Assembly: GCA_964496095.1 (NCBI GenBank)
Contig: CAZBWU010000001.1
Span: 121,474-185,473 of the forward strand
From: an uncultured Gammaproteobacteria bacterium
GTDB lineage: Bacteria; Patescibacteriota; Patescibacteriia; Magasanikbacterales; GWA2-37-8
Direction: 5' to 3'
Length of the DNA: 64,000 bases
The position numbers were made by a program, and so were the translations under genes. Shown here in pieces: positions 1-64,000 of the stretch (the stretch's first letter is position 1; the number at the start of each line of letters is the position of its first letter). Under the pieces are notes generated by a model, which did not search any database, was not told the DNA's origin, and saw nothing but the letters and a program-made list of their open reading frames with translations.

Positions 1-3000
1 ATTCTAATGAAATTAGCGGTGTGTTCACTAATATCGCCCTGCGTAAGTCCACCGACAGCGGCGCTACCTGGGGCGCGCGAGTAGATGTGACGGCAAGTGT
101 GACGGCAGGTTCATTTAATCCGATGATTGCTCTGGGTGCTGCTAATAATTTGTATGTAACTTACTATTCTAATGAATTTAACTCCGCGTATACCAACATT
201 GCCTTCCGTACCTCCACCGACAGCGGCGCTACCTGGGGCGCGCGAGTAGATGTGACCGCAAGTGTGACGAGATCTTCACAGAGTCCCCTGATTGCCATGA
301 ATTCTGCTAACGGCAATTTGTATACGGCCTATAGTTCTAGGGAATATAGTAGTGGGACTAATAATATTTCGATCAGGAGCGCAAGCATAGGTAACTACGC
401 TGCTACGGGCAATCTTGTTTCTTCTCCCTTTGACACTCTTGATAATAGAAATATTATAGGTGAGCTAAGCTGGGACGAAGCAGCTTCTTTGCCGGCCAAT
501 ACTGCGGTTACCGTGTCTCTGCGCACTGCTTCTACTTCGGCTTTATTATCTTCGGCTAGCTGGAGTGACTTTACTAACGCCACCGCTAACTGCAGTAAAT
601 CCGACATCACCGTAACTTGTCCGTTATCAGCTTTGCCAGTGGGGATGACTGACGGGTTAAACGATGAGTGGTGGCAATATAAAGTAGCCTTAACCGGAGG
701 GTTTAATACTCCCAATGTTTCTCGCGTGTCGGTAAAATATATAATTAATGCCACTCCGCAAATTCAAGGCGTTACCGCCATCCAAAGTTCATCCACAAAT
801 GACGTTATTATCACTTACGCTGTTCTTGATCCGGACACTTTCAGTGGTACTGAATCTGTCGGTTTCGTCTCTTCCACTTTTCAATACTGCAATAGCGATG
901 GTTCTAATTGCCAGAATATTAGTTCGCAAATGGCAGTAGGTAATTCATCTGTGAGTATCAATAGTTCCACTTTCACCACCACCACTGCTACATGGACTCC
1001 GGCTGGCGCATTTTTAAATATCAACAATGCCAATGCCATGATTAAAGTGACGGTCAACGATAATCAATCGGCAAACAATATTGCTTTAGCTACATCTTCT
1101 CCATTTGTTTTGGATACAGCCGCCCCTTCGGGAGGGTCTATTCTTGTGGACGCGTCTTCAACTCCGGCATTTTTAACAATTTTTGCCACCGACAGCTCTA
1201 CTATGGAAATGAAAATATCTTTAAATAACGATTTAGCCGGGGCTGACTGGCAACCGTATGCAACCACATCCACTGTCGCTCTGGCCACAGACCCAGACAC
1301 TGTTTATATTCAATTTAGAGATGTGCATAACAATACTTCCTCAATTTATTCTGCTACTACTCCCGAGACACCAACCCGAGCTATGATTCAGGATATTTCT
1401 AATGTTAAGGATGGCGCTACTGACTATCGACTTTTCTTTGCTTGGAAAGTCGTTGCCAATCCTAACCCCGGTTTTGCGTCATACCAAATTTATCGATCGA
1501 CCGACCAGGTAGATTGGACTTTGGTAAAAACAGAAACCACTAGAACATCTAATTTTTATACTGACAGCACTATATCTACTGGTGTATTGTATTATTATCG
1601 AGTAATCACATTAGATAGTGCTGGGAATATTTCGCGTTACTCATCTGTTCTTAGGGGTAATCCTAATGGTACACAAGATGGAGATGAAGGTGGAGGAGCA
1701 TCAGCCGTTGCTGCCGTTCCCACTATTACCAACGTTGCTACTTCTTCTGTTAGCCAAAATTCAGTTCTCATTACATGGGATACAGATGTGCTATCTGACT
1801 CCGCGATAATGTACGGTACTGATTCCAGTTCTTTGTCCAACACTGTTACTGTTTCGACAATGTTAGATAACAACACCTCCGTCGGCAACCATCAAGTTGC
1901 TATTATGGGACTTTCTCCAAATACTGACTATTTCTTTAAAGTTATATCAACAAATGTAGATGGTATCGTGGTCAGTTCTACAAATGATGGCCTTGGCTTT
2001 TCTTTTTCCACTCTCAATGGCACCTCTATTTCCAATGTCGCTAACCCCCAAGTCAATAACAACTCCGCCATTATTAGTTGGGAAACAAACGACAGCGCAT
2101 CCGAATATGTCGTCTATTCCACCAGTTCTAACTTTGCATCGTCTCTCACTGTCGGCTCTCCTGGACCTTATACTTTCCACTCCGTTTCTCTTTCCGGTTT
2201 GACTGCTGCCACTAACTATTTCTACTATGTTTATTCCGTTTATAACGACGTCACTTCTACTGATAAAAACATTATCAACGGCAATATTGAGTATTATCGC
2301 TTCAAAACCACCAATGACATTACATTACCCACTGTCACTAGCATTTCTGAATCAACTCTGGTAAACACTACTACTATCACTTGGGTAACCAACAAACAAG
2401 CGGATTCACAAATTATTTACGGCACTTCCACTAATTTTGGTTCTACCACCACTTTGGATTCCGTTCTCACTGTCCAACACTCTGTTACTATCACCGACTT
2501 ATTACCGAACACCCTCTATTATTACAAGATCAGATCCACCGATGCCAATGGTTTGCTCGGTCAATCAGCTGGAGATAGAACATTTACTACCCTCGCTGGC
2601 AATGATGTTACCGCTCCCGTTATTTCCGATATTGCCACTTCAAGCATATTTCTAACTGGGGCTACTGTTACCTGGAATACTGACGAAGTTGCCAATTATT
2701 TAGTTGATTATGGCACCTCCGGTTCTTATGGCTATCTGGCCGGCAACCCTTCAGATTTCTCTGGGACTTCTCATTCTGTCGATCTTGCCAATCTTACCGG
2801 TAACACAGTTTATTACTTTAGAGTAAGATCACAAGATGCAACCGGTAATACAGCCACCAGTTCACAATTATCTTTTACCACTGTTCCAGACATCTCTGAC
2901 CCTATTATTACCAACGTTACCACCGCCGTAGTGAATCAAGATTCCGCTGTGATCACCTGGAACACTAATGAATTGGCTACTTCAGAGATAGATTATAGCA

Positions 3001-4679
3001 CCGATACCACTTCGTTATCTTTTGTTTATACGACATCTACTCTCGACACTACTCATTCTGTTACCATCACTGGTCTCACCAAAGACACAACTTATTATTA
3101 CCTAGTAAAATCTGCTGATGCATCAAACAATATTGCTTCTAGCGACAACAGCGGAAATTATTATACTTTTATTACTCTAAAAACCCCAGGCGACACTACT
3201 ATTGTTATCGGTGGAGGCGGAAGTGGGTCGACGGTGGATAGGACAGCGCCGATTCTAAGTAGTGTAACAGTAAATGATGTAGGGCCAAATGAGACGACAG
3301 TTAAATGGGTTACTGACGAGGAGTCAAGTTCTTTAGTGCGATATGGCACTGCAACAAGTTATGGATATATTGCCGGGAATGACCAAGAGAAAGTTACCAA
3401 TCATTCAGTAGTGTTAAATAATTTGGGCCCAGCTTCAAATTATCATTTCAAAGCGGTATCTTATGATGCATCTGGGAATATGGGTGAATCAGTAGATACA
3501 ATTTTTACTACCCTCAACGAAAATGGAACTGTGGCCACTTCAACACAAACTGCAATAGAACCGTCGGACAGTTTCTTTGTTGCTAAAATAAAAAACGCCT
3601 CTAAAGATACAATAAATACAATTTTGGAAGCCCTAAACAGCAACCCTTCACTGAAGGATGTTTCCGAATCTTCTTTCGTCAAAGCGCTCACCGAAATGAC
3701 CGACAAAGTAGTGTTAGCGCCGTCTATTGTTGGTATCAAACCGCAAGTGGAAGTAAAAGGCACTACCGCAATAATTACTTGGTCCACTGACAAGAAATCA
3801 ACCACGGCGGTTAATTATGCTAAGGAATGGGAGTACAAAGCTTCGGATCCGACCCCTTACGCCAATACGGCTGTTAACGCGGATGAATTTAGTACTACTC
3901 ATCATATTGAATTGGACGGCCTGGATCCGGGCATTACCTATCATTATCAAGTGTCATCCAAAGGCACTATTGGTCCAGAAGCAAGAAGTCAAGATTATAC
4001 CTTCCAAACTACTTCTGAACTTCCAATTATTTCTGACGTTAGAGTGCAAAAGGCAAAAGAATCAGTCGTTACCATTAGTTGGAAAACCAATGTTCCTACT
4101 GCCGCTATTTTGGAATATACCAACCAACGAACTAAGACGACTCTTTCTCAAGGTGACGCCACTCTTCTCATTAACCATGAATTCACTGTCAAAAACTTGG
4201 AAGGAGCTACTACTTACAGTTTGTTAATAAAAGCAACCGATGAATTTAAAAACCAAGCAGTATCTTTGCCTATCAAATTTTCCACCGTCATAGATCAAAT
4301 ACCTCCTGTCATCTCCAAACTTTCTTCCGAATCCACTCTTTATCCAGGTAAAAATTCAAAAGTTCAAACAATTATATCGTGGGAAACAGATGAACCGGCC
4401 ACTTCGCAGTTATTTTATCAAGAAGGGGTCCAAGCCAATGGCACGGTAATCCCTGTGCCTGTTGATACTTCACTCAATACCCGACATATTATTGTGGTCA
4501 CTAAATTCTCGCCTGGGGCCGTTTATAAATACTGGGTGGAATCAAAAGATTTCTCCGGGAACACTTCCAAATCTGAAATATTCTCGCTTCTCGCGCCACA
4601 AGCAAAAGAAACTATAGTTGATATTATTATTAAGAACTTTGAATCTGTGTTTGGATGGACGAAGAATGTAGGAATTTAG
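1..4679 (+). CDS. Giant secreted/surface protein, 5'-truncated at window edge; N-terminal BNR/Asp-box repeats (STDSGATWG) followed by many fibronectin type III-like modules and a Gly-rich linker
   Basis: Reading frame is open back to position 3 and the upstream residues repeat the internal 58-aa unit; SxDxGxTW Asp-box repeats occur twice; a recurring YGT...T...H.V.L..L...T.Y.Y.V pattern is typical of Fn3/PAP-N domains; 174-nt DNA tandem repeat at 40-110 and 214-284. Confidence 0.75.
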   Translation, partial: SNEISGVFTNIALRKSTDSGATWGARVDVTASVTAGSFNPMIALGAANNLYVTYYSNEFNSAYTNIAFRTSTDSGATWGARVDVTASVTRSSQSPLIAMNSANGNLYTAYSSREYSSGTNNISIRSASIGNYAATGNLVSSPFDTLDNRNIIGELSWDEAASLPANTAVTVSLRTASTSALLSSASWSDFTNATANCSKSDITVTCPLSALPVGMTDGLNDEWWQYKVALTGGFNTPNVSRVSVKYIINATPQIQGVTAIQSSSTNDVIITYAVLDPDTFSGTESVGFVSSTFQYCNSDGSNCQNISSQMAVGNSSVSINSSTFTTTTATWTPAGAFLNINNANAMIKVTVNDNQSANNIALATSSPFVLDTAAPSGGSILVDASSTPAFLTIFATDSSTMEMKISLNNDLAGADWQPYATTSTVALATDPDTVYIQFRDVHNNTSSIYSATTPETPTRAMIQDISNVKDGATDYRLFFAWKVVANPNPGFASYQIYRSTDQVDWTLVKTETTRTSNFYTDSTISTGVLYYYRVITLDSAGNISRYSSVLRGNPNGTQDGDEGGGASAVAAVPTITNVATSSVSQNSVLITWDTDVLSDSAIMYGTDSSSLSNTVTVSTMLDNNTSVGNHQVAIMGLSPNTDYFFKVISTNVDGIVVSSTNDGLGFSFSTLNGTSISNVANPQVNNNSAIISWETNDSASEYVVYSTSSNFASSLTVGSPGPYTFHSVSLSGLTAATNYFYYVYSVYNDVTSTDKNIINGNIEYYRFKTTNDITLPTVTSISESTLVNTTTITWVTNKQADSQIIYGTSTNFGSTTTLDSVLTVQHSVTITDLLPNTLYYYKIRSTDANGLLGQSAGDRTFTTLAGNDVTAPVISDIATSSIFLTGATVTWNTDEVANYLVDYGTSGSYGYLAGNPSDFSGTSHSVDLANLTGNTVYYFRVRSQDATGNTATSSQLSFTTVPDISDPIITNVTTAVVNQDSAVITWNTNELATSEIDYSTDTTSLSFVYTTSTLDTTHSVTITGLTKDTTYYYLVKSADASNNIASSDNSGNYYTFITLKTPGDTTIVIGGGGSGSTVDRTAPILSSVTVNDVGPNETTVKWVTDEESSSLVRYGTATSYGYIAGNDQEKVTNHSVVLNNLGPASNYHFKAVSYDASGNMGESVDTIFTTLNENGTVATSTQTAIEPSDSFFVAKIKNASKDTINTILEALNSNPSLKDVSESSFVKALTEMTDKVVLAPSIVGIKPQVEVKGTTAIITWSTDKKSTTAVNYAKEWEYKASDPTPYANTAVNADEFSTTHHIELDGLDPGITYHYQVSSKGTIGPEARSQDYTFQTTSELPIISDVRVQKAKESVVTISWKTNVPTAAILEYTNQRTKTTLSQGDATLLINHEFTVKNLEGATTYSLLIKATDEFKNQAVSLPIKFSTVIDQIPPVISKLSSESTLYPGKNSKVQTIISWETDEPATSQLFYQEGVQANGTVIPVPVDTSLNTRHIIVVTKFSPGAVYKYWVESKDFSGNTSKSEIFSLLAPQAKETIVDIIIKNFESVFGWTKNVGI

Positions 4680-4708
4680 CAATGCGTCTTAGTTTAGTAA
4701 TTTTACTT

Positions 4709-6010
4709 ATGGAACCAATAATAAAAACAGAAGGTTTGAAAGTCATATATAATAAAGGAAAGGATAATGAGTATATTGCTCTCAATGGTATTGATATTGA
4801 AGTTTATCCGGAGGAATATTTGATATTCTTTGGTCCGTCAGGTTGTGGCAAATCAACTTTGCTTTATACTATTTTGGGATTCCAAAGGGCTACTGAAGGA
4901 AAGGTTTATATTAAAGGACAAGACAGTTCTGTTTTTTCAGAAAAAGAAAAAAATAAAACATCTTCACAATTTTTTGGTATAGTTTTTCAAAATTTTAACC
5001 TGATAAATTCCCTAAATGTAATAGATAATATTATGTTGCCACAGGTTTTTGTAAATGCTGAAAAAGAAGAACGAAAAGAAAAAGCCATGGTTCTTTTAAA
5101 GCGTTTTGGAATTGAAACTCGGGCGCACAATTTACCCTTCAATTTATCCGGCGGACAACAGCAGAGAGTGGCTATTTGTCGTGCTCTAATAAATGACCCC
5201 AGCGTTTTACTCGCGGATGAGCCTGTGGGAAATTTGGATAGTGAGTCGGCAAGAGTGGTAATGGAAACCTTGAAGGATATTAATAGAAATGAAAAAAAGA
5301 CGGTAATTTTGGTTACTCATGATGCTAGCTATTTACCTTACGCTGACAGAATTTATTATTTTAAAGATGCTAAATTGGAGCGCATGGTAAAGAATAAGCG
5401 TACGGAACAAGGTCAGTCAACAGCAAATAAGAAAGACCCATTAATAAGTGAATTAGAAAAGTTAGCGCACGTTCATAGCTTTATGACCGTTCCGCAATTA
5501 AAAGCGTGGAGCATTACTAATTATTTAACCGAAAGATTTACAGTCGATCAGACAGAAAGGCTGGAGGCAGTAATGGAACAGATGTTGGGTGGAAAAATTA
5601 GTCAGCATCATTTTTTTGAGAAGTTAAATAGCCCGTATGCAGAAGGTGGAGTTGGTATGTACAAAGCTACTGCTATAAGCTATACCCTTCGTATCGCCGA
5701 AATATTAAAGGAGGTTAAAGCTTGCCTGGTATGTTTGAAAAATAAAAGCGAAGAAGGGAAGCCTAAAATGGTTAAGTTATTACGAAAATTTTTAATTAGC
5801 GATTATCACGGGCATTTAAATAAGGAACACATCGAACGACTCGATAAGGTTATTTATAACCGAGCTTTTGGTTTGTCGAGCGAGCAAGAGTTTCGTCAGT
5901 TTCTCAATTTGCCGATTGCAGATGGTGGTGTTGGTTTACATGTCGCCACGGCGGAACGCTTAGCGGAGAGGTTAGAGATAATCTTAGCACAAATGTATGA
6001 AGCAAAATAA
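4709..6010 (+). CDS. ABC transporter ATP-binding protein (MacB/LolD-like) with ~200-aa C-terminal extension containing an internal duplicated module
   Basis: Walker A GPSGCGKST, signature LSGGQQQRVAICRAL, Walker B LLADEP; alternative in-frame starts at 4655 and 4682; the C-terminal region has two ~60-aa repeats, each ending ...P.A(E/D)GGVG..(K/V)ATA... Confidence 0.8.
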   Translation: MEPIIKTEGLKVIYNKGKDNEYIALNGIDIEVYPEEYLIFFGPSGCGKSTLLYTILGFQRATEGKVYIKGQDSSVFSEKEKNKTSSQFFGIVFQNFNLINSLNVIDNIMLPQVFVNAEKEERKEKAMVLLKRFGIETRAHNLPFNLSGGQQQRVAICRALINDPSVLLADEPVGNLDSESARVVMETLKDINRNEKKTVILVTHDASYLPYADRIYYFKDAKLERMVKNKRTEQGQSTANKKDPLISELEKLAHVHSFMTVPQLKAWSITNYLTERFTVDQTERLEAVMEQMLGGKISQHHFFEKLNSPYAEGGVGMYKATAISYTLRIAEILKEVKACLVCLKNKSEEGKPKMVKLLRKFLISDYHGHLNKEHIERLDKVIYNRAFGLSSEQEFRQFLNLPIADGGVGLHVATAERLAERLEIILAQMYEAK

Positions 6011-6016
6011 TTATAA

Positions 6017-7225
6017 GTGAACTTTGTGAAGCTAGCTGATTTATACAATCTTTCAACTAGAATGTTTAGAACCAGGCCAACCAGAACATGGTTGACCGTT
6101 CTTGGAATTGGCGTGGGAATCAGCGCGGTTTTATTTTTGGTGTCTTTGGGTTATGGGTTACAAAATGTTATTTTGCAAAAAATAGTATTCAACGAGGCGA
6201 TGTTGAGTTTAACAATTACTCCCGGTACAGATTTAATTATTTTAGACAATGAAGCAGTGGCTGATATTTTAAAAATTCAACATGTAACTGACGCATCTCC
6301 TTTAACAAAATTTACGGGTCAAATGGCACTCGGAGATTTAAATGGTACCATGGCGATAAGAGGTGTTAACGCTAATTTTTTTGGTTATTCCGGAACGGTT
6401 GCCAAAGCCGGCGATGTTTTTCTTGAAAACGAATCAGGCCAGATCGTGGTTTCCGAGGCTGTTTTAAAACTTTTCGGCGTGCAAGATCCGAAAGATATAA
6501 TTGGCAAGGAAGTTAGTTTAAAAATATTCATAACCAGCAGTAGTGTCAGTCAATCGCAATTGGAAATTGTCGATGTGCCAACCAATTATATTGTCAAAGG
6601 TGTGGTTGAAGATTCGCAAGATAGTTATATCTACATGCCGCTTAAGGAATTGGCAAGTTATGTGAAAGTAAATAGTTATGAACAAGCCAGGGTAAAAGTT
6701 GATGAAATTAACAATTTACAGTCGGTAAAGGATGCTATGCTTATAAAAGGATACCAGACACAATCACTATCTGAAATAATTGAACAGGCAAATAAAATTT
6801 TTCAAGTTATTCAAATAGTGCTCGGCTTATTTGGAGCTATTGCTTTAGTCGTTTCCGCGATCGGCATGTTTAACACCATGACGGTTACGTTGTTGGAAAG
6901 AACGAATGAAATCGGTATTATGAGATCTTTGGGAGCTAGTAAAGGAAATTTACGAAACTTATTTTTGAGCGAATCGATTGTGATTGGTTTTCTTGGTGGT
7001 GTAGTTGGTATTATAATCGGAATTTTGGGAGGGCAATTTACTAATTTAGTAGTCAATAGCCTGGCGGCAAAATTTGGTGGGACATCTGCAAACCTGTTTG
7101 CTTACCCGGCGTGGTTTATAATGGTAATTCTTTTTTTATCAGTAATTATCGGTTTTTTTTCAGGACTTTTTCCAGCTCGTCGCGCCGCGTCAATGGATCC
7201 GCTTGAAGCATTGAGATATAAGTAA
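6017..7225 (+). CDS. ABC transporter permease, FtsX/MacB-like
   Basis: N-terminal TM segment, large periplasmic-like domain, then a C-terminal cluster of four TM segments (ALVVSAIGMFNTMTVTLLERTNEIGIMRSLGASK is the typical FtsX-family core); GTG start, alternative ATG at 6062. Confidence 0.75.
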   Translation: MNFVKLADLYNLSTRMFRTRPTRTWLTVLGIGVGISAVLFLVSLGYGLQNVILQKIVFNEAMLSLTITPGTDLIILDNEAVADILKIQHVTDASPLTKFTGQMALGDLNGTMAIRGVNANFFGYSGTVAKAGDVFLENESGQIVVSEAVLKLFGVQDPKDIIGKEVSLKIFITSSSVSQSQLEIVDVPTNYIVKGVVEDSQDSYIYMPLKELASYVKVNSYEQARVKVDEINNLQSVKDAMLIKGYQTQSLSEIIEQANKIFQVIQIVLGLFGAIALVVSAIGMFNTMTVTLLERTNEIGIMRSLGASKGNLRNLFLSESIVIGFLGGVVGIIIGILGGQFTNLVVNSLAAKFGGTSANLFAYPAWFIMVILFLSVIIGFFSGLFPARRAASMDPLEALRYK

Positions 7226-7289
7226 TTTGACTTAAAATTCTGTAATGGTAAAATACGAAACAGTTTAAAAAGGAGCAAGTAAATTTTTT

Positions 7290-7736
7290 ATGCAAAATTC
7301 ACAAATTAACCGAGTTATTAAGTTGGTCAGGCGGACAGGGGACAAGGCAGTCATTATGGATAACGAATCAGACTCAGTTATGATGCTTATGGACTTGGAT
7401 GCTTATGAAAAAATGTTAGAAAATTCTGGAAGAGTGGAAACTTTAACCGAAGAAGAGTTGATGGATAGAATAAATAGAGATGTAGCTGTTTGGAGGGCTT
7501 ATAATGACAAAGAACGCTCAGAAAAGTTGGTTGATGAGGAGGTTGTAGAACAAAAACCTATGGCAAAATCAGCGCCAGTTATGGAAGAAAAAAGGCCAAT
7601 ATTAGCCAAAAATAACAGTTTTATTCCGACAGAAGATGCAGATCTAGGTCATACCCCCATCCTTCCTGAAGAATCTGCTGGCGATATCGTGGCCGAAGAG
7701 GAAGAAGAGAAGTTTTATCTTGAGCCCGTAGAATAG
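7290..7736 (+). CDS. Hypothetical acidic protein with Phd/YefM antitoxin-like N-terminal domain
   Basis: AAGGAG Shine-Dalgarno 8 nt upstream; the N-terminal ~45 aa (RVIKLVRRTGDKAVIMDNESDSVMMLMDLDAYEKMLE) resemble the Phd/YefM fold pattern; long Glu/Asp-rich tail; no toxin partner adjacent. Confidence 0.5.
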   Translation: MQNSQINRVIKLVRRTGDKAVIMDNESDSVMMLMDLDAYEKMLENSGRVETLTEEELMDRINRDVAVWRAYNDKERSEKLVDEEVVEQKPMAKSAPVMEEKRPILAKNNSFIPTEDADLGHTPILPEESAGDIVAEEEEEKFYLEPVE

Positions 7737-7782
7737 GCATTATATCCACAGGTTATCCCGTATTTTCTCAAGGCTAGGGGTC

Positions 7783-7811
7783 TTGCAAAGTTTTTAGATA
7801 TCTGTTATAGT
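7783..7811 (+). promoter_or_regulatory. Candidate sigma70-type promoter upstream of tuf (TTGCAA-N17-TATAGT)
   Basis: Hexamers with 17-nt spacing; a 14-bp palindrome CTCAAAATTTTGAG follows at 7821-7834. Confidence 0.4.
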
Positions 7812-7944
7812 GGCTACGTTGCTCAAAATTTTGAGTAATTATACTAATAATTAACGCAATTTTAGTTTTTTTTAAAAAAATATAACGGCTGGACAAAAAT
7901 CTATTCCGACCACTCGGTAATAGTGCCGTGTAAGGATTAAACTT

Positions 7945-9135
7945 ATGGCTGAGTTTATTAGAAACAAGCCACACATCAACATTGGTACTATCGGTCACGT
8001 TGACCATGGTAAGACCACTTTAACTGCTGCTATTTTGGCAGTTTTGCGTAGTCGCGGCGGAGCCGCTTCCAATAAGGGCGTAGATGATTTGGATAAATCA
8101 CCAGAGTCAAAAGCTCGTGGTATTACCATTTCTACCGCTCACGTAGAATATGAAACAGAAAACAGACATTATGCTCACGTTGATTGTCCAGGTCACGCTG
8201 ACTATGTCAAAAACATGATTACTGGTGCTGCTCAAATGGACGGCGCTATCCTTGTTGTTTCTGCTGCTGACGGTCCTATGCCTCAGACCAGAGAACATAT
8301 CTTACTTGCTCGTCAGGTAGGTGTGCCTTATATCGTTGTTTTCTTGAACAAAGTTGACCAAGTAAGTGATCCAGAATTGATTGACTTGGTTGAAGATGAA
8401 GTTCGTGATTTATTAAAGAAATACGGATTCCCTGGTGATACTACTCCAGTTATCCGTGGTTCTGCTTTACAAGCTTTACAAAACCCAACTGACGAAACTG
8501 CTTCTAAGTCTGTTTTAGACTTAATGAAGGCTGTTGACGAATATATTCCTCAACCTCAACGTGATGTAGATAAGCCATTTTTGATGCCTATCGAAGACGT
8601 ATTCTCCATTGAAGGCCGTGGTACTGTTGTAACCGGTCGTTTGGAAAGAGGCGTTATTCACTTGAATGATGAAGCTGAAATCGTTGGTATGCGTGAAGCT
8701 ACCTCCAAGACTGTTATTACTGGTATTGAAATGTTTAATAAACAGTTGAAAGAAGGTCAAGCTGGCGATAACGTTGGTTTATTGCTTCGCGGTACTAAGA
8801 AAGAAGAAGTAGAACGCGGTATGGTTATTGCCAAAGGCGGTTCTATTACTCCTCACACTGAATTTGAAGGTCAAGTTTATATCTTAACAAAAGAAGAAGG
8901 TGGAAGACACAAACCATTCTTCAAAGGCTATAAACCACAATTCTATATCCGTACTACCGATGTGACTGGTGAAGTTGAATTACCAGCTGGCACTGAAATG
9001 GTTATGCCAGGCGATACTATCGGATTTACTGTTAAATTAATCACTCCAGTAGCTATGGAAGAAAAGATGAACTTTGCTATCCGCGAAGGTGGCAAGACCG
9101 TAGGCTCTGGTGTTGTAACTAAGATTTTAAAATAA
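7945..9135 (+). CDS. tuf: Elongation factor Tu
   Basis: [26 protein letters not shown] GTPase motifs; 396 aa. Confidence 0.98.
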
Positions 9136-9145
9136 TTAATAATGA

Positions 9146-9184
9146 CCCCGAGCCGCAGCTGCGGCTCGGGGCATTTTGCTCTTT
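9146..9184 (+). terminator. Rho-independent terminator after tuf
   Basis: Perfect 13-bp palindrome CCCCGAGCCGCAG/CTGCGGCTCGGGG followed by cattttgctcttt. Confidence 0.75.
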
Positions 9185-9538
9185 ATGAAAGATACTCAAA
9201 CAACTAAAAAAACAGTTACCGCCACCGAAGAAGTAAGCACTCGCATCAGAATCAAGGTTCGTGCTTATGATAATAAAATTATCGATCAAGCCGTTAAGAA
9301 CATAATTGAAACTGCTGAAAGACATGGTGCTACTATCGTTGGTCCGATTCCATTGCCAACTGAAAAGACCAAGTTTACTGTTAATCGTTCTACTTTCGTT
9401 CACAAAGATGCTCGTGAACAATTTGAAATGAGAGTCCACAAACGTTTGATTGATATTGTCAATCCTAATGCCAAAACTGTAGACGCTTTGATGAGCCTTC
9501 AAGTGCCAGCAGGTGTAGACATAGAAATCAAAATGTAG
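9185..9538 (+). CDS. rpsJ: 30S ribosomal protein S10
   Basis: [10 protein letters not shown]...VGPIPLPT...HKRLIDI signature; TTG at 9176 is an alternative start. Confidence 0.95.
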
Positions 9539-9540
9539 TT

Positions 9541-9606
9541 TGTCCCGATTTTGCTTCGAGCAAAATTGAGGATCCGCGATTCCGCGACAAAGGGGAATCG
9601 GGACAG
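9541..9606. repeat. Nested-hairpin palindromic intergenic element (outer stem GTCCCGATT/AATCGGGAC with inner hairpins)
   Basis: Inverted repeats read directly; inner hairpin ATTTTGCTtcgaGCAAAAT. Confidence 0.5.
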
Positions 9607-9642
9607 GTCCCAGCTGGCGTTGACATTGAGATAAAGATGTAA
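9607..9642 (+). pseudogene. Second copy of the rpsJ 3' end: encodes [11 protein letters not shown]-stop, identical at amino-acid level to the S10 C-terminus but with ~10 synonymous substitutions; different frame, no start codon
   Basis: gtcccagctggcgttgacattgagataaagatgtaa versus rpsJ gtgccagcaggtgtagacatagaaatcaaaatgtag. Confidence 0.55.
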
Positions 9643-9653
9643 ACCCTTGACAG

Positions 9654-9682
9654 GTAATAAAAATTGTAGTAAAATCTAGATA
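9654..9682 (+). promoter_or_regulatory. Candidate promoter TTGACA-N17-TAAAAT driving the rplC leader
   Basis: Consensus -35, 17-nt spacer, AT-rich -10. Confidence 0.5.
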
Positions 9683-9790
9683 AATAAAAAAGTTTGTTCA
9701 GACTGAGTAAATAAGATCTAAAAGCCCTGATATTACTGAATATTTAAGACGGGCGAAGAAAACATTTACAAGGTCAGAAAAAACTGGAGG

Positions 9791-9884
9791 AAAAATATTT
9801 AACAATTCACCCAGTGAAATAATTCCGATAAAATCGGAATTGCCACAAAGTGGCATTTCACAGGGTAAACAAATTAAGCCATTC
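9791..9884 (+). ncRNA. Conserved structured leader RNA motif, copy 1 (three-way junction: 10-bp closing stem CCAGTGAAAT/ATTTCACAGG, hairpin AATTCCGATaaaATCGGAATT, hairpin GCCACaaaGTGGC, tail GGGTAAACAAATTAAGCC)
   Basis: Second copy at 55486-55574 shows compensatory changes (GAT/ATC to GAC/GTC; GTGGC to GTGGT); preceded by a TTTAACAAT boxA-like string. Confidence 0.6.
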
Positions 9885-9945
9885 TAAAATTCCTTAAAGT
9901 AAGGATGTTCGCTTAGATATAAATTTGAGCGAACAAGCAAGAAGG

Positions 9946-10002
9946 CTAGAAACGAAATCGTGATTAAGTAAGATTAATTTCGCTGTCGTTTCTAGTTTTT
10001 TA
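9946..10002 (+). terminator. Leader terminator/attenuator upstream of rplC
   Basis: Stem CTAGAAACGAAAT...ATTTCGctgTCGTTTCTAG followed by TTTTTT; additional hairpin GTTCGCT...AGCGAAC at 9907-9934. Confidence 0.6.
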
Positions 10003-10038
10003 ATTAAGACTTATCTCGTATATCTGGATATTACTAGT

Positions 10039-10752
10039 ATGAAATTTATTCTAGGCAAAAAAATAGGAATGACTCAGGTATTTTTGGCAAACGGTGTCGT
10101 TGTGCCTGTTACTAAAGTGCAAGCAGGTCCTTGCCAAATCGTTGAAGTACGAGAAAATAAAAAAGCTGGCACCAAAGCTGTGCAAATTGGTTTTGAAGAA
10201 ACAAAAGAAAGCCGATTAAGTAAGCCAGAGCTTGGTCATTTGAAAGATTTGGATAAGGTAAGAAATTTAAGAGATTTCAAAGTTGATAATAATGCTGAAG
10301 TAAAAAGAGGTGACGCAATCACAGTTGAAACTTTTACAGTTGGTGACAAGATAAATGTAGTTGGTGAATCCAAAGGTAAAGGTTTTGCCGGTGTAGTTAA
10401 GCGTCATCATTTCCGCGGTGGTCCTGCTTCTCACGGTCATAAAGATAACTTGCGTATGCCTGGTTCTATCGGAGCTGGTGGTGTGCAGAGAGTCTTCAAA
10501 GGCATGAGAATGGGCGGACACATGGGTACTGATCGTGTGACAATTAAAAATCTTGAAATTGTACAAGTTCACCCTGAAACAAATATTTTATATATCAAAG
10601 GCGCAGTTCCGGGCGGAAGAAATGGCTTATTGCTTATTAGTGGTGAAGGCGAGTTGAAATTAAATGTTTCAAATCAAATTGTTCCTGCTCAAGCAGAATT
10701 AGCTGTTGAAGCCGTTGTTGAAAATCAATCAAGTAATGAAGTTCAAGTATAA
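10039..10752 (+). CDS. rplC: 50S ribosomal protein L3
   Basis: GKKIGMTQVF...KGKGFAGVVKRHHF motifs. Confidence 0.95.
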   Translation: MKFILGKKIGMTQVFLANGVVVPVTKVQAGPCQIVEVRENKKAGTKAVQIGFEETKESRLSKPELGHLKDLDKVRNLRDFKVDNNAEVKRGDAITVETFTVGDKINVVGESKGKGFAGVVKRHHFRGGPASHGHKDNLRMPGSIGAGGVQRVFKGMRMGGHMGTDRVTIKNLEIVQVHPETNILYIKGAVPGGRNGLLLISGEGELKLNVSNQIVPAQAELAVEAVVENQSSNEVQV

Positions 10753-10757
10753 TCCAT

Positions 10758-11390
10758 ATGAAGACTAAAGTCTACAATTTAGAAGGTAAAGAAACCGGAG
10801 AAATGAATCTTTCCGAAGAAATTTTTGGAATTAAAATCAAGCCGGAAGTTGTGCATGAAGTTTTTGTAGCTTTAACCAACAACCAAAGAGAACCATGGGC
10901 TGACACCAAAGGTAAAGGTGAAGTTCGTGGTGGTGGTAAGAAACCTTGGCAACAAAAAGGTACTGGTCGCGCTAGACACGGTTCTATTCGTTCTCCAATC
11001 TGGAAGGGCGGCGGTGTCACTTTTGGTCCATTATCTATCCGTAATTATAAAACTAAAATTAATAAAAAAATTAAAAAGTTGGCTACCAAAATGTGTTTGG
11101 CAGATCGCGCTCAAAATAATTCCTTCTTGGTAGTTGAAGATTTTAATTTCTCTGAACCAAAGACAAAATTATTTGTAAAATTTATCGCCGCTTTACCAAA
11201 AAAATTCAAATCATTTTTAGTGCTTACTCCTGGTAAGAATGATAACTTGATCAGAATGACTAGAAATTTGAAATCAATCCAAACTACCAGAATCGAAGAT
11301 GTGAATGTGATGGATTTACTATCAAATACAGCTGTGATTATCAATAAGTCAGGCGTAGAAAAATTAGAAACCGCTTTTAGTAAAATTTAG
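10758..11390 (+). CDS. rplD: 50S ribosomal protein L4
   Basis: KGTGRARHGSIRSPIWKGGGVTFGP motif. Confidence 0.95.
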   Translation: MKTKVYNLEGKETGEMNLSEEIFGIKIKPEVVHEVFVALTNNQREPWADTKGKGEVRGGGKKPWQQKGTGRARHGSIRSPIWKGGGVTFGPLSIRNYKTKINKKIKKLATKMCLADRAQNNSFLVVEDFNFSEPKTKLFVKFIAALPKKFKSFLVLTPGKNDNLIRMTRNLKSIQTTRIEDVNVMDLLSNTAVIINKSGVEKLETAFSKI

Positions 11391-11398
11391 TTTATTAT

Positions 11399-11905
11399 AT
11401 GGGTTTGATTAACAACTGGTTAAACAAGAAAGAAAAAGATCAATTAAAAGATGCAAGTGAGAAAAAAACTCCGAAAGTTTTGGTTGCTAAAGAAAAAGTG
11501 GTTAAAGCCAAAGCAGTTGCAAAACATGTTGGCCACGACCACAGTGAAGAAAAAGTTGTTAAATCAAAAAAAGCAAAAGAAGCAGAACCAGTTAAAAGTA
11601 AATTGAAATTATCAAATCATAGCACTGCTTATAGAGTTTTGGTAAAACCACTTGTTACTGAAAAGAGCGCTATTGCCGAAAGTAAAAATAAATATAGTTT
11701 TGTAGTTAGTCGCAATGCTAACAAGAATCAAGTAAGAGAAGCTGTTTCTGAGATTTATGGAGTAAAGGCAGTTAAAGTAAATATTATAAATACAGACGGA
11801 CGACCAATGCGTTTTGGTAGATCAATGGGAAGACGCAGTGATTATAAAAAAGCAATTGTAACTTTGCCTGTTGGCTCTACAATTGATATTCATGCAGGAG
11901 TTTAA
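11399..11905 (+). CDS. rplW: 50S ribosomal protein L23 with ~68-aa Lys/Ala-rich N-terminal extension (or a separate small K-rich ORF plus L23 starting at TTG 11603)
   Basis: C-terminal 100 aa (YRVLVKPLVTEK...GRSMGRRSDYKKAIVTL) are canonical L23; no internal ATG before the domain. Confidence 0.85.
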   Translation: MGLINNWLNKKEKDQLKDASEKKTPKVLVAKEKVVKAKAVAKHVGHDHSEEKVVKSKKAKEAEPVKSKLKLSNHSTAYRVLVKPLVTEKSAIAESKNKYSFVVSRNANKNQVREAVSEIYGVKAVKVNIINTDGRPMRFGRSMGRRSDYKKAIVTLPVGSTIDIHAGV

Positions 11906-11913
11906 TATTATTT

Positions 11914-12759
11914 ATGCCAATTAAGATTTATAAACCAACCAGTGACGGCAGAAGACATTCAAGTGTTGATACTTTTTCTGATATTACAAAAAATAAACCG
12001 GAGAAATCTTTAATTGTTCGTTTGAAATCTCATTCCGGTCGCAACAACCAAGGTGTTATTACCGTTAGACACCAAGGTGGAGGTGTTAAACAATTTTATC
12101 GTTTAGTTGATTTTAAATTACAAAAATTTGATATCGAAGCTACTGTTTCCTCTATCGAGTATGATCCAAATCGTGGTCCTCGTATTGCTTTGGTGCAATA
12201 TACTGATGGTGTGAAGGCTTATGTTTTGGCTCCGGAAGGACTCAAAGTTGGAGACAAGATTATTTCATCCAAAAATGCAATTGAAGCTAAGCTTGGCGCT
12301 CGCATGCCTCTTGGATTTATTCCAGTCGGTATGTTTGTCCACAATTTAGAGCTTACTCCAGGCAAGGGCGGACAATTGGTTCGTGGTGCTGGTCTAGGCG
12401 CTCAAATTTTGGGAGTAGAAGATGATTATGTTTTGGTAAAATTGCCATCTGGAGAAGTAAGAAAAGTTTTGAAAGAATGTACTGCTTCAGTAGGAACTAT
12501 GGGAAATGCAGATTACGCTTTGATTCGTTGGGGTAAAGCCGGAAGAAACCGAATGCGAGGTATTCGTCCTCGTGTAAACGGTAAGAATATGAACCCTGTT
12601 GATCACCCACACGGTGGTGGTGAGGGCCATAACCCAATCGGTCAAAAGAGAGGTCCACAAACTGTCTACGGTAAGCCTGCTAGAGGTGTTAAGACTCGTA
12701 AGCCTAGCAAGTGGAGTGATAAATTTGTGGTTAAGTCTCGCAAGGTAAAATCTAAATAA
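11914..12759 (+). CDS. rplB: 50S ribosomal protein L2
   Basis: GRNNQGVITVRHQGGG...HPHGGGEG motifs. Confidence 0.97.
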   Translation: MPIKIYKPTSDGRRHSSVDTFSDITKNKPEKSLIVRLKSHSGRNNQGVITVRHQGGGVKQFYRLVDFKLQKFDIEATVSSIEYDPNRGPRIALVQYTDGVKAYVLAPEGLKVGDKIISSKNAIEAKLGARMPLGFIPVGMFVHNLELTPGKGGQLVRGAGLGAQILGVEDDYVLVKLPSGEVRKVLKECTASVGTMGNADYALIRWGKAGRNRMRGIRPRVNGKNMNPVDHPHGGGEGHNPIGQKRGPQTVYGKPARGVKTRKPSKWSDKFVVKSRKVKSK

Positions 12760-12793
12760 TCCCAAATAAAAAAATAATAAGTTAATCATAAAT

Positions 12794-13138
12794 ATGTCTA
12801 GAAGTTTAAAAAAAGGTCCTTACGTTGATCCTAGAGTTCTAAGCAAAGTTTTGAAAATGAAAGCTAGTGGCAAAAGAATGCCAATCAAAACTTGGTCAAG
12901 AGCTTGTGTTATTTCTCCGGAAATGGTTGCAACAACCTTTTTAGTGCACAACGGTAAAGATTTTTTGACTGTTTTGATTGATGAAAATATGGTAGGTCAT
13001 CGTTTGGGTGAATTTGCGCCAACCAAGAAGTTTATTCGTCATGGTGGTAAGATGGCTAAAGATCAAGAAGGATCAGCTGCCGCTACTGCCGCTGCCGGTG
13101 CAAAACCTGCTCCAGCCGCTGCCGCAAAAAAGAAATAG
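12794..13138 (+). CDS. rpsS: 30S ribosomal protein S19 with ~22-aa Ala-rich C-terminal tail
   Basis: SLKKGPYVD...HNGK...[12 protein letters not shown] core; tail [20 protein letters not shown]. Confidence 0.95.
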
Positions 13139-13171
13139 ATTTTAAAGAATAAAGCATAGTGATACATTAAT

Positions 13172-13543
13172 ATGACAGAAGTAACAGCAAAATTGAGATT
13201 TCTAAGAATGGGGCCACGCAAGGTTAGACTTGTGGTAGATATGATTCGCGGAAAAAAAGTTACAAGAGCCCTAGATATTTTATCAGTTTTGCCAAAAAGA
13301 GCAGCTTTACCAATTTTAAAATTACTAAATTCTGCAATTGCCAATGCTAAACACAATCATTCCTTGGCAGTTGAAGATTTAAAAGTGGCTCAGATTTATG
13401 TAGATGGCGGACCGGTACTGAAAAGATCCATGCCCAAAGCTCATGGCCGCGCTACCCCAATCCGAGAAAGAACGAGTCATATCAATTTAGTGTTAACAAA
13501 GTTTGAAACAAAAGCAAAGGCGGAAAAAAAGGAAACTAAATAA
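13172..13543 (+). CDS. rplV: 50S ribosomal protein L22
   Basis: Position in operon; RMGPRKVRLVVDMIRG motif. Confidence 0.93.
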   Translation: MTEVTAKLRFLRMGPRKVRLVVDMIRGKKVTRALDILSVLPKRAALPILKLLNSAIANAKHNHSLAVEDLKVAQIYVDGGPVLKRSMPKAHGRATPIRERTSHINLVLTKFETKAKAEKKETK

Positions 13544-13573
13544 TAATTTAATTACTGCTCACTCATTTCGAAT

Positions 13574-14269
13574 ATGGGACATAAAGTACATCCGAAAATT
13601 CACAGAATACCAACTATTTATACTTGGGATTCAAAATGGTTTGCAAAGAACAAGCAGATGCCTTTGTTTTTAGAACAAGAAACCGCTATTAGAAAATTGT
13701 TAACCAAAAAATTGAAAGATTCTTTACTTGATGGTATTAGTATTGAGAGAACTCCAAAGGATCTAACAGTTTATATTCTTTCTGCAAAACCAGGTACTAT
13801 TATCGGCCGAGGCGGACAAGGTTTGGAAGGTTTATGCAGACAAATTGAAAAAGAAATTTTACAACAAAAATTAAAAGTTAAAATTAATGTTTTAGAAGTA
13901 CGCCAACCATCTTTGTCAGCTCAGATTATGGCGCAAAATGCAGCGACCGATATTGAAAAACGTTTTCCTTTCCGCAGAGTTATGAAACAATTGATTGAAA
14001 GAGTAATGACTGCTGGCGGACAGGGTGTTAAGATTTGTATGAGTGGACGCTTAAATGGCGTAGAAATTGCTAGAACTGAAAAACTAAGCGCTGGTAAAAT
14101 GTCACTTATTACTGTTCGTAGTGATGTTGACTATGCTTTGGCTGAAGCTCAAACTTTATATGGAAAAATTGGTATTAAGGTTTGGATTTATAAAGGTGAA
14201 GCATTTAGTCGTCGAGATAAATTTGCTAAAAAAGACGATGAGCCAAAGGTAGAAGGGAAAAGAAAATAA
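13574..14269 (+). CDS. rpsC: 30S ribosomal protein S3
   Basis: MGHKVHPKIHR... KH and S3-C domains; conserved CTCACTCATTTCGAATATG motif at the start. Confidence 0.96.
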   Translation: MGHKVHPKIHRIPTIYTWDSKWFAKNKQMPLFLEQETAIRKLLTKKLKDSLLDGISIERTPKDLTVYILSAKPGTIIGRGGQGLEGLCRQIEKEILQQKLKVKINVLEVRQPSLSAQIMAQNAATDIEKRFPFRRVMKQLIERVMTAGGQGVKICMSGRLNGVEIARTEKLSAGKMSLITVRSDVDYALAEAQTLYGKIGIKVWIYKGEAFSRRDKFAKKDDEPKVEGKRK

Positions 14270-14278
14270 TTTGAGTCT

Positions 14279-14692
14279 ATGTTATTACCAAAAAAAGTAT
14301 TACACAGAAAATGGCACAAGGGCCGACGTAGAAATTTGGGTGTAGCTACCCGTACTAATTTTGTAGCCTTTGGTGAATATGGTATTAAAAGTTTAGAACA
14401 CGGCTGGATAAATAGCAGACAAATTGAAGCTATCCGTCGTGTGCTTACTCGCTATGTGAAAAAAGGTGGAAAGATTTGGATTAGAGTTTTTCCAGACAAG
14501 CCAATTACTAAAAAAGGTAATGAAACCCCGATGGGTGGAGGTAAAGGTGCTCCAGATCACTATGTTGCTGTTGTAAAGCCTGGAACTGTTATGTTTGAAA
14601 TGGGTGGCGTGTTAGAGAAAGACGCTAAAGAAGCTATTGAGTTAGCCTCATATAAAATCAGTGTTAAAACTAAATTTGTCACTAAACACTAA
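14279..14692 (+). CDS. rplP: 50S ribosomal protein L16
   Basis: [19 protein letters not shown]...[14 protein letters not shown]. Confidence 0.96.
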
Positions 14693-14695
14693 GAT

Positions 14696-14890
14696 ATGTC
14701 ATGGGAAGATTTAAAAAATAAAAATGAAAAAGAGCTGGCTGAATTGTTGTCTGAAAACAGAAACGAATTAAGAAGTTTAGAGTTTCAGGCTCATAGTCGC
14801 CAATTAAAACAAGTTAATAAAATTAACTTAGTTAAAAAAACCATCGCTCGTATCAGTATGTTGCTGGCCGGTTTTTCTAAAAAGAAATAA
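14696..14890 (+). CDS. rpmC: 50S ribosomal protein L29
   Basis: Size and position; ELRSLEFQ coiled-coil. Confidence 0.85.
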   Translation: MSWEDLKNKNEKELAELLSENRNELRSLEFQAHSRQLKQVNKINLVKKTIARISMLLAGFSKKK

Positions 14891-14895
14891 TTTAT

Positions 14896-15156
14896 ATGAC
14901 AGAGAAACAAACACAATTAGCCAATACCAGAAAATTTGAAGGTGAAGTCGTGTCCACAGCCATGAACAAAACTATTATAGTTAGAGTTGATGCAATGGTT
15001 TTAAATACAAAATATAATAAAAACTATAAAGTAAGTAGAAGATACGCTGTGCATGATGAAAAAGCGATTGCTAAAAAAGGCGACAGAGTCCAAATCGTGG
15101 AATGCAGACCTATTTCAAAAACAAAAAAATGGAGATTGTTAGAAGTTTTAAAGTAA
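14896..15156 (+). CDS. rpsQ: 30S ribosomal protein S17
   Basis: GEVVSTAMNKTIIVRVD...YAVHDE OB fold. Confidence 0.93.
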   Translation: MTEKQTQLANTRKFEGEVVSTAMNKTIIVRVDAMVLNTKYNKNYKVSRRYAVHDEKAIAKKGDRVQIVECRPISKTKKWRLLEVLK

Positions 15157-15179
15157 TATAAAGTTGAAAGAAGAAGTAT

Positions 15180-15551
15180 ATGATACAACATCGCACAATG
15201 CTAAAAGTAGCCGATAACAGTGGAGCAAAAAAATTGCAATGCATCCGTGTTTTGGGTGGCTATAAAAAAAGATATGGCATCATTGGCGATATCGTGACTT
15301 GTTCTGTCAAAGAAGCTGCTCCGCATGGTTTGGTAAAAAAAGGTGAAGTAGTCCATATTGTAATTGCTAGACAAAGACAAGCTACTCGCCGAGCAGATGG
15401 AACTTATATTCGTTTTGATGATAATGCTGGTATTATTATAGATCGCAAGAGTAAAGAACCAAAAGGAACTCGTATTTTGGGTCCGGTAGCCAGAGAATTA
15501 CGCAGTAAAGGTTTTCAAAAAATTATTTCCTTAGCTCCGGAAGTTTTATAA
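15180..15551 (+). CDS. rplN: 50S ribosomal protein L14
   Basis: [17 protein letters not shown]... Confidence 0.97.
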
Positions 15552-15563
15552 TAAGTATTTGTT

Positions 15564-15872
15564 ATGAAAATAAAAACAAACGACAATGTTAAAGTGATGA
15601 GCGGAAAAGATGCTGGCAAAACCGGTAAAGTTATTCAGGTTTTTCCAAAAGAAGAAAGAGCAGTTGTTGAGGGGGTTCACACCATGAAGAAAAAAATGAA
15701 GGCCAATAAGAGTGGAGAAAAAGGACAGATGATTGAATTATCAGCTCCTTTACACATGAGTAAGTTGATGTTGGTTTGTCCAAAATGCAGTAAAGAAACC
15801 AGAGTTGGTTATAAGGTAGAAGCTGGAGATAAGAAAAGAATTTGTCGCAAATGCAAAGAATTAATTGACTAA
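15564..15872 (+). CDS. rplX: 50S ribosomal protein L24 with C-terminal C4 zinc-ribbon (CPKC...CRKC)
   Basis: KOW domain KVMSGKDAGKTGKV; C-terminal CxxC-x17-CxxC. Confidence 0.9.
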   Translation: MKIKTNDNVKVMSGKDAGKTGKVIQVFPKEERAVVEGVHTMKKKMKANKSGEKGQMIELSAPLHMSKLMLVCPKCSKETRVGYKVEAGDKKRICRKCKELID

Positions 15873-16422
15873 CCAAAATATGAAAGTAAATTTATACGAA
15901 AAATATAAAAAAGAAATTGTACCTGCAATGCAGAAAGAGTTTGGTTTTAAGAATGTGATGCAAGTGCCAAAACTTAAAAAATTAGTTCTTAATGCTGGTA
16001 TTGGTCGTTTTGTAAAAGAACCTCGTTTTATTGAAAATGTGGAAGCGACTTTAAGTAAGATTTCTGGTCAAAAACCAATCCGCACTAAAGCCAAGAAATC
16101 TATTTCTAACTTTAAAACACGTGAAGGTATGGAAATTGGTGTGGCTGTCACATTGCGCGGTGTTAAGATGTATCAATTTTTAGAAAAATTAGTTTCCATT
16201 ACTTTGCCTCGTGTTCGCGACTTCCGCGGATTATCTGAAAAGAGTTTTGATAAGAACGGAAATTACACAATCGGTTTTAAAGAAAATTTAGCTTTTCCTG
16301 AAATTAAAGCTGATGAAATTGAAAAGATTCACGGTTTGCAAATTATTATCAATACTAATGTAAAAAACAAAGCAGAAGGTAAAGCCCTGTTAACTCACCT
16401 GGGATTGCCCTTTGTAAAATAA
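15865..16422 (+). CDS. rplE: 50S ribosomal protein L5
   Basis: Order and size; GMEIGVAVTLRG motif. Confidence 0.95.
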   Translation: MTNQNMKVNLYEKYKKEIVPAMQKEFGFKNVMQVPKLKKLVLNAGIGRFVKEPRFIENVEATLSKISGQKPIRTKAKKSISNFKTREGMEIGVAVTLRGVKMYQFLEKLVSITLPRVRDFRGLSEKSFDKNGNYTIGFKENLAFPEIKADEIEKIHGLQIIINTNVKNKAEGKALLTHLGLPFVK

Positions 16423-16428
16423 TTAAAT

Positions 16429-16614
16429 ATGGCAACACAATCACAAATTGCAAAATCAAACAGAAAACCAAAATTTTCCACCAGAATCGTAAGACGTTGT
16501 TGGAAATGCGGAAGAAATCGTAGTTTTATGGGTGCGTTTGGTTTGTGCAGAATTTGTTTTCGTGAATTGGCAAACCAGGGCAAGATCTCCGGTGTGCGCA
16601 AGTCAAGTTGGTAA
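16429..16614 (+). CDS. rpsZ: 30S ribosomal protein S14 type Z (zinc-binding)
   Basis: 61 aa; CWKCGR...CRIC. Confidence 0.95.
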   Translation: MATQSQIAKSNRKPKFSTRIVRRCWKCGRNRSFMGAFGLCRICFRELANQGKISGVRKSSW

Positions 16615-16678
16615 ATATTTATTAAAACATTTAATTTTAAATAATAAAAATCTACAAAGTTAATAAGAAATATATATG

Positions 16679-17065
16679 ATGACGGATCCTATCGCTGATA
16701 TGTTAACCCGCATACGCAATGCCTCTCTAGTTAATAAAAAAGAGGTAGTTTTGCCATACTCCAAAATCAAGCTTGCTATTGCTAATATTTTGGTTAAAGA
16801 GGGTTATCTAAAAAAAGCAGAGGAAAAGAAAGATGTGCATCCTTATATTTTGTTGACCTTACAATATAATAATGGCGCTCCAGCGGTCAATTTTATCAAA
16901 AGAGTAAGTAAGCCAGGACACCGCAGGTATGTAAAGAAAGATGATATTGAAAAAGTATTGAGCGGTTTCGGGGTTGCAATTTTATCTACTCCAAAAGGTT
17001 TGCTTACCAACAGTGAAGCCAGACAAGAGCAAGTTGGCGGAGAATTGATTTGTGAAATATACTAA
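16679..17065 (+). CDS. rpsH: 30S ribosomal protein S8
   Basis: DPIADMLTRIRNA motif; ATG at 16676 is an alternative start. Confidence 0.96.
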   Translation: MTDPIADMLTRIRNASLVNKKEVVLPYSKIKLAIANILVKEGYLKKAEEKKDVHPYILLTLQYNNGAPAVNFIKRVSKPGHRRYVKKDDIEKVLSGFGVAILSTPKGLLTNSEARQEQVGGELICEIY

Positions 17066-17119
17066 TTAAAAGCGCCGCGTCTCAAATGACGTTACGCGGC
17101 ATGATTTCGTTAAACCAAT

Positions 17120-17665
17120 ATGTCCAGAATAGGTAAACAAAAAATTTCCTTGCCAAACGGCGTCACAGCTGGAATTGAAAAAAACCAGATTTTTGTGAAA
17201 GGTCCAAAAGGCGAATTGCGTCAAGCTGTTCACCCTCGTGTTATTGTGGCTGTAGATGGGAATGAAGTTTCTGTTTCAGTAGTAGATGAAAACAACAAAC
17301 AAGACCGTTCGTTGTGGGGAACTTTTTCTAGCCTAGTCCAGAATATGGTAGAAGGAGTAACTAGTGGATTTAAAAAACAACTTGAAATTAATGGTGTGGG
17401 CTATAAAGTAGCTATGAAAGGCGCTAACTTGGCTCTTGAAGTCGGGTTTTCTCACCCAGTAGAAATCAAACCATTACCAGGATTAAAATTTTCCGTAGAA
17501 AAAAACATGATTACAATTGAAGGATCTGATAAACAAATGGTTGGTGAGATGTCAGCTCAGATTAGAAAGATCAAGAAACCAGAACCATATAAGGGTAAAG
17601 GTATTAAATATTCAACTGAAACTATTCGTCGCAAGGCTGGTAAGACAGCTGCTAAAGGCGCTTAA
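17120..17665 (+). CDS. rplF: 50S ribosomal protein L6
   Basis: MSRIGKQKISLPNGV... Confidence 0.95.
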   Translation: MSRIGKQKISLPNGVTAGIEKNQIFVKGPKGELRQAVHPRVIVAVDGNEVSVSVVDENNKQDRSLWGTFSSLVQNMVEGVTSGFKKQLEINGVGYKVAMKGANLALEVGFSHPVEIKPLPGLKFSVEKNMITIEGSDKQMVGEMSAQIRKIKKPEPYKGKGIKYSTETIRRKAGKTAAKGA

Positions 17666-17691
17666 GTAGATTAATTAAAAAACAAACTAGT

Positions 17692-18066
17692 ATGAAGCGA
17701 TTATTTATTAAAAACAAAAGCAAACTACGCGAAATTCGCCATCTCAGAGTGCGTAAGGGTATTAGTGGTATTGCGTCTGAGCCACGTCTTTCTGTTTTTC
17801 GTAGTAATCGAGGCATGACTGTTCAGCTTATTGATGATACAGCTGGAAAAACACTGTGCTATGCAGATGCTAAGGAAGTAAAAGAAAAATCAAGTAAAGA
17901 CAGATCAGGAAAAGTAGCTATTAGCTTTAATTTGGGAAAAATTTTAGCAGAAAAAGCAAAAGCTAAAGGTGTTAGTAAGGCCAGATTTGATAGAGGTGGT
18001 TATAAGTACCATGGCCGCGTGCAAGCTTTGGCTGACGGAGCCAGAGAAGGTGGATTAATTTTCTAA
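17692..18066 (+). CDS. rplR: 50S ribosomal protein L18
   Basis: RLSVFRSNRGMTVQLIDD motif. Confidence 0.93.
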   Translation: MKRLFIKNKSKLREIRHLRVRKGISGIASEPRLSVFRSNRGMTVQLIDDTAGKTLCYADAKEVKEKSSKDRSGKVAISFNLGKILAEKAKAKGVSKARFDRGGYKYHGRVQALADGAREGGLIF

Positions 18067-18087
18067 CAAGATAAATAAGCTAAAAAT

Positions 18088-18579
18088 ATGAGCAAACCAA
18101 TGGGTAGAAAAGGCGATAGACAGAAAGAAAAACCTGAATTTGATCAGTATATTTTAGATTTGGCCAGAGTAACTCGTGTTACCAAAGGTGGTAAGCATAT
18201 GAGTTTTCGCGCTGGTGTTATTTTGGGTGATCGCCACGGTAAAGTTGGTTTTGGTTTAGCTAAAGGAAAAGACGTTCAGCTCGGCGTAGACAAAGCCATG
18301 CATCAAGCTAAGAAAAATATGATTGTGGTACCGATTGTTAATGAAACTATTCCTCACGCTGTTGTTTGTAAATTTAAAGCGGCAACTGTATTTTTAAAAC
18401 CAGCTCCAAAAGGTTCTGGAATTATTGCTGGTGGCGCTACTCGCGCGATGCTTGAACTTGCCGGTATTCCGAATGTATCTTCCAAGATTTTAGGTAAAAC
18501 AAAAAATAAAGTGACTATCGTTAAGGCGACCTTTAATGCTTTGCAGATGTTTAAAAAAACCACACCTAAAGAAATTTAA
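18088..18579 (+). CDS. rpsE: 30S ribosomal protein S5
   Basis: RVTRVTKGGKHMSFRAGVILGD motif. Confidence 0.96.
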   Translation: MSKPMGRKGDRQKEKPEFDQYILDLARVTRVTKGGKHMSFRAGVILGDRHGKVGFGLAKGKDVQLGVDKAMHQAKKNMIVVPIVNETIPHAVVCKFKAATVFLKPAPKGSGIIAGGATRAMLELAGIPNVSSKILGKTKNKVTIVKATFNALQMFKKTTPKEI

Positions 18580-18590
18580 AACCCGAAATT

Positions 18591-19040
18591 ATGTCTTTAC
18601 ACATTCATACAATTGGACCTGCTAAAGGAGCAAAATCTGCCAGAAAATTACTTGGTAGAGGTAGTGCTTCCGGACGTGGTACAACCGCTGGCCGTGGTGG
18701 AAAAGGACAAACTGCCAGATCTGGTGGTAGTCATGGCACTGTGCGCCGTGGTTTTAAGTTTCAATTACAATCAACTCCAAAACTTCGTGGTTTCAATAGT
18801 TTCCGAAACAAACCAGCTGAAGTGTATTTGTCTGATTTAGAAAATAAATTTGCCGAAGGTGAAGTTGTAAATATTGCTTCTTTGAAAGAAAAAGATCTGA
18901 TTAATACTCAAGTCAAAACTGCTAAGGTTTTGTCTACTGGAGAAATCACCAAAAAATTAGTTATAGAAGGCCTCTTATTCACTAAAGCTGCAGCTGAGAA
19001 AATTAAAGCTGTTGGCGGTGAAATTCACCCTGTTAAATAA
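18591..19040 (+). CDS. rplO: 50S ribosomal protein L15 (no rpmD/L30 between S5 and L15)
   Basis: GRGSASGRGTTAGRGGKGQ motif. Confidence 0.95.
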   Translation: MSLHIHTIGPAKGAKSARKLLGRGSASGRGTTAGRGGKGQTARSGGSHGTVRRGFKFQLQSTPKLRGFNSFRNKPAEVYLSDLENKFAEGEVVNIASLKEKDLINTQVKTAKVLSTGEITKKLVIEGLLFTKAAAEKIKAVGGEIHPVK

Positions 19041-19127
19041 TTTCAAATTCCATAATATTTTGTTATACTTAATGTATTAAGAATAGGTAGGTAAAAGAAA
19101 TTACACGGGGTTTATTAATAATTTGAA

Positions 19128-19160
19128 ATTAAGATTTAAGCGTACCGCTTAAATCTTATT
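19128..19160 (+). promoter_or_regulatory. Perfect 14-bp hairpin TTAAGATTTAAGCG-tac-CGCTTAAATCTTAT immediately upstream of the secY start; extended -10 TGTTATACT at 19063-19071
   Basis: Inverted repeat read directly, 13 nt before ATG. Confidence 0.45.
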
Positions 19161-19173
19161 TAACAGGGTAAAT

Positions 19174-20448
19174 ATGTGGGAAAAAATACAGCAAATTTGG
19201 AAGATTAAAGATATTAGAAATAAGATCTTGTTTGTGGTTGGTATGCTCGTAGTTTTTAGATTGGTTGCTCATATCCCAGTGCCGGGTGTAAATATCGCAA
19301 ACTTACGTCAATTTTTAGCAGGTAACCAAATCTTTGGTTTGTTAGATGTTTTCTCTGGTGGTACCATGAAAAACTTTTCTATTGTCATGTTAGGTGTTGG
19401 CCCTTATATCACTTCTTCTATTATTTTCCAATTACTTACGATGATTTCTCCAAAGTTGGAAGAACTTTCTAAAGAAGGGGAAGCTGGACAACAAAAAATT
19501 AACATGTACACCAGATTGCTTACTGTGCCTTTGGCCTTTTTGCAATCTTATGCCATGATCAAAGTGCTTAACCGCTCTTCTTTGCCGATCATTACAGATT
19601 TGAGCTTTTTCCGTTTGGTCACAATTATGATGACCATTACCGCCGGTACTATGTTTTTGATGTGGATTGGCGAGCTTATTTCTGAGAAGAAAATTGGTAA
19701 TGGTGTATCATTTCTCATCTTTGCGGGTATCGTTTCCGGTTTTCCAGGCGCGATTCGTAATTTTTCTATCAACTATAACTCAGCTGATTTTTATACTTTG
19801 ATTTTGTTTGGTGCTATTGCTATCCTCACTGTGGTTGGCGTGGTATTTATCAATGAAGGTCAACGCAATATCCCTGTCAGTTATGCCAAGCAAGTGCGTG
19901 GTAATAATATGTATGGTGGTAATAGTTCTCACTTGCCACTACGCGTCAACATGTCTGGCGTGATTCCAATTATCTTTGCAATTTCCTTGGTTTTGTTCCC
20001 ATCTCTAATTGCTCAGTTTTTTGTCCAAGCCCAAACTGCTTGGTTGGCTAATTTGGCTGCCGGCACAATTAGATTATTCCAGAATCAATTATTCTACGGT
20101 ATTATCTATTTCTTGTTAGTATTTGGTTTTACCTATTTCTATACCGCTATTATCTTCCATCCGCAAAAAATGGCTGAGAATTTACAAAAACAAGGCGGGT
20201 TTATTCCTGGTATTCGTCCTGGCACAGAAACAGAAAAGTATTTGGGTCAGACCATGAACAGAATCAATCTTACCGGTGCTTTATTCCTTGGTGTGATTGC
20301 TATTTTGCCACTCTTGGCTCAATATTTTATGGGTACTCAAAATTTGGCTTTAGGTGGTACAAGTTTACTAATCGTAGTATCAGTCGCTATTGAAATTTCA
20401 AAACAAATCAGCGCTCAACTTACAATGCATGCTTACGATAATGTTTAA
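19174..20448 (+). CDS. secY: Preprotein translocase SecY
   Basis: 10 TM helices; LGVGPYITSSIIFQLL signature. Confidence 0.97.
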   Translation: MWEKIQQIWKIKDIRNKILFVVGMLVVFRLVAHIPVPGVNIANLRQFLAGNQIFGLLDVFSGGTMKNFSIVMLGVGPYITSSIIFQLLTMISPKLEELSKEGEAGQQKINMYTRLLTVPLAFLQSYAMIKVLNRSSLPIITDLSFFRLVTIMMTITAGTMFLMWIGELISEKKIGNGVSFLIFAGIVSGFPGAIRNFSINYNSADFYTLILFGAIAILTVVGVVFINEGQRNIPVSYAKQVRGNNMYGGNSSHLPLRVNMSGVIPIIFAISLVLFPSLIAQFFVQAQTAWLANLAAGTIRLFQNQLFYGIIYFLLVFGFTYFYTAIIFHPQKMAENLQKQGGFIPGIRPGTETEKYLGQTMNRINLTGALFLGVIAILPLLAQYFMGTQNLALGGTSLLIVVSVAIEISKQISAQLTMHAYDNV

Positions 20449-20544
20449 AGAATAGTTATAGGTGTAGGGTTGAAAATAAACAGATAAAATGATAAACTGA
20501 AAGGGCTGATGAAGCCTTTTTTGTTTAGATTATTCCTATTTTGT

Positions 20545-21201
20545 ATGAATAAAATTATTATCATGATGGGCCCGCCAGGATCTGGTAAGGGGACACAGGC
20601 CAAAAAAATTGCCCAAAAGTACGATTATTTGCATCTCTCCACCGGAGACTTGCTTCGCGCTTTGGCCAATAAAACAGATCTAAATGCCGATGAGGCCGAG
20701 GCGTTAGAGCAAATCAAAGTCGGTACTTTGGTTTCAGACAATCTGATTTTTAAATTGGTGTTTGGTAAAATAGAAAGCGAAATTAATTCTGGACGAGGAG
20801 TAGTGCTTGATGGCGCTATTCGTACTCTCAACCAAGCCAAAGAATATCAGAATTTTTTTACAGAGAAGAATTGGTTGGATGAAATTTTGGTTTTAGAAAT
20901 CGCGCTCAGTGATGAAGAGTCTTTGAATAGATTGGCTAGTCGTCGGGTTTGTAGTAGGTGTGGAGAAATTATTCCCGCCAGTGCCCACCTAGTTGGCTCA
21001 GCTTGTCCAAAATGCAAGGGTGAATTGATGGTAAGAGAAGACGATGATGTAGAGATTGTAAAGCAACGCATTGTAAAGCAAGGCAACAAAGCGATGGAGC
21101 CAATTATAAATTTTTATAAAGAACTTGGAATTTTAAAAACTGTTGATGGTAGTCAAACGATTGAGAATGTGGAAAATGATATTGCTAACATTTTAATTTA
21201 G
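20545..21201 (+). CDS. adk: Adenylate kinase (zinc-binding lid)
   Basis: GPPGSGKGTQA P-loop; lid CSRCGE...CPKCKGE; ORF-track start at 20509 includes a weak hairpin and is unlikely. Confidence 0.93.
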   Translation: MNKIIIMMGPPGSGKGTQAKKIAQKYDYLHLSTGDLLRALANKTDLNADEAEALEQIKVGTLVSDNLIFKLVFGKIESEINSGRGVVLDGAIRTLNQAKEYQNFFTEKNWLDEILVLEIALSDEESLNRLASRRVCSRCGEIIPASAHLVGSACPKCKGELMVREDDDVEIVKQRIVKQGNKAMEPIINFYKELGILKTVDGSQTIENVENDIANILI

Positions 21202-21204
21202 TTT

Positions 21205-22023
21205 ATGTTAATCAAAACCCCTGAAGAAATAAAATTACTCAAAGAAAACGGAGAGCTCATCGGGCAAATTTTGGAAGATTTGGCCAAGATGTGTAAACCC
21301 GGCGTAACTCCATTTGAGATAGACCAAGAAGCCGAAAAAAGAATTATTGCCGTTGGAGGCAAGCCGGCTTTTAAAGGGTATAAAACTAGAGTGGCTGATA
21401 TTCCTTTTCCAGCTACTATTTGTGCTTCTAGAAATGAAGAACTTGTGCATGGGATTCCTACCAAAGTTCCTTTGAAAGATGGAGATATTTTTACGATTGA
21501 TATTGGGATGGAATATCCAGCTCCAGGTAAAGGAGCAAAAGGAAAGGGTTTAAATAGAGGGTTTTTTTCAGACACAGCTCTTACTATTCCCATTGGTAAG
21601 ATTTCACCAAAAAACAGAGAGCTTATCCGTGTTACTCAGGAGTCTCTAGAGGCTGGAATTCGGGCTGTGAAGCCTGGTAATTCCGTAGCTGATATTGGTA
21701 AGGCTGTGGAAGATTATGTGAAGTCTCAGGGCAAATATGGCATTGTGCGTGATTTGGTTGGCCATGGGGTGGGGCATGAAGTGCATGAAGAGCCGAGAAT
21801 TCCAAATTATTATGATCGTAACTTGGATTATATAATTTTGAAACCTGGCATGGTGATAGCGGTGGAACCAATGTTGTCTTTGGGTGGGTGGAGAGTAGTG
21901 ACAGCTGACGATGGTTGGACAATCAATATGGCTGATGGGTCCATGAGTGCTCATTTTGAACATACAATTATTATTACCAAAAGTGGAAATATTGTGGCTA
22001 CCAGAAGACCAAGTGAAAAATAG
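21205..22023 (+). CDS. map: Methionine aminopeptidase type I
   Basis: pita-bread fold motifs GHGVGHEVHEEP, EPML. Confidence 0.95.
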   Translation: MLIKTPEEIKLLKENGELIGQILEDLAKMCKPGVTPFEIDQEAEKRIIAVGGKPAFKGYKTRVADIPFPATICASRNEELVHGIPTKVPLKDGDIFTIDIGMEYPAPGKGAKGKGLNRGFFSDTALTIPIGKISPKNRELIRVTQESLEAGIRAVKPGNSVADIGKAVEDYVKSQGKYGIVRDLVGHGVGHEVHEEPRIPNYYDRNLDYIILKPGMVIAVEPMLSLGGWRVVTADDGWTINMADGSMSAHFEHTIIITKSGNIVATRRPSEK

Positions 22024-22025
22024 AT

Positions 22026-22133
22026 TATCCTAAAATCTTAATGATTATTTTTCGCTTTCCTCGCCGCGAGGCTCAGGGATGGTCGCCTCGGGCGACCATA
22101 ACCCGCTTAAAAATAATCATTAAGATTAAAATA
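22026..22133. repeat. Nested-hairpin palindromic element (18-bp AT-rich outer stem TAATGATTATTTTTCGC/GCTTAAAAATAATCATTA, inner GC hairpins CCTCGCcgCGAGG and GGTCGCCtcGGGCGACC)
   Basis: Read directly; replaces the usual infA-rpmJ-rpsM-rpsK-rpoA continuation. Confidence 0.55.
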
Positions 22134-22137
22134 CTGT

Positions 22138-22557
22138 ATGAATTTTCTGGCAATTGATTATGGCACAAAAAATATTGGCCTAGCTCGGGCTAGTAGTAAT
22201 ATAGATTTGGTGTTGCCTTTTGGTAGTGTAGAAAATTCTGATCATCAAATAGCTATTAAAAAATTAGTAGAAATTATAACATCAGAAAAAATAGATAAAG
22301 TTATAGTTGGTTTACCGGCAGGTCTAGATGGAAGTGAAAATAAAAATACAATTAAGGTACGGGCTTTTGTTAAAGATTTAGAAAAAGAAATTGCCGTCAA
22401 AATTGAATTTATGACTGAGGTTTTTTCTTCGCAAGCTGGTGATAGAATGGGCACGGGAGTAAGCCGTGATGAGAAAGCCGCAATGGTAATTTTAGAAGGT
22501 TATTTATCCACCGCCGGCGGGCGGGGTGCCGCCTCGGGGCGGCAAAAAACTCAATAA
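22138..22557 (+). CDS. ruvX: Holliday-junction resolvase-like nuclease RuvX/YqgF
   Basis: LAIDYGTKNIGLA, KIDKVIVGLP motifs. Confidence 0.85.
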   Translation: MNFLAIDYGTKNIGLARASSNIDLVLPFGSVENSDHQIAIKKLVEIITSEKIDKVIVGLPAGLDGSENKNTIKVRAFVKDLEKEIAVKIEFMTEVFSSQAGDRMGTGVSRDEKAAMVILEGYLSTAGGRGAASGRQKTQ

Positions 22558-22567
22558 TTTAAATTGT

Positions 22568-23776
22568 ATGTTATTTTTTAGTACTATTTTGGGAGGTGAT
22601 ATTAAAGATCAGGCCGATGTCGTAGTGGGTAAGGTGGAAGATGTGGTAATAAAAATAACTGAAAGCGGTTTTCCGCGTGTTTTTGGGGTAATGATTACAG
22701 ATAAACAAAAGAACAAAAAAATGATTCCGGTTGTCCATATTGAGACTTTTGGTAAGGATTATCTAACTTTAAAAAATACTTTAGAAGAATTGGTTTTATC
22801 TGTGCCAGAGGATAAAAATTTAGTGCCATTAAGAGAGGTGGTTTTAGATAGGCAGATTGTTGATATGGCTGGTATCCGTGTAGTGCGAGTAAATGATTTG
22901 CAGTTTGGCATGGTACAAGGTCAGATGTCTTTGGTGGCTTTAGATATCGGTAAATTGGGATTACTCAGACGCCTTGGTTTGGGCGGTTTAAACTTTTTAA
23001 ATTTTTTACAGCCAGAATTATTGGAGTGGAAAAATGTGCGTCTGTTGGGGGATAAGCTCCAGCTATCTATGAACAGTAAAGAGATGATCAAACTTCATCC
23101 CGCCGACATTGCTAATATTATTGAAAAATTAAATTTGAACCAAGGTAGTGAATTGCTCCAATCTTTGGATAAAAAAACGGCAGCGCAAGTATTGGAAGAG
23201 TTAGAACCGGAATTACAAAAGATTTTGGTGCAAAATTTGGGAGCCGACCGCGCGGCTAGTGTTATGCAAAAAATGTCTATTGATGAGTTAGTAGATCTTT
23301 TGCAGATGCTTCCGGATTATAAATCAAAAGAAATCATGCAAAGTTTGCCGTCTGATAGTACGCAAAAAGTAAAAAACATTTTAGAATTTGATGAAAATAC
23401 TGGCGGTGGACTTATGACAACAGAATATGTTTCTGCTTTCCTTGGCAATACAGTCAAAGAAGTAGTAGAAAAAATAAAAAATTCTTACCAACTACATAGT
23501 AGTGTCTATTTTGTGTACATTACTGATGAAGAAGGGATTTTTAAAGGAGTAGTATCGGTAAGAAAATTATTGGTTGCCGAATCTGTTCAGACTATGAAAG
23601 AATTGGTTAGTGGGGAAAACAAAGCAACAGCAACGCCGGATCAAGATATTTTGGAAATCGCCGCTTTGATGACAAAGTATAATCTGACATCGATAGCGGT
23701 TTTGGATGAGAATAAAAAAATGTTAGGGGTAATTACTGTTGATGATGTGATGAGGCACTTTGTGCCCAATGCATAA
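22568..23776 (+). CDS. Soluble MgtE-N-terminal domain + CBS-pair protein (Mg2+-sensing module without membrane domain)
   Basis: Acidic helical MgtE-N-like region (ELEPELQKILVQNLGADRAASVMQKMSIDELVDLLQMLP) followed by two CBS motifs; ends before any TM segment. Confidence 0.7.
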   Translation: MLFFSTILGGDIKDQADVVVGKVEDVVIKITESGFPRVFGVMITDKQKNKKMIPVVHIETFGKDYLTLKNTLEELVLSVPEDKNLVPLREVVLDRQIVDMAGIRVVRVNDLQFGMVQGQMSLVALDIGKLGLLRRLGLGGLNFLNFLQPELLEWKNVRLLGDKLQLSMNSKEMIKLHPADIANIIEKLNLNQGSELLQSLDKKTAAQVLEELEPELQKILVQNLGADRAASVMQKMSIDELVDLLQMLPDYKSKEIMQSLPSDSTQKVKNILEFDENTGGGLMTTEYVSAFLGNTVKEVVEKIKNSYQLHSSVYFVYITDEEGIFKGVVSVRKLLVAESVQTMKELVSGENKATATPDQDILEIAALMTKYNLTSIAVLDENKKMLGVITVDDVMRHFVPNA

Positions 23777-23778
23777 CT

Positions 23779-23878
23779 TGTATTTGTTCTGGTAAAATTT
23801 TTGTGGTAGCCAGACTTATCCCGACAAAGTCGGGATTGCCCCTGTGGGGGTGCGATGGCTACAACAAAAATTTTACCA
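23779..23878. repeat. Nested-hairpin palindromic element (outer stem TTCTGGTAAAATTTTTGTGGTAGCC/GGCTACAACAAAAATTTTACCAGAA; inner ATCCCGACaaaGTCGGGAT and CCCCtgtGGGGG)
   Basis: Read directly; lies between the MgtE-N/CBS gene and the NRAMP gene. Confidence 0.55.
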
Positions 23879-23901
23879 GAACATGGTTTGAATTTTTAAT
23901 T

Positions 23902-25140
23902 ATGTTAGTAAAATCAAAGCATTTTTGGCCAAAGCTAATTTTCTTTTTTAGTGTAATTGGCCCTGGAATTATTGCTGCTAACGCAGACAATGACGCAGGC
24001 GGAATAACCACCTATTCTTTGGTGGGCGCTGATTTTGGCATGAAGATGCTATGGGTTTTATTTTTGATTACTTTTTCTTTAGCTATTACCCAGGAGATGG
24101 GTGTGCGTATTGGGTTGGTCACTCGCCAAGGTTTGGGCGGTGTTATTCGTGAAAATTTTGGTTTAAGATGGACCGCATTTGCGATGCTAGCCATGCTTGT
24201 TGCAAACCTCGGTACAATTACAGCTGAGTTTGCGGGTATTGCCTCATCTTTTGAAATATTTGATATTAGTAAGTATCTATCCGTGCCAATCGCGGCTTTA
24301 GTGGTGTGGCTTATTTTATTTAAGGGTTCTTTTAAGACAGCGCAAAAAGTCTTTTTAATTTTTTCGGCTTTTTATATTGTTTATATTATTAACGGTTTCA
24401 TTGTTCGTCCAGATTTTGGTCAGGCATTCAAAAGTTTGATTCATCCAACAATGGAATTTTCCAGTCCATTTTTGTTGGCCATGATAGCGCTTATTGGGAC
24501 GACTATTACTCCTTGGGGTCAGTTTTTTATTCAGTCATATGTGGTGGACAAAGGGCTTGATCTAAAACATTACAAGATAGAAAAGGCGGAAGTTTTTTTG
24601 GGTGCTTTTATTACCAATATTGTTAGTTTTTTTATTATCATCAGTACGGCTACCATCTTCTTTAATCATGGGCTAAAAATTTCTGATGCCAAAGACGCGG
24701 CTATGGGACTAGCACCAATCGCGGGTCATTTTGCGCAAGGCTTATTTGCTTTCGGATTGTTTAGTGCTTCTATGCTTGGCGCTTTTATTTTGCCGGTTGC
24801 GACTGCCTATGCTGTTTGTGAAGCGTTTGGTTGGGAGTATGGTTTTAATACTAACTGGCAAACTGGGAAGATTTTTTATAGTATAATTTTGATTTCAATT
24901 TTCTTGCCGGCATTACTAGTTTTAATACCAGGATTATCATTGTTAAAAATTATGATTTTGTCTCAGGATGTAAACGGCATTTTGTTGCCATTTATTTTAA
25001 TCTTTGTGATGAAAATAATTAATAATAAAAAAATAATGGGTGAACATGTTAATCATCGGGTAGGCAATACGGTCGCTTGGCTGACAATTGCGGGTATCAT
25101 TTTGGCCACAGTTGTTTTGGTGGCTTCAACTTTTATATAA
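23902..25140 (+). CDS. NRAMP-family divalent cation transporter (MntH/NRMT-like)
   Basis: 11-12 TM helices; NRAMP signature GPGIIAANADNDAGG in TM1. Confidence 0.75.
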   Translation: MLVKSKHFWPKLIFFFSVIGPGIIAANADNDAGGITTYSLVGADFGMKMLWVLFLITFSLAITQEMGVRIGLVTRQGLGGVIRENFGLRWTAFAMLAMLVANLGTITAEFAGIASSFEIFDISKYLSVPIAALVVWLILFKGSFKTAQKVFLIFSAFYIVYIINGFIVRPDFGQAFKSLIHPTMEFSSPFLLAMIALIGTTITPWGQFFIQSYVVDKGLDLKHYKIEKAEVFLGAFITNIVSFFIIISTATIFFNHGLKISDAKDAAMGLAPIAGHFAQGLFAFGLFSASMLGAFILPVATAYAVCEAFGWEYGFNTNWQTGKIFYSIILISIFLPALLVLIPGLSLLKIMILSQDVNGILLPFILIFVMKIINNKKIMGEHVNHRVGNTVAWLTIAGIILATVVLVASTFI

Positions 25141-25144
25141 AATT

Positions 25145-25750
25145 ATGTTGGCGATAGTTTTGGCTAGAAAAAATATTCGTGAATTTGACCAGACCGTTTC
25201 TTTATATACGCATGAAGTCGGTAAGGTAGAAGTTTTAGCCAAGGGTATTAAAAAAATTGTCAGTAAAAACTCTTCAAATTTGGAAGTTTTGTCGGTAGTG
25301 GATGTGGAGATTATTCAAGGTAAAGACATTGATTATTTAGGTAGAGTCCAGCCTATAAAAATTTTTAAAAATATTTATTCTGACTTAGATAGGATTTCCT
25401 TGGCAGCGTATGTGGTTAAAATTACCGATATCAATATTTTGGTAGGGGAGAAGGATGAAGATGTTTTTAAGCTAATTTTTAGCTTTTTAGAGTTTTTAGA
25501 TTCTAGTGAGTTAGTTCGATCTTCTCAGTTGGCCACTTCTTTTATCTTTAAGCTTTGGCATTGCCTGGGTTTTAGTGAGTCAGAAACCACATCCGATAGA
25601 TGGGTAGAGAAGAGTTGGGAGTCTGTTAATAGTCTGGATTTGAGCAGGGCAGAGATTGTTCAGAGTTATGATCTCGCTCATAAGTTTGCCCAGCGCCATA
25701 TTGGTGTAAAACTTGCCAAATTCATAGAAAATGATAGGATTACAGTGTAA
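25145..25750 (+). CDS. recO: DNA repair protein RecO (short form)
   Basis: N-terminal OB-fold pattern resembling RecO; weak. Confidence 0.5.
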   Translation: MLAIVLARKNIREFDQTVSLYTHEVGKVEVLAKGIKKIVSKNSSNLEVLSVVDVEIIQGKDIDYLGRVQPIKIFKNIYSDLDRISLAAYVVKITDINILVGEKDEDVFKLIFSFLEFLDSSELVRSSQLATSFIFKLWHCLGFSESETTSDRWVEKSWESVNSLDLSRAEIVQSYDLAHKFAQRHIGVKLAKFIENDRITV

Positions 25751-25768
25751 TTTTCTTATATTATAAAT

Positions 25769-27064
25769 ATGAAACAAGCGTTTATCAAAGACCTGGCAGG
25801 ACTAGTTGATCAAGAAGTAGAAATCAAAGGTTGGCTATACAACCGCCGTTCTTCAGGGCCGATTGCTTTTTTGGAATTACGTGATGGTTCTGGTTGGATT
25901 CAGGCAGTGGCAGTCAAAGCTGATTTGGATCTGGCGATTTGGGAAGAAATAGAAAAATCTACCCAAGAGTCTTCTGTGTTAGTAGTTGGTAACATTGCTA
26001 AGCATCCAAAAAAAGAAAATGTTTTTGAATTGCAAGTTAAAGATTTTAAAATTTTACAATTATCTCAAGAATATCCAATCGCGCTCAAAGATCATGGACC
26101 AGATTTTTTGATGGATAATCGTCATTTGTGGTTACGTAGTAAAAGGCAGTGGGCAATTTTACGCATACGCGATGCGGTCAAAACTGCTATTCATCAATAT
26201 TTACACCAAGAGAATTTTATCAGTGTTGATTCTCCGGTATTTACGCCTAACGCTTGTGAAGGTACTACGACACTTTTTCCTGTGCCTTATTTTGATTTAG
26301 GCGAAGCGTATCTTTCTCAGTCAGGACAGCTTTATATAGAAGCAGCGATTGCCTCAGTTGGTAAGTGTTATGATTTTGGGCCAGTGTTTCGCGCGGAGAA
26401 AAGCAAAACCAAACGTCACCTGACCGAATTTTGGATGATGGATGCGGAAGCAGCTTTTGCAGAGCATGAAGACAATATCAAGACCCAAGAAGGTTTACTT
26501 CGTTTTATTATTCGTCACTGTCTCAATAATTGCCAAGAAGAATTAAAAGTTTTAGAAAGAAATACTGAGCCCCTTGAAAAAGCTGACCAGCCATTTACTC
26601 GTTATACCTATGACCAAGCTATAAAAAAATTAAACGAGATGGGTTCAGATATTAAGTACGGCGAAGATTTGGGTAATGATGATGAAGGATTGCTTACCAA
26701 AGATTCAGCCGTGCCGGTCTTTATCGAAAAATGGCCAAAGAGTATCAAGCCATTCTACATGAAGCAAGACCCTGAAAATCCAGATTTGGTTTTGAATGAT
26801 GATTTGATTGCGACTGAAGGCGCAGGTGAAATTAGCGGTGGTAGTCAGCGTGAAGATAATTTTGAATTGTTGCTAGCAAAAATAAAAGCTGAAGGTTTGC
26901 CTCAGGCAGATTATGATTGGTATTTGGATCTGCGGAAATATGGCAGTGTACCACATTCTGGTTTTGGTATTGGTTTAGAGCGTATTGTGCGTTGGATTAC
27001 CGGCGTAGAGCATATCCGTGAGTGTATTCCTTTCCCTCGAACTATTAGTCGGTTGAGACCATAA
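25769..27064 (+). CDS. asnS: Asparaginyl-tRNA synthetase (class IIb; AspRS-type not excluded)
   Basis: Class II motifs FRAEKSKTKRHLTEFWMMDAE, GGSQRE, GFGIGLERIV. Confidence 0.75.
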   Translation: MKQAFIKDLAGLVDQEVEIKGWLYNRRSSGPIAFLELRDGSGWIQAVAVKADLDLAIWEEIEKSTQESSVLVVGNIAKHPKKENVFELQVKDFKILQLSQEYPIALKDHGPDFLMDNRHLWLRSKRQWAILRIRDAVKTAIHQYLHQENFISVDSPVFTPNACEGTTTLFPVPYFDLGEAYLSQSGQLYIEAAIASVGKCYDFGPVFRAEKSKTKRHLTEFWMMDAEAAFAEHEDNIKTQEGLLRFIIRHCLNNCQEELKVLERNTEPLEKADQPFTRYTYDQAIKKLNEMGSDIKYGEDLGNDDEGLLTKDSAVPVFIEKWPKSIKPFYMKQDPENPDLVLNDDLIATEGAGEISGGSQREDNFELLLAKIKAEGLPQADYDWYLDLRKYGSVPHSGFGIGLERIVRWITGVEHIRECIPFPRTISRLRP

Positions 27065-27156
27065 AATTAATTTATTTGCTATAAATATAGGGGTTTTTGT
27101 TCTTCATTAATATTGACAAAAACCCCTTATTAAACTATAATCTTACATAAGTATTA

Positions 27157-27238
27157 GCCGAAGTGGCGGAATTGGTAGACGCACACGACTCAAAATCGTG
27201 CGGAGAAATCCATGAGAGTTCGATTCTCTCCTTCGGCA
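27157..27238 (+). tRNA. tRNA-Leu (anticodon CAA), long variable arm, CCA not encoded
   Basis: Acceptor GCCGAAG/CTTCGGC, anticodon stem CACGA/TCGTG, loop CTCAAAA, T-arm GAGAGTTCGATTCTCTC. Confidence 0.9.
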
Positions 27239-27325
27239 CATTAAAAATTTGACATGAGTATGGCTACATGATACAGTTTTAATAGTATGATAATGACTGT
27301 CCAACAAAACTTTGCTTACTATTTT

Positions 27326-27400
27326 AGACGCTCTGGCTAGGGACGTGTTATTTTGTTAGTGCAAACAATAACGTCGCTCTAGCCAGAGCGTCTTTTTTTA
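27326..27400 (+). terminator. Long hairpin terminator (15-bp stem AGACGCTCTGGCTAG/CTAGCCAGAGCGTCT + T7)
   Basis: Read directly; preceded by TTGACA-N18-TACAGT near 27250. Confidence 0.65.
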
Positions 27401-27426
27401 TTTTACACAGTTTGTTCTTTACAAAA

Positions 27427-27770
27427 GGTCAGGGCGGTCGCCGGCAAGAGTAGAAAAAGTTTTTCTTTTCTTGCTGGCGACCTCCCTGCCAATGAGTGGG
27501 AGGAGAAAGGGTGGGGCATATGCCCTCCGTTGATCCGACTGTCACTCCTCCGATTGCTGAGCAGCCGGAGGGGCCTACTCCCTCCACGTCTGCTTCTAGT
27601 CCTTCTGGCAGCGACCCCCAGAGAGAGGCTGTGTCTTCGCCTCCGCAAGCTGACAAGCTCGCGGGCGGTAACTGGGGCAAGAAGCCTAGCCTAGGTTGGT
27701 AGAGATGACCAGGCAGGCGCGAGGGCCGCCCTGACCGAGATTCGGTTGGGGCGGCCGCTTTTATTTTAAA
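27427..27770. other. GC-rich (~62%) island bounded by 11-bp inverted repeats GGTCAGGGCGG/CCGCCCTGACC, with terminal GC hairpin + T-run; contains a 60-codon Pro/Ser-rich ORF with Shine-Dalgarno
   Basis: Composition shift versus AT-rich flanks; inverted repeats at 27427-27437 and 27727-27737. Confidence 0.5.
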
Positions 27771-27851
27771 TCTGTCAGAGTATAAGTTTTTTTATATTGT
27801 TATCTTATAGTATAGTATTCCAACGTAATTTTAGAATTTGGGATTTAGTAT

Positions 27852-28604
27852 TTAAGATTTTGCCGTTACAAGTGACCAAGTAAAGTTAAAAAATTGTTGT
27901 AACATTTTTGCTAGCACGGGGGAATCAATAATGATTGAGTTTAACTCGTTTTCTTTTAGGGCAAATAATGCAATTTTATTTCCATAGATATTCATGGTGC
28001 CATCAAATTCAAAATTAGCAGGTAGAAATTTTGTTTCTCTTAAGTCCAGTTCGTTCATCTGAAAGTGGGTGTCGCTTTTAGCATCATATCTCAAAAATGT
28101 TTTAGCGGAAACGCCTAGTTTTTTTCTTTCCTCAATCCAGTTCGGAAAATATTTAGGAAATAAATTAAAGTCCATTGGTGAAGATATAACAAGAATATGC
28201 TTGATTTTGTTTTTCTTAAAATTTTCCAACATTTCATTTCTGGCTCGGATGTAGCCTTCCTTGCCTTTATATAATTTTACTGTTGGCAAAACTTTTGCCG
28301 TATTTATTAGATTAGATAAGTCAGGCAAGATCTCCGTTATTTCTTTCTTTTTTTCTTCTAATACATCAAGCAAAATCTTTGGGTTTTCGGGGGTGTAATA
28401 GCGAACATTATTTCGTAGGCTTGAGTTAACTAGGCCTTTGTTTTTAAGTGTCTCTAAGGCTGTGTAGGTGCTTGTTCGGGGTAAATCTGCATTCTCAGCT
28501 GTTGTATAAGCAGAAGCCTCAACTAGTCTAAGGAGAGCAATATAGACCTTTGTTTCATGGTCTGACAGGCCGTATTTTTTTAGTACTTTAGTGACTTCTT
28601 GCAT
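27852..28604 (-). CDS. TrmB-family transcriptional regulator (wHTH + effector domain)
   Basis: N-terminal LSDHETKVYIALLRLVEASAYTTAENADLPRTSTYTALETLKNKGLV wHTH. Confidence 0.7.
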   Translation of the reverse strand: MQEVTKVLKKYGLSDHETKVYIALLRLVEASAYTTAENADLPRTSTYTALETLKNKGLVNSSLRNNVRYYTPENPKILLDVLEEKKKEITEILPDLSNLINTAKVLPTVKLYKGKEGYIRARNEMLENFKKNKIKHILVISSPMDFNLFPKYFPNWIEERKKLGVSAKTFLRYDAKSDTHFQMNELDLRETKFLPANFEFDGTMNIYGNKIALFALKENELNSIIIDSPVLAKMLQQFFNFTWSLVTAKS

Positions 28605-28753
28605 ATAGTCCAGTTTTTAGACGTCAATGTGTGAGTTGTTTATTGGCTTATAATAACAGAAATTAAGTAGTTTGTCAAGATTTTTATCCTAAAATAGGAC
28701 AATAAAATGCTCTCTTGGTATGCTAATGGTGTTCATTTATTGATTGTTTATCT

Positions 28754-29713
28754 ATGAAAAATACAAAGTTTATAGTGATAGGTATAGTTTTTATTGGATT
28801 AATTATTTTTGGTAAAGCCATATGGCCAAAACCAACAGAAATAAAAAAAATAAAAATGAGTTATCTTCCGGCTACTTGTGATCTGGTAAACTTTATTGCC
28901 TATGAGCAGGGATATTATAAGGATGAAGGACTAAATGTTGAGTTAACCAAATTTGAAACGAGTAATCAAGTTTCTGATGCCTTACTTGCGGGCAGAATTG
29001 ATGTCTCAGGTTGTTTTTCTTATCCTGTAGCTTTTTCTGTAGAGGCAAATCAACCTGATACATTTAGATCTATACGCTCAGTTATTACTTCTTCAGACTA
29101 TCCTTTTTTATGGATAGTAGCTCGTGCTAATGACCAGACAATAAAATCCATAAAGGATTTGGTGGGCAAGAAGGTCGGGCGTTTTCCAGGCACAACCACT
29201 GAGGCTCAGCTTAAGCATGCACTAAAATCAGTTGGAGTTGATCCAAACGCCGTTACTATGCAAGCGATTGCTCCGTCACAACAAATCAATGCTTTAGTAT
29301 CTGGTGTGGTTGATGCTCTGTATGTTTTAGAACCAATTCCGACAATAGCTGAGGAACAAGGTATTGGCAGAAAAGTTGAAGATATTGAAAAATATTTGGT
29401 AGAGCCAAATTATAATGCTTTGTTTGCGGTCACAAAAAATTATTATAAAAATAATAAGGGAATTGTTGGTAGAGTTATAAAAGCGCAAGATAGGGCCGTT
29501 GATTTTCTTAGAAAATATCCTACGGAAGCTAAACAAATTATGACAAAATATACTCCATTAAGTTCTGGTCAAGCTGCAAAGGTTGGTGTTGGTTATCCTC
29601 TAAAGAGCACTGAAACTATTGAGTATGCAAAGGTGCAAGAATATGCGGATTTACTCTTTAATGAAGGAGACCTAAAGATTAAAGTGGATATAGGAAAATT
29701 GTTTAGTAATTAA
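28754..29713 (+). CDS. ABC transporter substrate-binding protein, NitT/TauT (SsuA/NMT1/ThiY-like) family
   Basis: Signal anchor, periplasmic binding fold pattern; operon with matching ATPase and permease. Confidence 0.7.
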   Translation: MKNTKFIVIGIVFIGLIIFGKAIWPKPTEIKKIKMSYLPATCDLVNFIAYEQGYYKDEGLNVELTKFETSNQVSDALLAGRIDVSGCFSYPVAFSVEANQPDTFRSIRSVITSSDYPFLWIVARANDQTIKSIKDLVGKKVGRFPGTTTEAQLKHALKSVGVDPNAVTMQAIAPSQQINALVSGVVDALYVLEPIPTIAEEQGIGRKVEDIEKYLVEPNYNALFAVTKNYYKNNKGIVGRVIKAQDRAVDFLRKYPTEAKQIMTKYTPLSSGQAAKVGVGYPLKSTETIEYAKVQEYADLLFNEGDLKIKVDIGKLFSN

Positions 29714-29717
29714 AAGT

Positions 29718-30467
29718 ATGGTCAAGGAGTTGATTAAAATAGATCGCCTGAGCAAAGTATTTACTGATTCAAGCGGGCGCGAAACAAGAGTTATAAATGA
29801 AATCACCTTCAATATAAATGAAGGTGATTTCATAACTATATTTGGGCCTAACGGTTCAGGTAAGACCACATTACTGAATATTATTGCTAAGTTGGAAACG
29901 TTCACAGGTGGCGATATGGTTTATAGTAAATCCAATTTTAAGATTGGGTATGTCTTTCAAAATTATGATGAGTCGTTACTTCCTTGGAGAACGGTTGAAG
30001 AAAATATTGAGCTTCCTTTGGAAAAAGGTTTATACTCCGAACAGGAAATTACCGAACAAGTAAATAGAGTTATTAATCTTTTGAATTTAGAAAAATATAG
30101 GCAAAAGTATCCTTATATGCTTTCAGGGGGGAAAAAACAATTGACTGCGTTAGCTCGTACATTAGTGATCGAACCCGACCTTTTATTAATGGATGAACCG
30201 TTTTCTTCTTTGGATTTTGATACGACTGTAGAAATGGAACAGTTACTGTTGGATATTTGGGCGAAATTAAATATGACTATTCTATTTGTGTCTCACAACA
30301 TTGATGAAGCAATACTTTTAGCTGACAGAGTGTTAATCTTGTCACATAAATCTTCTATAGAAAATGTTGAAGTAAAACTTGATAGGCCGAGGAATCACGA
30401 TATGTTAGTTTCACAAAATTTTGTGGATATAAAAAAAGAAGTCATAGTCAAATATGGTAGAAGATAA
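29718..30467 (+). CDS. ABC transporter ATP-binding protein, NitT/TauT family
   Basis: GPNGSGKTTLL, LSGGKKQ, LLLMDEP. Confidence 0.85.
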   Translation: MVKELIKIDRLSKVFTDSSGRETRVINEITFNINEGDFITIFGPNGSGKTTLLNIIAKLETFTGGDMVYSKSNFKIGYVFQNYDESLLPWRTVEENIELPLEKGLYSEQEITEQVNRVINLLNLEKYRQKYPYMLSGGKKQLTALARTLVIEPDLLLMDEPFSSLDFDTTVEMEQLLLDIWAKLNMTILFVSHNIDEAILLADRVLILSHKSSIENVEVKLDRPRNHDMLVSQNFVDIKKEVIVKYGRR

Positions 30468-31212
30468 TCATAAACAATCCTTAGCTGAAGGCCCATTACT
30501 GATATTGGTAGTTTGGATTATTATTACAAATTTTGGGTTGATAAACCCTCTTTTTTTACCAACCCCACAAAAGGTTGCTGTTTCTCTAATTGATTCTATA
30601 TCTAATATCGATATTTGGCGTGACTTGGGCCTTACTCTTTATAGGGCTTTTATGGCTTTGGCTTTAGGTGGGATTGTGGGGGTGCCACTTGGTTTATTAA
30701 TGGGTTATTTTGATCGCTTTTATAAATTTTCTGAGTTTATCATTGAGTTTTTTAGGGCCACACCAGCCACAGCATTATTTCCGTTATTTTTATTGTTATT
30801 TGGTATTGGTGATTTGGCAAAAATAGCGCTTGTGTTCTGGGCTGTTGTTTTTATAATAATTATTCATTCTATTTATGGGGTGCGTTTAGGCAAACGCTCA
30901 CGTTACCGCGTAGCGAAAATAATGAGGTTCTCAGGCTTTCTGCTTTTTAAAAAGTTTATTTTTCCTGAAGCCCTACCTCAGATTTTAGTTGGTCTGCGAA
31001 TTGCCATGTCTAATTCTTTAGTAATTGTGGTGGTGATGGAAATGTTTATCGGTACCAAATTTGGCCTGGGTAAAAGAATTATTGATTCGCAAATGGTCTA
31101 TAGAATACCAGACATGTATGCGACTATACTACTGGTGGGTAGTGTCGGTTATCTTTTGAATCAGTTATTCAGTAAAGTAGAGAAAAGAATTGTCCATTGG
31201 TCGGGTAGGTAA
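30454..31212 (+). CDS. ABC transporter permease, NitT/TauT family (BPD_transp_1)
   Basis: 6 TM; EAA-like loop. Confidence 0.8.
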   Translation: MVEDNHKQSLAEGPLLILVVWIIITNFGLINPLFLPTPQKVAVSLIDSISNIDIWRDLGLTLYRAFMALALGGIVGVPLGLLMGYFDRFYKFSEFIIEFFRATPATALFPLFLLLFGIGDLAKIALVFWAVVFIIIIHSIYGVRLGKRSRYRVAKIMRFSGFLLFKKFIFPEALPQILVGLRIAMSNSLVIVVVMEMFIGTKFGLGKRIIDSQMVYRIPDMYATILLVGSVGYLLNQLFSKVEKRIVHWSGR

Positions 31213-31246
31213 ACAATTTAACTCTCTATAGAATAGGTGATTAATC

Positions 31247-31300
31247 CTCATTGATGCAATTTTCAATGAGTTTTTTTATTTTTCAGCTTGTGGTATAATA
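31247..31300 (+). promoter_or_regulatory. Terminator hairpin CTCATTGA...TCAATGAG + T-run, then extended -10 promoter TGgTATAAT for parA
   Basis: Read directly; identical TTGTGGTATAAT promoter string recurs at 44551-44564. Confidence 0.55.
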
Positions 31301-31358
31301 TTCTCGTCTAGATTTATTCTGATGAAGATTTATTTTATAGTTAGAATTTTCAAAGTTT

Positions 31359-32126
31359 ATGGCTGAAATAATCGCCGTGGTAAACCAAAAAGGCGGGGTA
31401 GGGAAGACTACCACCGCCGTCAATCTAGCCGCAGCTTTGGCTGAAAGCGGTAAGTTTGTGTTACTTGTTGATTTGGATCCTCAAGGTAATGCTACTTCTG
31501 GATTGGGAATAAAGTATCAAGAATTAGAACAAGGTTTGTATCATAGTTTGTCTGGACAGGTTAGACTTCACGATGTCGTACTTAATACCGCCCATGCGGG
31601 TCTGCGCGTGGCACCAGCAACACCTGATTTGGCAGGGGCTAATGTAGAGCTGGTGAGTGTTGAAAATCGTGAGCGAAAACTACATGGGATTTTGTCTGAA
31701 GTAGCCCATGCTTATGATTATATTATTATAGATTGTCCGCCGTCCCTTGGAATTCTTACTCTCAACGGGCTGATTGCTGCTGACCATATTCTTATTCCCG
31801 TGCAGGCCGAATATTATGCTTTGGAAGGGTTGGGGCAACTGCTCAAAACCATAGAGATGATTCGAGTAAATTTAAAACCAGAATTAAAAATTTTGGGAGC
31901 AGTGCTGACTATGTATGATTCACGTAATAGCTTATCAGCTGAAGTTATGGATGAGCTTTATAAATTTTTCCCTGACAGTATCTTTCGATCAGTTATTCCT
32001 CGCACTGTACGATTGGCAGAGGCGCCAAGTTTTGGGAAAAGTATTTTTCATTATGACGCTAGTGGTAAAGCCGCTAAGGCATATGAGAGGCTGGGCCGAG
32101 AATTTTTGGATAGGTTTGAACAATAA
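31359..32126 (+). CDS. parA: Chromosome partitioning ATPase ParA/Soj
   Basis: KGGVGKTTT deviant Walker A. Confidence 0.93.
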   Translation: MAEIIAVVNQKGGVGKTTTAVNLAAALAESGKFVLLVDLDPQGNATSGLGIKYQELEQGLYHSLSGQVRLHDVVLNTAHAGLRVAPATPDLAGANVELVSVENRERKLHGILSEVAHAYDYIIIDCPPSLGILTLNGLIAADHILIPVQAEYYALEGLGQLLKTIEMIRVNLKPELKILGAVLTMYDSRNSLSAEVMDELYKFFPDSIFRSVIPRTVRLAEAPSFGKSIFHYDASGKAAKAYERLGREFLDRFEQ

Positions 32127-32127
32127 T

Positions 32128-32221
32128 CAATTGTCATCGCGAGGCCAAAGGCCGTGGCGATCCCATAGTATGGTAGTGGAACCATGAGATTGCTTCGTCG
32201 CTAGCTCCTCGCAATGACACA
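32128..32221. repeat. Palindromic element with TGTCAT-type terminal inverted repeats (AATTGTCATCGCGAGG...CCTCGCAATGACACAATT)
   Basis: Read directly. Confidence 0.5.
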
Positions 32222-32246
32222 ATTTTTAAACTTGTAACTTATTAAT

Positions 32247-33092
32247 ATGGCTTTAGGTAAAGGACTCGGCGCCTTGATAGCAGGTGCGCCAAAACAATAC
32301 AGATCAGAAACTCCAGCTTCTAACGATGGTCAAGAGCGAATTTGGCATATTCCGGTAACAGCTATATCTCCTGGTGCCAATCAGCCCCGTAAAAGTTTCA
32401 CTACTCCCGAGCTAGATGATTTGGCTGCTTCCATAAAAGAACACGGCATCCTGCAGCCGTTAATTGTGACCGAAAGCATTGATGGTGGTTATGAGCTTAT
32501 TGCCGGTGAAAGGCGATGGCGAGCGGCGCAACAAGTAGGCCTGGCGACAGTGCCAGCGATTATAAAAAAATTAGCTGATCGTCAAAAGTTAGAGATAGCT
32601 TTGATAGAAAATATTCAACGAGAAAATTTAACTCCGATCGAAGAAGCGTTTGCCTACCAGCGTTTGATGGAAGAATTTTCTTTGACTCAACAAGAAGTGT
32701 CAGAGAAGGTTGGCAAGAGTCGTCCGGCTGTAGCCAACACTATTCGATTGCTCAGTTTACCAGCAGAAGTACAAGCCGCTCTGACAGATAAAAGAATTAA
32801 TATGAGTCAGGCACGCGCTTTATTGTCTTTAGAAAATCAAAAACAGCAACTGGATATGCTGTCTTCGATGCTAGGGCAACGCATTACCGTGCGAGAGCTT
32901 GAGAGAAATGTTAGTATTAAAAATCCTGCCAAGAGTCATCGCGATCCAAACCTGGCTTATCTAGAAGACGAACTTCGTACAGCTTTAGGGACCAAAGTTT
33001 CAATTACCAAAAAAGGGGAGAGGGGTACAATTCTTATTGATTTTTATTCAGGAGAAGAATTGAATAGACTGATTAAAAAAATTACTGAATAA
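32247..33092 (+). CDS. parB: Chromosome partitioning protein ParB/Spo0J
   Basis: GERRWRAAQ motif, HTH. Confidence 0.93.
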   Translation: MALGKGLGALIAGAPKQYRSETPASNDGQERIWHIPVTAISPGANQPRKSFTTPELDDLAASIKEHGILQPLIVTESIDGGYELIAGERRWRAAQQVGLATVPAIIKKLADRQKLEIALIENIQRENLTPIEEAFAYQRLMEEFSLTQQEVSEKVGKSRPAVANTIRLLSLPAEVQAALTDKRINMSQARALLSLENQKQQLDMLSSMLGQRITVRELERNVSIKNPAKSHRDPNLAYLEDELRTALGTKVSITKKGERGTILIDFYSGEELNRLIKKITE

Positions 33093-33102
33093 ATAAAATT
33101 GT

Positions 33103-33168
33103 CATGCTGAATTTATTTCAGCATCCCACAGAATTCTAGAGATCCTGAAACAAGTTCAGGATGACACC
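33103..33168. repeat. TGTCAT...ATGACA palindromic element with two inner hairpins (ATGCTGAAatttaTTTCAGCAT; ATCCTGAAacaagTTCAGGAT) between convergent parB and relA
   Basis: Read directly; probable bidirectional terminator. Confidence 0.55.
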
Positions 33169-33173
33169 ACCTT

Positions 33174-34676
33174 TTATTTTTTTGATCTCGGAAGAATAAT
33201 GCTAAGCCATTTATTTTTTTGAGTCTTTAATTTTTCTTTTATTTTTGATTTTGCCTGATGAGTTTTGGCATATTTAATCCAATCCTGACTTGGACCCTTG
33301 CGGTTTTTATCGGTAGTAATTTCCACGACGTCGCCGTTTTTTAAGGGTGTATTAAGGCTGACCAATTGGTCGTTAATTTTGGCACCGTTGCATTGGTTGC
33401 CAATGTCCGTATGAATATGATAAGCAAAATCAATCGGGGTAGCGTCTTCCGGCAAATCAATGACGTCCCCTTGGGGGGTAAAGACAAAAATTCGGTTTTT
33501 GAAAAAATCTACTTTTAATTCATCAATGTCTGATAATTTTCCGAGCAAATTTTTTTGAATTTCAGCGAGTTCTTTGGCCCAGAAAATATCGCGCGAAGGC
33601 AAGCGGGAACCTTTTTCATCGTAATGCCAATGAGCAGCAATACCATACTCAGCTTCATCGTGCATAGACTTGTCGCGAATCTGAAATTCCACAATTTGAC
33701 CCTCGTTGCAAAATACGGTGGTATGTAGTGACTGATAGCCATTGGGCTTTGGTTGGGAAATATAATCTTTGATGCGCCCTTTTAAGGGTTTCCAAAGTTT
33801 ATGGATAATGCCTAGCGTCGCGTAGCAGTCAGCCATATTTTTGACAATAATGCGAACAGCGATGACATCATAAATTTGGGCGGTATTTTCCCAGCCGCCT
33901 TTGCTGAGAATTTTTTGGTATAAACTATATAATGTTTTGACGCGGCCATGCACGCTGACTGCTTCAATTTCAGCGGTTACTAATTCTTTTTTTAACGTAT
34001 CCATGACAGTTTCCAAATAAGCACTCCGTTGGGTGACCAAGGCTTCTCGCAGGGTTTTTGTTTTTTCGTATTCTTTTGGAAAAATATAAGGAAACGACAG
34101 GTCTTCCAACAAGCTTTTGAATTCACCAATGCCCAAGCGTCCGGCAATCGGCGCATAGATTTCTAAGCTTTCCAGAGCAATACGGTGTTGCTTTTTGGGA
34201 GGGAGAGAATTAAGGGTAGATAAATTATGAACTCGGTCGGCAAATTTGATAATCATTACTCTGATGTCTTCGGCCATAGCCACAAACATTTTGCGAAGGT
34301 TTTCGATATAGCGCTCAACGCCCCGATATTTTAATTTTCCAAGCTTGGTAATACGTCTAATCATGCCGGCGATGTCTGGGCCGAAATTTTTTTCAATTTC
34401 TTCAAGGGTAACATTGGTGTCTTCGGGTACGTCATGGAGAAGGGCAGCGACAATAATATTTGGATCAATACGCATGCGCGCCAAAATCATTGCCGTAGCC
34501 ACTGGGTGAACTATGTATGGTTCGCCGGATTGGCGGAATTGACCACGATGGGCTTTTTCCGCGAATTCATAAGCGAGCTGAACCATATCAGTGTCTTCTT
34601 GGCGGTAATATTTTTTTATTTGCGCCATCAAGTCCTCGATATTTGGTTTTGTAGGAATGATATCTTTGTAAGGCAT
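33174..34676 (-). CDS. (p)ppGpp synthetase/hydrolase RelA/SpoT homolog (HD + synthetase + TGS; short, no ACT)
   Basis: HD motif HDVPEDT; synthetase domain; TGS near C-terminus. Confidence 0.9.
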   Translation of the reverse strand: MPYKDIIPTKPNIEDLMAQIKKYYRQEDTDMVQLAYEFAEKAHRGQFRQSGEPYIVHPVATAMILARMRIDPNIIVAALLHDVPEDTNVTLEEIEKNFGPDIAGMIRRITKLGKLKYRGVERYIENLRKMFVAMAEDIRVMIIKFADRVHNLSTLNSLPPKKQHRIALESLEIYAPIAGRLGIGEFKSLLEDLSFPYIFPKEYEKTKTLREALVTQRSAYLETVMDTLKKELVTAEIEAVSVHGRVKTLYSLYQKILSKGGWENTAQIYDVIAVRIIVKNMADCYATLGIIHKLWKPLKGRIKDYISQPKPNGYQSLHTTVFCNEGQIVEFQIRDKSMHDEAEYGIAAHWHYDEKGSRLPSRDIFWAKELAEIQKNLLGKLSDIDELKVDFFKNRIFVFTPQGDVIDLPEDATPIDFAYHIHTDIGNQCNGAKINDQLVSLNTPLKNGDVVEITTDKNRKGPSQDWIKYAKTHQAKSKIKEKLKTQKNKWLSIILPRSKK

Positions 34677-34830
34677 AGTAATTAAATTTTATCCTATTTT
34701 TTTGATTAAGGCAATTACCATTGACATTCTGTCTCCTTTGTGGTAAGGTGCGCCCCGACCCATCTAGCCCGGCATATCGCTGGAGGATGAGGGGTCATCT
34801 CACCAGTTCCGTTACTCGTCGGAGGATTCC

Positions 34831-35187
34831 ATGAACCGCTTCGGTGGTCTCTCGTTCGTCACCCTCGTCACCCTCGCCATCACCGCCTGCACCGAGTCCG
34901 CCGACATCGAGTCGGCGCCGGTCATCACCGATCCGCACGGCCGCGAGGCGGCCGTCGTGGACATCAGCGAGCTGGACCTCGACATGCGGGCGATCGCGAC
35001 CGATCTGGTCGATGAGGTCAGCACGACGCCGCCGCCCAGCGGCGGCGTCATCGAGAAGGGGTGCCGCTGGCTGGAGCTCGATTTCCTCGGTTGCGCGGTG
35101 TCGGTCGGCGCCTGCTTCATCCCGAGCTCCTTCGAGCCGGGCTGGTCGGTGGCGGTGCTCGTCACCGAGCCCTACTGCGAGCCCTAG
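34831..35187 (+). CDS. Putative lipoprotein of foreign (high-GC, actinobacterial-like) codon usage inside a ~560-bp ~68% GC island
   Basis: GGAGG 7 nt upstream; lipobox LAITAC; GC3 near 90% versus ~25% in neighbours; GGGCttcGCCC hairpin after stop; overlapping ORFs in other frames are composition artefacts. Confidence 0.55.
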   Translation: MNRFGGLSFVTLVTLAITACTESADIESAPVITDPHGREAAVVDISELDLDMRAIATDLVDEVSTTPPPSGGVIEKGCRWLELDFLGCAVSVGACFIPSSFEPGWSVAVLVTEPYCEP

Positions 35188-35412
35188 CGGGCTTCGGCCC
35201 CTGGGAGGTCACCGGCGGGTGCCTCGACCGGTCCCCTGCCCGCGGACGTAGAGCCGCGGAGAGGCGCAGCCGTTCACGCGCTGCCGCCTGGTCGTTCGTT
35301 GTCGCGTAATGTTTATAAATTATTTGTAGATATTACCCGAACGATCAGGATTTTTTTAAAAAACACTGCTTAGTAATAGGCGGTGTTTTTAATATGTATG
35401 AATTAATAAATA

Positions 35413-35445
35413 AAAATCCTAGATTTTAATCTAGGATTTTTATAG
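35413..35445 (-). terminator. gyrA terminator: perfect hairpin AAAATCCTAGAT-ttta-ATCTAGGATTTT
   Basis: Read directly; second hairpin at 35358-35390. Confidence 0.6.
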
Positions 35446-35459
35446 TTTTTTTGATTATA

Positions 35460-37922
35460 TTATATGAGCGTCACACTTGCCACCTTGTCACCTTCTTCCT
35501 TAAATCTCATCAGGCGCACGCCTTGAGTAGCTCGGCCAGAAGTGGAGATAGAGGTAAATGGTAAGCGGATGACTTGGCCTTTGGCAGACATCAAGAGCAA
35601 ATCTTTTTCCTTCATTTCTACCGCGTCTACGACTTTGGCAAAAGTCAGGTTGCCGGTCTTGGCGGTAATTTCCGCGGTTTTAATACCGCTACCACCACGT
35701 CCCTGCACTTTATATTCATCAAGTTCAGTACGTTTACCGACACCATTTTCACCAACGGTTAGAAAAGCTAAGCTCTTATTTTTTGGATCAACGATGTCCA
35801 TACCAATTACTTCGTCACCACTCTTGAGGCGCATACCGCGAACACCGCTAGCTGTGCGTCCCATTTCGCGGACATCTTTTTCTTTGAAACGGATTGCCTG
35901 GCCTTGTTTGGTAGCTACCATGACTTCGTCGTTGCCAGTTGTTGGTTTGACCCATTCCAAGTTATCGTCTGGTTTGAGCTTGATAGCAATGAGGCCGCTA
36001 CGGCGAACATTGGCAAAGTCTGATAAGTTGGTTTTTTTGATATTGCCCCTGGTGGTAGTCATCATCAAGTATTTTATATTTGTCAGATCGCTCATACCAA
36101 GGAGGGCTGTTACTTTTTCATTTGGCGCTAATTGCAAGAAGTTAATGAGTGCTTGCCCTTTGGCAGTACGACTAGCTTGAGGAATGTCATAGGCCATAAG
36201 TTGGAAGACACGTCCACGATTGGTAAAGAAGAGCATGTTGTCGTGGGTGTTGGTTGAGACCAAATTCTGCACGCTTTCTTCTTCTTTGGTATTGGTACCA
36301 ATCACGCCCTTGCCACCACGAGATTGTTGGTGGAAAGTATCTGGAGGTAGGCGTTTGATATAGCCATCGGAAGTGACCATGACAATGGTCGCTTCATTGG
36401 GGATAAGATCTTCGGTGGTAAATTCTTTAATACCATGAGAAATAATCTGGGTGCGTCTTGGTTGGCCGTATTTTTCTTTGATAGCCAAAGTTTCATCTTT
36501 GATAATTTTTAGTATTCTAGCTTTGGAAGCGAGGATTGATTCAAGTTCTTTGATAAGCGCTCTTTTTTCTTTTAATTCATCTTCAATTTTTTGTCTTTCC
36601 AAATTGGCGAGTTGTTGTAATTTCATTTCCAAGATGGCAGTAGCTTGTCTGTCGGAAAATTTAAATTTAGAAATCAAATTTGCTTTGGCTTCTTCTTTGT
36701 CTTTGGAAGCGCGAATAGTTTTGATAATTAAATCAATTTTATCAAGCGCCATACTCAAGCCTTCCAAGATATGAGCGCGGTCCTGAGCTTTGGCTAAATC
36801 ATATTCAGTACGACGGCGAATGATAACTTGGCGATGTTTGATAAACTCTTCTAAAATATTTTTGATGGTCAGTACGCGTGGTTGGATACCATCAACAAGC
36901 GCCAACATGTTGAAGTGGAAAGTAGTTTGGAGTTCGGTCATCTGGAACAATTTGTTCAGCACTTTCTTTGGGTAAGCATCTTTTTTGAGATCAATTACAA
37001 CACGCACGCCGTCTTTGTTGGATTCGTCGCGCAAGTCTTTGATGCCTTCGATTTTTTTCTCTTGCACCAAGTCCGCGATTTTTTCTATAAGAGTGGCTTT
37101 ATTGGTATTATATGGAACTTCAGTAATAATAATTTTAAATTGATCAGCTTTGCCTTCTTGGATTTCGGCTTTGGCGCGCATGACAATACCGCCACGTCCA
37201 GTGGAGTAGGCAGTGAGAATGTCTTTTTTATTATAAATAATACCGCCGGTAGGGAAGTCTGGGCCTTGGATAAGGGTAGCCAGTTCTTCAATAGAGGTTT
37301 CAGGGTCATCAATTATCTTGGCCAAACCATTACATAACTCAGTAAGGTTGTGAGGGGCAATAGAAGTAGCCATACCAACCGCAATACCCATGGTACCGTT
37401 GAGGAGTAGGTTAGGAAGTTTGGCTGGCAAGATGGCTGGTTCGGTATGGGAACCGTCGTAGTTGGGGGTAAAAGCCACAGTGTCCTTATCAATATCAAAT
37501 AACATTTCTTCAGCCACAGCCGTTAGTTTGGCTTCGGTATAACGCATAGCAGCGGCGTTGTCGCCATCCATAGAACCAAAGTTTCCTTGACCATGCACCA
37601 GAGGATAGCGCATAGAAAAATCTTGCGCCATACGTACCATGGCATCATAGATAGAAGCATCGCCGTGAGGGTGGTACTTGGCCATCACTTCACCGACTAC
37701 GTGCGCGGATTTGCGGAATCTGGCAGTGTGTCGTAAACCAATATCCCACATGGCATAGAGAACACGACGGTGAACAGGTTTGAGACCATCACGGACATCT
37801 GGTAAAGCGCGAGAGACAATAACACTCATCGCATATTCCAAATACGAGGTCTGCATTTCTTGTACAAGTGAGGCTGGGGTGATGATGCCAATTTCTTGAG
37901 GGGGGATTAGTTTTTCTTGCAT
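35460..37922 (-). CDS. gyrA: DNA gyrase subunit A
   Basis: EMQTSYLEYAMSVIVSRALPDVRDGLKPVHRR; active-site region; C-terminal beta-pinwheel repeats. Confidence 0.97.
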   Translation of the reverse strand: MQEKLIPPQEIGIITPASLVQEMQTSYLEYAMSVIVSRALPDVRDGLKPVHRRVLYAMWDIGLRHTARFRKSAHVVGEVMAKYHPHGDASIYDAMVRMAQDFSMRYPLVHGQGNFGSMDGDNAAAMRYTEAKLTAVAEEMLFDIDKDTVAFTPNYDGSHTEPAILPAKLPNLLLNGTMGIAVGMATSIAPHNLTELCNGLAKIIDDPETSIEELATLIQGPDFPTGGIIYNKKDILTAYSTGRGGIVMRAKAEIQEGKADQFKIIITEVPYNTNKATLIEKIADLVQEKKIEGIKDLRDESNKDGVRVVIDLKKDAYPKKVLNKLFQMTELQTTFHFNMLALVDGIQPRVLTIKNILEEFIKHRQVIIRRRTEYDLAKAQDRAHILEGLSMALDKIDLIIKTIRASKDKEEAKANLISKFKFSDRQATAILEMKLQQLANLERQKIEDELKEKRALIKELESILASKARILKIIKDETLAIKEKYGQPRRTQIISHGIKEFTTEDLIPNEATIVMVTSDGYIKRLPPDTFHQQSRGGKGVIGTNTKEEESVQNLVSTNTHDNMLFFTNRGRVFQLMAYDIPQASRTAKGQALINFLQLAPNEKVTALLGMSDLTNIKYLMMTTTRGNIKKTNLSDFANVRRSGLIAIKLKPDDNLEWVKPTTGNDEVMVATKQGQAIRFKEKDVREMGRTASGVRGMRLKSGDEVIGMDIVDPKNKSLAFLTVGENGVGKRTELDEYKVQGRGGSGIKTAEITAKTGNLTFAKVVDAVEMKEKDLLLMSAKGQVIRLPFTSISTSGRATQGVRLMRFKEEGDKVASVTLI

Positions 37923-37924
37923 AT

Positions 37925-38176
37925 TTTATTAGCTTACCACCGCCATGAGGCGGGGTCCCGCTGTAGCGGGATTAGGTTGTAGCTTTTTAGCATGTTAGTG
38001 ATCAATGGTTTTCGTCTGTCATCCTGAATGAAATGAAGTATCCCTGTTAGTTTCGTTCGTTGTCATTCCCAACTTGATTGGGAATCCAGGGTGCGTTCGA
38101 ATTGTCTGGATTCCCGCTTTGGCGGGAATGACATTGTGCGGACAGAGATTCTTCGCTCTGCTCAGAATGACAGTTT
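37925..38176. repeat. Cluster of hairpins and TGTCAT(T/C)CC repeats (direct at 38016 and 38061; inverted GGGAATGACA at 38124) in the gyrA upstream region
   Basis: Hairpins CCGCCatgaGGCGG, TCCCGCTgtAGCGGGA, ATTCCCaacttgatTGGGAAT, GGGAATCCAG...CTGGATTCCC. Confidence 0.55.
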
Positions 38177-38521
38177 TTATAATGTTGAGGTGGTAGAACT
38201 ATTAGTTGTTGGCACGGTCGTGGTAGTAGAAATTGTAGTAGTTGGCGTGCTCGTGGTCGTCGCTTCAGTGACAATTTTATTTAAGACAGTTTTTAACTGA
38301 TTTTTTATTCTTTCATTTTTGATGCGGTCGGTTTCATTATTAAAAAGTTTATCCCAATCATCTTGTCTACTATCAATTATTTTTTTCTCAGGGGTTTCAT
38401 TCCAACGAAATGAGCCCAAGCTGATTTTGGTTGCCCACCCCCAGAGTGCGAGAATAATAATAGTAAAAAAACTTACCCATATCCAGAGCCATCGTTTGGC
38501 CGCGGCATTTGGTGTTGGCAT
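38177..38521 (-). CDS. Hypothetical membrane-anchored protein with Thr-rich C-terminal tail
   Basis: ORF with N-terminal TM; operon with upstream gene. Confidence 0.45.
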   Translation of the reverse strand: MPTPNAAAKRWLWIWVSFFTIIILALWGWATKISLGSFRWNETPEKKIIDSRQDDWDKLFNNETDRIKNERIKNQLKTVLNKIVTEATTTSTPTTTISTTTTVPTTNSSTTSTL

Positions 38522-38525
38522 ATTT

Positions 38526-39140
38526 TTATTCTTTTTCTAAAACCATTAATTTTGTTTCTTCTTGTGGTAGATCTTTTTTCTTGATAATAAATTTCTTTTC
38601 CGTCGCTTCCGGTTTTAACCCTAATTCTTTAATAAAAGCAGTGATTGGAGCTGCGTCAGGATCAGTATCACAATTATAGGCAATAGGAATAATAATTCTC
38701 GCTTCTAGGGTATTAGCTAGCTGGGCAGCTGTTTTGGCATCCAAGTAACTTTCGCCCCCTCCGACGGGTATAAATAAGATGTCAGGGCTCATGATTTTTT
38801 CCATTTCAGAGTTTTCTAGAGGTTTTTTGAGTCTGCCCAAATGTACCATGTTTAGGTTTTCGGCATTGAGCTTGTAGATAACACTACTTTCAAAACCTGG
38901 AAGAGAGTAAATCATGACATTTTTGACTTCCATTTCTCCTAAAGAATCAACGACAAAAGTGTCAGGGGAGATAGTAGAGGAATTGTCTTGTCCTTGAGAA
39001 AAGAGAGCAATGTCAGGACTGAAATTGCGTGGAAAGTCTCCCTTTTTAGGCTTGTAGGCATCAATTAAAATAATAACATCCTTATCTTGGTTTTTGGTCT
39101 GAAGTTTGATACAAGTTTGTCCGAGCCAGCTAATATGCAT
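38526..39140 (-). CDS. Hypothetical protein (weak resemblance to MBL-fold hydrolases; HxHxDH motif absent)
   Basis: 204-aa ORF; 4-nt spacing to the downstream gene. Confidence 0.4.
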   Translation of the reverse strand: MHISWLGQTCIKLQTKNQDKDVIILIDAYKPKKGDFPRNFSPDIALFSQGQDNSSTISPDTFVVDSLGEMEVKNVMIYSLPGFESSVIYKLNAENLNMVHLGRLKKPLENSEMEKIMSPDILFIPVGGGESYLDAKTAAQLANTLEARIIIPIAYNCDTDPDAAPITAFIKELGLKPEATEKKFIIKKKDLPQEETKLMVLEKE

Positions 39141-39353
39141 AAGAGTATTTTTTAGAAATAATATAAGGGTCAGAGCCTTGACTAAAGGGTCAAGTAATGA
39201 TAAAGTGAGATGACGATTGAGACTAGTTTAACATATCATTTATAGGGATACAAGGGTAGGCGACAAGGTCTGAGTATAACCCTTGACAAAACCCGAAAAA
39301 TAGTGTATATTAAGACGTTACTTAAATTAATAAAAATCATTAATAATATAGAT

Positions 39354-42300
39354 ATGCAAAAGCAAAACCTCGGGAAGTTTAAATCAGTGGCTAGTTTAGC
39401 CATTTTTGGCGTTATGGCTGTCGTTGGTATTTTAGGGACAAGTTTGGGCGCGAAGGCTGCGTTGATAAATGCAGACCAGGTATTAGGGCAATTAGATGAA
39501 ACTGGTCAGCCAAACTTTAATCAAGGTTTGACCAACAGTTCGTTTGTAAATAATTATGGCTTTAGTAGTCCATATGGGATAGCGATGGATAAAGTTGGTC
39601 ACCGCCTATTTGTGGCTGATAATCCTAATCATCGTGTCTTGGTATTTAGTCTTGGTAATGATAATAATTTATTAGATTTTCATGCAGACCATGTTTTAGG
39701 TCAAAATAATTTTAGTGATAGTACGTATAACAATGGTGGTAATCCAGGTATAGACGGTGACGGAGATGTAATAATTGTGCCAGGCGCAGGATCTTTGTAT
39801 TCTCCAACAGCTCTTTTATTTAATCCAGCTAGCAATACTCTGTATGTTGCTGATTCTGGCAATAATCGCGTTCTTGTCTTTGACGTTGCCGTTATCGATA
39901 ACGGTGAAGATGCGGGTAGTGTTTTAGGTCAGAATGATTTTATAAGTTTTTTCTCAAATAAGGGTGGTCTTATAGGTGTCAGTACTTTAAAAAATCCTTC
40001 TGGTTTGGCTTTCGATTCAACTAGTAAAATTTTGTATGTTTCTGATTCTGGCAATCACCGTGTCTTAGCTTTTGATGCCACCACTATTGTTAATGGTGAG
40101 GACGCAGTTAATGTCATAGGACAGGCTGATTTTTTAGGTGGTTCTTCTAATCAAGCTAGTATTGTTGGTACCTCCACTTTAAATAATCCTATTGGAATTT
40201 CTTTAAATCCTGCTAGTCATATATTATATGTTGCCGATTCTGGCAATCACCGTGTCTTAGCTTTTGATGCCACTACTATTGTTAACGGTGAGGATGCGGT
40301 CAGTGTATTAGGACAGGCTGATTTTTTAAGTGGCACACCAAATGGGGGTACTTTTGTAGGAGCGGGGACTATGTTCTCCCCTCAGTATGTTTCTTTTAAT
40401 TCAGTTAGTAATTATTTATTAGTTTCAGATTCTGTTAATAATCGTGTCTTAGCTTTTGATGCCACTACTATTGTTAACGGTGAGGATGCGGTCAATGTAT
40501 TAGGACAGGCTAATTTTGTTGGCCATACAGCCAACCGTGGTGGGGCTGTTGGAGCTGGGACAATGAGTTACCCTTCAGGTTTTTTTTATAATTCTGATAA
40601 CAGTAAGTTGTATGTGCTTGATGTAAATAATCACCGTGTGCTAATTTTTGATGTATCTATTCCTGCCGCTATTGATAATGGTGAAAATGCAATTTCAGTT
40701 TTAGGCCAATTGGACTCATTGGGCCTTCCAAGCTATAATCAAAAGCTTGCTAACAGTACTCTAGTAAGTGATTTTGGTTTTGATCCAAATTATACATATG
40801 GAGCCTCAGTTAGTGTGGACTCTGCTGGTCATAGATTGTTTGTTTCAGACACAGGGAATAATCGTGTCTTAGTTTTTAATTTGGATAATGATAATAAGCT
40901 AGTAGATTATCACGCTGATTATGTTTTGGGTCAGGCTGATTTTGTTAGTAATTATTCTAATCGAAATGGCGTGTTGGGAGCCGGAACTTTAAGTAATCCA
41001 ACAAGTATTTTTTTTAGTGCTAGTAATAATACCTTGTATGTAGCTGACAATGATAATTATCGTGTCCTTGCCTTTGATGTTGCTACCATTGCTAATGGTG
41101 AAAATGCTGTTAACGTTTTAGGTCAAACAGATTTTACAAGATTAGACAGAGAGTTGGGACCTGCAACTTTTAATTATCCAGGAGGCATTTCACTGGATAC
41201 TATTAAACATATTTTATATGTAGTTGACCCAGGTAATAATCGTGTCCTTGCCTTTGATGTAACTACTATTGATAATGGTGAAAACGCAGTAAATGTTTTA
41301 GGCCAAGCAGATTTTGTGAGCGGGGCTCCTAATCGTGATGGTGCTATTGGTGCCAATACATTGCGTCAACCCAACGAAATTTCATTAGATTCTACTAGAA
41401 ATATTTTGTATGTAGCGGACACTTTCAACAATCGTATCCTTGCCTTTGATGTAACTACTATTGATAATGGTGAAAACGCAGAAAATGTTTTAGGCCAAGC
41501 AGATTTTGTGAGTGGCGGCCTTGCTATTGGCGCCGGAAGAATGAATTGGCCTGTGGGTGTTTCTTACGACCCTGGTAGTAATGGATTATTTGTAACAGAT
41601 TTCTTTAACAAACGGGTTCTTGTCTTTGATGTCTCTACCATTGATAATGGTGAAAATGCGATTAATGTCTTAGGTCAAGCTGATTTTAATTCTGCTACAA
41701 ATGGTTTAGAAGTTAATAAAGATAAATTTAATGGGCCTGCTAGTTTAACCTTTAATACAGTTAATAATAATCTTTACGTGTTTGATAGGAATAATAATCG
41801 CATTTTAGCTTTTGACATTCTTAGTTTGCCTAGCGTTGCCTTATCTAAAGGTTCAGTCTTCGTAGCGTATAACCAAACATTAAATTCAGCTATAAACGGT
41901 AGGGGTGAAGTTACATATAGTGTGACTGCTGGAGCTTTGCCTACTGGATTAAGCCTAGTTGGTCGAGTAATTAGTGGTACTCCTACTGTAGCTGGAACAT
42001 TTAATTTTACAGTTACTGCTCTTGATACATTTACTAATGGTACTACCTATAATGATGCAAAAGCATTTACTATTATTGTTGACCCAGCTCAAGGTGGTAA
42101 CGGTGGTGGAGGCGGAGGGGGCGGCGGTGGAGGTGGTGCTGGTGGTGGAGGATCTCCTGTATTTAACGCTCCAGTTGGAGGATTTAGTGTGGCCGTACAA
42201 AGTGTAGTTGCTGGCACAAATCCTGCTCAAGTTAACCTAGTATTAAATGGTGGTACAGCTACTCGTATGGTTATTGCCAATACTCCAGATTTTGCTGGAG

Positions 42301-42860
42301 CTAGTCAAGTAGTATACAGAACAAGTACTGTACATACTTTGACTGCTGGAAATGGAATAAAAACTATCTACGCCAGATTCTTTGACTCTTCTGGTACTGC
42401 TTCGGTGGTTGTGACTGCAACTACTTCTATTACCAGTACTCCAGTTAGTGTTGCACCTGCGCCTATCACTCCGGAAGTTTTGGGTGTGAAAATTACTAGA
42501 CTTGATGAGTTGGTCGCCAAGCTTAAAGCTGGTCAAACAAATAGTGAAGTAATGGAAATGCAAAACGAACTGAAGAAAGCCGGTTATTTTGCTAAGACCT
42601 TCAAAGCCACCAAATACTATGGCGCTATGACTAAAACTGCTGTCCAGAAATATTTAGCTGATAAGAATAAAAAGCCAGTGGTTGCAAAGACTCTGGATGA
42701 ATTAGTCGCTACTCTCAAACTTGGTCAAAAGAGTGATTTGGTAAAACAATTGCAAACTGAACTCAAGAAATTGAAATTCTTCCCTGCTAATATAGTTGCT
42801 ACTGGTTATTATGGTCCAGCTACCAAAACAGCGGTAAATAAATATTTAGCTTCCAAGTAA
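39354..42860 (+). CDS. Secreted NHL-repeat protein (~15 NNRVL(A/V)FD repeats) with Gly-rich linker and two C-terminal peptidoglycan-binding-like (PG_binding_1-type) modules
   Basis: Signal peptide MQKQN...FGVMAVVGILG; repeat unit about 63 aa; C-terminal L..G..S..V..LQ.ELKK.G...G.YG..T..AV.KY modules; GTG at 39303 is an alternative start. Confidence 0.8.
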   Translation: MQKQNLGKFKSVASLAIFGVMAVVGILGTSLGAKAALINADQVLGQLDETGQPNFNQGLTNSSFVNNYGFSSPYGIAMDKVGHRLFVADNPNHRVLVFSLGNDNNLLDFHADHVLGQNNFSDSTYNNGGNPGIDGDGDVIIVPGAGSLYSPTALLFNPASNTLYVADSGNNRVLVFDVAVIDNGEDAGSVLGQNDFISFFSNKGGLIGVSTLKNPSGLAFDSTSKILYVSDSGNHRVLAFDATTIVNGEDAVNVIGQADFLGGSSNQASIVGTSTLNNPIGISLNPASHILYVADSGNHRVLAFDATTIVNGEDAVSVLGQADFLSGTPNGGTFVGAGTMFSPQYVSFNSVSNYLLVSDSVNNRVLAFDATTIVNGEDAVNVLGQANFVGHTANRGGAVGAGTMSYPSGFFYNSDNSKLYVLDVNNHRVLIFDVSIPAAIDNGENAISVLGQLDSLGLPSYNQKLANSTLVSDFGFDPNYTYGASVSVDSAGHRLFVSDTGNNRVLVFNLDNDNKLVDYHADYVLGQADFVSNYSNRNGVLGAGTLSNPTSIFFSASNNTLYVADNDNYRVLAFDVATIANGENAVNVLGQTDFTRLDRELGPATFNYPGGISLDTIKHILYVVDPGNNRVLAFDVTTIDNGENAVNVLGQADFVSGAPNRDGAIGANTLRQPNEISLDSTRNILYVADTFNNRILAFDVTTIDNGENAENVLGQADFVSGGLAIGAGRMNWPVGVSYDPGSNGLFVTDFFNKRVLVFDVSTIDNGENAINVLGQADFNSATNGLEVNKDKFNGPASLTFNTVNNNLYVFDRNNNRILAFDILSLPSVALSKGSVFVAYNQTLNSAINGRGEVTYSVTAGALPTGLSLVGRVISGTPTVAGTFNFTVTALDTFTNGTTYNDAKAFTIIVDPAQGGNGGGGGGGGGGGGAGGGGSPVFNAPVGGFSVAVQSVVAGTNPAQVNLVLNGGTATRMVIANTPDFAGASQVVYRTSTVHTLTAGNGIKTIYARFFDSSGTASVVVTATTSITSTPVSVAPAPITPEVLGVKITRLDELVAKLKAGQTNSEVMEMQNELKKAGYFAKTFKATKYYGAMTKTAVQKYLADKNKKPVVAKTLDELVATLKLGQKSDLVKQLQTELKKLKFFPANIVATGYYGPATKTAVNKYLASK

Positions 42861-42865
42861 TAAAA

Positions 42866-42897
42866 TAAAAAATCCATCCAAATTTGGGTGGATTTTT
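42866..42897 (+). terminator. Rho-independent terminator AAAAAATCCATCC...GGGTGGATTTTTT
   Basis: Same architecture as terminators at 44514 and 47942. Confidence 0.75.
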
Positions 42898-42914
42898 TGT
42901 TAGCATTTATAATT

Positions 42915-44498
42915 ATGCAAAAACAAAATCAGACAAGTTTAAAACAATTTATAAGAATAGCACTTTTTGGTGTTATGGTTATAATTGGTTTATTTGATTT
43001 TGGCAAATATTCGCAAGCGGTGTCTGCGCCGATTTATGTACAGTTTAGATCTATTATAAGCTCTGCTCAAGAAAATGTTAGTATTGTGCCGGTGCAGCTT
43101 ACATTTATTGGTTCTAACTCCAAAAGTGTTTATCATGACAAAATGGATGTTTATTACCAAATATATGGAACTGCCAGTTCTTTGGATTATTCTTTCAATG
43201 GGCAGGCTAATATTGGATCTGGAGTAATTCATATTCCGGCTGGTTCTGGTGATTACACTGTAAATCTTAGACAAACAAATGATTCGTTAGTTGAAAATGA
43301 TGAGCAAATAGTGATTAAAATTAGTTCTGTTGTTAGTAGAAACTTATCTATCTTTGCAACCCCGGTCAGAGTAGGAACAAATAATGTTTTTACTCACACT
43401 ATTATCAATGATGATTTGCCAACTAGTTTGGATATTACCAACGTCAATGATAATTCGACAGCCTCAAGAATATATTCTCCGGATTTAACATTTGTGCAAT
43501 TGGGTAAATGGAATTTTTTTGCATCTAATAATAATGTCATATTAAGCAAATTAACATTGCAGAGTATAAATCCAAACGGGGGAGCGGTTTTGACTAACTT
43601 AGCTAGTTTTAGTTCGTTAGCTTTGTATGATGACTCTAATTTCCTTGGGCTCGGTAGTTTTACTAATGGTGATCTTGTTTTTAGAAATTTTAGTTCTGTA
43701 ATTCAAGCCAATAGTTCGAAAGTTTATACTCTTAGAGGCTATATCAACGCTTCTGGTACAATGACCAGAAACACGCCTGTGGCTTTTGCAATAAAAAGTG
43801 ACAGTAGCGCTGATATATTAGCGACAGCTAGCACAGGGGCTTTGTTGGGTGTAGCTGATATTAATTATGATTCTGTAAGTAATGTCGGCCTAGCTGAGTC
43901 TAGATTTGCCAGATCCACAGTGTATATATTTCATGATGCTTATCCGGCTGTGTCTGCCATGTCGTTAGGAGAAAGTTTATCTTGGGATGTTCAAGCTAAG
44001 ATTTTTAAGTTTAGAGTTGCAAATGTCGGAACAGTAGATTTACGTATTTATGAAATCATACCCTCCTTTGATATATCGGGTTTAGTTTTTGGAAGTATTA
44101 GTGATTTTAGATTATATGAAGATGATGGTGTGGGAGGTCTAGGAACATACTTTGGCCAAAATAATATAACGGTGCAGGCCAATACCGCCAATTCAGTTTC
44201 TACTTTGTTTGATTATAGTAACGATCAAAATAATTCATTTGAAACTTTGACTATTGCTCCTGGTACCACTAAGACATTTATTATTACCGCGAACACCGCT
44301 AATATGATGGCTGGCAAAAGTACAGGCTCCATAAGGGTGTCTTCTAAGATTGTTGGCTCTACCGGTTGGAACGGAACTGCTTGGAATGTAGGTAATATTA
44401 GATATGGTTATACTCCCACCGATTGGTTTCCACAGGGTGTTTTTTCAGCCTCTGATTCTTATGATGTAGATGGGGGAGATTTGGTTTATACTTTGTAA
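42915..44498 (+). CDS. Secreted Calx-beta domain protein
   Basis: Signal peptide MQKQN...FGVMVIIGLF shared with the upstream gene; Calx-beta-like DY..F.G.......G...V...D...E.DE.I segment. Confidence 0.65.
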   Translation: MQKQNQTSLKQFIRIALFGVMVIIGLFDFGKYSQAVSAPIYVQFRSIISSAQENVSIVPVQLTFIGSNSKSVYHDKMDVYYQIYGTASSLDYSFNGQANIGSGVIHIPAGSGDYTVNLRQTNDSLVENDEQIVIKISSVVSRNLSIFATPVRVGTNNVFTHTIINDDLPTSLDITNVNDNSTASRIYSPDLTFVQLGKWNFFASNNNVILSKLTLQSINPNGGAVLTNLASFSSLALYDDSNFLGLGSFTNGDLVFRNFSSVIQANSSKVYTLRGYINASGTMTRNTPVAFAIKSDSSADILATASTGALLGVADINYDSVSNVGLAESRFARSTVYIFHDAYPAVSAMSLGESLSWDVQAKIFKFRVANVGTVDLRIYEIIPSFDISGLVFGSISDFRLYEDDGVGGLGTYFGQNNITVQANTANSVSTLFDYSNDQNNSFETLTIAPGTTKTFIITANTANMMAGKSTGSIRVSSKIVGSTGWNGTAWNVGNIRYGYTPTDWFPQGVFSASDSYDVDGGDLVYTL

Positions 44499-44513
44499 TT
44501 AGATAAAATAAAT

Positions 44514-44546
44514 AAAAATCCAGCCCCAAAAGGGCTGGATTTTTTG
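44514..44546 (+). terminator. Rho-independent terminator AAAAATCCAGCCC-caaaa-GGGCTGGATTTTTT
   Basis: Perfect 9-bp stem + T6. Confidence 0.8.
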
Positions 44547-44555
44547 TTCATTTTG

Positions 44556-44592
44556 TGGTATAATACAATTATATGAATTAAAAATTCATATA
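44556..44592 (+). promoter_or_regulatory. Extended -10 promoter TGgTATAAT followed by perfect palindrome ATATGAATT-aaa-AATTCATAT (operator-like) upstream of the CAP-domain gene
   Basis: Read directly. Confidence 0.5.
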
Positions 44593-44684
44593 AACTCATT
44601 CGCTCGGAAATACTCAGTTCAATATTTATAATTCGTAATCGATTATAAATATCTCACCGACTATTTCACTCGCTCATTTCGATT

Positions 44685-45641
44685 ATGAAAAAAATACTAA
44701 AAAAGTACTTTATTTCTCATAAAGAAAATAATTTTCATGCCCACCTACTTCACACGAAGCGGGCAGTTTTTTATGGCTTGGTTTTTTTATTGACCAAGAT
44801 TATTTTGGTTACTTTTGTTTTGTTTTTACCCGTTGGCGTATTTGTCTTGCCTGATGTCTTGGCCGAAGAACAAAAACAAATTTTGGCTTTGACCAATCAG
44901 CTTAGACACAATAAAAAACTAGCAGTATTATCCGAGATGGACAAGTTAAACCTATCAGCTCAAAACAAAGCAGAGGATATGGCCAATAATAATTATTTTG
45001 CTCATTCTATTGATGATAAGAGTTTGTCTACCTGGCTACAAGGAGCAGGTTATAAGTATGAAGTAGCGGGGGAGAATCTGGCAGTTGGTTTTAGTAGTGC
45101 CCAAGATATATTAACTGCTTGGGAAAAAAGCCCAACCCATTATGCAAATTTAATTGACCCAGACTTCAAAGATTTGGGGATTGGTTTGGCTGGAGGAGTA
45201 TATAAAGACCAACCCACGGTTTTTATTGTTCAACATTTTGCTACGCCAGTTGCAGTAGTCAAAGAGGAGCCGGCTAAAAAAATAATTGGCAAAAAATCTT
45301 CGGTGGTGGAAATAAAAGTTGAAAAAGATCTTATTCCAGAGCCTGATGCGCAAGAACCACAGTTGGTTTTGGGAGGAAAAATAAAAAACGAAGAATCTCA
45401 AAATCCCATAGTTAGTCAAAATCAATCTTCACCTGTTGAAAAATATATCCAAGCTAAGAATGTTTTATCACCGCTGACAAATATTTTTGCTGTATCACAA
45501 AATATTTATTTTGGAGCTATGCTTTTTTTTGCTTTTGTGTTACTTTTAAACATAGTCATTCATTTGCGCAAACAGCACTACCATATTATAGCTCAAACTA
45601 GTGGCTTAATTGCTTTGCTGTTTATTTTTTGGAAATTTTAA
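44685..45641 (+). CDS. CAP/SCP (YkwD-like) domain protein with N- and C-terminal TM anchors
   Basis: CAP motifs ...NNNYFAHS...GENLA...AWEKSPTHYANL. Confidence 0.75.
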   Translation: MKKILKKYFISHKENNFHAHLLHTKRAVFYGLVFLLTKIILVTFVLFLPVGVFVLPDVLAEEQKQILALTNQLRHNKKLAVLSEMDKLNLSAQNKAEDMANNNYFAHSIDDKSLSTWLQGAGYKYEVAGENLAVGFSSAQDILTAWEKSPTHYANLIDPDFKDLGIGLAGGVYKDQPTVFIVQHFATPVAVVKEEPAKKIIGKKSSVVEIKVEKDLIPEPDAQEPQLVLGGKIKNEESQNPIVSQNQSSPVEKYIQAKNVLSPLTNIFAVSQNIYFGAMLFFAFVLLLNIVIHLRKQHYHIIAQTSGLIALLFIFWKF

Positions 45642-45659
45642 TTATATAATTGTATACAT

Positions 45660-47561
45660 ATGCGAAAAAAAATATTAGCGATCATTTCAATTTTGAGTCT
45701 GCTGTTGACGTTAGTGCCGGGTATAAAAACCATTCAGGCTGCCCCGGGGGGGCAGATAGTTGGATTTGATGGTATAAGCAGTCAGGCTGTTGAAGGTGAA
45801 ATAAGATATGTTAAATTTAAACCAGAAGTCACGATGAGCCCTTCTGATTATATTGATGTTCATTATACAATAAGTGGTACGGCTTCAGATTCAGATTATT
45901 ATTTTAATGATGGTACCGGTATAGCTAGAATTAAAAAGGATCAATTATCATTTCCTTTATATTCTGTTGATGAAGGCGGGCTTGAGAACGACGAAAAGGT
46001 AATTATTACTATTACGAGCGCTACTGATCAAAGTGGGCAAGCAGTAGATTTAAAGCCATTTAGTAAGGTATATACGCATACTATTTGGGATTATAACGGA
46101 CCTCCAAAATTGAGTTTTTTGTATGATACTGCCAGTTCAAACGAGAACGGCAATCCCGGCGTTTTTACTGTCTATCTTTCTCGAGCCACAAACGCTAATG
46201 TTACATTCAAGTGGGGGTTTATTGGGCTTCCTTTTTTTACAGCTACTAATGAGTCAACGGTTATTAATGGCCACACCTTTCCTCCAGATTTAACAACCCC
46301 ACCCACAGGTGTTTTTCAGGATGCAGTCATACCGGCGGGGCAGACTTCAATATCTATACCCTTAAATATTCAGGATGATAATCTTATTGAAGATAATGAA
46401 ACATTTCAACTTTCATTAGGAGCAGCTGCGACTATACATAATGCCGTTGCCGGTTCAGTGTTGAGTCAGACTTATACGATTATAGATAATGAAGGAATAC
46501 CTACTATTTCTTTCCAATCAGGCAATGCCTCTGGTTCAGAAAATCTTACTACTATTAATACAACCGTAGTACTTTCAGAAGCTTTATTATCTGATACTAC
46601 TTTTTCTCTAGTGGTAGATCAAGCCCATAGTACGGCAATAGCGGGTGGTCAGGATTGGAATTTGCCCTTAGCAGTGGCTCCACTTACTATTCCGGCTGGT
46701 GCTACCTCGGCTAATGTTGCCTTTACTGTCGTTAATGACAATATTCAAGAGGGGGATGAAACTGCCACGATTTCTATTACAAATATCCTTAATGCAGGAG
46801 TTGACGTATCTGCAGGCCAGAACATGTCTTTTACTTATACAATTTTAGATAATGATACGCCAGCGCCAGTTGTGCCACCGGTCGTTGTACCTCCAGGAGG
46901 AGGTAATGGAGGGGGCGGAGGTTCGACATTACCGAACAACGGCGTTTGTCCTGTCCTAAATCCCGGAGATATGATTAAAGTTGCAGGTAATCCAGCTATC
47001 TATGTAGTCAATCGATTTAATAAAATCATGTATTTCCCTTCGGGAGACGAATATAAGAGTTGGAATGAAGGCGAAGGTTATGGTGGGTATATTACTGTTA
47101 CTCAAAATTGTTTTGATAATGGTTTGCAAGTGCCGAGCGGTCCACCAGCTGGAGTGAATTATCGTTCAGGCTCATATATAATTCAAAAAGAAAATACCAG
47201 CCAATTGTATGCGGTATTACCAAATAACACTATCGCAAAAATTAGCACAGCTGATGCGCAAGCTTTGTATGGTACAAATTATAAAGTAATGACTGTGAAG
47301 TTTATTTTCTGGTCAAATTATATTAACACGGCTTCAGAAATTTCTGGTAAAGCTCATAGTGGAATGTTGGTAAGAAAAGATAATAAAGTTTGGTATGTGG
47401 ATGGAAATAATTTACGAGAAGTGCCAGTCAATCAAATGTCTGTCAATCGTTTCAAATCCGTTTTTGTGCATACTGTGCCAGCTTCTTATCTGACAGGTTT
47501 TGGTACAGGCGCGCCGATTGATGGTGAAGTCACAAGTCTTACTAACAGAACACAATTATAA
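45660..47561 (+). CDS. Secreted multi-Calx-beta domain protein with Gly-rich linker and C-terminal repeat domain
   Basis: Signal peptide; at least 3 Calx-beta-like modules (DY..F...G......DE...I.I). Confidence 0.65.
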   Translation: MRKKILAIISILSLLLTLVPGIKTIQAAPGGQIVGFDGISSQAVEGEIRYVKFKPEVTMSPSDYIDVHYTISGTASDSDYYFNDGTGIARIKKDQLSFPLYSVDEGGLENDEKVIITITSATDQSGQAVDLKPFSKVYTHTIWDYNGPPKLSFLYDTASSNENGNPGVFTVYLSRATNANVTFKWGFIGLPFFTATNESTVINGHTFPPDLTTPPTGVFQDAVIPAGQTSISIPLNIQDDNLIEDNETFQLSLGAAATIHNAVAGSVLSQTYTIIDNEGIPTISFQSGNASGSENLTTINTTVVLSEALLSDTTFSLVVDQAHSTAIAGGQDWNLPLAVAPLTIPAGATSANVAFTVVNDNIQEGDETATISITNILNAGVDVSAGQNMSFTYTILDNDTPAPVVPPVVVPPGGGNGGGGGSTLPNNGVCPVLNPGDMIKVAGNPAIYVVNRFNKIMYFPSGDEYKSWNEGEGYGGYITVTQNCFDNGLQVPSGPPAGVNYRSGSYIIQKENTSQLYAVLPNNTIAKISTADAQALYGTNYKVMTVKFIFWSNYINTASEISGKAHSGMLVRKDNKVWYVDGNNLREVPVNQMSVNRFKSVFVHTVPASYLTGFGTGAPIDGEVTSLTNRTQL

Positions 47562-47577
47562 AATTTAGTTTTTAGGT

Positions 47578-47934
47578 ATGAATAATAAAAAAATAATTTT
47601 TATAGGTGTGGTAGTAGTGGTGGTAGTCCTTGGTATTTATATGTTAAAAAATAATCCAAAAGTAGATAAGGATGATAAATTAAGAACGTCTACATACTCT
47701 ATTCCTATGGGAGCGACCAATGCTCCAGACCCAATTGTAATGGTCAGAATTTCTAGGGAAAAAGTAGATGCCTTGCTTAAAGAAGTAAAACAAGGTCAGA
47801 CAAGTGACAAGGTGCTTGAATTACAAACAGAGTTGCAAAAACTTGGTTATATAGTAAAGAGTTGGAAGCCGACTAAATTTTATGGAACTGTGACAGCCGG
47901 CGCTGTGACCAAATATCAAGCGTCAAATAAATAA
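47578..47934 (+). CDS. Small membrane-anchored protein with one PG_binding_1-like module
   Basis: TM at N-terminus; the module matches the C-terminal repeats of the NHL protein. Confidence 0.6.
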   Translation: MNNKKIIFIGVVVVVVVLGIYMLKNNPKVDKDDKLRTSTYSIPMGATNAPDPIVMVRISREKVDALLKEVKQGQTSDKVLELQTELQKLGYIVKSWKPTKFYGTVTAGAVTKYQASNK

Positions 47935-47941
47935 AAAAAGT

Positions 47942-47976
47942 AAAAAATCCACCTTTAAATCAGGGTGGATTTTTTG
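47942..47976 (+). terminator. Rho-independent terminator AAAAAATCCACC...GGGTGGATTTTTT
   Basis: Read directly. Confidence 0.75.
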
Positions 47977-48054
47977 TTTCTAGCATTGACAAAATGACTT
48001 AGAGTGGCTATTATACCTCTATAAGAACCGAGAAATCGGCGATTTTGCGTATTT

Positions 48055-48107
48055 ACCCTGTTAAATGTCGCTTTGCGACACCCGACCTTGTCGGGATTTA
48101 ACAGGGT
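48055..48107. repeat. Nested-hairpin palindromic element (outer ACCCTGTTAAAT/ATTTAACAGGGT; inner GTCGCtttGCGAC and CCCGACcttGTCGGG)
   Basis: Read directly; shares a CCCGAC...GTCGGG hairpin with the element at 23779. Confidence 0.55.
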
Positions 48108-48124
48108 AAACCTATTAATAAATT

Positions 48125-50023
48125 ATGTCGTTATTTCAATTAAAATCTAAATTTCAACCCGCGGGGGATCAGCCCGAAGCTATCAAGAAATTGATGGCTA
48201 GTTTGGATAAAGGAAATAGGTACCAAACATTGCTGGGCGTGACTGGGTCTGGTAAAACTTTTACTGTGGCCAATGTAATTAAAGATTTTGATCGGCCCGT
48301 TCTGATTATGGCGCCAAATAAAGCCTTAGCGGCGCAGTTGTATCGTGAATACAAAAATTTCTTTCCGGAAAATTCGGTAAATTATTTTGTGTCATACTAT
48401 GATTACTATCAACCTGAGGCATACATGCCAACCAGTGACACCTACATTGAAAAAGAATCAATGATCAATGAAGAGATAGATAGGTTGCGTCACCAGGCCA
48501 CCAGCGCCTTAATGTCTCGCAAAGATGTGATTGTCGTGGCGTCTGTGTCTTGTATTTATAATCTCGGCGTGCCGATAAATTATTTTGATTCAGCTTTACA
48601 TTTGGAAGTTGGTCAGCCTATGGTGCGAGCGGACTTGATGCGACAACTTATAAAAATTCAGTTTGCGCGTACGCCTGGATTATTAGAAAGAGGTAAATTT
48701 CGTGTGCGAGGCGAGGTTTTTGAGATTGCGCCAGCCTCTGAGAAGTTTGTTTATCGAATAGAAATAGTAAATCAAAAAATTGCGGAGATTGGCGTGGTAG
48801 ATGCGTTGACCAAAACTATCAAAGAACAAATGAAAGAGGCAATAATTTTTCCGGTAAAACATTTTGTCTCTTCTGAACCACAGATGAAAGAAGCTTTGAA
48901 AGAAATAAAAACAGAACTTAAAGAACGCTTGGCCTATTTTAAGAAAAAAGAATTATATCTAGAAGCTGAGCGACTAGAGCGTCGCACTCGTTATGATTTA
49001 GAGATGTTAAAAACTTTGGGTTTTTGTCATGGGATTGAAAATTATTCTAGGCATTTGGCAGGTAAGTTGGTAGGCGAGGCGCCAGATACTTTACTTTCAT
49101 ATTTTCCTTGGAAAAAAGATAAAGACGGTAAAAATATTCCTGATTTCCTTACGATTATGGATGAGTCGCACATTGGTCTGCCTCAGGTGCGAGGTATGTA
49201 CGCGGGGGATAGAAGTCGTAAAGATACTCTAGTTCAGTATGGCTGGAGATTGCCTTCGGCTCTTGATAATCGCCCGCTTAAGTTTGATGAATTTGAAAAA
49301 AGAGTAGGACAAGTTGTTTTTACTTCGGCAACTCCGGGAGATTTTGAGATGAGCCATTCGGCAGTAGTGGCTGAGCAGGTCATTCGTCCGACAGGTCTCA
49401 TTGATCCGCCGATAGAAGTGCGTCCAGTATTTAATAAACAAACAAACAGAGGCCAGGTGGATGATATTATTAGCGAGATTGAAACAATTATTAAAAACAA
49501 AGAAAGAGTGATTATTAATGTCCTGACCAAAAAAATGGCCGAGGAATTATCTGAATTTTTGAAACAAAAAAATTATCCAGCCAATTATTTGCATTCAGAT
49601 GTAAAAACTTTGGAACGTACAGAAATTCTTATGGCTTTTCGTGAAGGTAAGTTCAATGTGCTAATTGGTGTTAATCTTTTGCGTGAAGGTTTGGATTTAC
49701 CAGAGGTGACTCTTGTTGCCATTATGGATGCTGATAGGGAAGGGTTTTTACGCAGTGAAGAATCCTTGATGCAGACCATGGGTAGAGCTGCCAGAAATGT
49801 AAAAGGCAAAGTTATTTTGTACGCCGACAGTATTACAAGATCTATGAAAGCGGCGATGAAAGAAGTGGATAGGCGCCGTAAGGTGCAGATAGCCTATAAT
49901 ACCAAACATGGTATTACGCCACAGACAACAAATAAAGATATAGAACAGTTTTTGGATATGGCTACTGTGGATTTGAATTTGCCGGTACGGGAGAAGCGGT
50001 CTGGGAGAAAAAGTAAAAAATAA
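48125..50023 (+). CDS. uvrB: Excinuclease ABC subunit B
   Basis: GVTGSGKTFT; helicase motifs; beta-hairpin region. Confidence 0.95.
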   Translation: MSLFQLKSKFQPAGDQPEAIKKLMASLDKGNRYQTLLGVTGSGKTFTVANVIKDFDRPVLIMAPNKALAAQLYREYKNFFPENSVNYFVSYYDYYQPEAYMPTSDTYIEKESMINEEIDRLRHQATSALMSRKDVIVVASVSCIYNLGVPINYFDSALHLEVGQPMVRADLMRQLIKIQFARTPGLLERGKFRVRGEVFEIAPASEKFVYRIEIVNQKIAEIGVVDALTKTIKEQMKEAIIFPVKHFVSSEPQMKEALKEIKTELKERLAYFKKKELYLEAERLERRTRYDLEMLKTLGFCHGIENYSRHLAGKLVGEAPDTLLSYFPWKKDKDGKNIPDFLTIMDESHIGLPQVRGMYAGDRSRKDTLVQYGWRLPSALDNRPLKFDEFEKRVGQVVFTSATPGDFEMSHSAVVAEQVIRPTGLIDPPIEVRPVFNKQTNRGQVDDIISEIETIIKNKERVIINVLTKKMAEELSEFLKQKNYPANYLHSDVKTLERTEILMAFREGKFNVLIGVNLLREGLDLPEVTLVAIMDADREGFLRSEESLMQTMGRAARNVKGKVILYADSITRSMKAAMKEVDRRRKVQIAYNTKHGITPQTTNKDIEQFLDMATVDLNLPVREKRSGRKSKK

Positions 50024-50063
50024 ACTACTTATACTTTTTGTCACCAAAAAGTATCAAAAATTG

Positions 50064-50136
50064 TTGGGGGTGACAGAACTCACCTTGCTACAAGGTTGGT
50101 TCTGTAAATATGTTAGTTCGAACAGCTGTCACCCCA
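50064..50136. repeat. Nested-hairpin palindromic element (outer TTGGGGGTGACAG/CTGTCACCCCAA; inner CCTTGctaCAAGG) between uvrB and uvrA
   Basis: Read directly; preceded by hairpin TACTTTTTG-tcac-CAAAAAGTA at 50027-50051. Confidence 0.5.
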
Positions 50137-50212
50137 AACCCCTTTGTACAAGTAGCTTATTTATTAAGAAAACTTTTAAACTATTCAACCAGTTAACAAA
50201 TAAACTAATTCT

Positions 50213-52711
50213 ATGGAAGACAAAATCATAATTAAAAAAGCTCGGGTACATAATCTCAAAAATGTATCTTTGGAAATTCCGAAAAACAAACTGATTGTTT
50301 TTACGGGTGTGTCTGGGAGCGGTAAATCCTCCCTTGCTTTTGATACTATTTTTGCGGAAGGACAGCGTCGGTATATAGAATCTTTATCACCTTATGCTCG
50401 CCAGTTTTTGGGGCAGATGGAGCGAGCTGATGTGGATGAAATTACCGGTTTGTCACCAGCCATTGCTATTGGTCAAAAGGCGCTGAGCCATAATCCAAGA
50501 TCTATTGTTGGGACGCTCACAGAAATCTATGACTATTTGCGCGTGCTTTATGCCAGACTGGGAGAAGTATTTTGTCCAACTTGTGGCACAAAAATAGAAA
50601 AATTATCTCCAGAAGAAATGATTGATATTATTTTGGGGATGGCCAAAGAGCTAAATCAAAAAACGGTGACGATTTTATCTCCCGTGGTGCGTGGTCGCAA
50701 GGGTGAGTACTATCAATTATTGTATGATTTTTTGAACGAAGGTTTTGAGCAGGCGCGTGTGGATGGCAAAATGCATTCATTGCATGATCGCATAGAATTA
50801 TCTAGAAATAAAATACACAACATAGAAGTATTGGTAGATAGAGTGATGATTAGCGACGAGAGCCGTTTGTTTGAGGCTGTAGAAGGCGCCTTACAACACA
50901 GTAAAGGGCTAGTGACGGTTTTGTTTGGTGAAAATACCAAGAATCCAATTGAAAGATTGTTATCTAGCCACTGGTCTTGTCCGGAAGATGGTTTTTCTTT
51001 TCCTGAGATTGAACCTCGTCTTTTTTCTTTTAACTCTCCAGCAGGAGCTTGTGTGGCCTGTGGCGGTTTGGGCAAAGCCGAAGTTTTTAGTAAAGAAATT
51101 TGTCCCGAATGTGTTGGTAAAAGACTCAAGCCCGAAGCCTTATCTGTACGGATTAAAAATAAAAATATTTATGAAGTTTCAGCCATGACCATAGAAGAAG
51201 GTTTTGATTTTTTCAAAGAGTATGGCAAGAAACTAAACGAACGCCAGACCATGATTGCTCACAATATTATTAAAGAAATAAACGACCGGTTTAAATTCTT
51301 ACTTGAAGTGGGCTTGGATTATATTACTCTTAATCGCGAGGCACATACCTTGTCTGGTGGGGAAGCGCAACGTATCCGCTTGGCCTCGCAGATTGGTTCG
51401 CATCTTTCTAATACGTTATATGTGTTAGATGAGCCAACCATTGGTTTGCATGAGAGAGATACAGAAAGATTGGTTAATACCTTGAAGGCGCTTCGTGATG
51501 AAAATAATACAGTGATTATTGTGGAACATGATGAGCGAACCATAAAAGAGTCTGATTATTTGGTTGATCTTGGTCCGATGGCTGGTGAGCTCGGCGGAGA
51601 AGTGGTTTATAGCGGACCAACCAAAAGTATAAAAGATGAAAAAAATAAATCTCTGACTTTGAAATATTTAACTGAAGAAGTAAAAATAGAAGTGCCAAAA
51701 AAACGTCGCTGGAAAGAAACTGAAGAAATTTCGATTGTCGGCGCACGCGCCAATAATCTCAAAAATATAAATGTGAAAATTCCGTTGCGAAAGTTTGTTT
51801 GTATTTCCGGTGTTTCCGGCGGTGGCAAGTCGTCTCTTCTATATGATGTGCTCTACGAAAATGTGGCCAGAATAAAAAGTCGATTTAAGAAGTTAGAAGA
51901 TGTCAGTAAAATTACTGGCACTGAGTATGTAGATAAAGCCGTGATTGTCGATCAAGCGCCAATTGGCCGCACGCCGAGGTCAAATCCCGCCACCTATACT
52001 GGCATCTTTACCCCGATTCGTGATTTTTATACCAGCTTAGAAGAGGCAAGAGTGCGCGGTTATACTCATTCCCGGTTTTCTTTTAACGTACCCGGTGGTC
52101 GTTGTGAATCTTGCCAAGGAGCTGGTTTTAATACGATTGAGATGCACTTCATGCCTGAGGTAGAAGTGCCTTGCGAAGTCTGTCATGGCAAGCGCTTTAG
52201 CCGTGAGACGTTGCAAGTTAAGCATAAAAATAAAAACATCAGTGATGTCCTCGAGATGACCGTTAACGAGGCGGTCAAATTTTTCGAGCATATTTATCAA
52301 ATTACTGATAAACTAAAGGTATTGCAAGAAGTTGGTTTGGGCTATTTGCGTTTGGGGCAAAGTGCCACAACCCTTTCTGGTGGAGAAGCACAGAGAATAA
52401 AATTGGCTCGCGAATTAGCGGCGCCACTAGGCAAGAAAAATTTGTATCTGCTAGACGAACCGTCAGTTGGGTTGCACTATCACGATATTGAGATGTTATT
52501 GGCAGTGTTGAACAAATTAGTTGATAAAGGAAATTCAGTCGTGGTGATTGAACATAACTTGCATATTATCAAGTGCGCGGATTATATTATAGATATGGGT
52601 CCTGAGGGTGGAGCTAAAGGTGGAATAGTCGTAGCCAAAGGCACGCCTGAAGAAGTCGGCGATAATCCAAATTCTTATACGGGAATGTATTTGAGACCGT
52701 ATTTGGATTAG
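50213..52711 (+). CDS. uvrA: Excinuclease ABC subunit A (compact, 832 aa)
   Basis: Two ABC cassettes ([10 protein letters not shown]; [10 protein letters not shown]), LSGGE signatures, zinc modules CxxC. Confidence 0.95.
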
Positions 52712-52815
52712 AATTTGTTTAGTTTTATTTACTGTAAACTTGTAATGAGTTTGTTAACTGTCATTCGCTCAAAAATATTTTAGCTAGCTAAATATTTTAT
52801 TCACTCATTTCGTAT

Positions 52816-53652
52816 ATGAAAAAAATAATTGCCCTGTTCGCAGTCATCGCAGTCTTAGGTGTTATAGTTGTTTTTTATAATTCCAGAAAACCAATCTCGC
52901 AAACTGATGAATATAATAATGGGATAGAAGATTTGGCTGGTTTAATTATAGAAAATGTAGAATCGGGTAGTATTATTTTATCGCCCTTGAAAATTATAGG
53001 GCGTATTACTGGTGATGGTTGGATCGGTTTTGAAGGTCAGGTAGGTAATGTTAGTTTAGTAGATAGAGAAGGTAATGTATTAGATACTAAGCCACTGACT
53101 GCTACTTCCGATTGGATGACTTCGACCGTCCGTTTTGAAGCTAATATAGAATTTTTTACCACTGCTACGTCGGGTAAACTTGTCTTTAGAAATGAAAACC
53201 CGAGTGGGGAGCCATCAAGAGACAGATCTGTTTCTCGGAATATAAAATTCGCTCCAGCTGGAGAAGTGGTGAATTTAAAAGCGTATTTTAGTAATAGTAA
53301 TCTTGATCCAAAGATTACTTGCAAAGAAGTTTTTCCTGTGGCTAGGACTGTGGCCAAGACTGCAGGAGTAGCCAGAGCCGCGCTTGAAGAAATGCTCAAA
53401 GGTCCAACTTCGCAAGAACAGGCCGGCGGGTTTGCTAGTATGATTAACCTTGGTGTAAAGATTAATAGTCTCACTATAGATAAAGGCGTAGCCAAAGTTG
53501 ATTTTGATGGGACAATTCAGCAAGGCGTAGGTGGGTCATGTCGGGTAAGTATGATGAGATTGCAAATAGAGCAAACTTTAAAACAATTTCCAACTGTACA
53601 GAGTGTGATTATTTCTGTTGATGGTAAGACAGAAGATGTTTTACAACCATGA
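52816..53652 (+). CDS. Membrane-anchored GerMN/Gmad2-like domain protein
   Basis: N-terminal TM; C-terminal GerMN-like region; 4-nt overlap with uvrC; conserved CACTCATTTCGTATATG start motif and 26-bp perfect palindrome AAAATATTTAGCTAGCTAAATATTTT upstream. Confidence 0.55.
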   Translation: MKKIIALFAVIAVLGVIVVFYNSRKPISQTDEYNNGIEDLAGLIIENVESGSIILSPLKIIGRITGDGWIGFEGQVGNVSLVDREGNVLDTKPLTATSDWMTSTVRFEANIEFFTTATSGKLVFRNENPSGEPSRDRSVSRNIKFAPAGEVVNLKAYFSNSNLDPKITCKEVFPVARTVAKTAGVARAALEEMLKGPTSQEQAGGFASMINLGVKINSLTIDKGVAKVDFDGTIQQGVGGSCRVSMMRLQIEQTLKQFPTVQSVIISVDGKTEDVLQP

Positions 53653-54824
53653 ACATTGTAGACCAAGCCAAACAATTTCCTCTCAGTCCGGGAGTATACA
53701 TATACAAAGATAACAGTGGTAAGCCTCTCTATGTTGGCCGAGCCACTTCTTTGCGTCGGCGGGTTTTACAGTACTTCCGTAAAGATATTGACCCGCGCAT
53801 TGGCGAGATGGTGGCTTTGGCTTACAAGGTTGACTATATACAAACAGAGACGGTTTTGGAAGCGATTATTTTGGAAGCCAACCTGATCAAAAAATATTGG
53901 CCAAAGTACAATGTCAAAGACAAAGACAATCGTTCGTTTATTTTTTTGGTTTTTCCCAAAAGTGATTTTCCGAAGCCGATTATTGTGCGGGGGAGAGAGT
54001 TAGAAAGTTTTCCAACTTCGCAAGCCAAAATTTTTGGCCCCTATCAGAGTCTAACAGTTGTCCGCAATGCCTTGCAAATTATTCGTCGGATTTTTCCATA
54101 TAGTCTATGTAAGACTGTGGGAAAACCATGTTTTGATTATCAGATTGGCTTATGCCCGGGAGTTTGTGTGGGAGCGATTACGAAAAAAGATTATCAGAAA
54201 AATATTAACAATATTGTTTTACTACTCAAAGGCGAAAAGAAAAAATTATTAAAAAAACTGTCTAAAGAAAATCCGCAGGCCGCAATTTATCTCAAACATA
54301 TTCAGGATGTGACGCTGGTTTCGCGGGATGAATATGGGGTAGAAGCAGGCTCGGAGAATTTTAATAGGATTGAGGGCTATGACATATCGCATTTTGCCGG
54401 TAAAGAAACCTATGGCTCAATGGTAGTTTTTACCGACGGCAAGCCGGACAAAGCTCAGTATAGGTTGTTTAAAATAAAAGACGCGCCTGCTAATAATGAT
54501 TTGGAATCGCTCAAAGAAATGCTAGAGAGAAGGCTCAAGCACACCGAATGGCCAAAACCAGATTTGATTCTCATTGATGGTGGTAGACCGCAGATAGATT
54601 ATTTGGCCAAAACTATGGAGCAATTTCAAGTAAAAAGTCCGTGGTTGGGATTATCAAAATTAAATGGTGATCATTTGGTATTTGCCCCAGGAACAAAAAA
54701 TGTGTTCAAGGATTTGGCTGAAACTATTAAAAGAACTTTACAGCAAGTGCGTGATGAGGCGCATCGATTTGCGAATAGAGGACGAAGTAGAAGGTATTTT
54801 AATGATAACCTTGGCAGTAGGTAA
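53649..54824 (+). CDS. uvrC: Excinuclease ABC subunit C, short form (GIY-YIG + RNase H-like endonuclease domain; no C-terminal HhH)
   Basis: GIY-YIG PGVYIYKD...LYVGRA; IEGYDISH motif. Confidence 0.85.
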   Translation: MNIVDQAKQFPLSPGVYIYKDNSGKPLYVGRATSLRRRVLQYFRKDIDPRIGEMVALAYKVDYIQTETVLEAIILEANLIKKYWPKYNVKDKDNRSFIFLVFPKSDFPKPIIVRGRELESFPTSQAKIFGPYQSLTVVRNALQIIRRIFPYSLCKTVGKPCFDYQIGLCPGVCVGAITKKDYQKNINNIVLLLKGEKKKLLKKLSKENPQAAIYLKHIQDVTLVSRDEYGVEAGSENFNRIEGYDISHFAGKETYGSMVVFTDGKPDKAQYRLFKIKDAPANNDLESLKEMLERRLKHTEWPKPDLILIDGGRPQIDYLAKTMEQFQVKSPWLGLSKLNGDHLVFAPGTKNVFKDLAETIKRTLQQVRDEAHRFANRGRSRRYFNDNLGSR

Positions 54825-54897
54825 AATTGACAAAAAGCCATTTTTGGCATATAAACAAGCGATAAGTCGTTCTTTAAAAAGACATCATACGTAACAT

Positions 54898-54954
54898 AAC
54901 AAACTAGGATTTTAAATTATCTATAGATTAGGTAATTTAAAATCCTAGTTTGTT
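54898..54954. repeat. Perfect 21-bp inverted repeat AACAAACTAGGATTTTAAATT / AATTTAAAATCCTAGTTTGTT with 15-nt loop
   Basis: Read directly; sits at the left edge of a GC-rich island. Confidence 0.7.
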
Positions 54955-55022
54955 CCGAACGTTCATCACCAATGCCCCTGTTGGAGGGGAAGAAAGAAAA
55001 AAGGGAGGGGGTGATATATCAA

Positions 55023-55340
55023 ATGAGCAAAGACGAAAAGCTGGACTATCCGGCCGAATTCGTCGCGGCAGTCGCGGCTGAGTGGCCGCCACCCAACGAC
55101 AAGGTGATACCTGGGAGGTTGGCTGAAGGAGACCCGAAGATCGGGGCGCTTCTTGCCCAAGCTTCAGAGGATCCTTTCACGCCCCAAGAGGTCGTCAAGT
55201 TCTTGGAGGCAGGTCAGGGGGCAGATCTCCTGAGTCAAGCTCAGCGGAGAATCCGGCTGGGCAAGCTCTTCGAGCAGTGGTTGAAGATCGTTCAGCCATC
55301 AACACCATCACCTCGTCGGTCTCGTCGTCGCGCTCGGTAG
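55023..55340 (+). CDS. Hypothetical 105-aa protein with Arg-rich C-terminus, in a ~58% GC island (54955-55430) of atypical codon usage
   Basis: GGAGGGGG Shine-Dalgarno before ATG; composition shift; GTCAGCggagcgatGCTGAC hairpin after stop. Confidence 0.45.
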   Translation: MSKDEKLDYPAEFVAAVAAEWPPPNDKVIPGRLAEGDPKIGALLAQASEDPFTPQEVVKFLEAGQGADLLSQAQRRIRLGKLFEQWLKIVQPSTPSPRRSRRRAR

Positions 55341-55452
55341 GATGATGTCAGCGGAGCGATGCTGACGGCCAGGCACAAAGCCCAGGGCGCCGTCGCTCCG
55401 GCCCCGCATTATCCTTATCAATACTGGTAATGATAATCTAGGGCCTAAATTT

Positions 55453-55481
55453 GACAGTTTTGTCCATATATAGTATAATTT
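55453..55481 (+). promoter_or_regulatory. Consensus sigma70 promoter TTGACA-N17-TATAAT for the rpsA leader
   Basis: Exact hexamers, 17-nt spacer. Confidence 0.7.
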
Positions 55482-55485
55482 AGGT

Positions 55486-55574
55486 ATTAAAAATATTGAC
55501 CCAGTGAAATAATTCCGACCAAGTCGGAATTGCCACAGAGTGGTATTTCACGGGGTAAACCAATTAAGCCCTTC
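55486..55574 (+). ncRNA. Conserved structured leader RNA motif, copy 2 (upstream of rpsA)
   Basis: About 85% identical to 9791-9884 with compensatory base-pair changes in two helices. Confidence 0.6.
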
Positions 55575-55641
55575 CAATTTAGAGAAGAGCACCCGTAGCC
55601 AATTTATTGGCAGGGATAAGGAGTATTTTTTTGTTAAATAT

Positions 55642-56805
55642 ATGTCAGAAGAAAAAAACCAAAAAGAAGTTCAGGACTTCAAAACCCTGCTCGCGTCTTA
55701 TCAACTTACCATTCCAAAAGAAGGGGATGTTGTTAAGTGTAAAATAATTTCTATCGACAAAGGTGAAGTGCATGTAGACATCGAGGGTTTGACTGTGGGT
55801 GTGGTTCGTGGACGAGAATTGTTTGCCGAGTCCAAGGAATACATGAGTCTAAAAGTGGGCGACGAAGTAGAGGCCACTGTTTTGGATCTAGAAAATGAAA
55901 ATGGCGAAATGGAATTATCATTCCGCATTGCCGGTTATCAACGCGCTTGGGGTAATGTCAAGAAATGGATGCAAGACAATATTACTATCAAAGGAAAAGT
56001 GTTGGCTGCTAATAAAGGTGGTTTGATGATGCAGGTAGAAGGCTTGGCTGGTTTTATGCCAGTTTCTCAGCTTAACCCTGATCACTACCCAAGAGTTACA
56101 GGTGGCGACAAAAATCGTATTTTAGAAAAATTACGAGAATTGATGAATAAAGAATTAGAAGTGAAAGTAATTGATGTTAATGAGAAAGAAGAAAAATTAA
56201 TCGTTTCTGAAAAAGCCGTTTGGGAAGATGCTCAAAAGACTGTTTTGGAATCATACAAAGTTGGCGACGCAGTAGAAGGAGAGATCTCTGCTTTAACTTC
56301 CTTTGGCGCCTTTGTGAAATTTGGTCAAGACTTAGAAGGTTTGGTTCATATTTCCGAAATCGCTTGGCAGCGTATTGATCATCCTAAGGATATTCTCAAA
56401 GTGGGTGATAAGGTTAAAGCTCAAATTATCCAACTCGACAGATCCAAGATTTATTTGTCTATCAAACGTTTGGTAGATGATCCATGGAAGACTGTAAAGG
56501 ATAAATATAAAGTTGGCGACAAGGTTGAAGGTAAGATTTTGAAGATTGAACCGTTTGGTTTGATGGTTGCCTTGGACAAAGACATTCACGGCTTGGCTCA
56601 CATCTCTGAGTTAGCTGATGAAGGTATTACCAATATCTCCGAGAAGTTCAAGATCGGTCAAACTACTGACTTTGAAGTTGTTTCCTTAGAACCACCAGAG
56701 CACCGATTAGGTTTGAGATTATATGGTGTTAAAGGAAAAGCCAAAAAAGTAGAAGAAAAGCCAGTCGACGAAGCCAAGAAACCAGCTGAGGAGAAAAAGG
56801 CTTAA
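55642..56805 (+). CDS. rpsA: 30S ribosomal protein S1 (four S1 domains)
   Basis: Repeated S1 OB-fold motifs (G..V.G.V......G.FV); the ORF-track start at 55540 overlaps the leader motif and is unlikely. Confidence 0.9.
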   Translation: MSEEKNQKEVQDFKTLLASYQLTIPKEGDVVKCKIISIDKGEVHVDIEGLTVGVVRGRELFAESKEYMSLKVGDEVEATVLDLENENGEMELSFRIAGYQRAWGNVKKWMQDNITIKGKVLAANKGGLMMQVEGLAGFMPVSQLNPDHYPRVTGGDKNRILEKLRELMNKELEVKVIDVNEKEEKLIVSEKAVWEDAQKTVLESYKVGDAVEGEISALTSFGAFVKFGQDLEGLVHISEIAWQRIDHPKDILKVGDKVKAQIIQLDRSKIYLSIKRLVDDPWKTVKDKYKVGDKVEGKILKIEPFGLMVALDKDIHGLAHISELADEGITNISEKFKIGQTTDFEVVSLEPPEHRLGLRLYGVKGKAKKVEEKPVDEAKKPAEEKKA

Positions 56806-56919
56806 TAAAGTTTAAAAAAACATAAAAATTACAAACCCTTCGTCAAAAACGAGGGGTTTGTTTATCCCTTGCCTTTTTGGTTGAAAAAAGGTAATATTTA
56901 TTAACAATTTAAAACAAAT

Positions 56920-57001
56920 ACATAATAATTTTTTAGCGTCCAAATGCCCTGCGGGCACCCCTGCGGGGGTTGGTGATGGACGCTGTAAAAAATTATTATG
57001 T
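56920..57001. repeat. Nested-hairpin element with conserved core GCGTCCAAA...GGTTGGTGATGGACGC (22-bp AT-rich outer stem, inner TGCCCtgcGGGCA and CCCCtgcGGGGG)
   Basis: Read directly; paralog at 61690-61790. Confidence 0.6.
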
Positions 57002-57032
57002 ATTCTTAAATCCTTATAAATAAAAAATCCTT

Positions 57033-58865
57033 ATGCGCAACTTTATCAAAAATTTCCTTATCGTTTTTATCGCACTTTTTCTGTTTGCCGGTGTTTGGGG
57101 TTATTTTAAATCTCAACAAAGTAAAAGTCCTGAGGTTGTCAGTATTAGTAAGATGGTAGAGGAGATTAAGTCAGGCCAAATTAAGCAAGTAATTGTAAAA
57201 GGTGATACGCTTAACATTACATTGAAAGATGAAAACGCCAAACCACAACAAGTAACTAAGGAAGCAAGCGCTACTTTTGATGAGCTTGCTAAAAATTATG
57301 GCATCAGCGCTGAGCAGTTGACTGCTTTGGGAGTAGAAGTAAAAGAGGATGCTTCTTGGAAATTCTGGGTAGGAAATTTGTTGCCGATTTTGTTGCCTTT
57401 AGCTATTTTTATATTATTCTTTTATTTCATGACTCGTGGAGTACAAGGAATGAATAACAAAGCGATGGGTTTTGGTCAGAGCAATCCTCGTCAGACTAAT
57501 CCTGATGATAAAAACAAAAAAACTTTTGCTGATGTCGCTGGTGCTAAAGAAGCCAAGCAAGAGTTGGTTGAAATAGTGGATTTCTTAAAAGATCCAAAAA
57601 AGTTTACTGACATGGGCGCTAAGATTCCTAAGGGTGTGTTATTGGTTGGTACTCCTGGTACTGGTAAAACATTGCTCGCTAAGGCGGTAGCCGGTGAAGC
57701 TAATGTGCCTTTCTTCAATATGTCTGGTTCAGAATTTGTCGAGATGTTTGTTGGTGTGGGCGCTTCTCGTGTGCGTGATTTATTTTCTAAAGCCAAAAAA
57801 GATGCCCCGGCAATTGTGTTTATCGATGAAATTGATGCGGTTGGCAGACGTCGTGGTGCCGGTCTTGGCGGTGGTCATGATGAAAGAGAGCAAACTCTCA
57901 ATCAAATTTTGGTTGAGATGGATGGTTTTGATCCAAACTTGGGAGTAATTGTGATGGCCGCGACCAATCGTCCAGATGTACTTGACCCGGCTCTTCTTCG
58001 TCCAGGTCGTTTTGATAGACGTGTGACACTTGATTTACCTGATATTAATGATCGCACCGAAATTTTGGGTATTCATGCCAAGAACAAACCTTTGGAAGAA
58101 GGCGTGTCTTTGCGTAAGGTAGCTGAACGTACTCCCGGATTTTCCGGAGCTGATTTGGCAAATCTTCTTAATGAAGCTGCTATCTTGGCTGTACGCCAAG
58201 GCAAGAAAAGAGTAAGTGAACTTAACATTTTAGAAAGTATTGAAAAAGTTCTGCTTGGACCTGAGAGAAAAAATCGTATTATTAGTGATCAAGAGAAAAA
58301 GATGACAGCTTATCATGAAGCTGGTCATGCGGTAGTTGGCCATTTCTTGCCAAACGGTGATCCTGTTAGAAAGGTCTCTGTGATTTCTCGCGGTCAAGCC
58401 GGCGGTTATACTCTCAAGATGCCAACTGAAGATAAACACTATCATACTCTTGCTCAATTCAAAGATGAATTAGCAATGATGATGGGTGGTTATGTAGTAG
58501 AGAAGTTAATCTTTGGCGACCAGATGCTTTCAACCGGCCCTTCTTCTGATTTAACCAACGCTACCAAGGTGGCTTATGATATGGTAGTGCGTTATGGTAT
58601 GAGCGCTATGGGTCCTAGAACTTTTGGCGATCAGCAAGAAATGGTTTTCTTGGGTAGAGAAATCTCTGAACAAAGAAATTATAGCGAGAAGACAGCCGAA
58701 GGCATTGACAGAGAAGTAGGTGAGCTGCTAGCAGAAGCTGAGAAGCGCGCCAAGCAGGTGGTAGAAAGTCATCGTCCACAAATGGAAGAAATGGTAAAGG
58801 AATTAATGGAAAAAGAAACAATAGAGCAAGATGATATAAATAGAATTCTCGGGCCAAGACAATAA
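57033..58865 (+). CDS. ftsH: ATP-dependent zinc metalloprotease FtsH
   Basis: AAA+ GPPGTGKT; SRH; HEAGHAVV zinc site. Confidence 0.97.
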
Positions 58866-58881
58866 AATTAGCTAGTAGTAC

Positions 58882-58934
58882 AAAAAACGTCCTTATTGTA
58901 AGGGCGTTTTTGTTTGTCTAAAGTTGTGTTATAA
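58882..58934 (+). promoter_or_regulatory. ftsH terminator hairpin (AACGTCCTT...AAGGGCGTT + T-run) followed by extended -10 TGtTATAAT
   Basis: Read directly. Confidence 0.55.
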
Positions 58935-58972
58935 TATAGCAAGCTTAATTATTTCGCTCACTCATTTTGTAT

Positions 58973-59941
58973 ATGAAAGAACCAACATATCGTCAAACTC
59001 TTGGGTATGCCTGGGAAGCGGTTTGGCATAATAAAATTTTATGGGTATTTGGTCTGTTGTCTGTATTTTTAGGGCAATTAGGTTTTAGCGATATTTTTGG
59101 TAAAATTTGGTCCGTGCTTGATGCGAGCAGTTTGGCTGAGGATAATATTAGTATCTTGTCAACCTTTAATATTAGTATTCCGGTAGGTGTTTGGAATATT
59201 TTGGGTATAGTTTGGTTAACAATAATTTGTGTATCAATAGCGGTGACGGTTGTTTTTTTGGCAGTCACTTCTCAGGGAGCTTTGATTTCGTATTCAGCCG
59301 ATTGGTTCAAAACTCGTAAGCATAAAGAAATAGATAAATCTTGGCATAATAGTGTTAAGCATTTTTGGAATATTTTATTAATAAATTTGGTCCGCCAAGC
59401 AATCCTTCTGGGTTTGCTTGTTGGTTTTGTGTTTGTTGCTAAATATTTTTTTAGTTCACAATCTTGGTCGCAAGGATTATTGTTTGCTTTAGCCTCGTTT
59501 TTAGCCTTATTTATTTCTTTATTCTTATCTGTTTTTTCAGTTTATACTTTATGTTATGTAGTTTTAGATGGTAAAGGTTTAGTAAAATCTGTCAAAAAAG
59601 CTTGGCTCTTACTTTCTGATCACTTTTTAGTTTCTTTGGAAGTTGGCGTTGTCTTAATGCTCTTGAATTTACTTTTGGTGGCGGTTATTATTGGGGGGTC
59701 ATTTTTTGCCTTTTTACCAACTGCCTTTATTTGGATAGCTGCCGGTATTAGTAATTCTGTTTCCTTGGCAGTTTTAGGATTAATTTTCGGTATATTTTTA
59801 GTCTTGTTATTTATTGTTTTGGTTGCAGGGTTGTTTAACGCATTTACAACTAGCGCTTGGGTTTTCTTGTTTATTAAAATGCATAAAGAAGGTATTTCTA
59901 GTCGCTTAGTTCATTATGTAAAGCACATGTTTTCTAGATAA
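58973..59941 (+). CDS. Hypothetical polytopic membrane protein
   Basis: 7-8 TM helices; conserved CTCACTCATTTTGTATATG start motif; TTG at 58967 is an alternative start. Confidence 0.55.
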   Translation: MKEPTYRQTLGYAWEAVWHNKILWVFGLLSVFLGQLGFSDIFGKIWSVLDASSLAEDNISILSTFNISIPVGVWNILGIVWLTIICVSIAVTVVFLAVTSQGALISYSADWFKTRKHKEIDKSWHNSVKHFWNILLINLVRQAILLGLLVGFVFVAKYFFSSQSWSQGLLFALASFLALFISLFLSVFSVYTLCYVVLDGKGLVKSVKKAWLLLSDHFLVSLEVGVVLMLLNLLLVAVIIGGSFFAFLPTAFIWIAAGISNSVSLAVLGLIFGIFLVLLFIVLVAGLFNAFTTSAWVFLFIKMHKEGISSRLVHYVKHMFSR

Positions 59942-59949
59942 ATAATTGT

Positions 59950-61680
59950 ATGAGTGATTTTCCTTCAATTAATAATTTGCTCGGTAAGTCTGCAAAAAGT
60001 ACTGCAAATACAAATAGTACTTTGCCAAGCGTCAGCGATGGCGCTGAAGAAAAATTTGATAAAAAGATTCATCAGATGGATCTTAAAAATAAAGAGGATT
60101 TGGTTGTTCAGCAAGCCGCTTCTATTGGTTTACCTCATATTGATTTAACCTCTTTTCCTATTACTGTGGAGGCTTTAAGAACAATTCCTGAAAAAGATGC
60201 TTTATCTCAAAAAGTTATTTGTTTTTTTAATGTGCCGGAAGAAATTAGACTAGCCTGTTTAGATTTTAATGATCAAATAAAAGAGTTGGCGTATCAGTTG
60301 GGCGAAAAATATCATGCTAACACTAAAGTTTATTTAATTTCTGAAAATAGTTTTACCAAAGCCATGAAGCTGTATAAGAATTTGCCCGTCGTAAAACCAA
60401 TCAGCAAAGATATAAATATTACCGATGAAGAGTTAGAAAAGTTTAAATCAGGTGTGATTGATTTTAGAAGTCTGGAGAAGCAGTTTTTAAATGTTTCTAT
60501 TAGTGATATTTTGACGCTGATGATTGCGGCGGCTCTCAAAGTTGACTCGTCAGATGTGCATGTGGAAGCCGAGGAAAACGGTATTATGGTTCGCTATCGT
60601 ATTGACGGCGTATTACACGACGTCGCTACTTTGCCAAAAGACCAATGGAAAAAGTTTATTTCTCGTATCAAACTTTTGGCAGCTTTGAAAATAAATATTG
60701 AAGACCGCCCACAGGATGGTCGTGTGACTTTGAAGTTATCTTCGGGCAGTCTCGATGTCCGTGTTTCTACTATGCCCACTATTTATGGTGAGAGTGTGGT
60801 GATGAGAATTTTGCACAGCGGTAATAAAGGTGTTACCTTTGACGAGTTAGGGCTTCGTGGTGATGCCTACGCCAAATTAAAAAAAGAAGTGGAGCGTCCA
60901 AATGGGATGATTATTACAACCGGTCCGACTGGAAGCGGAAAGACTACTACCATGTATGCTATTCTGCGTTCTCTTAATAAACCGGGTGTAAAAATTATTA
61001 CTTTGGAAGATCCGGTAGAAATTAAAATTGACGGCATTAATCAAAGCCAGGTAGATACTAGTCATGATTATACCTTTGCTAAAGGTTTGCGTAGTTTGTT
61101 ACGTCAAGATCCAGATATTTGTCTGGTTGGTGAAATCCGTGATTTAGAAACAGCTGAGATTTCAATCCAGGCAGCTTTAACCGGGCACTTAATGCTTTCT
61201 ACTATTCATACCAACAGCGCATCGGGAACTGTGCCAAGATTTTTGTCTATGGGTGTGAAGCCGTTTTTGTTGGCGCCGGCGCTTAACTCGGTGATTGGAC
61301 AGAGATTAGTTCGTAAGGTTTGTCCGCATTGTCAGGAAGAGGATAAGCTATCTTCGGAAGACATGGAAAGAATTATGAAAAATTTGGAGACTTTACCGGA
61401 AGTAGAAAAAAAGAATGTTGATTTTAAAAATTTGAAATTTTATAAAGGCAAAGGTTGTCAGCAGTGCAGTGGTTTGGGTTATAAAGGGAGAATTGGGATT
61501 TATGAAATTTTTATCATGAATAAAGAATTGGAACAGGTGATTTTGGGTAGCCAAATTTCAGAGTATATTATTCAAGATTGGGCGGTAAAAAATGGAATGG
61601 TGACGATGGTACAGGATGGACTGCTCAAAGCTTTAGATAAAATTACAACAGTAGAGGAAGTATTTAGAGTTATTGAGTAG
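59950..61680 (+). CDS. Type IV pilus / type II secretion assembly ATPase (PilB/GspE family)
   Basis: GPTGSGKTTT Walker A; Asp and His boxes; C-terminal CxxC...CxxC. Confidence 0.9.
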   Translation: MSDFPSINNLLGKSAKSTANTNSTLPSVSDGAEEKFDKKIHQMDLKNKEDLVVQQAASIGLPHIDLTSFPITVEALRTIPEKDALSQKVICFFNVPEEIRLACLDFNDQIKELAYQLGEKYHANTKVYLISENSFTKAMKLYKNLPVVKPISKDINITDEELEKFKSGVIDFRSLEKQFLNVSISDILTLMIAAALKVDSSDVHVEAEENGIMVRYRIDGVLHDVATLPKDQWKKFISRIKLLAALKINIEDRPQDGRVTLKLSSGSLDVRVSTMPTIYGESVVMRILHSGNKGVTFDELGLRGDAYAKLKKEVERPNGMIITTGPTGSGKTTTMYAILRSLNKPGVKIITLEDPVEIKIDGINQSQVDTSHDYTFAKGLRSLLRQDPDICLVGEIRDLETAEISIQAALTGHLMLSTIHTNSASGTVPRFLSMGVKPFLLAPALNSVIGQRLVRKVCPHCQEEDKLSSEDMERIMKNLETLPEVEKKNVDFKNLKFYKGKGCQQCSGLGYKGRIGIYEIFIMNKELEQVILGSQISEYIIQDWAVKNGMVTMVQDGLLKALDKITTVEEVFRVIE

Positions 61681-61689
61681 CAATTAGCA

Positions 61690-61790
61690 AAAGACTAATT
61701 TTATTGCGTCCAAACAGCCACTCGCTTGGGCGAGCAGCTGCCTCTGCGGAGGTTGGTGATGGACGCTACCAAAATTAGTCTTTTTTTGTT
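61690..61790. repeat. Nested-hairpin element, second copy of the GCGTCCAAA...GGTTGGTGATGGACGC core; followed by T7 (probable terminator of the ATPase gene)
   Basis: Outer stem AAGACTAATTTTATTGCGTCC/GGACGC..AAAATTAGTCTT; inner hairpins of different sequence but same layout as 56920. Confidence 0.6.
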
Positions 61791-61812
61791 AAACTTTAGG
61801 TAAGTTTATTGT

Positions 61813-63894
61813 ATGGATTTAAATACAAAAATATCTGAATTGGGTAAAGTTGGCAAAAAAGTAGCCAAACTTTTTGATTCTCTTGGTGTAAAAAAAGCCA
61901 AGGATTTGTTGTATTATTTTCCTTTTAGGTATGAAGATTATAGGCAAATAGTTTCAGTCGCGGATTTAAAGGAAGGAGAGTTGGTTACTATTTGTGTGCA
62001 AGTAGAACTTGTGGCCAATAAGCGAAGTTTTAAAAGTAGAAGAATGATTACTGAGGCGTTAGTGTCAGACAAGAGTGGAAGTGTCAGAGTGAAATGGTTT
62101 AATCAGCCGTATATAATTAAAAATATAAAGACAGGGGATGTAATTTATCTTTCAGGGAAAGTAAAATCTGATATGTTGGGGCCGCAGTTGGTCAGTCCGC
62201 TTTATGAAAAGTACAAGAAAGAAACAACCCATACCGCTCGCTTAGTGCCGATATATCCGCTTACAAAAAGTTTAACTCAAAAGCAGGTAAGATTTTTGAT
62301 GAATGAAGTGGTTGGTTTGTTAGAGAAGATTGAAGATTGGTTGCCAAAAAATATCTTGGAGTTTGCTGATCTAACACCGCTTGCCAATGCTTTACGAGGA
62401 ATTCATTTCCCGACTGACGAGCATGAATTAAAATTGAGCGAGGATAGATTAAAATTTGATGAGTTATTTTTGGTGCAGATGAAAGCCGAATTGGCCAAAA
62501 AGGGTAAGGAGTTATTGCGAGCGCCAAATATTATTTTTCAAGAAGAAAAAATTAAACAGTTTGTATCGTCTCTGCCTTTTTCTCTTACTAAATCGCAGAA
62601 AGTTTCCGCTTGGGAAATTCTACAAGATATAAACAAAAATTCGCCAATGAACCGTTTGGTTTCGGGGGATGTGGGGTCTGGCAAGACAGTCGTAGCGGCC
62701 ATGGCTATGTATGATGTTTTTCTAAATGACTATCAGGCGGTGATAATGGCGCCAACTGAAATTTTGGCCTTTCAGCACTATCAATCCTTAGTAAAATTAT
62801 ATAAAGGATTAAATATTACCGTGGCTTTGCTTACGGGCAACCAGATGCAAATCAATGACCAAGTTGAACCTGAGAAGATTAGTAAAAAAGTTTTTTTAGA
62901 GCAAATAAAAAATGGGAACATAAATATTATTGTGGGTACGCATGCTTTGCTTTCAGACAATGTTATCTTTAAAAAATTGGGATTGGTGGTTGTGGACGAG
63001 CAGCACCGTTTCGGGGTAGAACAAAGAAAGTTAATAAAAACCAAAGGCACGGGGGCGCATTTTTTGAGTATGACCGCTACCCCTATTCCTCGATCGTTGG
63101 CCCTGATGATTTATGGTGATTTGGATGTTTCTATTATCAATGAATTGCCACCAGGCAGAAAAACTATTATCACTAAACTGGTAGAGCCTATTAAACGCGA
63201 CAAGGCTTACCAGTTTATTCGGGAGCAAGTAAAACAAGGCAGGCAAGTATTTGTTATTTGTCCGCTTATTGAAGTAGCTGACACTGAAGGGCAGACTTTG
63301 ATATTTGGTGCTGAGGACAAAAAAAGTGTTTTAAGCGAGTATGAAAAATTATCAAAGCAAACCTTTCCTGATTTAAGGGTTGGGTTTTTGCATGGGAAGT
63401 TAAAGCCAAAAGAAAAAGACGAGGTAATGGGGAAATTTAAAAATGGCGAAATAGATTTACTTGTTTCTACTTCGGTGGTGGAGGTAGGCGTGGATATCCC
63501 TAATGCTAGCGTGATGATGATAGAAGGGGCGCAGAGTTTTGGTTTGGCACAGTTACACCAGTTTCGTGGTCGGGTTGGGCGGTCTGTGCATCAGTCTTAC
63601 TGTTTGTTATTTACGGCTTCTAGCTCGGTCAAATCAATGGAAAGGTTAAAATTTTTTGAACAGCACAATGACGGGTTTCAACTCGCTGAAAAAGATTTGG
63701 AAGTACGTGGGCCGGGAGAAGTCTATGGTACAGAGCAGAGTGGAGAAATAGGTTTGCGTCTGGCTAAATTAACTGATAGAGAACTGATAAAAAAAGCGCG
63801 CGAGGCGGCAAAAATTGCTATGGAAAATATAAAAGACAACCCGAAATTGTTAGCAAGGGTGAAAGATTGGAAGAAGGAAACGCATTTGGAGTAA
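61813..63894 (+). CDS. recG: ATP-dependent DNA helicase RecG
   Basis: Wedge domain, helicase motifs GDVGSGKT, DEQHRFG. Confidence 0.93.
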   Translation: MDLNTKISELGKVGKKVAKLFDSLGVKKAKDLLYYFPFRYEDYRQIVSVADLKEGELVTICVQVELVANKRSFKSRRMITEALVSDKSGSVRVKWFNQPYIIKNIKTGDVIYLSGKVKSDMLGPQLVSPLYEKYKKETTHTARLVPIYPLTKSLTQKQVRFLMNEVVGLLEKIEDWLPKNILEFADLTPLANALRGIHFPTDEHELKLSEDRLKFDELFLVQMKAELAKKGKELLRAPNIIFQEEKIKQFVSSLPFSLTKSQKVSAWEILQDINKNSPMNRLVSGDVGSGKTVVAAMAMYDVFLNDYQAVIMAPTEILAFQHYQSLVKLYKGLNITVALLTGNQMQINDQVEPEKISKKVFLEQIKNGNINIIVGTHALLSDNVIFKKLGLVVVDEQHRFGVEQRKLIKTKGTGAHFLSMTATPIPRSLALMIYGDLDVSIINELPPGRKTIITKLVEPIKRDKAYQFIREQVKQGRQVFVICPLIEVADTEGQTLIFGAEDKKSVLSEYEKLSKQTFPDLRVGFLHGKLKPKEKDEVMGKFKNGEIDLLVSTSVVEVGVDIPNASVMMIEGAQSFGLAQLHQFRGRVGRSVHQSYCLLFTASSSVKSMERLKFFEQHNDGFQLAEKDLEVRGPGEVYGTEQSGEIGLRLAKLTDRELIKKAREAAKIAMENIKDNPKLLARVKDWKKETHLE

Positions 63895-63895
63895 T

Positions 63896-64000
63896 TGTGT
63901 TTTTGTCATTCCGAACCCTTTACGGGGTGAGGAATCTCTGTCCAGTTCAATCGTTGTCATCCTCGACTTGATCGGGGATCTAACGTCCAGTTGAATTGTC
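63896..64000. repeat. TGTCAT(T/C)CC palindromic repeats (two units; hairpin GATCCTCGacttgaTCGGGGATC related to 38064-38086) and direct repeat GTCCAGTTSAAT
   Basis: Read directly; truncated by window end. Confidence 0.45.

What the first reader, a model, noticed from the sequence alone, without database searches (positions are those of the whole stretch)
56920..57001. Paired intergenic elements with conserved GCGTCCAAA...GGTTGGTGATGGACGC core and structure-conserving, sequence-variable hairpins
Elements after rpsA (56920-57001) and after the PilB/GspE ATPase gene (61690-61790) share identical core strands flanking two inner hairpins. Those hairpins differ completely in sequence between the copies but keep the same stem-loop layout. 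Both are enclosed in about 20-bp AT-rich outer stems that are each self-complementary but unrelated to each other. A conserved single-stranded GGTTGGTGAT together with structure-only conservation elsewhere is the hallmark of a functional RNA or a protein-recognised DNA hairpin, not a simple terminator. Copy 2 carries a T7 tail.
Basis: seen in the sequence. Interest (0 to 1): 0.7.

Follow-up and report, generated by a model that had tools for sequence, protein, structure and literature searches.

The report
Conserved Y-shaped intergenic hairpin elements
Two intergenic sites in this small candidate-phyla-radiation (CPR) bacterial genome carry a strongly conserved, undescribed structured element: a long AT-rich hairpin capped by a GC-rich three-way junction, most likely acting in the mRNA, with its function still unknown.

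Summary
E1 (56917-57004) and E2 (61689-61784) share GCGTCCAAA and a 26-nt 3' block. That block has one compensated pair, and the outer stems (19 and 14 bp) are perfect but unrelated.

The elements are not neutral. Against a relative (L002), four-fold codon sites differ at 48.6%, but the elements differ at only 3/88 and 3/96 positions.

They belong to a small family in Magasanikbacteria-like CPR genomes. A third window copy lies at 23785-23883, and there are further copies in L002, L008, L109 and L006. All copies share one layout: site-specific stem, T-run, 6-7 bp P1, AAA, variable hairpin A, hairpin B (CCNC-UGYG-GNGG), GAU, P1', A-run. P1 covaries at 4 of 7 pairs. Every copy reads in the sense of its upstream gene.

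Several relatives lack the element, and one copy is decayed. No Rfam family matches, and the phage, plasmid, viral, genome and metagenome searches found no other copy.

Best reading (about 0.4): a cis-acting RNA module in 5'-UTR, intercistronic and 3'-UTR positions. Its junction looks like a kink-turn three-way junction, and the long stem suits termination or RNase III processing. A DNA-level hairpin is not excluded, because stem mismatches show no strand bias.

It is a new candidate motif of moderate interest.

The parts
56917..57004 (+). E1, whole element (type W), in the rpsA-ftsH intergenic region and probably the ftsH 5' leader
   Evidence: CM score 75.7 bits. 3/88 differences from L002 against 48.6% at four-fold sites.
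56917..56935 (+). E1 outer stem, 5' arm (AATACATAATAATTTTTTA). It pairs with 56986-57004.
   Evidence: 19/19 complementary. Unchanged in L002.
56936..56944 (+). E1 P1 5' strand GCGTCC plus junction AAA (proposed 3n, 2n, 1n positions)
56945..56957 (+). E1 hairpin A (TGCCC-TGC-GGGCA), the variable arm (proposed T helix)
   Evidence: The loop changes G to A in L002.
56958..56969 (+). E1 hairpin B (CCCC-UGCG-GGGG), the conserved arm (proposed C helix)
56970..56983 (+). E1 junction strand TTGGT-GAT plus P1 3' strand GGACGC
56986..57004 (+). E1 outer stem, 3' arm
56869..56897 (+). Promoter-like site TTGCCT-17 nt-TAATAT upstream of E1, which places E1 in the ftsH leader
   Evidence: Read. The -35 TTGC(C/T)T and -10 TA(A/G/T)TAT hexamers keep a 17-nt spacing in six genomes while the spacer sequence varies. 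The site is below the threshold of the consensus scan (8/12).
61689..61784 (+). E2, whole element (type W), starting 8 nt after the pilB/gspE stop codon and ending 28 nt before the recG ATG
   Evidence: CM score 87.5 bits. 3/96 differences from L002.
61689..61702 (+). E2 outer stem, 5' arm (AAAAGACTAATTTT). It pairs with 61771-61784. Homologous to the outer arms of L008 and L109 copies at the same site.
61706..61714 (+). E2 P1 5' strand GCGTCC plus AAA
61715..61740 (+). E2 hairpin A (CAGCCACTCGC-TTGG-GCGAGCAGCTG). It shares CCGCTCGCT with the orthologous L008 copy via the L002 sequence.
61741..61752 (+). E2 hairpin B (CCUC-UGCG-GAGG), with one compensated pair relative to E1
61753..61766 (+). 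E2 junction strand TTGGT-GAT plus P1 3' strand GGACGC
61771..61791 (+). E2 outer stem 3' arm plus T-tract (GTCTTTTTTTGTT), which resembles the tails of the ordinary terminators in this genome
23785..23883 (+). E4, the third family member, lying between an MgtE-N/CBS protein gene and an Nramp gene. Same layout with a different core: GTAGCCA-GA...TGC-GA-TGGCTAC, the standard tandem G.A/A.G signature.
   Evidence: CM score 60.6 bits (it was in the training set).

Best explanation
E1 and E2 are two members of a small, lineage-restricted family of structured elements that act in cis in the mRNA (sense strand). E4 is a third member in the window.

Each element has two parts:
1. A site-specific, almost perfectly paired AT-rich stem. 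It has 14-28 bp of continuous pairing and is about 21-31 pairs long counting the T-run/A-run and P1.

The cap has the sequence signature of a kink-turn-type three-way junction (k-junction). In that reading P1 is the NC helix, hairpin B is the C helix, and hairpin A is the third helix on the non-bulged strand. Such a junction would fold the two small hairpins back along the long stem into a compact knob.

Inferred role: a transcript-boundary or stability module.
- At gene ends (E2, L008a, L109a, L109b, L006b) the long stem with its T-tract terminates transcription and blocks 3' exonucleases.
- In leaders (E1, L109c, probably E4) it caps or insulates the 5' part of the mRNA.
- The long duplex with its asymmetric 2-4 nt bulge on the 3' side is the kind of substrate RNase III cuts.
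- The conserved cap is probably the docking site for a lineage-specific protein. This would explain why paralogues within one genome share core sequence.

Shown: the structure, selection, covariation, family membership, orientation and positions. Inferred: the RNA level, the k-junction fold, and the termination, processing or protein-binding roles.
For: Selection:
- Window versus L002 differ at 295/607 four-fold sites (48.6%), but at only 3/88 (E1) and 3/96 (E2) positions. P is about 1e-21 for each element.
- Both elements are local identity maxima, while two other intergenic regions are scrambled.

Structure:
- Fold z-scores range from -5.9 to -10.5 for E1, E2, E4 and L008a across both strands.
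- P1 has 7 pairs. Four have changes on both sides and none has a one-sided change. 94% of cells are paired. The covariation score is 0.307 against 0.132 in shuffles (0/500 reach it), and it collapses when the partner is slid.
- Hairpin B carries one compensated pair between E1 and E2.

Family:
- The same layout occurs in E4, L002 (two copies), L008a, L109a/b/c and L006b.
- The CM also recovers the untrained relic L006a.

Strand-specific features:
- A-U at 3n-3b in 9/9 copies.
- A at 2b in 9/9 copies.
- G1b.A1n in 7/9 copies.
- G.A/A.G in E4, and A.A at 2b.2n in the others.

Orientation and position:
- Every copy lies in the sense orientation of its upstream gene, at four independent sites.
- A conserved promoter-like site lies upstream of E1 in six genomes, so the + strand is transcribed through it.
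- E2, L008a, L109a and L109b end in T-tracts like the genome's plain terminators.
Against: - No transcript data are available.
- Across nine copies the outer and P1 stems have 251 Watson-Crick pairs, 4 G.U pairs on the + strand and 7 A.C pairs (which would be G.U on the - strand). There is no excess of + strand wobble as RNA-level selection would predict. The two substitutions in E2 hairpin A between the window and L002 are wobble-neutral only on the - strand.
- The k-junction reading is imperfect. The bulge is 5 nt in type W. Position 1n is G in the L002 copy of E1. Position 1b is A in L109c. The 2b.2n pair is the rare A.A in most copies.
- The element is dispensable. It is absent at both sites in L004, L107, L108, L110, L111 and L117, absent at the pilB-recG site in L007 (the only site its short contig covers), and decayed in L006a (fold z = -0.6).
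- E1 has no T-tract and sits after a separate rpsA terminator, so termination cannot be the shared function.
- Only 11 copies from about 5 genomes were found, so there are few independent events.
Confidence: 0.4

Rival explanations
1. DNA-level element. The palindrome is extruded as a hairpin or cruciform, or folds on single-stranded DNA during replication. A lineage-specific DNA-binding, nicking or recombination protein reads the asymmetric GC-rich cap. The RNA structure would be a by-product.
For: - The outer stems are almost purely Watson-Crick, with no strand bias among the rare mismatches (251 WC, 4 versus 7).
- Orthologues show mirrored indels in the two arms (E2 versus L109a and L008a).
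- Paralogues within one genome share their core while the outer arms stay site-specific (E1/E2, and L109a/b). Gene conversion or a shared DNA-binding partner would produce this.
- All copies lie on the strand with positive GC skew, so orientation relative to replication is confounded with orientation relative to transcription.
Against: - No transposase, recombinase or HUH nuclease gene lies next to any copy. The neighbours are conserved housekeeping genes in conserved order.
- The invariant A(A/G)A / GAU beside a covarying helix matches a known RNA tertiary motif and has no obvious DNA rationale.
- The T-tract tails and leader positions fit transcription units.
- Strong purifying selection argues against a selfish element.
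Confidence: 0.2
2. Precursor of a small stable RNA. The long outer stem is a processing stalk, like those that flank rRNAs. RNase III cuts it and releases the 35-63 nt three-way junction, which then acts in trans through its single-stranded UUGGU/GAU segment.
For: - A long, near-perfect duplex with an asymmetric bulge encloses a compact GC-rich fold.
- Core sequence is shared among paralogues.
- Conservation is extreme.
Against: - Core sequences differ between related genomes (types W, L and c, plus the E4 core in this window) and within one genome. A trans-acting RNA with a fixed target would not do this.
- Hairpin A is freely variable.
- There is no dedicated promoter or terminator.
- Several relatives lack the element.
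Confidence: 0.12
3. Regulatory leader: a riboswitch, thermosensor or attenuator that controls the downstream gene (ftsH, recG, Nramp), possibly through the upstream ORF that starts at the ATG inside GTGATGG.
For: - E1, E2, E4 and L008a end 18-29 nt before the next start codon.
- E1, E2 and E4 each contain an ATG at the GAU/P1' boundary that opens a 14-15 codon ORF. That ORF stops 2-11 nt before the downstream ATG (read).
- In E2 and in the L006a relic, UUGGU can pair with a downstream ACCAA, giving a possible alternative fold.
Against: - Type L copies have ATT instead of ATG.
- The genome shows essentially no Shine-Dalgarno sequences, so GGAGG is unlikely to be a ribosome-binding site.
- The peptide is not conserved between the window and L002.
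- L109b and L006b lie between convergent genes, with no downstream gene to regulate.
- The start codons are not sequestered.
- The junction sequence varies between lineages, unlike a ligand pocket.
- No Rfam riboswitch matches.
Confidence: 0.1
4. Selfish miniature mobile element (MITE- or REP-like) that inserts into the loops of pre-existing AT-rich terminator hairpins.
For: - The core is flanked by unrelated palindromic arms.
- The 6-bp ends GCGTCC/GGACGC are inverted repeats.
- Presence is patchy among relatives.
- Plain long AT hairpins without a cap exist in the genome, for example at 54898-54954.
Against: - Divergence is 3% where neutral sites are 48.6% diverged.
- Orthologous copies at the same site share their outer arms, which points to vertical descent.
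- There are no target-site duplications.
- Copy number is very low (3 in 64 kb).
- There are no true copies in 185,579 representative genomes other than the close relative L002, and none in the metagenome, viral, phage or plasmid searches.
- Hairpin A differs in length between copies.
Confidence: 0.05

Closest known systems
k-junction (kink-turn elaborated into a three-way junction; TPP riboswitch, DUF-3268 RNA, 23S rRNA)
   Same: - The same strand order. The bulged strand runs C helix, short loop, G-A, NC helix. The other strand runs NC helix, (G/A)-A, third helix, C helix.
- E4 has the standard tandem G.A/A.G pairs and a 3-nt loop.
- The key nucleotides stay fixed while the helices covary (PMC10573300, PMC5061560).
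   Different: - Types W and L have the rare A.A pair at 2b.2n.
- Type W has a 5-nt loop.
- One copy has G at 1n and one has A at 1b.
- The fold was not tested.
- Rfam models gave no match.
- The context here is a cap on a long AT-rich hairpin, not a riboswitch or rRNA.
Intrinsic (Rho-independent) terminators
   Same: E2, L008a, L109a, L109b and L006b have an A-tract, a long stem and a T-tract (TTTTGTT type), like the plain terminators after rpsA, ftsH and other genes of this window.
   Different: - The GC-rich part is at the apex, separated from the T-tract by 14-21 AT pairs.
- It is preceded by a T-run and followed by an A-run.
- E1, E4 and L109c have no T-tract and sit in leaders.
- A conserved asymmetric junction is not a terminator feature.
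RNase III processing signals (phage T7 R1.1-type sites, rRNA processing stalks). Comparison from general knowledge.
   Same: A duplex of two or more helical turns is interrupted by a small asymmetric internal loop on the 3' side, lies between cistrons, and has an upper stem-loop that would stay on the upstream product.
   Different: - Cleavage was not tested.
- The three-way-junction cap and its sequence conservation are not needed for RNase III.
REP / REPIN and other intergenic palindromic repeats (BIME, ERIC, Correia, RPE). Comparison from general knowledge.
   Same: They are intergenic and palindromic, have species-specific sequence, are variably present among relatives, and may affect mRNA stability and termination.
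   Different: - Very low copy number.
- The outer arms are unique to each site.
- No GTAG-type conserved end, and no RAYT gene seen.
- Strongly conserved between species rather than turning over.

Membership tests
Any Rfam 15 family | Score at or above the family's gathering threshold | tested here: not met
   The whole window at gathering threshold gave only a tRNA. E-value scans of E1, E2 and E4 gave only weak generic-hairpin hits, the best being 30.7 bits against a threshold of 49 and 29.3 against 80.
k-junction / kink-turn | Tandem sheared G.A and A.G pairs (1b.1n, 2b.2n) directly next to the NC helix | tested here: inconclusive
   Tested at sequence level only. E4 has G.A/A.G. Types W and L have G.A plus A.A (non-standard but known; PMC5061560). 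The L002 copy of E1 has G.G at 1b.1n, and L109c has A.A/A.A.
k-junction / kink-turn | Three-nucleotide bulge 5' of G1b, after the C helix | tested here: inconclusive
   The bulge is 3 nt in E4 (UGC), 2-3 nt in type L, 5 nt in type W (UUGGU) and 4 nt in L109c.
k-junction / kink-turn | [quoted passage not shown] | tested here: met
   Hairpin A sits between 1n and the 5' strand of hairpin B in E1, E2, E4, L008a and L109a/b. It is absent in L109c, which would then be a plain k-turn layout (definition from PMC10573300).
k-junction / kink-turn | Kinked three-dimensional fold with cross-strand A-minor hydrogen bonds | not testable with these tools
   This needs FRET, gel mobility, chemical probing or crystallography.
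Intrinsic terminator | Stable stem with a G+C-rich base, immediately followed by a U-tract | tested here: inconclusive
   Met loosely by E2 (GUC then U7), L109b (CGACCC then U6) and L006b. Not met by E1, E4 or L109c. The terminator scan did not call E1 or E2.
REP / REPIN (RAYT-mobilised) | Many near-identical copies of the whole palindrome, with a conserved GTAG-type end and a cognate RAYT gene | tested here: not met
   There are three copies in 64 kb with unrelated outer arms. No GTAG end is present. No transposase gene lies in the neighbourhoods.
MITE | Terminal inverted repeats shared by all copies, target-site duplication, and recent near-identical copies | tested here: not met
   The outer arms are not shared. 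No direct repeats flank the core or the whole element. The copies are old and conserved.
Integron attC site | R''/R' core sites (RYYYAAC ... GTTRRRY), a cassette array and a nearby intI gene | tested here: not met
   No such core sites are in the sequence. The flanking genes are syntenic housekeeping genes, not cassettes.
Riboswitch | A ligand-pocket sequence conserved across lineages, coupled to an expression platform upstream of a functionally coherent gene set | tested here: not met
   The junction and P1 sequences differ between related genomes. Some copies lie between convergent genes. The genes served are unrelated: ftsH, recG, radA side, Nramp.
Hammerhead and other small self-cleaving ribozymes | Conserved catalytic core (for hammerhead, CUGANGA between stems I and II and GAAA between II and III) | tested here: not met
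   At most 3 nt lie between the two hairpins in types W and L and in E4, and the core motifs are absent on both strands. Rfam ribozyme models gave no hit.
RNase III processing site | At least about 20 bp of duplex RNA, cleaved by RNase III | not testable with these tools
   The duplex length and the asymmetric bulge are present. Cleavage needs an experiment.

The most novel reading that the evidence does not exclude
The cap is a previously undescribed k-junction RNA module. A lineage-specific RNA-binding protein or nuclease would use it as an address tag on a handful of mRNAs (ftsH, pilB-recG, recG 3' end, Nramp). This would form a small post-transcriptional regulon in a reduced CPR genome that lacks Shine-Dalgarno-led initiation. 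Concerted change of the tag within each genome would track co-evolution with that protein.
Probability: 0.2. Interest if true: 0.7.

Novelty: new member of a known kind. Interest (0 to 1): 0.5.

Why it matters
CPR (Patescibacteria) bacteria are uncultured and have tiny genomes, and almost nothing is known about their RNA-level regulation. Here a short non-coding element is held nearly invariant while neighbouring synonymous sites are half saturated. It has a covarying helix and a junction that reads like a kink-turn three-way junction.

If it is an RNA module, it adds a natural k-junction outside riboswitches and rRNA. It would also give a handle on how these organisms set transcript boundaries or stability in a genome that appears not to use Shine-Dalgarno sequences.

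The pattern of shared cores and site-specific stems is a neat case of concerted evolution that asks for a partner molecule.

The family is small, lineage-restricted and dispensable in relatives, so the reach of the finding is limited.

Tried and rejected
- **Known RNA families:** four Rfam scans found nothing.
- **Exact-core searches:**
  - 185,579 representative genomes gave only the close relative L002 plus one chance coding hit.
  - The metagenome scan with a loosened pattern gave 95 hits, all chance matches inside coding regions, mostly of high-GC DNA.
  - Viral contigs gave nothing for core types W or L.
  - Phage records gave nothing. Plasmid records gave one chance 31-nt match at E = 0.7.
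- **More copies in the window:** the CM and two descriptor scans found only E1, E2 and E4. A TTGGTGAT near 54972 on the minus strand is unrelated.
- **Upstream ORF / Shine-Dalgarno idea:** rejected. Type L has ATT, the genome lacks SD sequences, and the peptide is not conserved.
- **UNCG tetraloop argument for the + strand:** weakened. Hairpin A has a triloop, and only hairpin B carries C(UGYG)G.
- **Strand from wobble pairs:** inconclusive, 4 versus 7.
- **REPIN idea (hairpin A as the inverse of hairpin B):** rejected on inspection of the sequence.
- **Recalled resemblances checked against the sequence and dropped:** tRNA-like fold, SRP Alu domain, retron, attC, parS and hammerhead.
- **Empty-site test:** the 92%-identical PilB relative (P0002) could have provided it, but its DNA was not retrievable.

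Full report
**1. Observation**

E1 and E2 are real and lie at the stated places.

E1 spans 56917-57004:
- a 19/19 perfect AT-rich outer stem
- GCGTCC, then AAA
- hairpin A (TGCCC-TGC-GGGCA)
- hairpin B (CCCC-TGCG-GGGG)
- TTGGTGAT, then GGACGC
- a 2-nt bulge and the other outer arm

E2 spans 61689-61784. It has the same order of parts, with a 14/14 outer stem, a 26-nt hairpin A and hairpin B = CCTC-TGCG-GAGG. It is followed by a T7 run.

The 16-mer GGTTGGTGATGGACGC occurs only at these two places, even allowing three mismatches (0.27 expected). Both elements fold far better than shuffles (z = -7.5 and -5.9).

Hairpin B is nearly identical in the two copies and differs by one compensated pair. 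Only hairpin A is unrelated.

**2. Organism and context**

PilB homologues place the window in the candidate phyla radiation (CPR), in Magasanikbacteria-like Patescibacteria. The gene order uvrC - rpsA - ftsH - hypothetical - pilB - recG - radA is conserved in all relatives fetched.

rpsA has its own ordinary terminator at about 56832-56863. Downstream of it lies a promoter-like site, TTGC(C/T)T-17 nt-TA(A/G/T)TAT. Six genomes keep it while the spacer sequence varies (read). E1 is therefore most likely in the ftsH 5' leader.

E2 starts 8 nt after the pilB stop. It ends in GTCTTTTTTTGTT, which is like the tails of the plain terminators of this genome. Genes of this window have essentially no Shine-Dalgarno sequences.

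**3. The elements are under selection**

The closest relative available, L002, was found by the genome scan. It is only about 83.5% identical in the flanking genes. Its four-fold degenerate sites differ from the window at 295/607 positions (48.6%).

E1 differs at only 3/88 positions and E2 at 3/96. The binomial P is about 1e-21 for each.

Both elements are local maxima of identity, at 92-98%. The ftsH-hypothetical and hypothetical-pilB spacers are scrambled.

The three E1 changes fall in the junction, in a loop, and at the innermost outer-stem pair. This rules out neutral or selfish DNA in this lineage.

**4. A family, not a pair**

- The window has a third member, E4 (23785-23883), between an MgtE-N/CBS gene and an Nramp gene.
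- Relatives carry copies at the same sites:
  - L008a and L109a at pilB-recG
  - L109c and a decayed relic, L006a, at rpsA-ftsH
  - L109b and L006b at the convergent recG-radA junction

All copies share one layout. In order: a site-specific outer stem, AATTTTT(T), P1 (6-7 bp, GC-rich), A(A/G)A, hairpin A (variable, absent in L109c), hairpin B (CCNC-UGYG-GNGG or longer), a short loop, GAU, P1', a 0-4 nt bulge, AAAAAT, and the other outer arm.

A covariance model built on ten copies was run over 248 kb of CPR DNA. It found nothing new except the untrained relic L006a (26 bits, E = 0.014). It found no further copy in the window.

The element is absent at both sites in L004, L107, L108, L110, L111 and L117. 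It is also absent at the pilB-recG site in L007, the only site that short contig covers. L004 is 91% identical to L008 yet lacks its pilB-recG copy. The element is therefore dispensable.

The exact type W core occurs nowhere else. It was not found in the representative genomes, metagenomes, viral contigs, phages or plasmids.

**5. Evolutionary pattern**

- Orthologues keep their outer arms. E2, L109a and L008a share AAAA(TA)GA(A)CTAATTTT, and the indels are mirrored in the 3' arm.
- Paralogues in one genome share the core but not the arms. E1 and E2 share type W. L109a and L109b share type L, GCGGCAAAAC...TGCGATTGCCGC.
- E2's hairpin A still resembles that of its orthologues (CCGCTCGCT), while its P1, hairpin B and junction equal those of E1.

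The core has therefore evolved in concert within genomes. Gene conversion, or co-evolution with a shared partner, could explain this.

P1 covaries. Of its 7 pairs, 4 have changes on both sides and none has a one-sided change. 94% of cells are paired. The covariation score is 0.307 against 0.132 in shuffles (0/500 reach it), and it falls to 0.12 or less when partners are slid. The alignment was fitted to the model, and the copies represent few independent lineages, so this is supportive rather than conclusive.

**6. What the junction looks like**

Beside the covarying P1, the flanking nucleotides are fixed and asymmetric: A(A/G)A on the 5' strand and GAU on the 3' strand.

Read as RNA, this gives an A-U pair, then A.A or G.A, then A.G. 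A short loop and hairpin B precede this on one strand. Hairpin A follows it on the other strand.

[quoted passage not shown] E4 has the standard G.A/A.G pairs and a 3-nt loop (CAGA ... UGC-GA-UGG). Types W and L have A.A at 2b.2n, which is rare but natural and isosteric (PMC5061560).

Deviations from the motif:
- a 5-nt loop in type W
- G at 1n in the L002 copy of E1
- A at 1b in L109c

This is a sequence-level resemblance. The fold itself could not be tested here.

**7. RNA or DNA**

For RNA on the + strand:
- the asymmetric junction motif
- the sense orientation of every copy, at four independent sites
- the promoter-like site upstream of E1
- the terminator-like tails of the copies that sit at gene ends

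Against RNA, or neutral:
- In nine copies the outer and P1 stems hold 251 Watson-Crick pairs, 4 G.U on the + strand and 7 A.C. RNA-level selection would predict a bias toward G.U, and there is none.
- E2's hairpin A is a continuous 11-bp helix only on the - strand, in both species.
- All copies lie on the strand with positive GC skew, so transcription and replication orientation are confounded.

I favour RNA, at about 0.6-0.65 in total across the RNA readings. The specific cis boundary/stability/processing model gets 0.4.

**8. Mechanism proposed**

The long stem gives a very stable duplex. Where it ends in a T-tract it should terminate transcription and protect the upstream mRNA. With its asymmetric 3' bulge it resembles RNase III processing sites. 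The k-junction cap would fold the two small hairpins back on the stem and present a compact, sequence-specific surface, probably for a protein.

Shown: structure, selection, covariation, positions. Inferred: everything about activity.

**9. Rivals**

- A DNA hairpin read by a protein (0.2).
- A processed small RNA (0.12).
- A regulatory leader or upstream ORF (0.1). Type L has ATT in place of ATG, the genome lacks SD sequences, and some copies sit between convergent genes.
- A selfish MITE- or REP-like insertion into terminator loops (0.05). The conservation contradicts this.

**10. Verdict**

This is a new, small, lineage-restricted family of structured intergenic elements with no match in Rfam. 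It is worth a targeted follow-up but is of limited breadth. Interest 0.5.

Noticed in passing
window 9810-9872 and 55500-55562: A second family of Y-shaped hairpins, about 85% alike: CCCAGTGAAAT-AATTCCGA..TCGGAATT-GCCAC.A.GTGG-ATTTCAC.GGGTAAAC. One lies upstream of the S10 ribosomal-protein operon. The other overlaps the mechanically called GTG start of rpsA at 55540, so the real rpsA start is probably further downstream. A shared leader for two ribosomal-protein units suggests a common regulator.
   Followed up: partly
window 48052-48110 (also 19163-19172): A Y-shaped hairpin upstream of uvrB: a 15-bp outer stem enclosing GTCGC-TTT-GCGAC and CCCGAC-CTT-GTCGGG. Its 3' arm ATTTAACAGGGTAAA recurs directly before the ATG at 19174 and resembles the arm of the 9810/55500 family.
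   Followed up: partly
window 22034-22127: Another long AT-rich hairpin (19/19) between the map and ruvX genes. It has a GC-rich branched cap of unrelated sequence (fold z = -8.4) and is not matched by the covariance model of the E1/E2 family.
   Followed up: partly
window, upstream of the ATGs at 13574, 44685 and 52816 (variant before 58967): The motif (CA)CTCATTTCG recurs 3 nt before start codons of unrelated genes. The genome otherwise shows almost no Shine-Dalgarno sequences upstream of about 50 genes. This may be an alternative initiation or leader signal.
   Followed up: no
window 27420-27800, 35166-35300, 37923-38176, 63900-64000: GC-rich, highly structured non-coding stretches in an AT-rich genome. 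Some carry repeats of GTCATTCC...GGAATGAC type (38062-38132, 63905). Rfam at gathering threshold found nothing there.
   Followed up: no
L006 8730-8810: At the pilB-recG site, this relative has a long AT-rich hairpin (AAAGTCCTTAAAG..AAGTCTATAAAG / CTTTATAGACTT..TAAGGACTTT) with a small AT apical hairpin in place of the GC-rich cap. The site seems to keep a hairpin even when the cap is different or missing.
   Followed up: no
L002 3358-5090: The pilB reading frame of the related MAG breaks after 397 codons, against 576 in the window. This is probably an assembly error or a frameshift in that MAG. The record is labelled 'uncultured Gammaproteobacteria', although its genes and synteny are those of this CPR lineage.
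   Followed up: no
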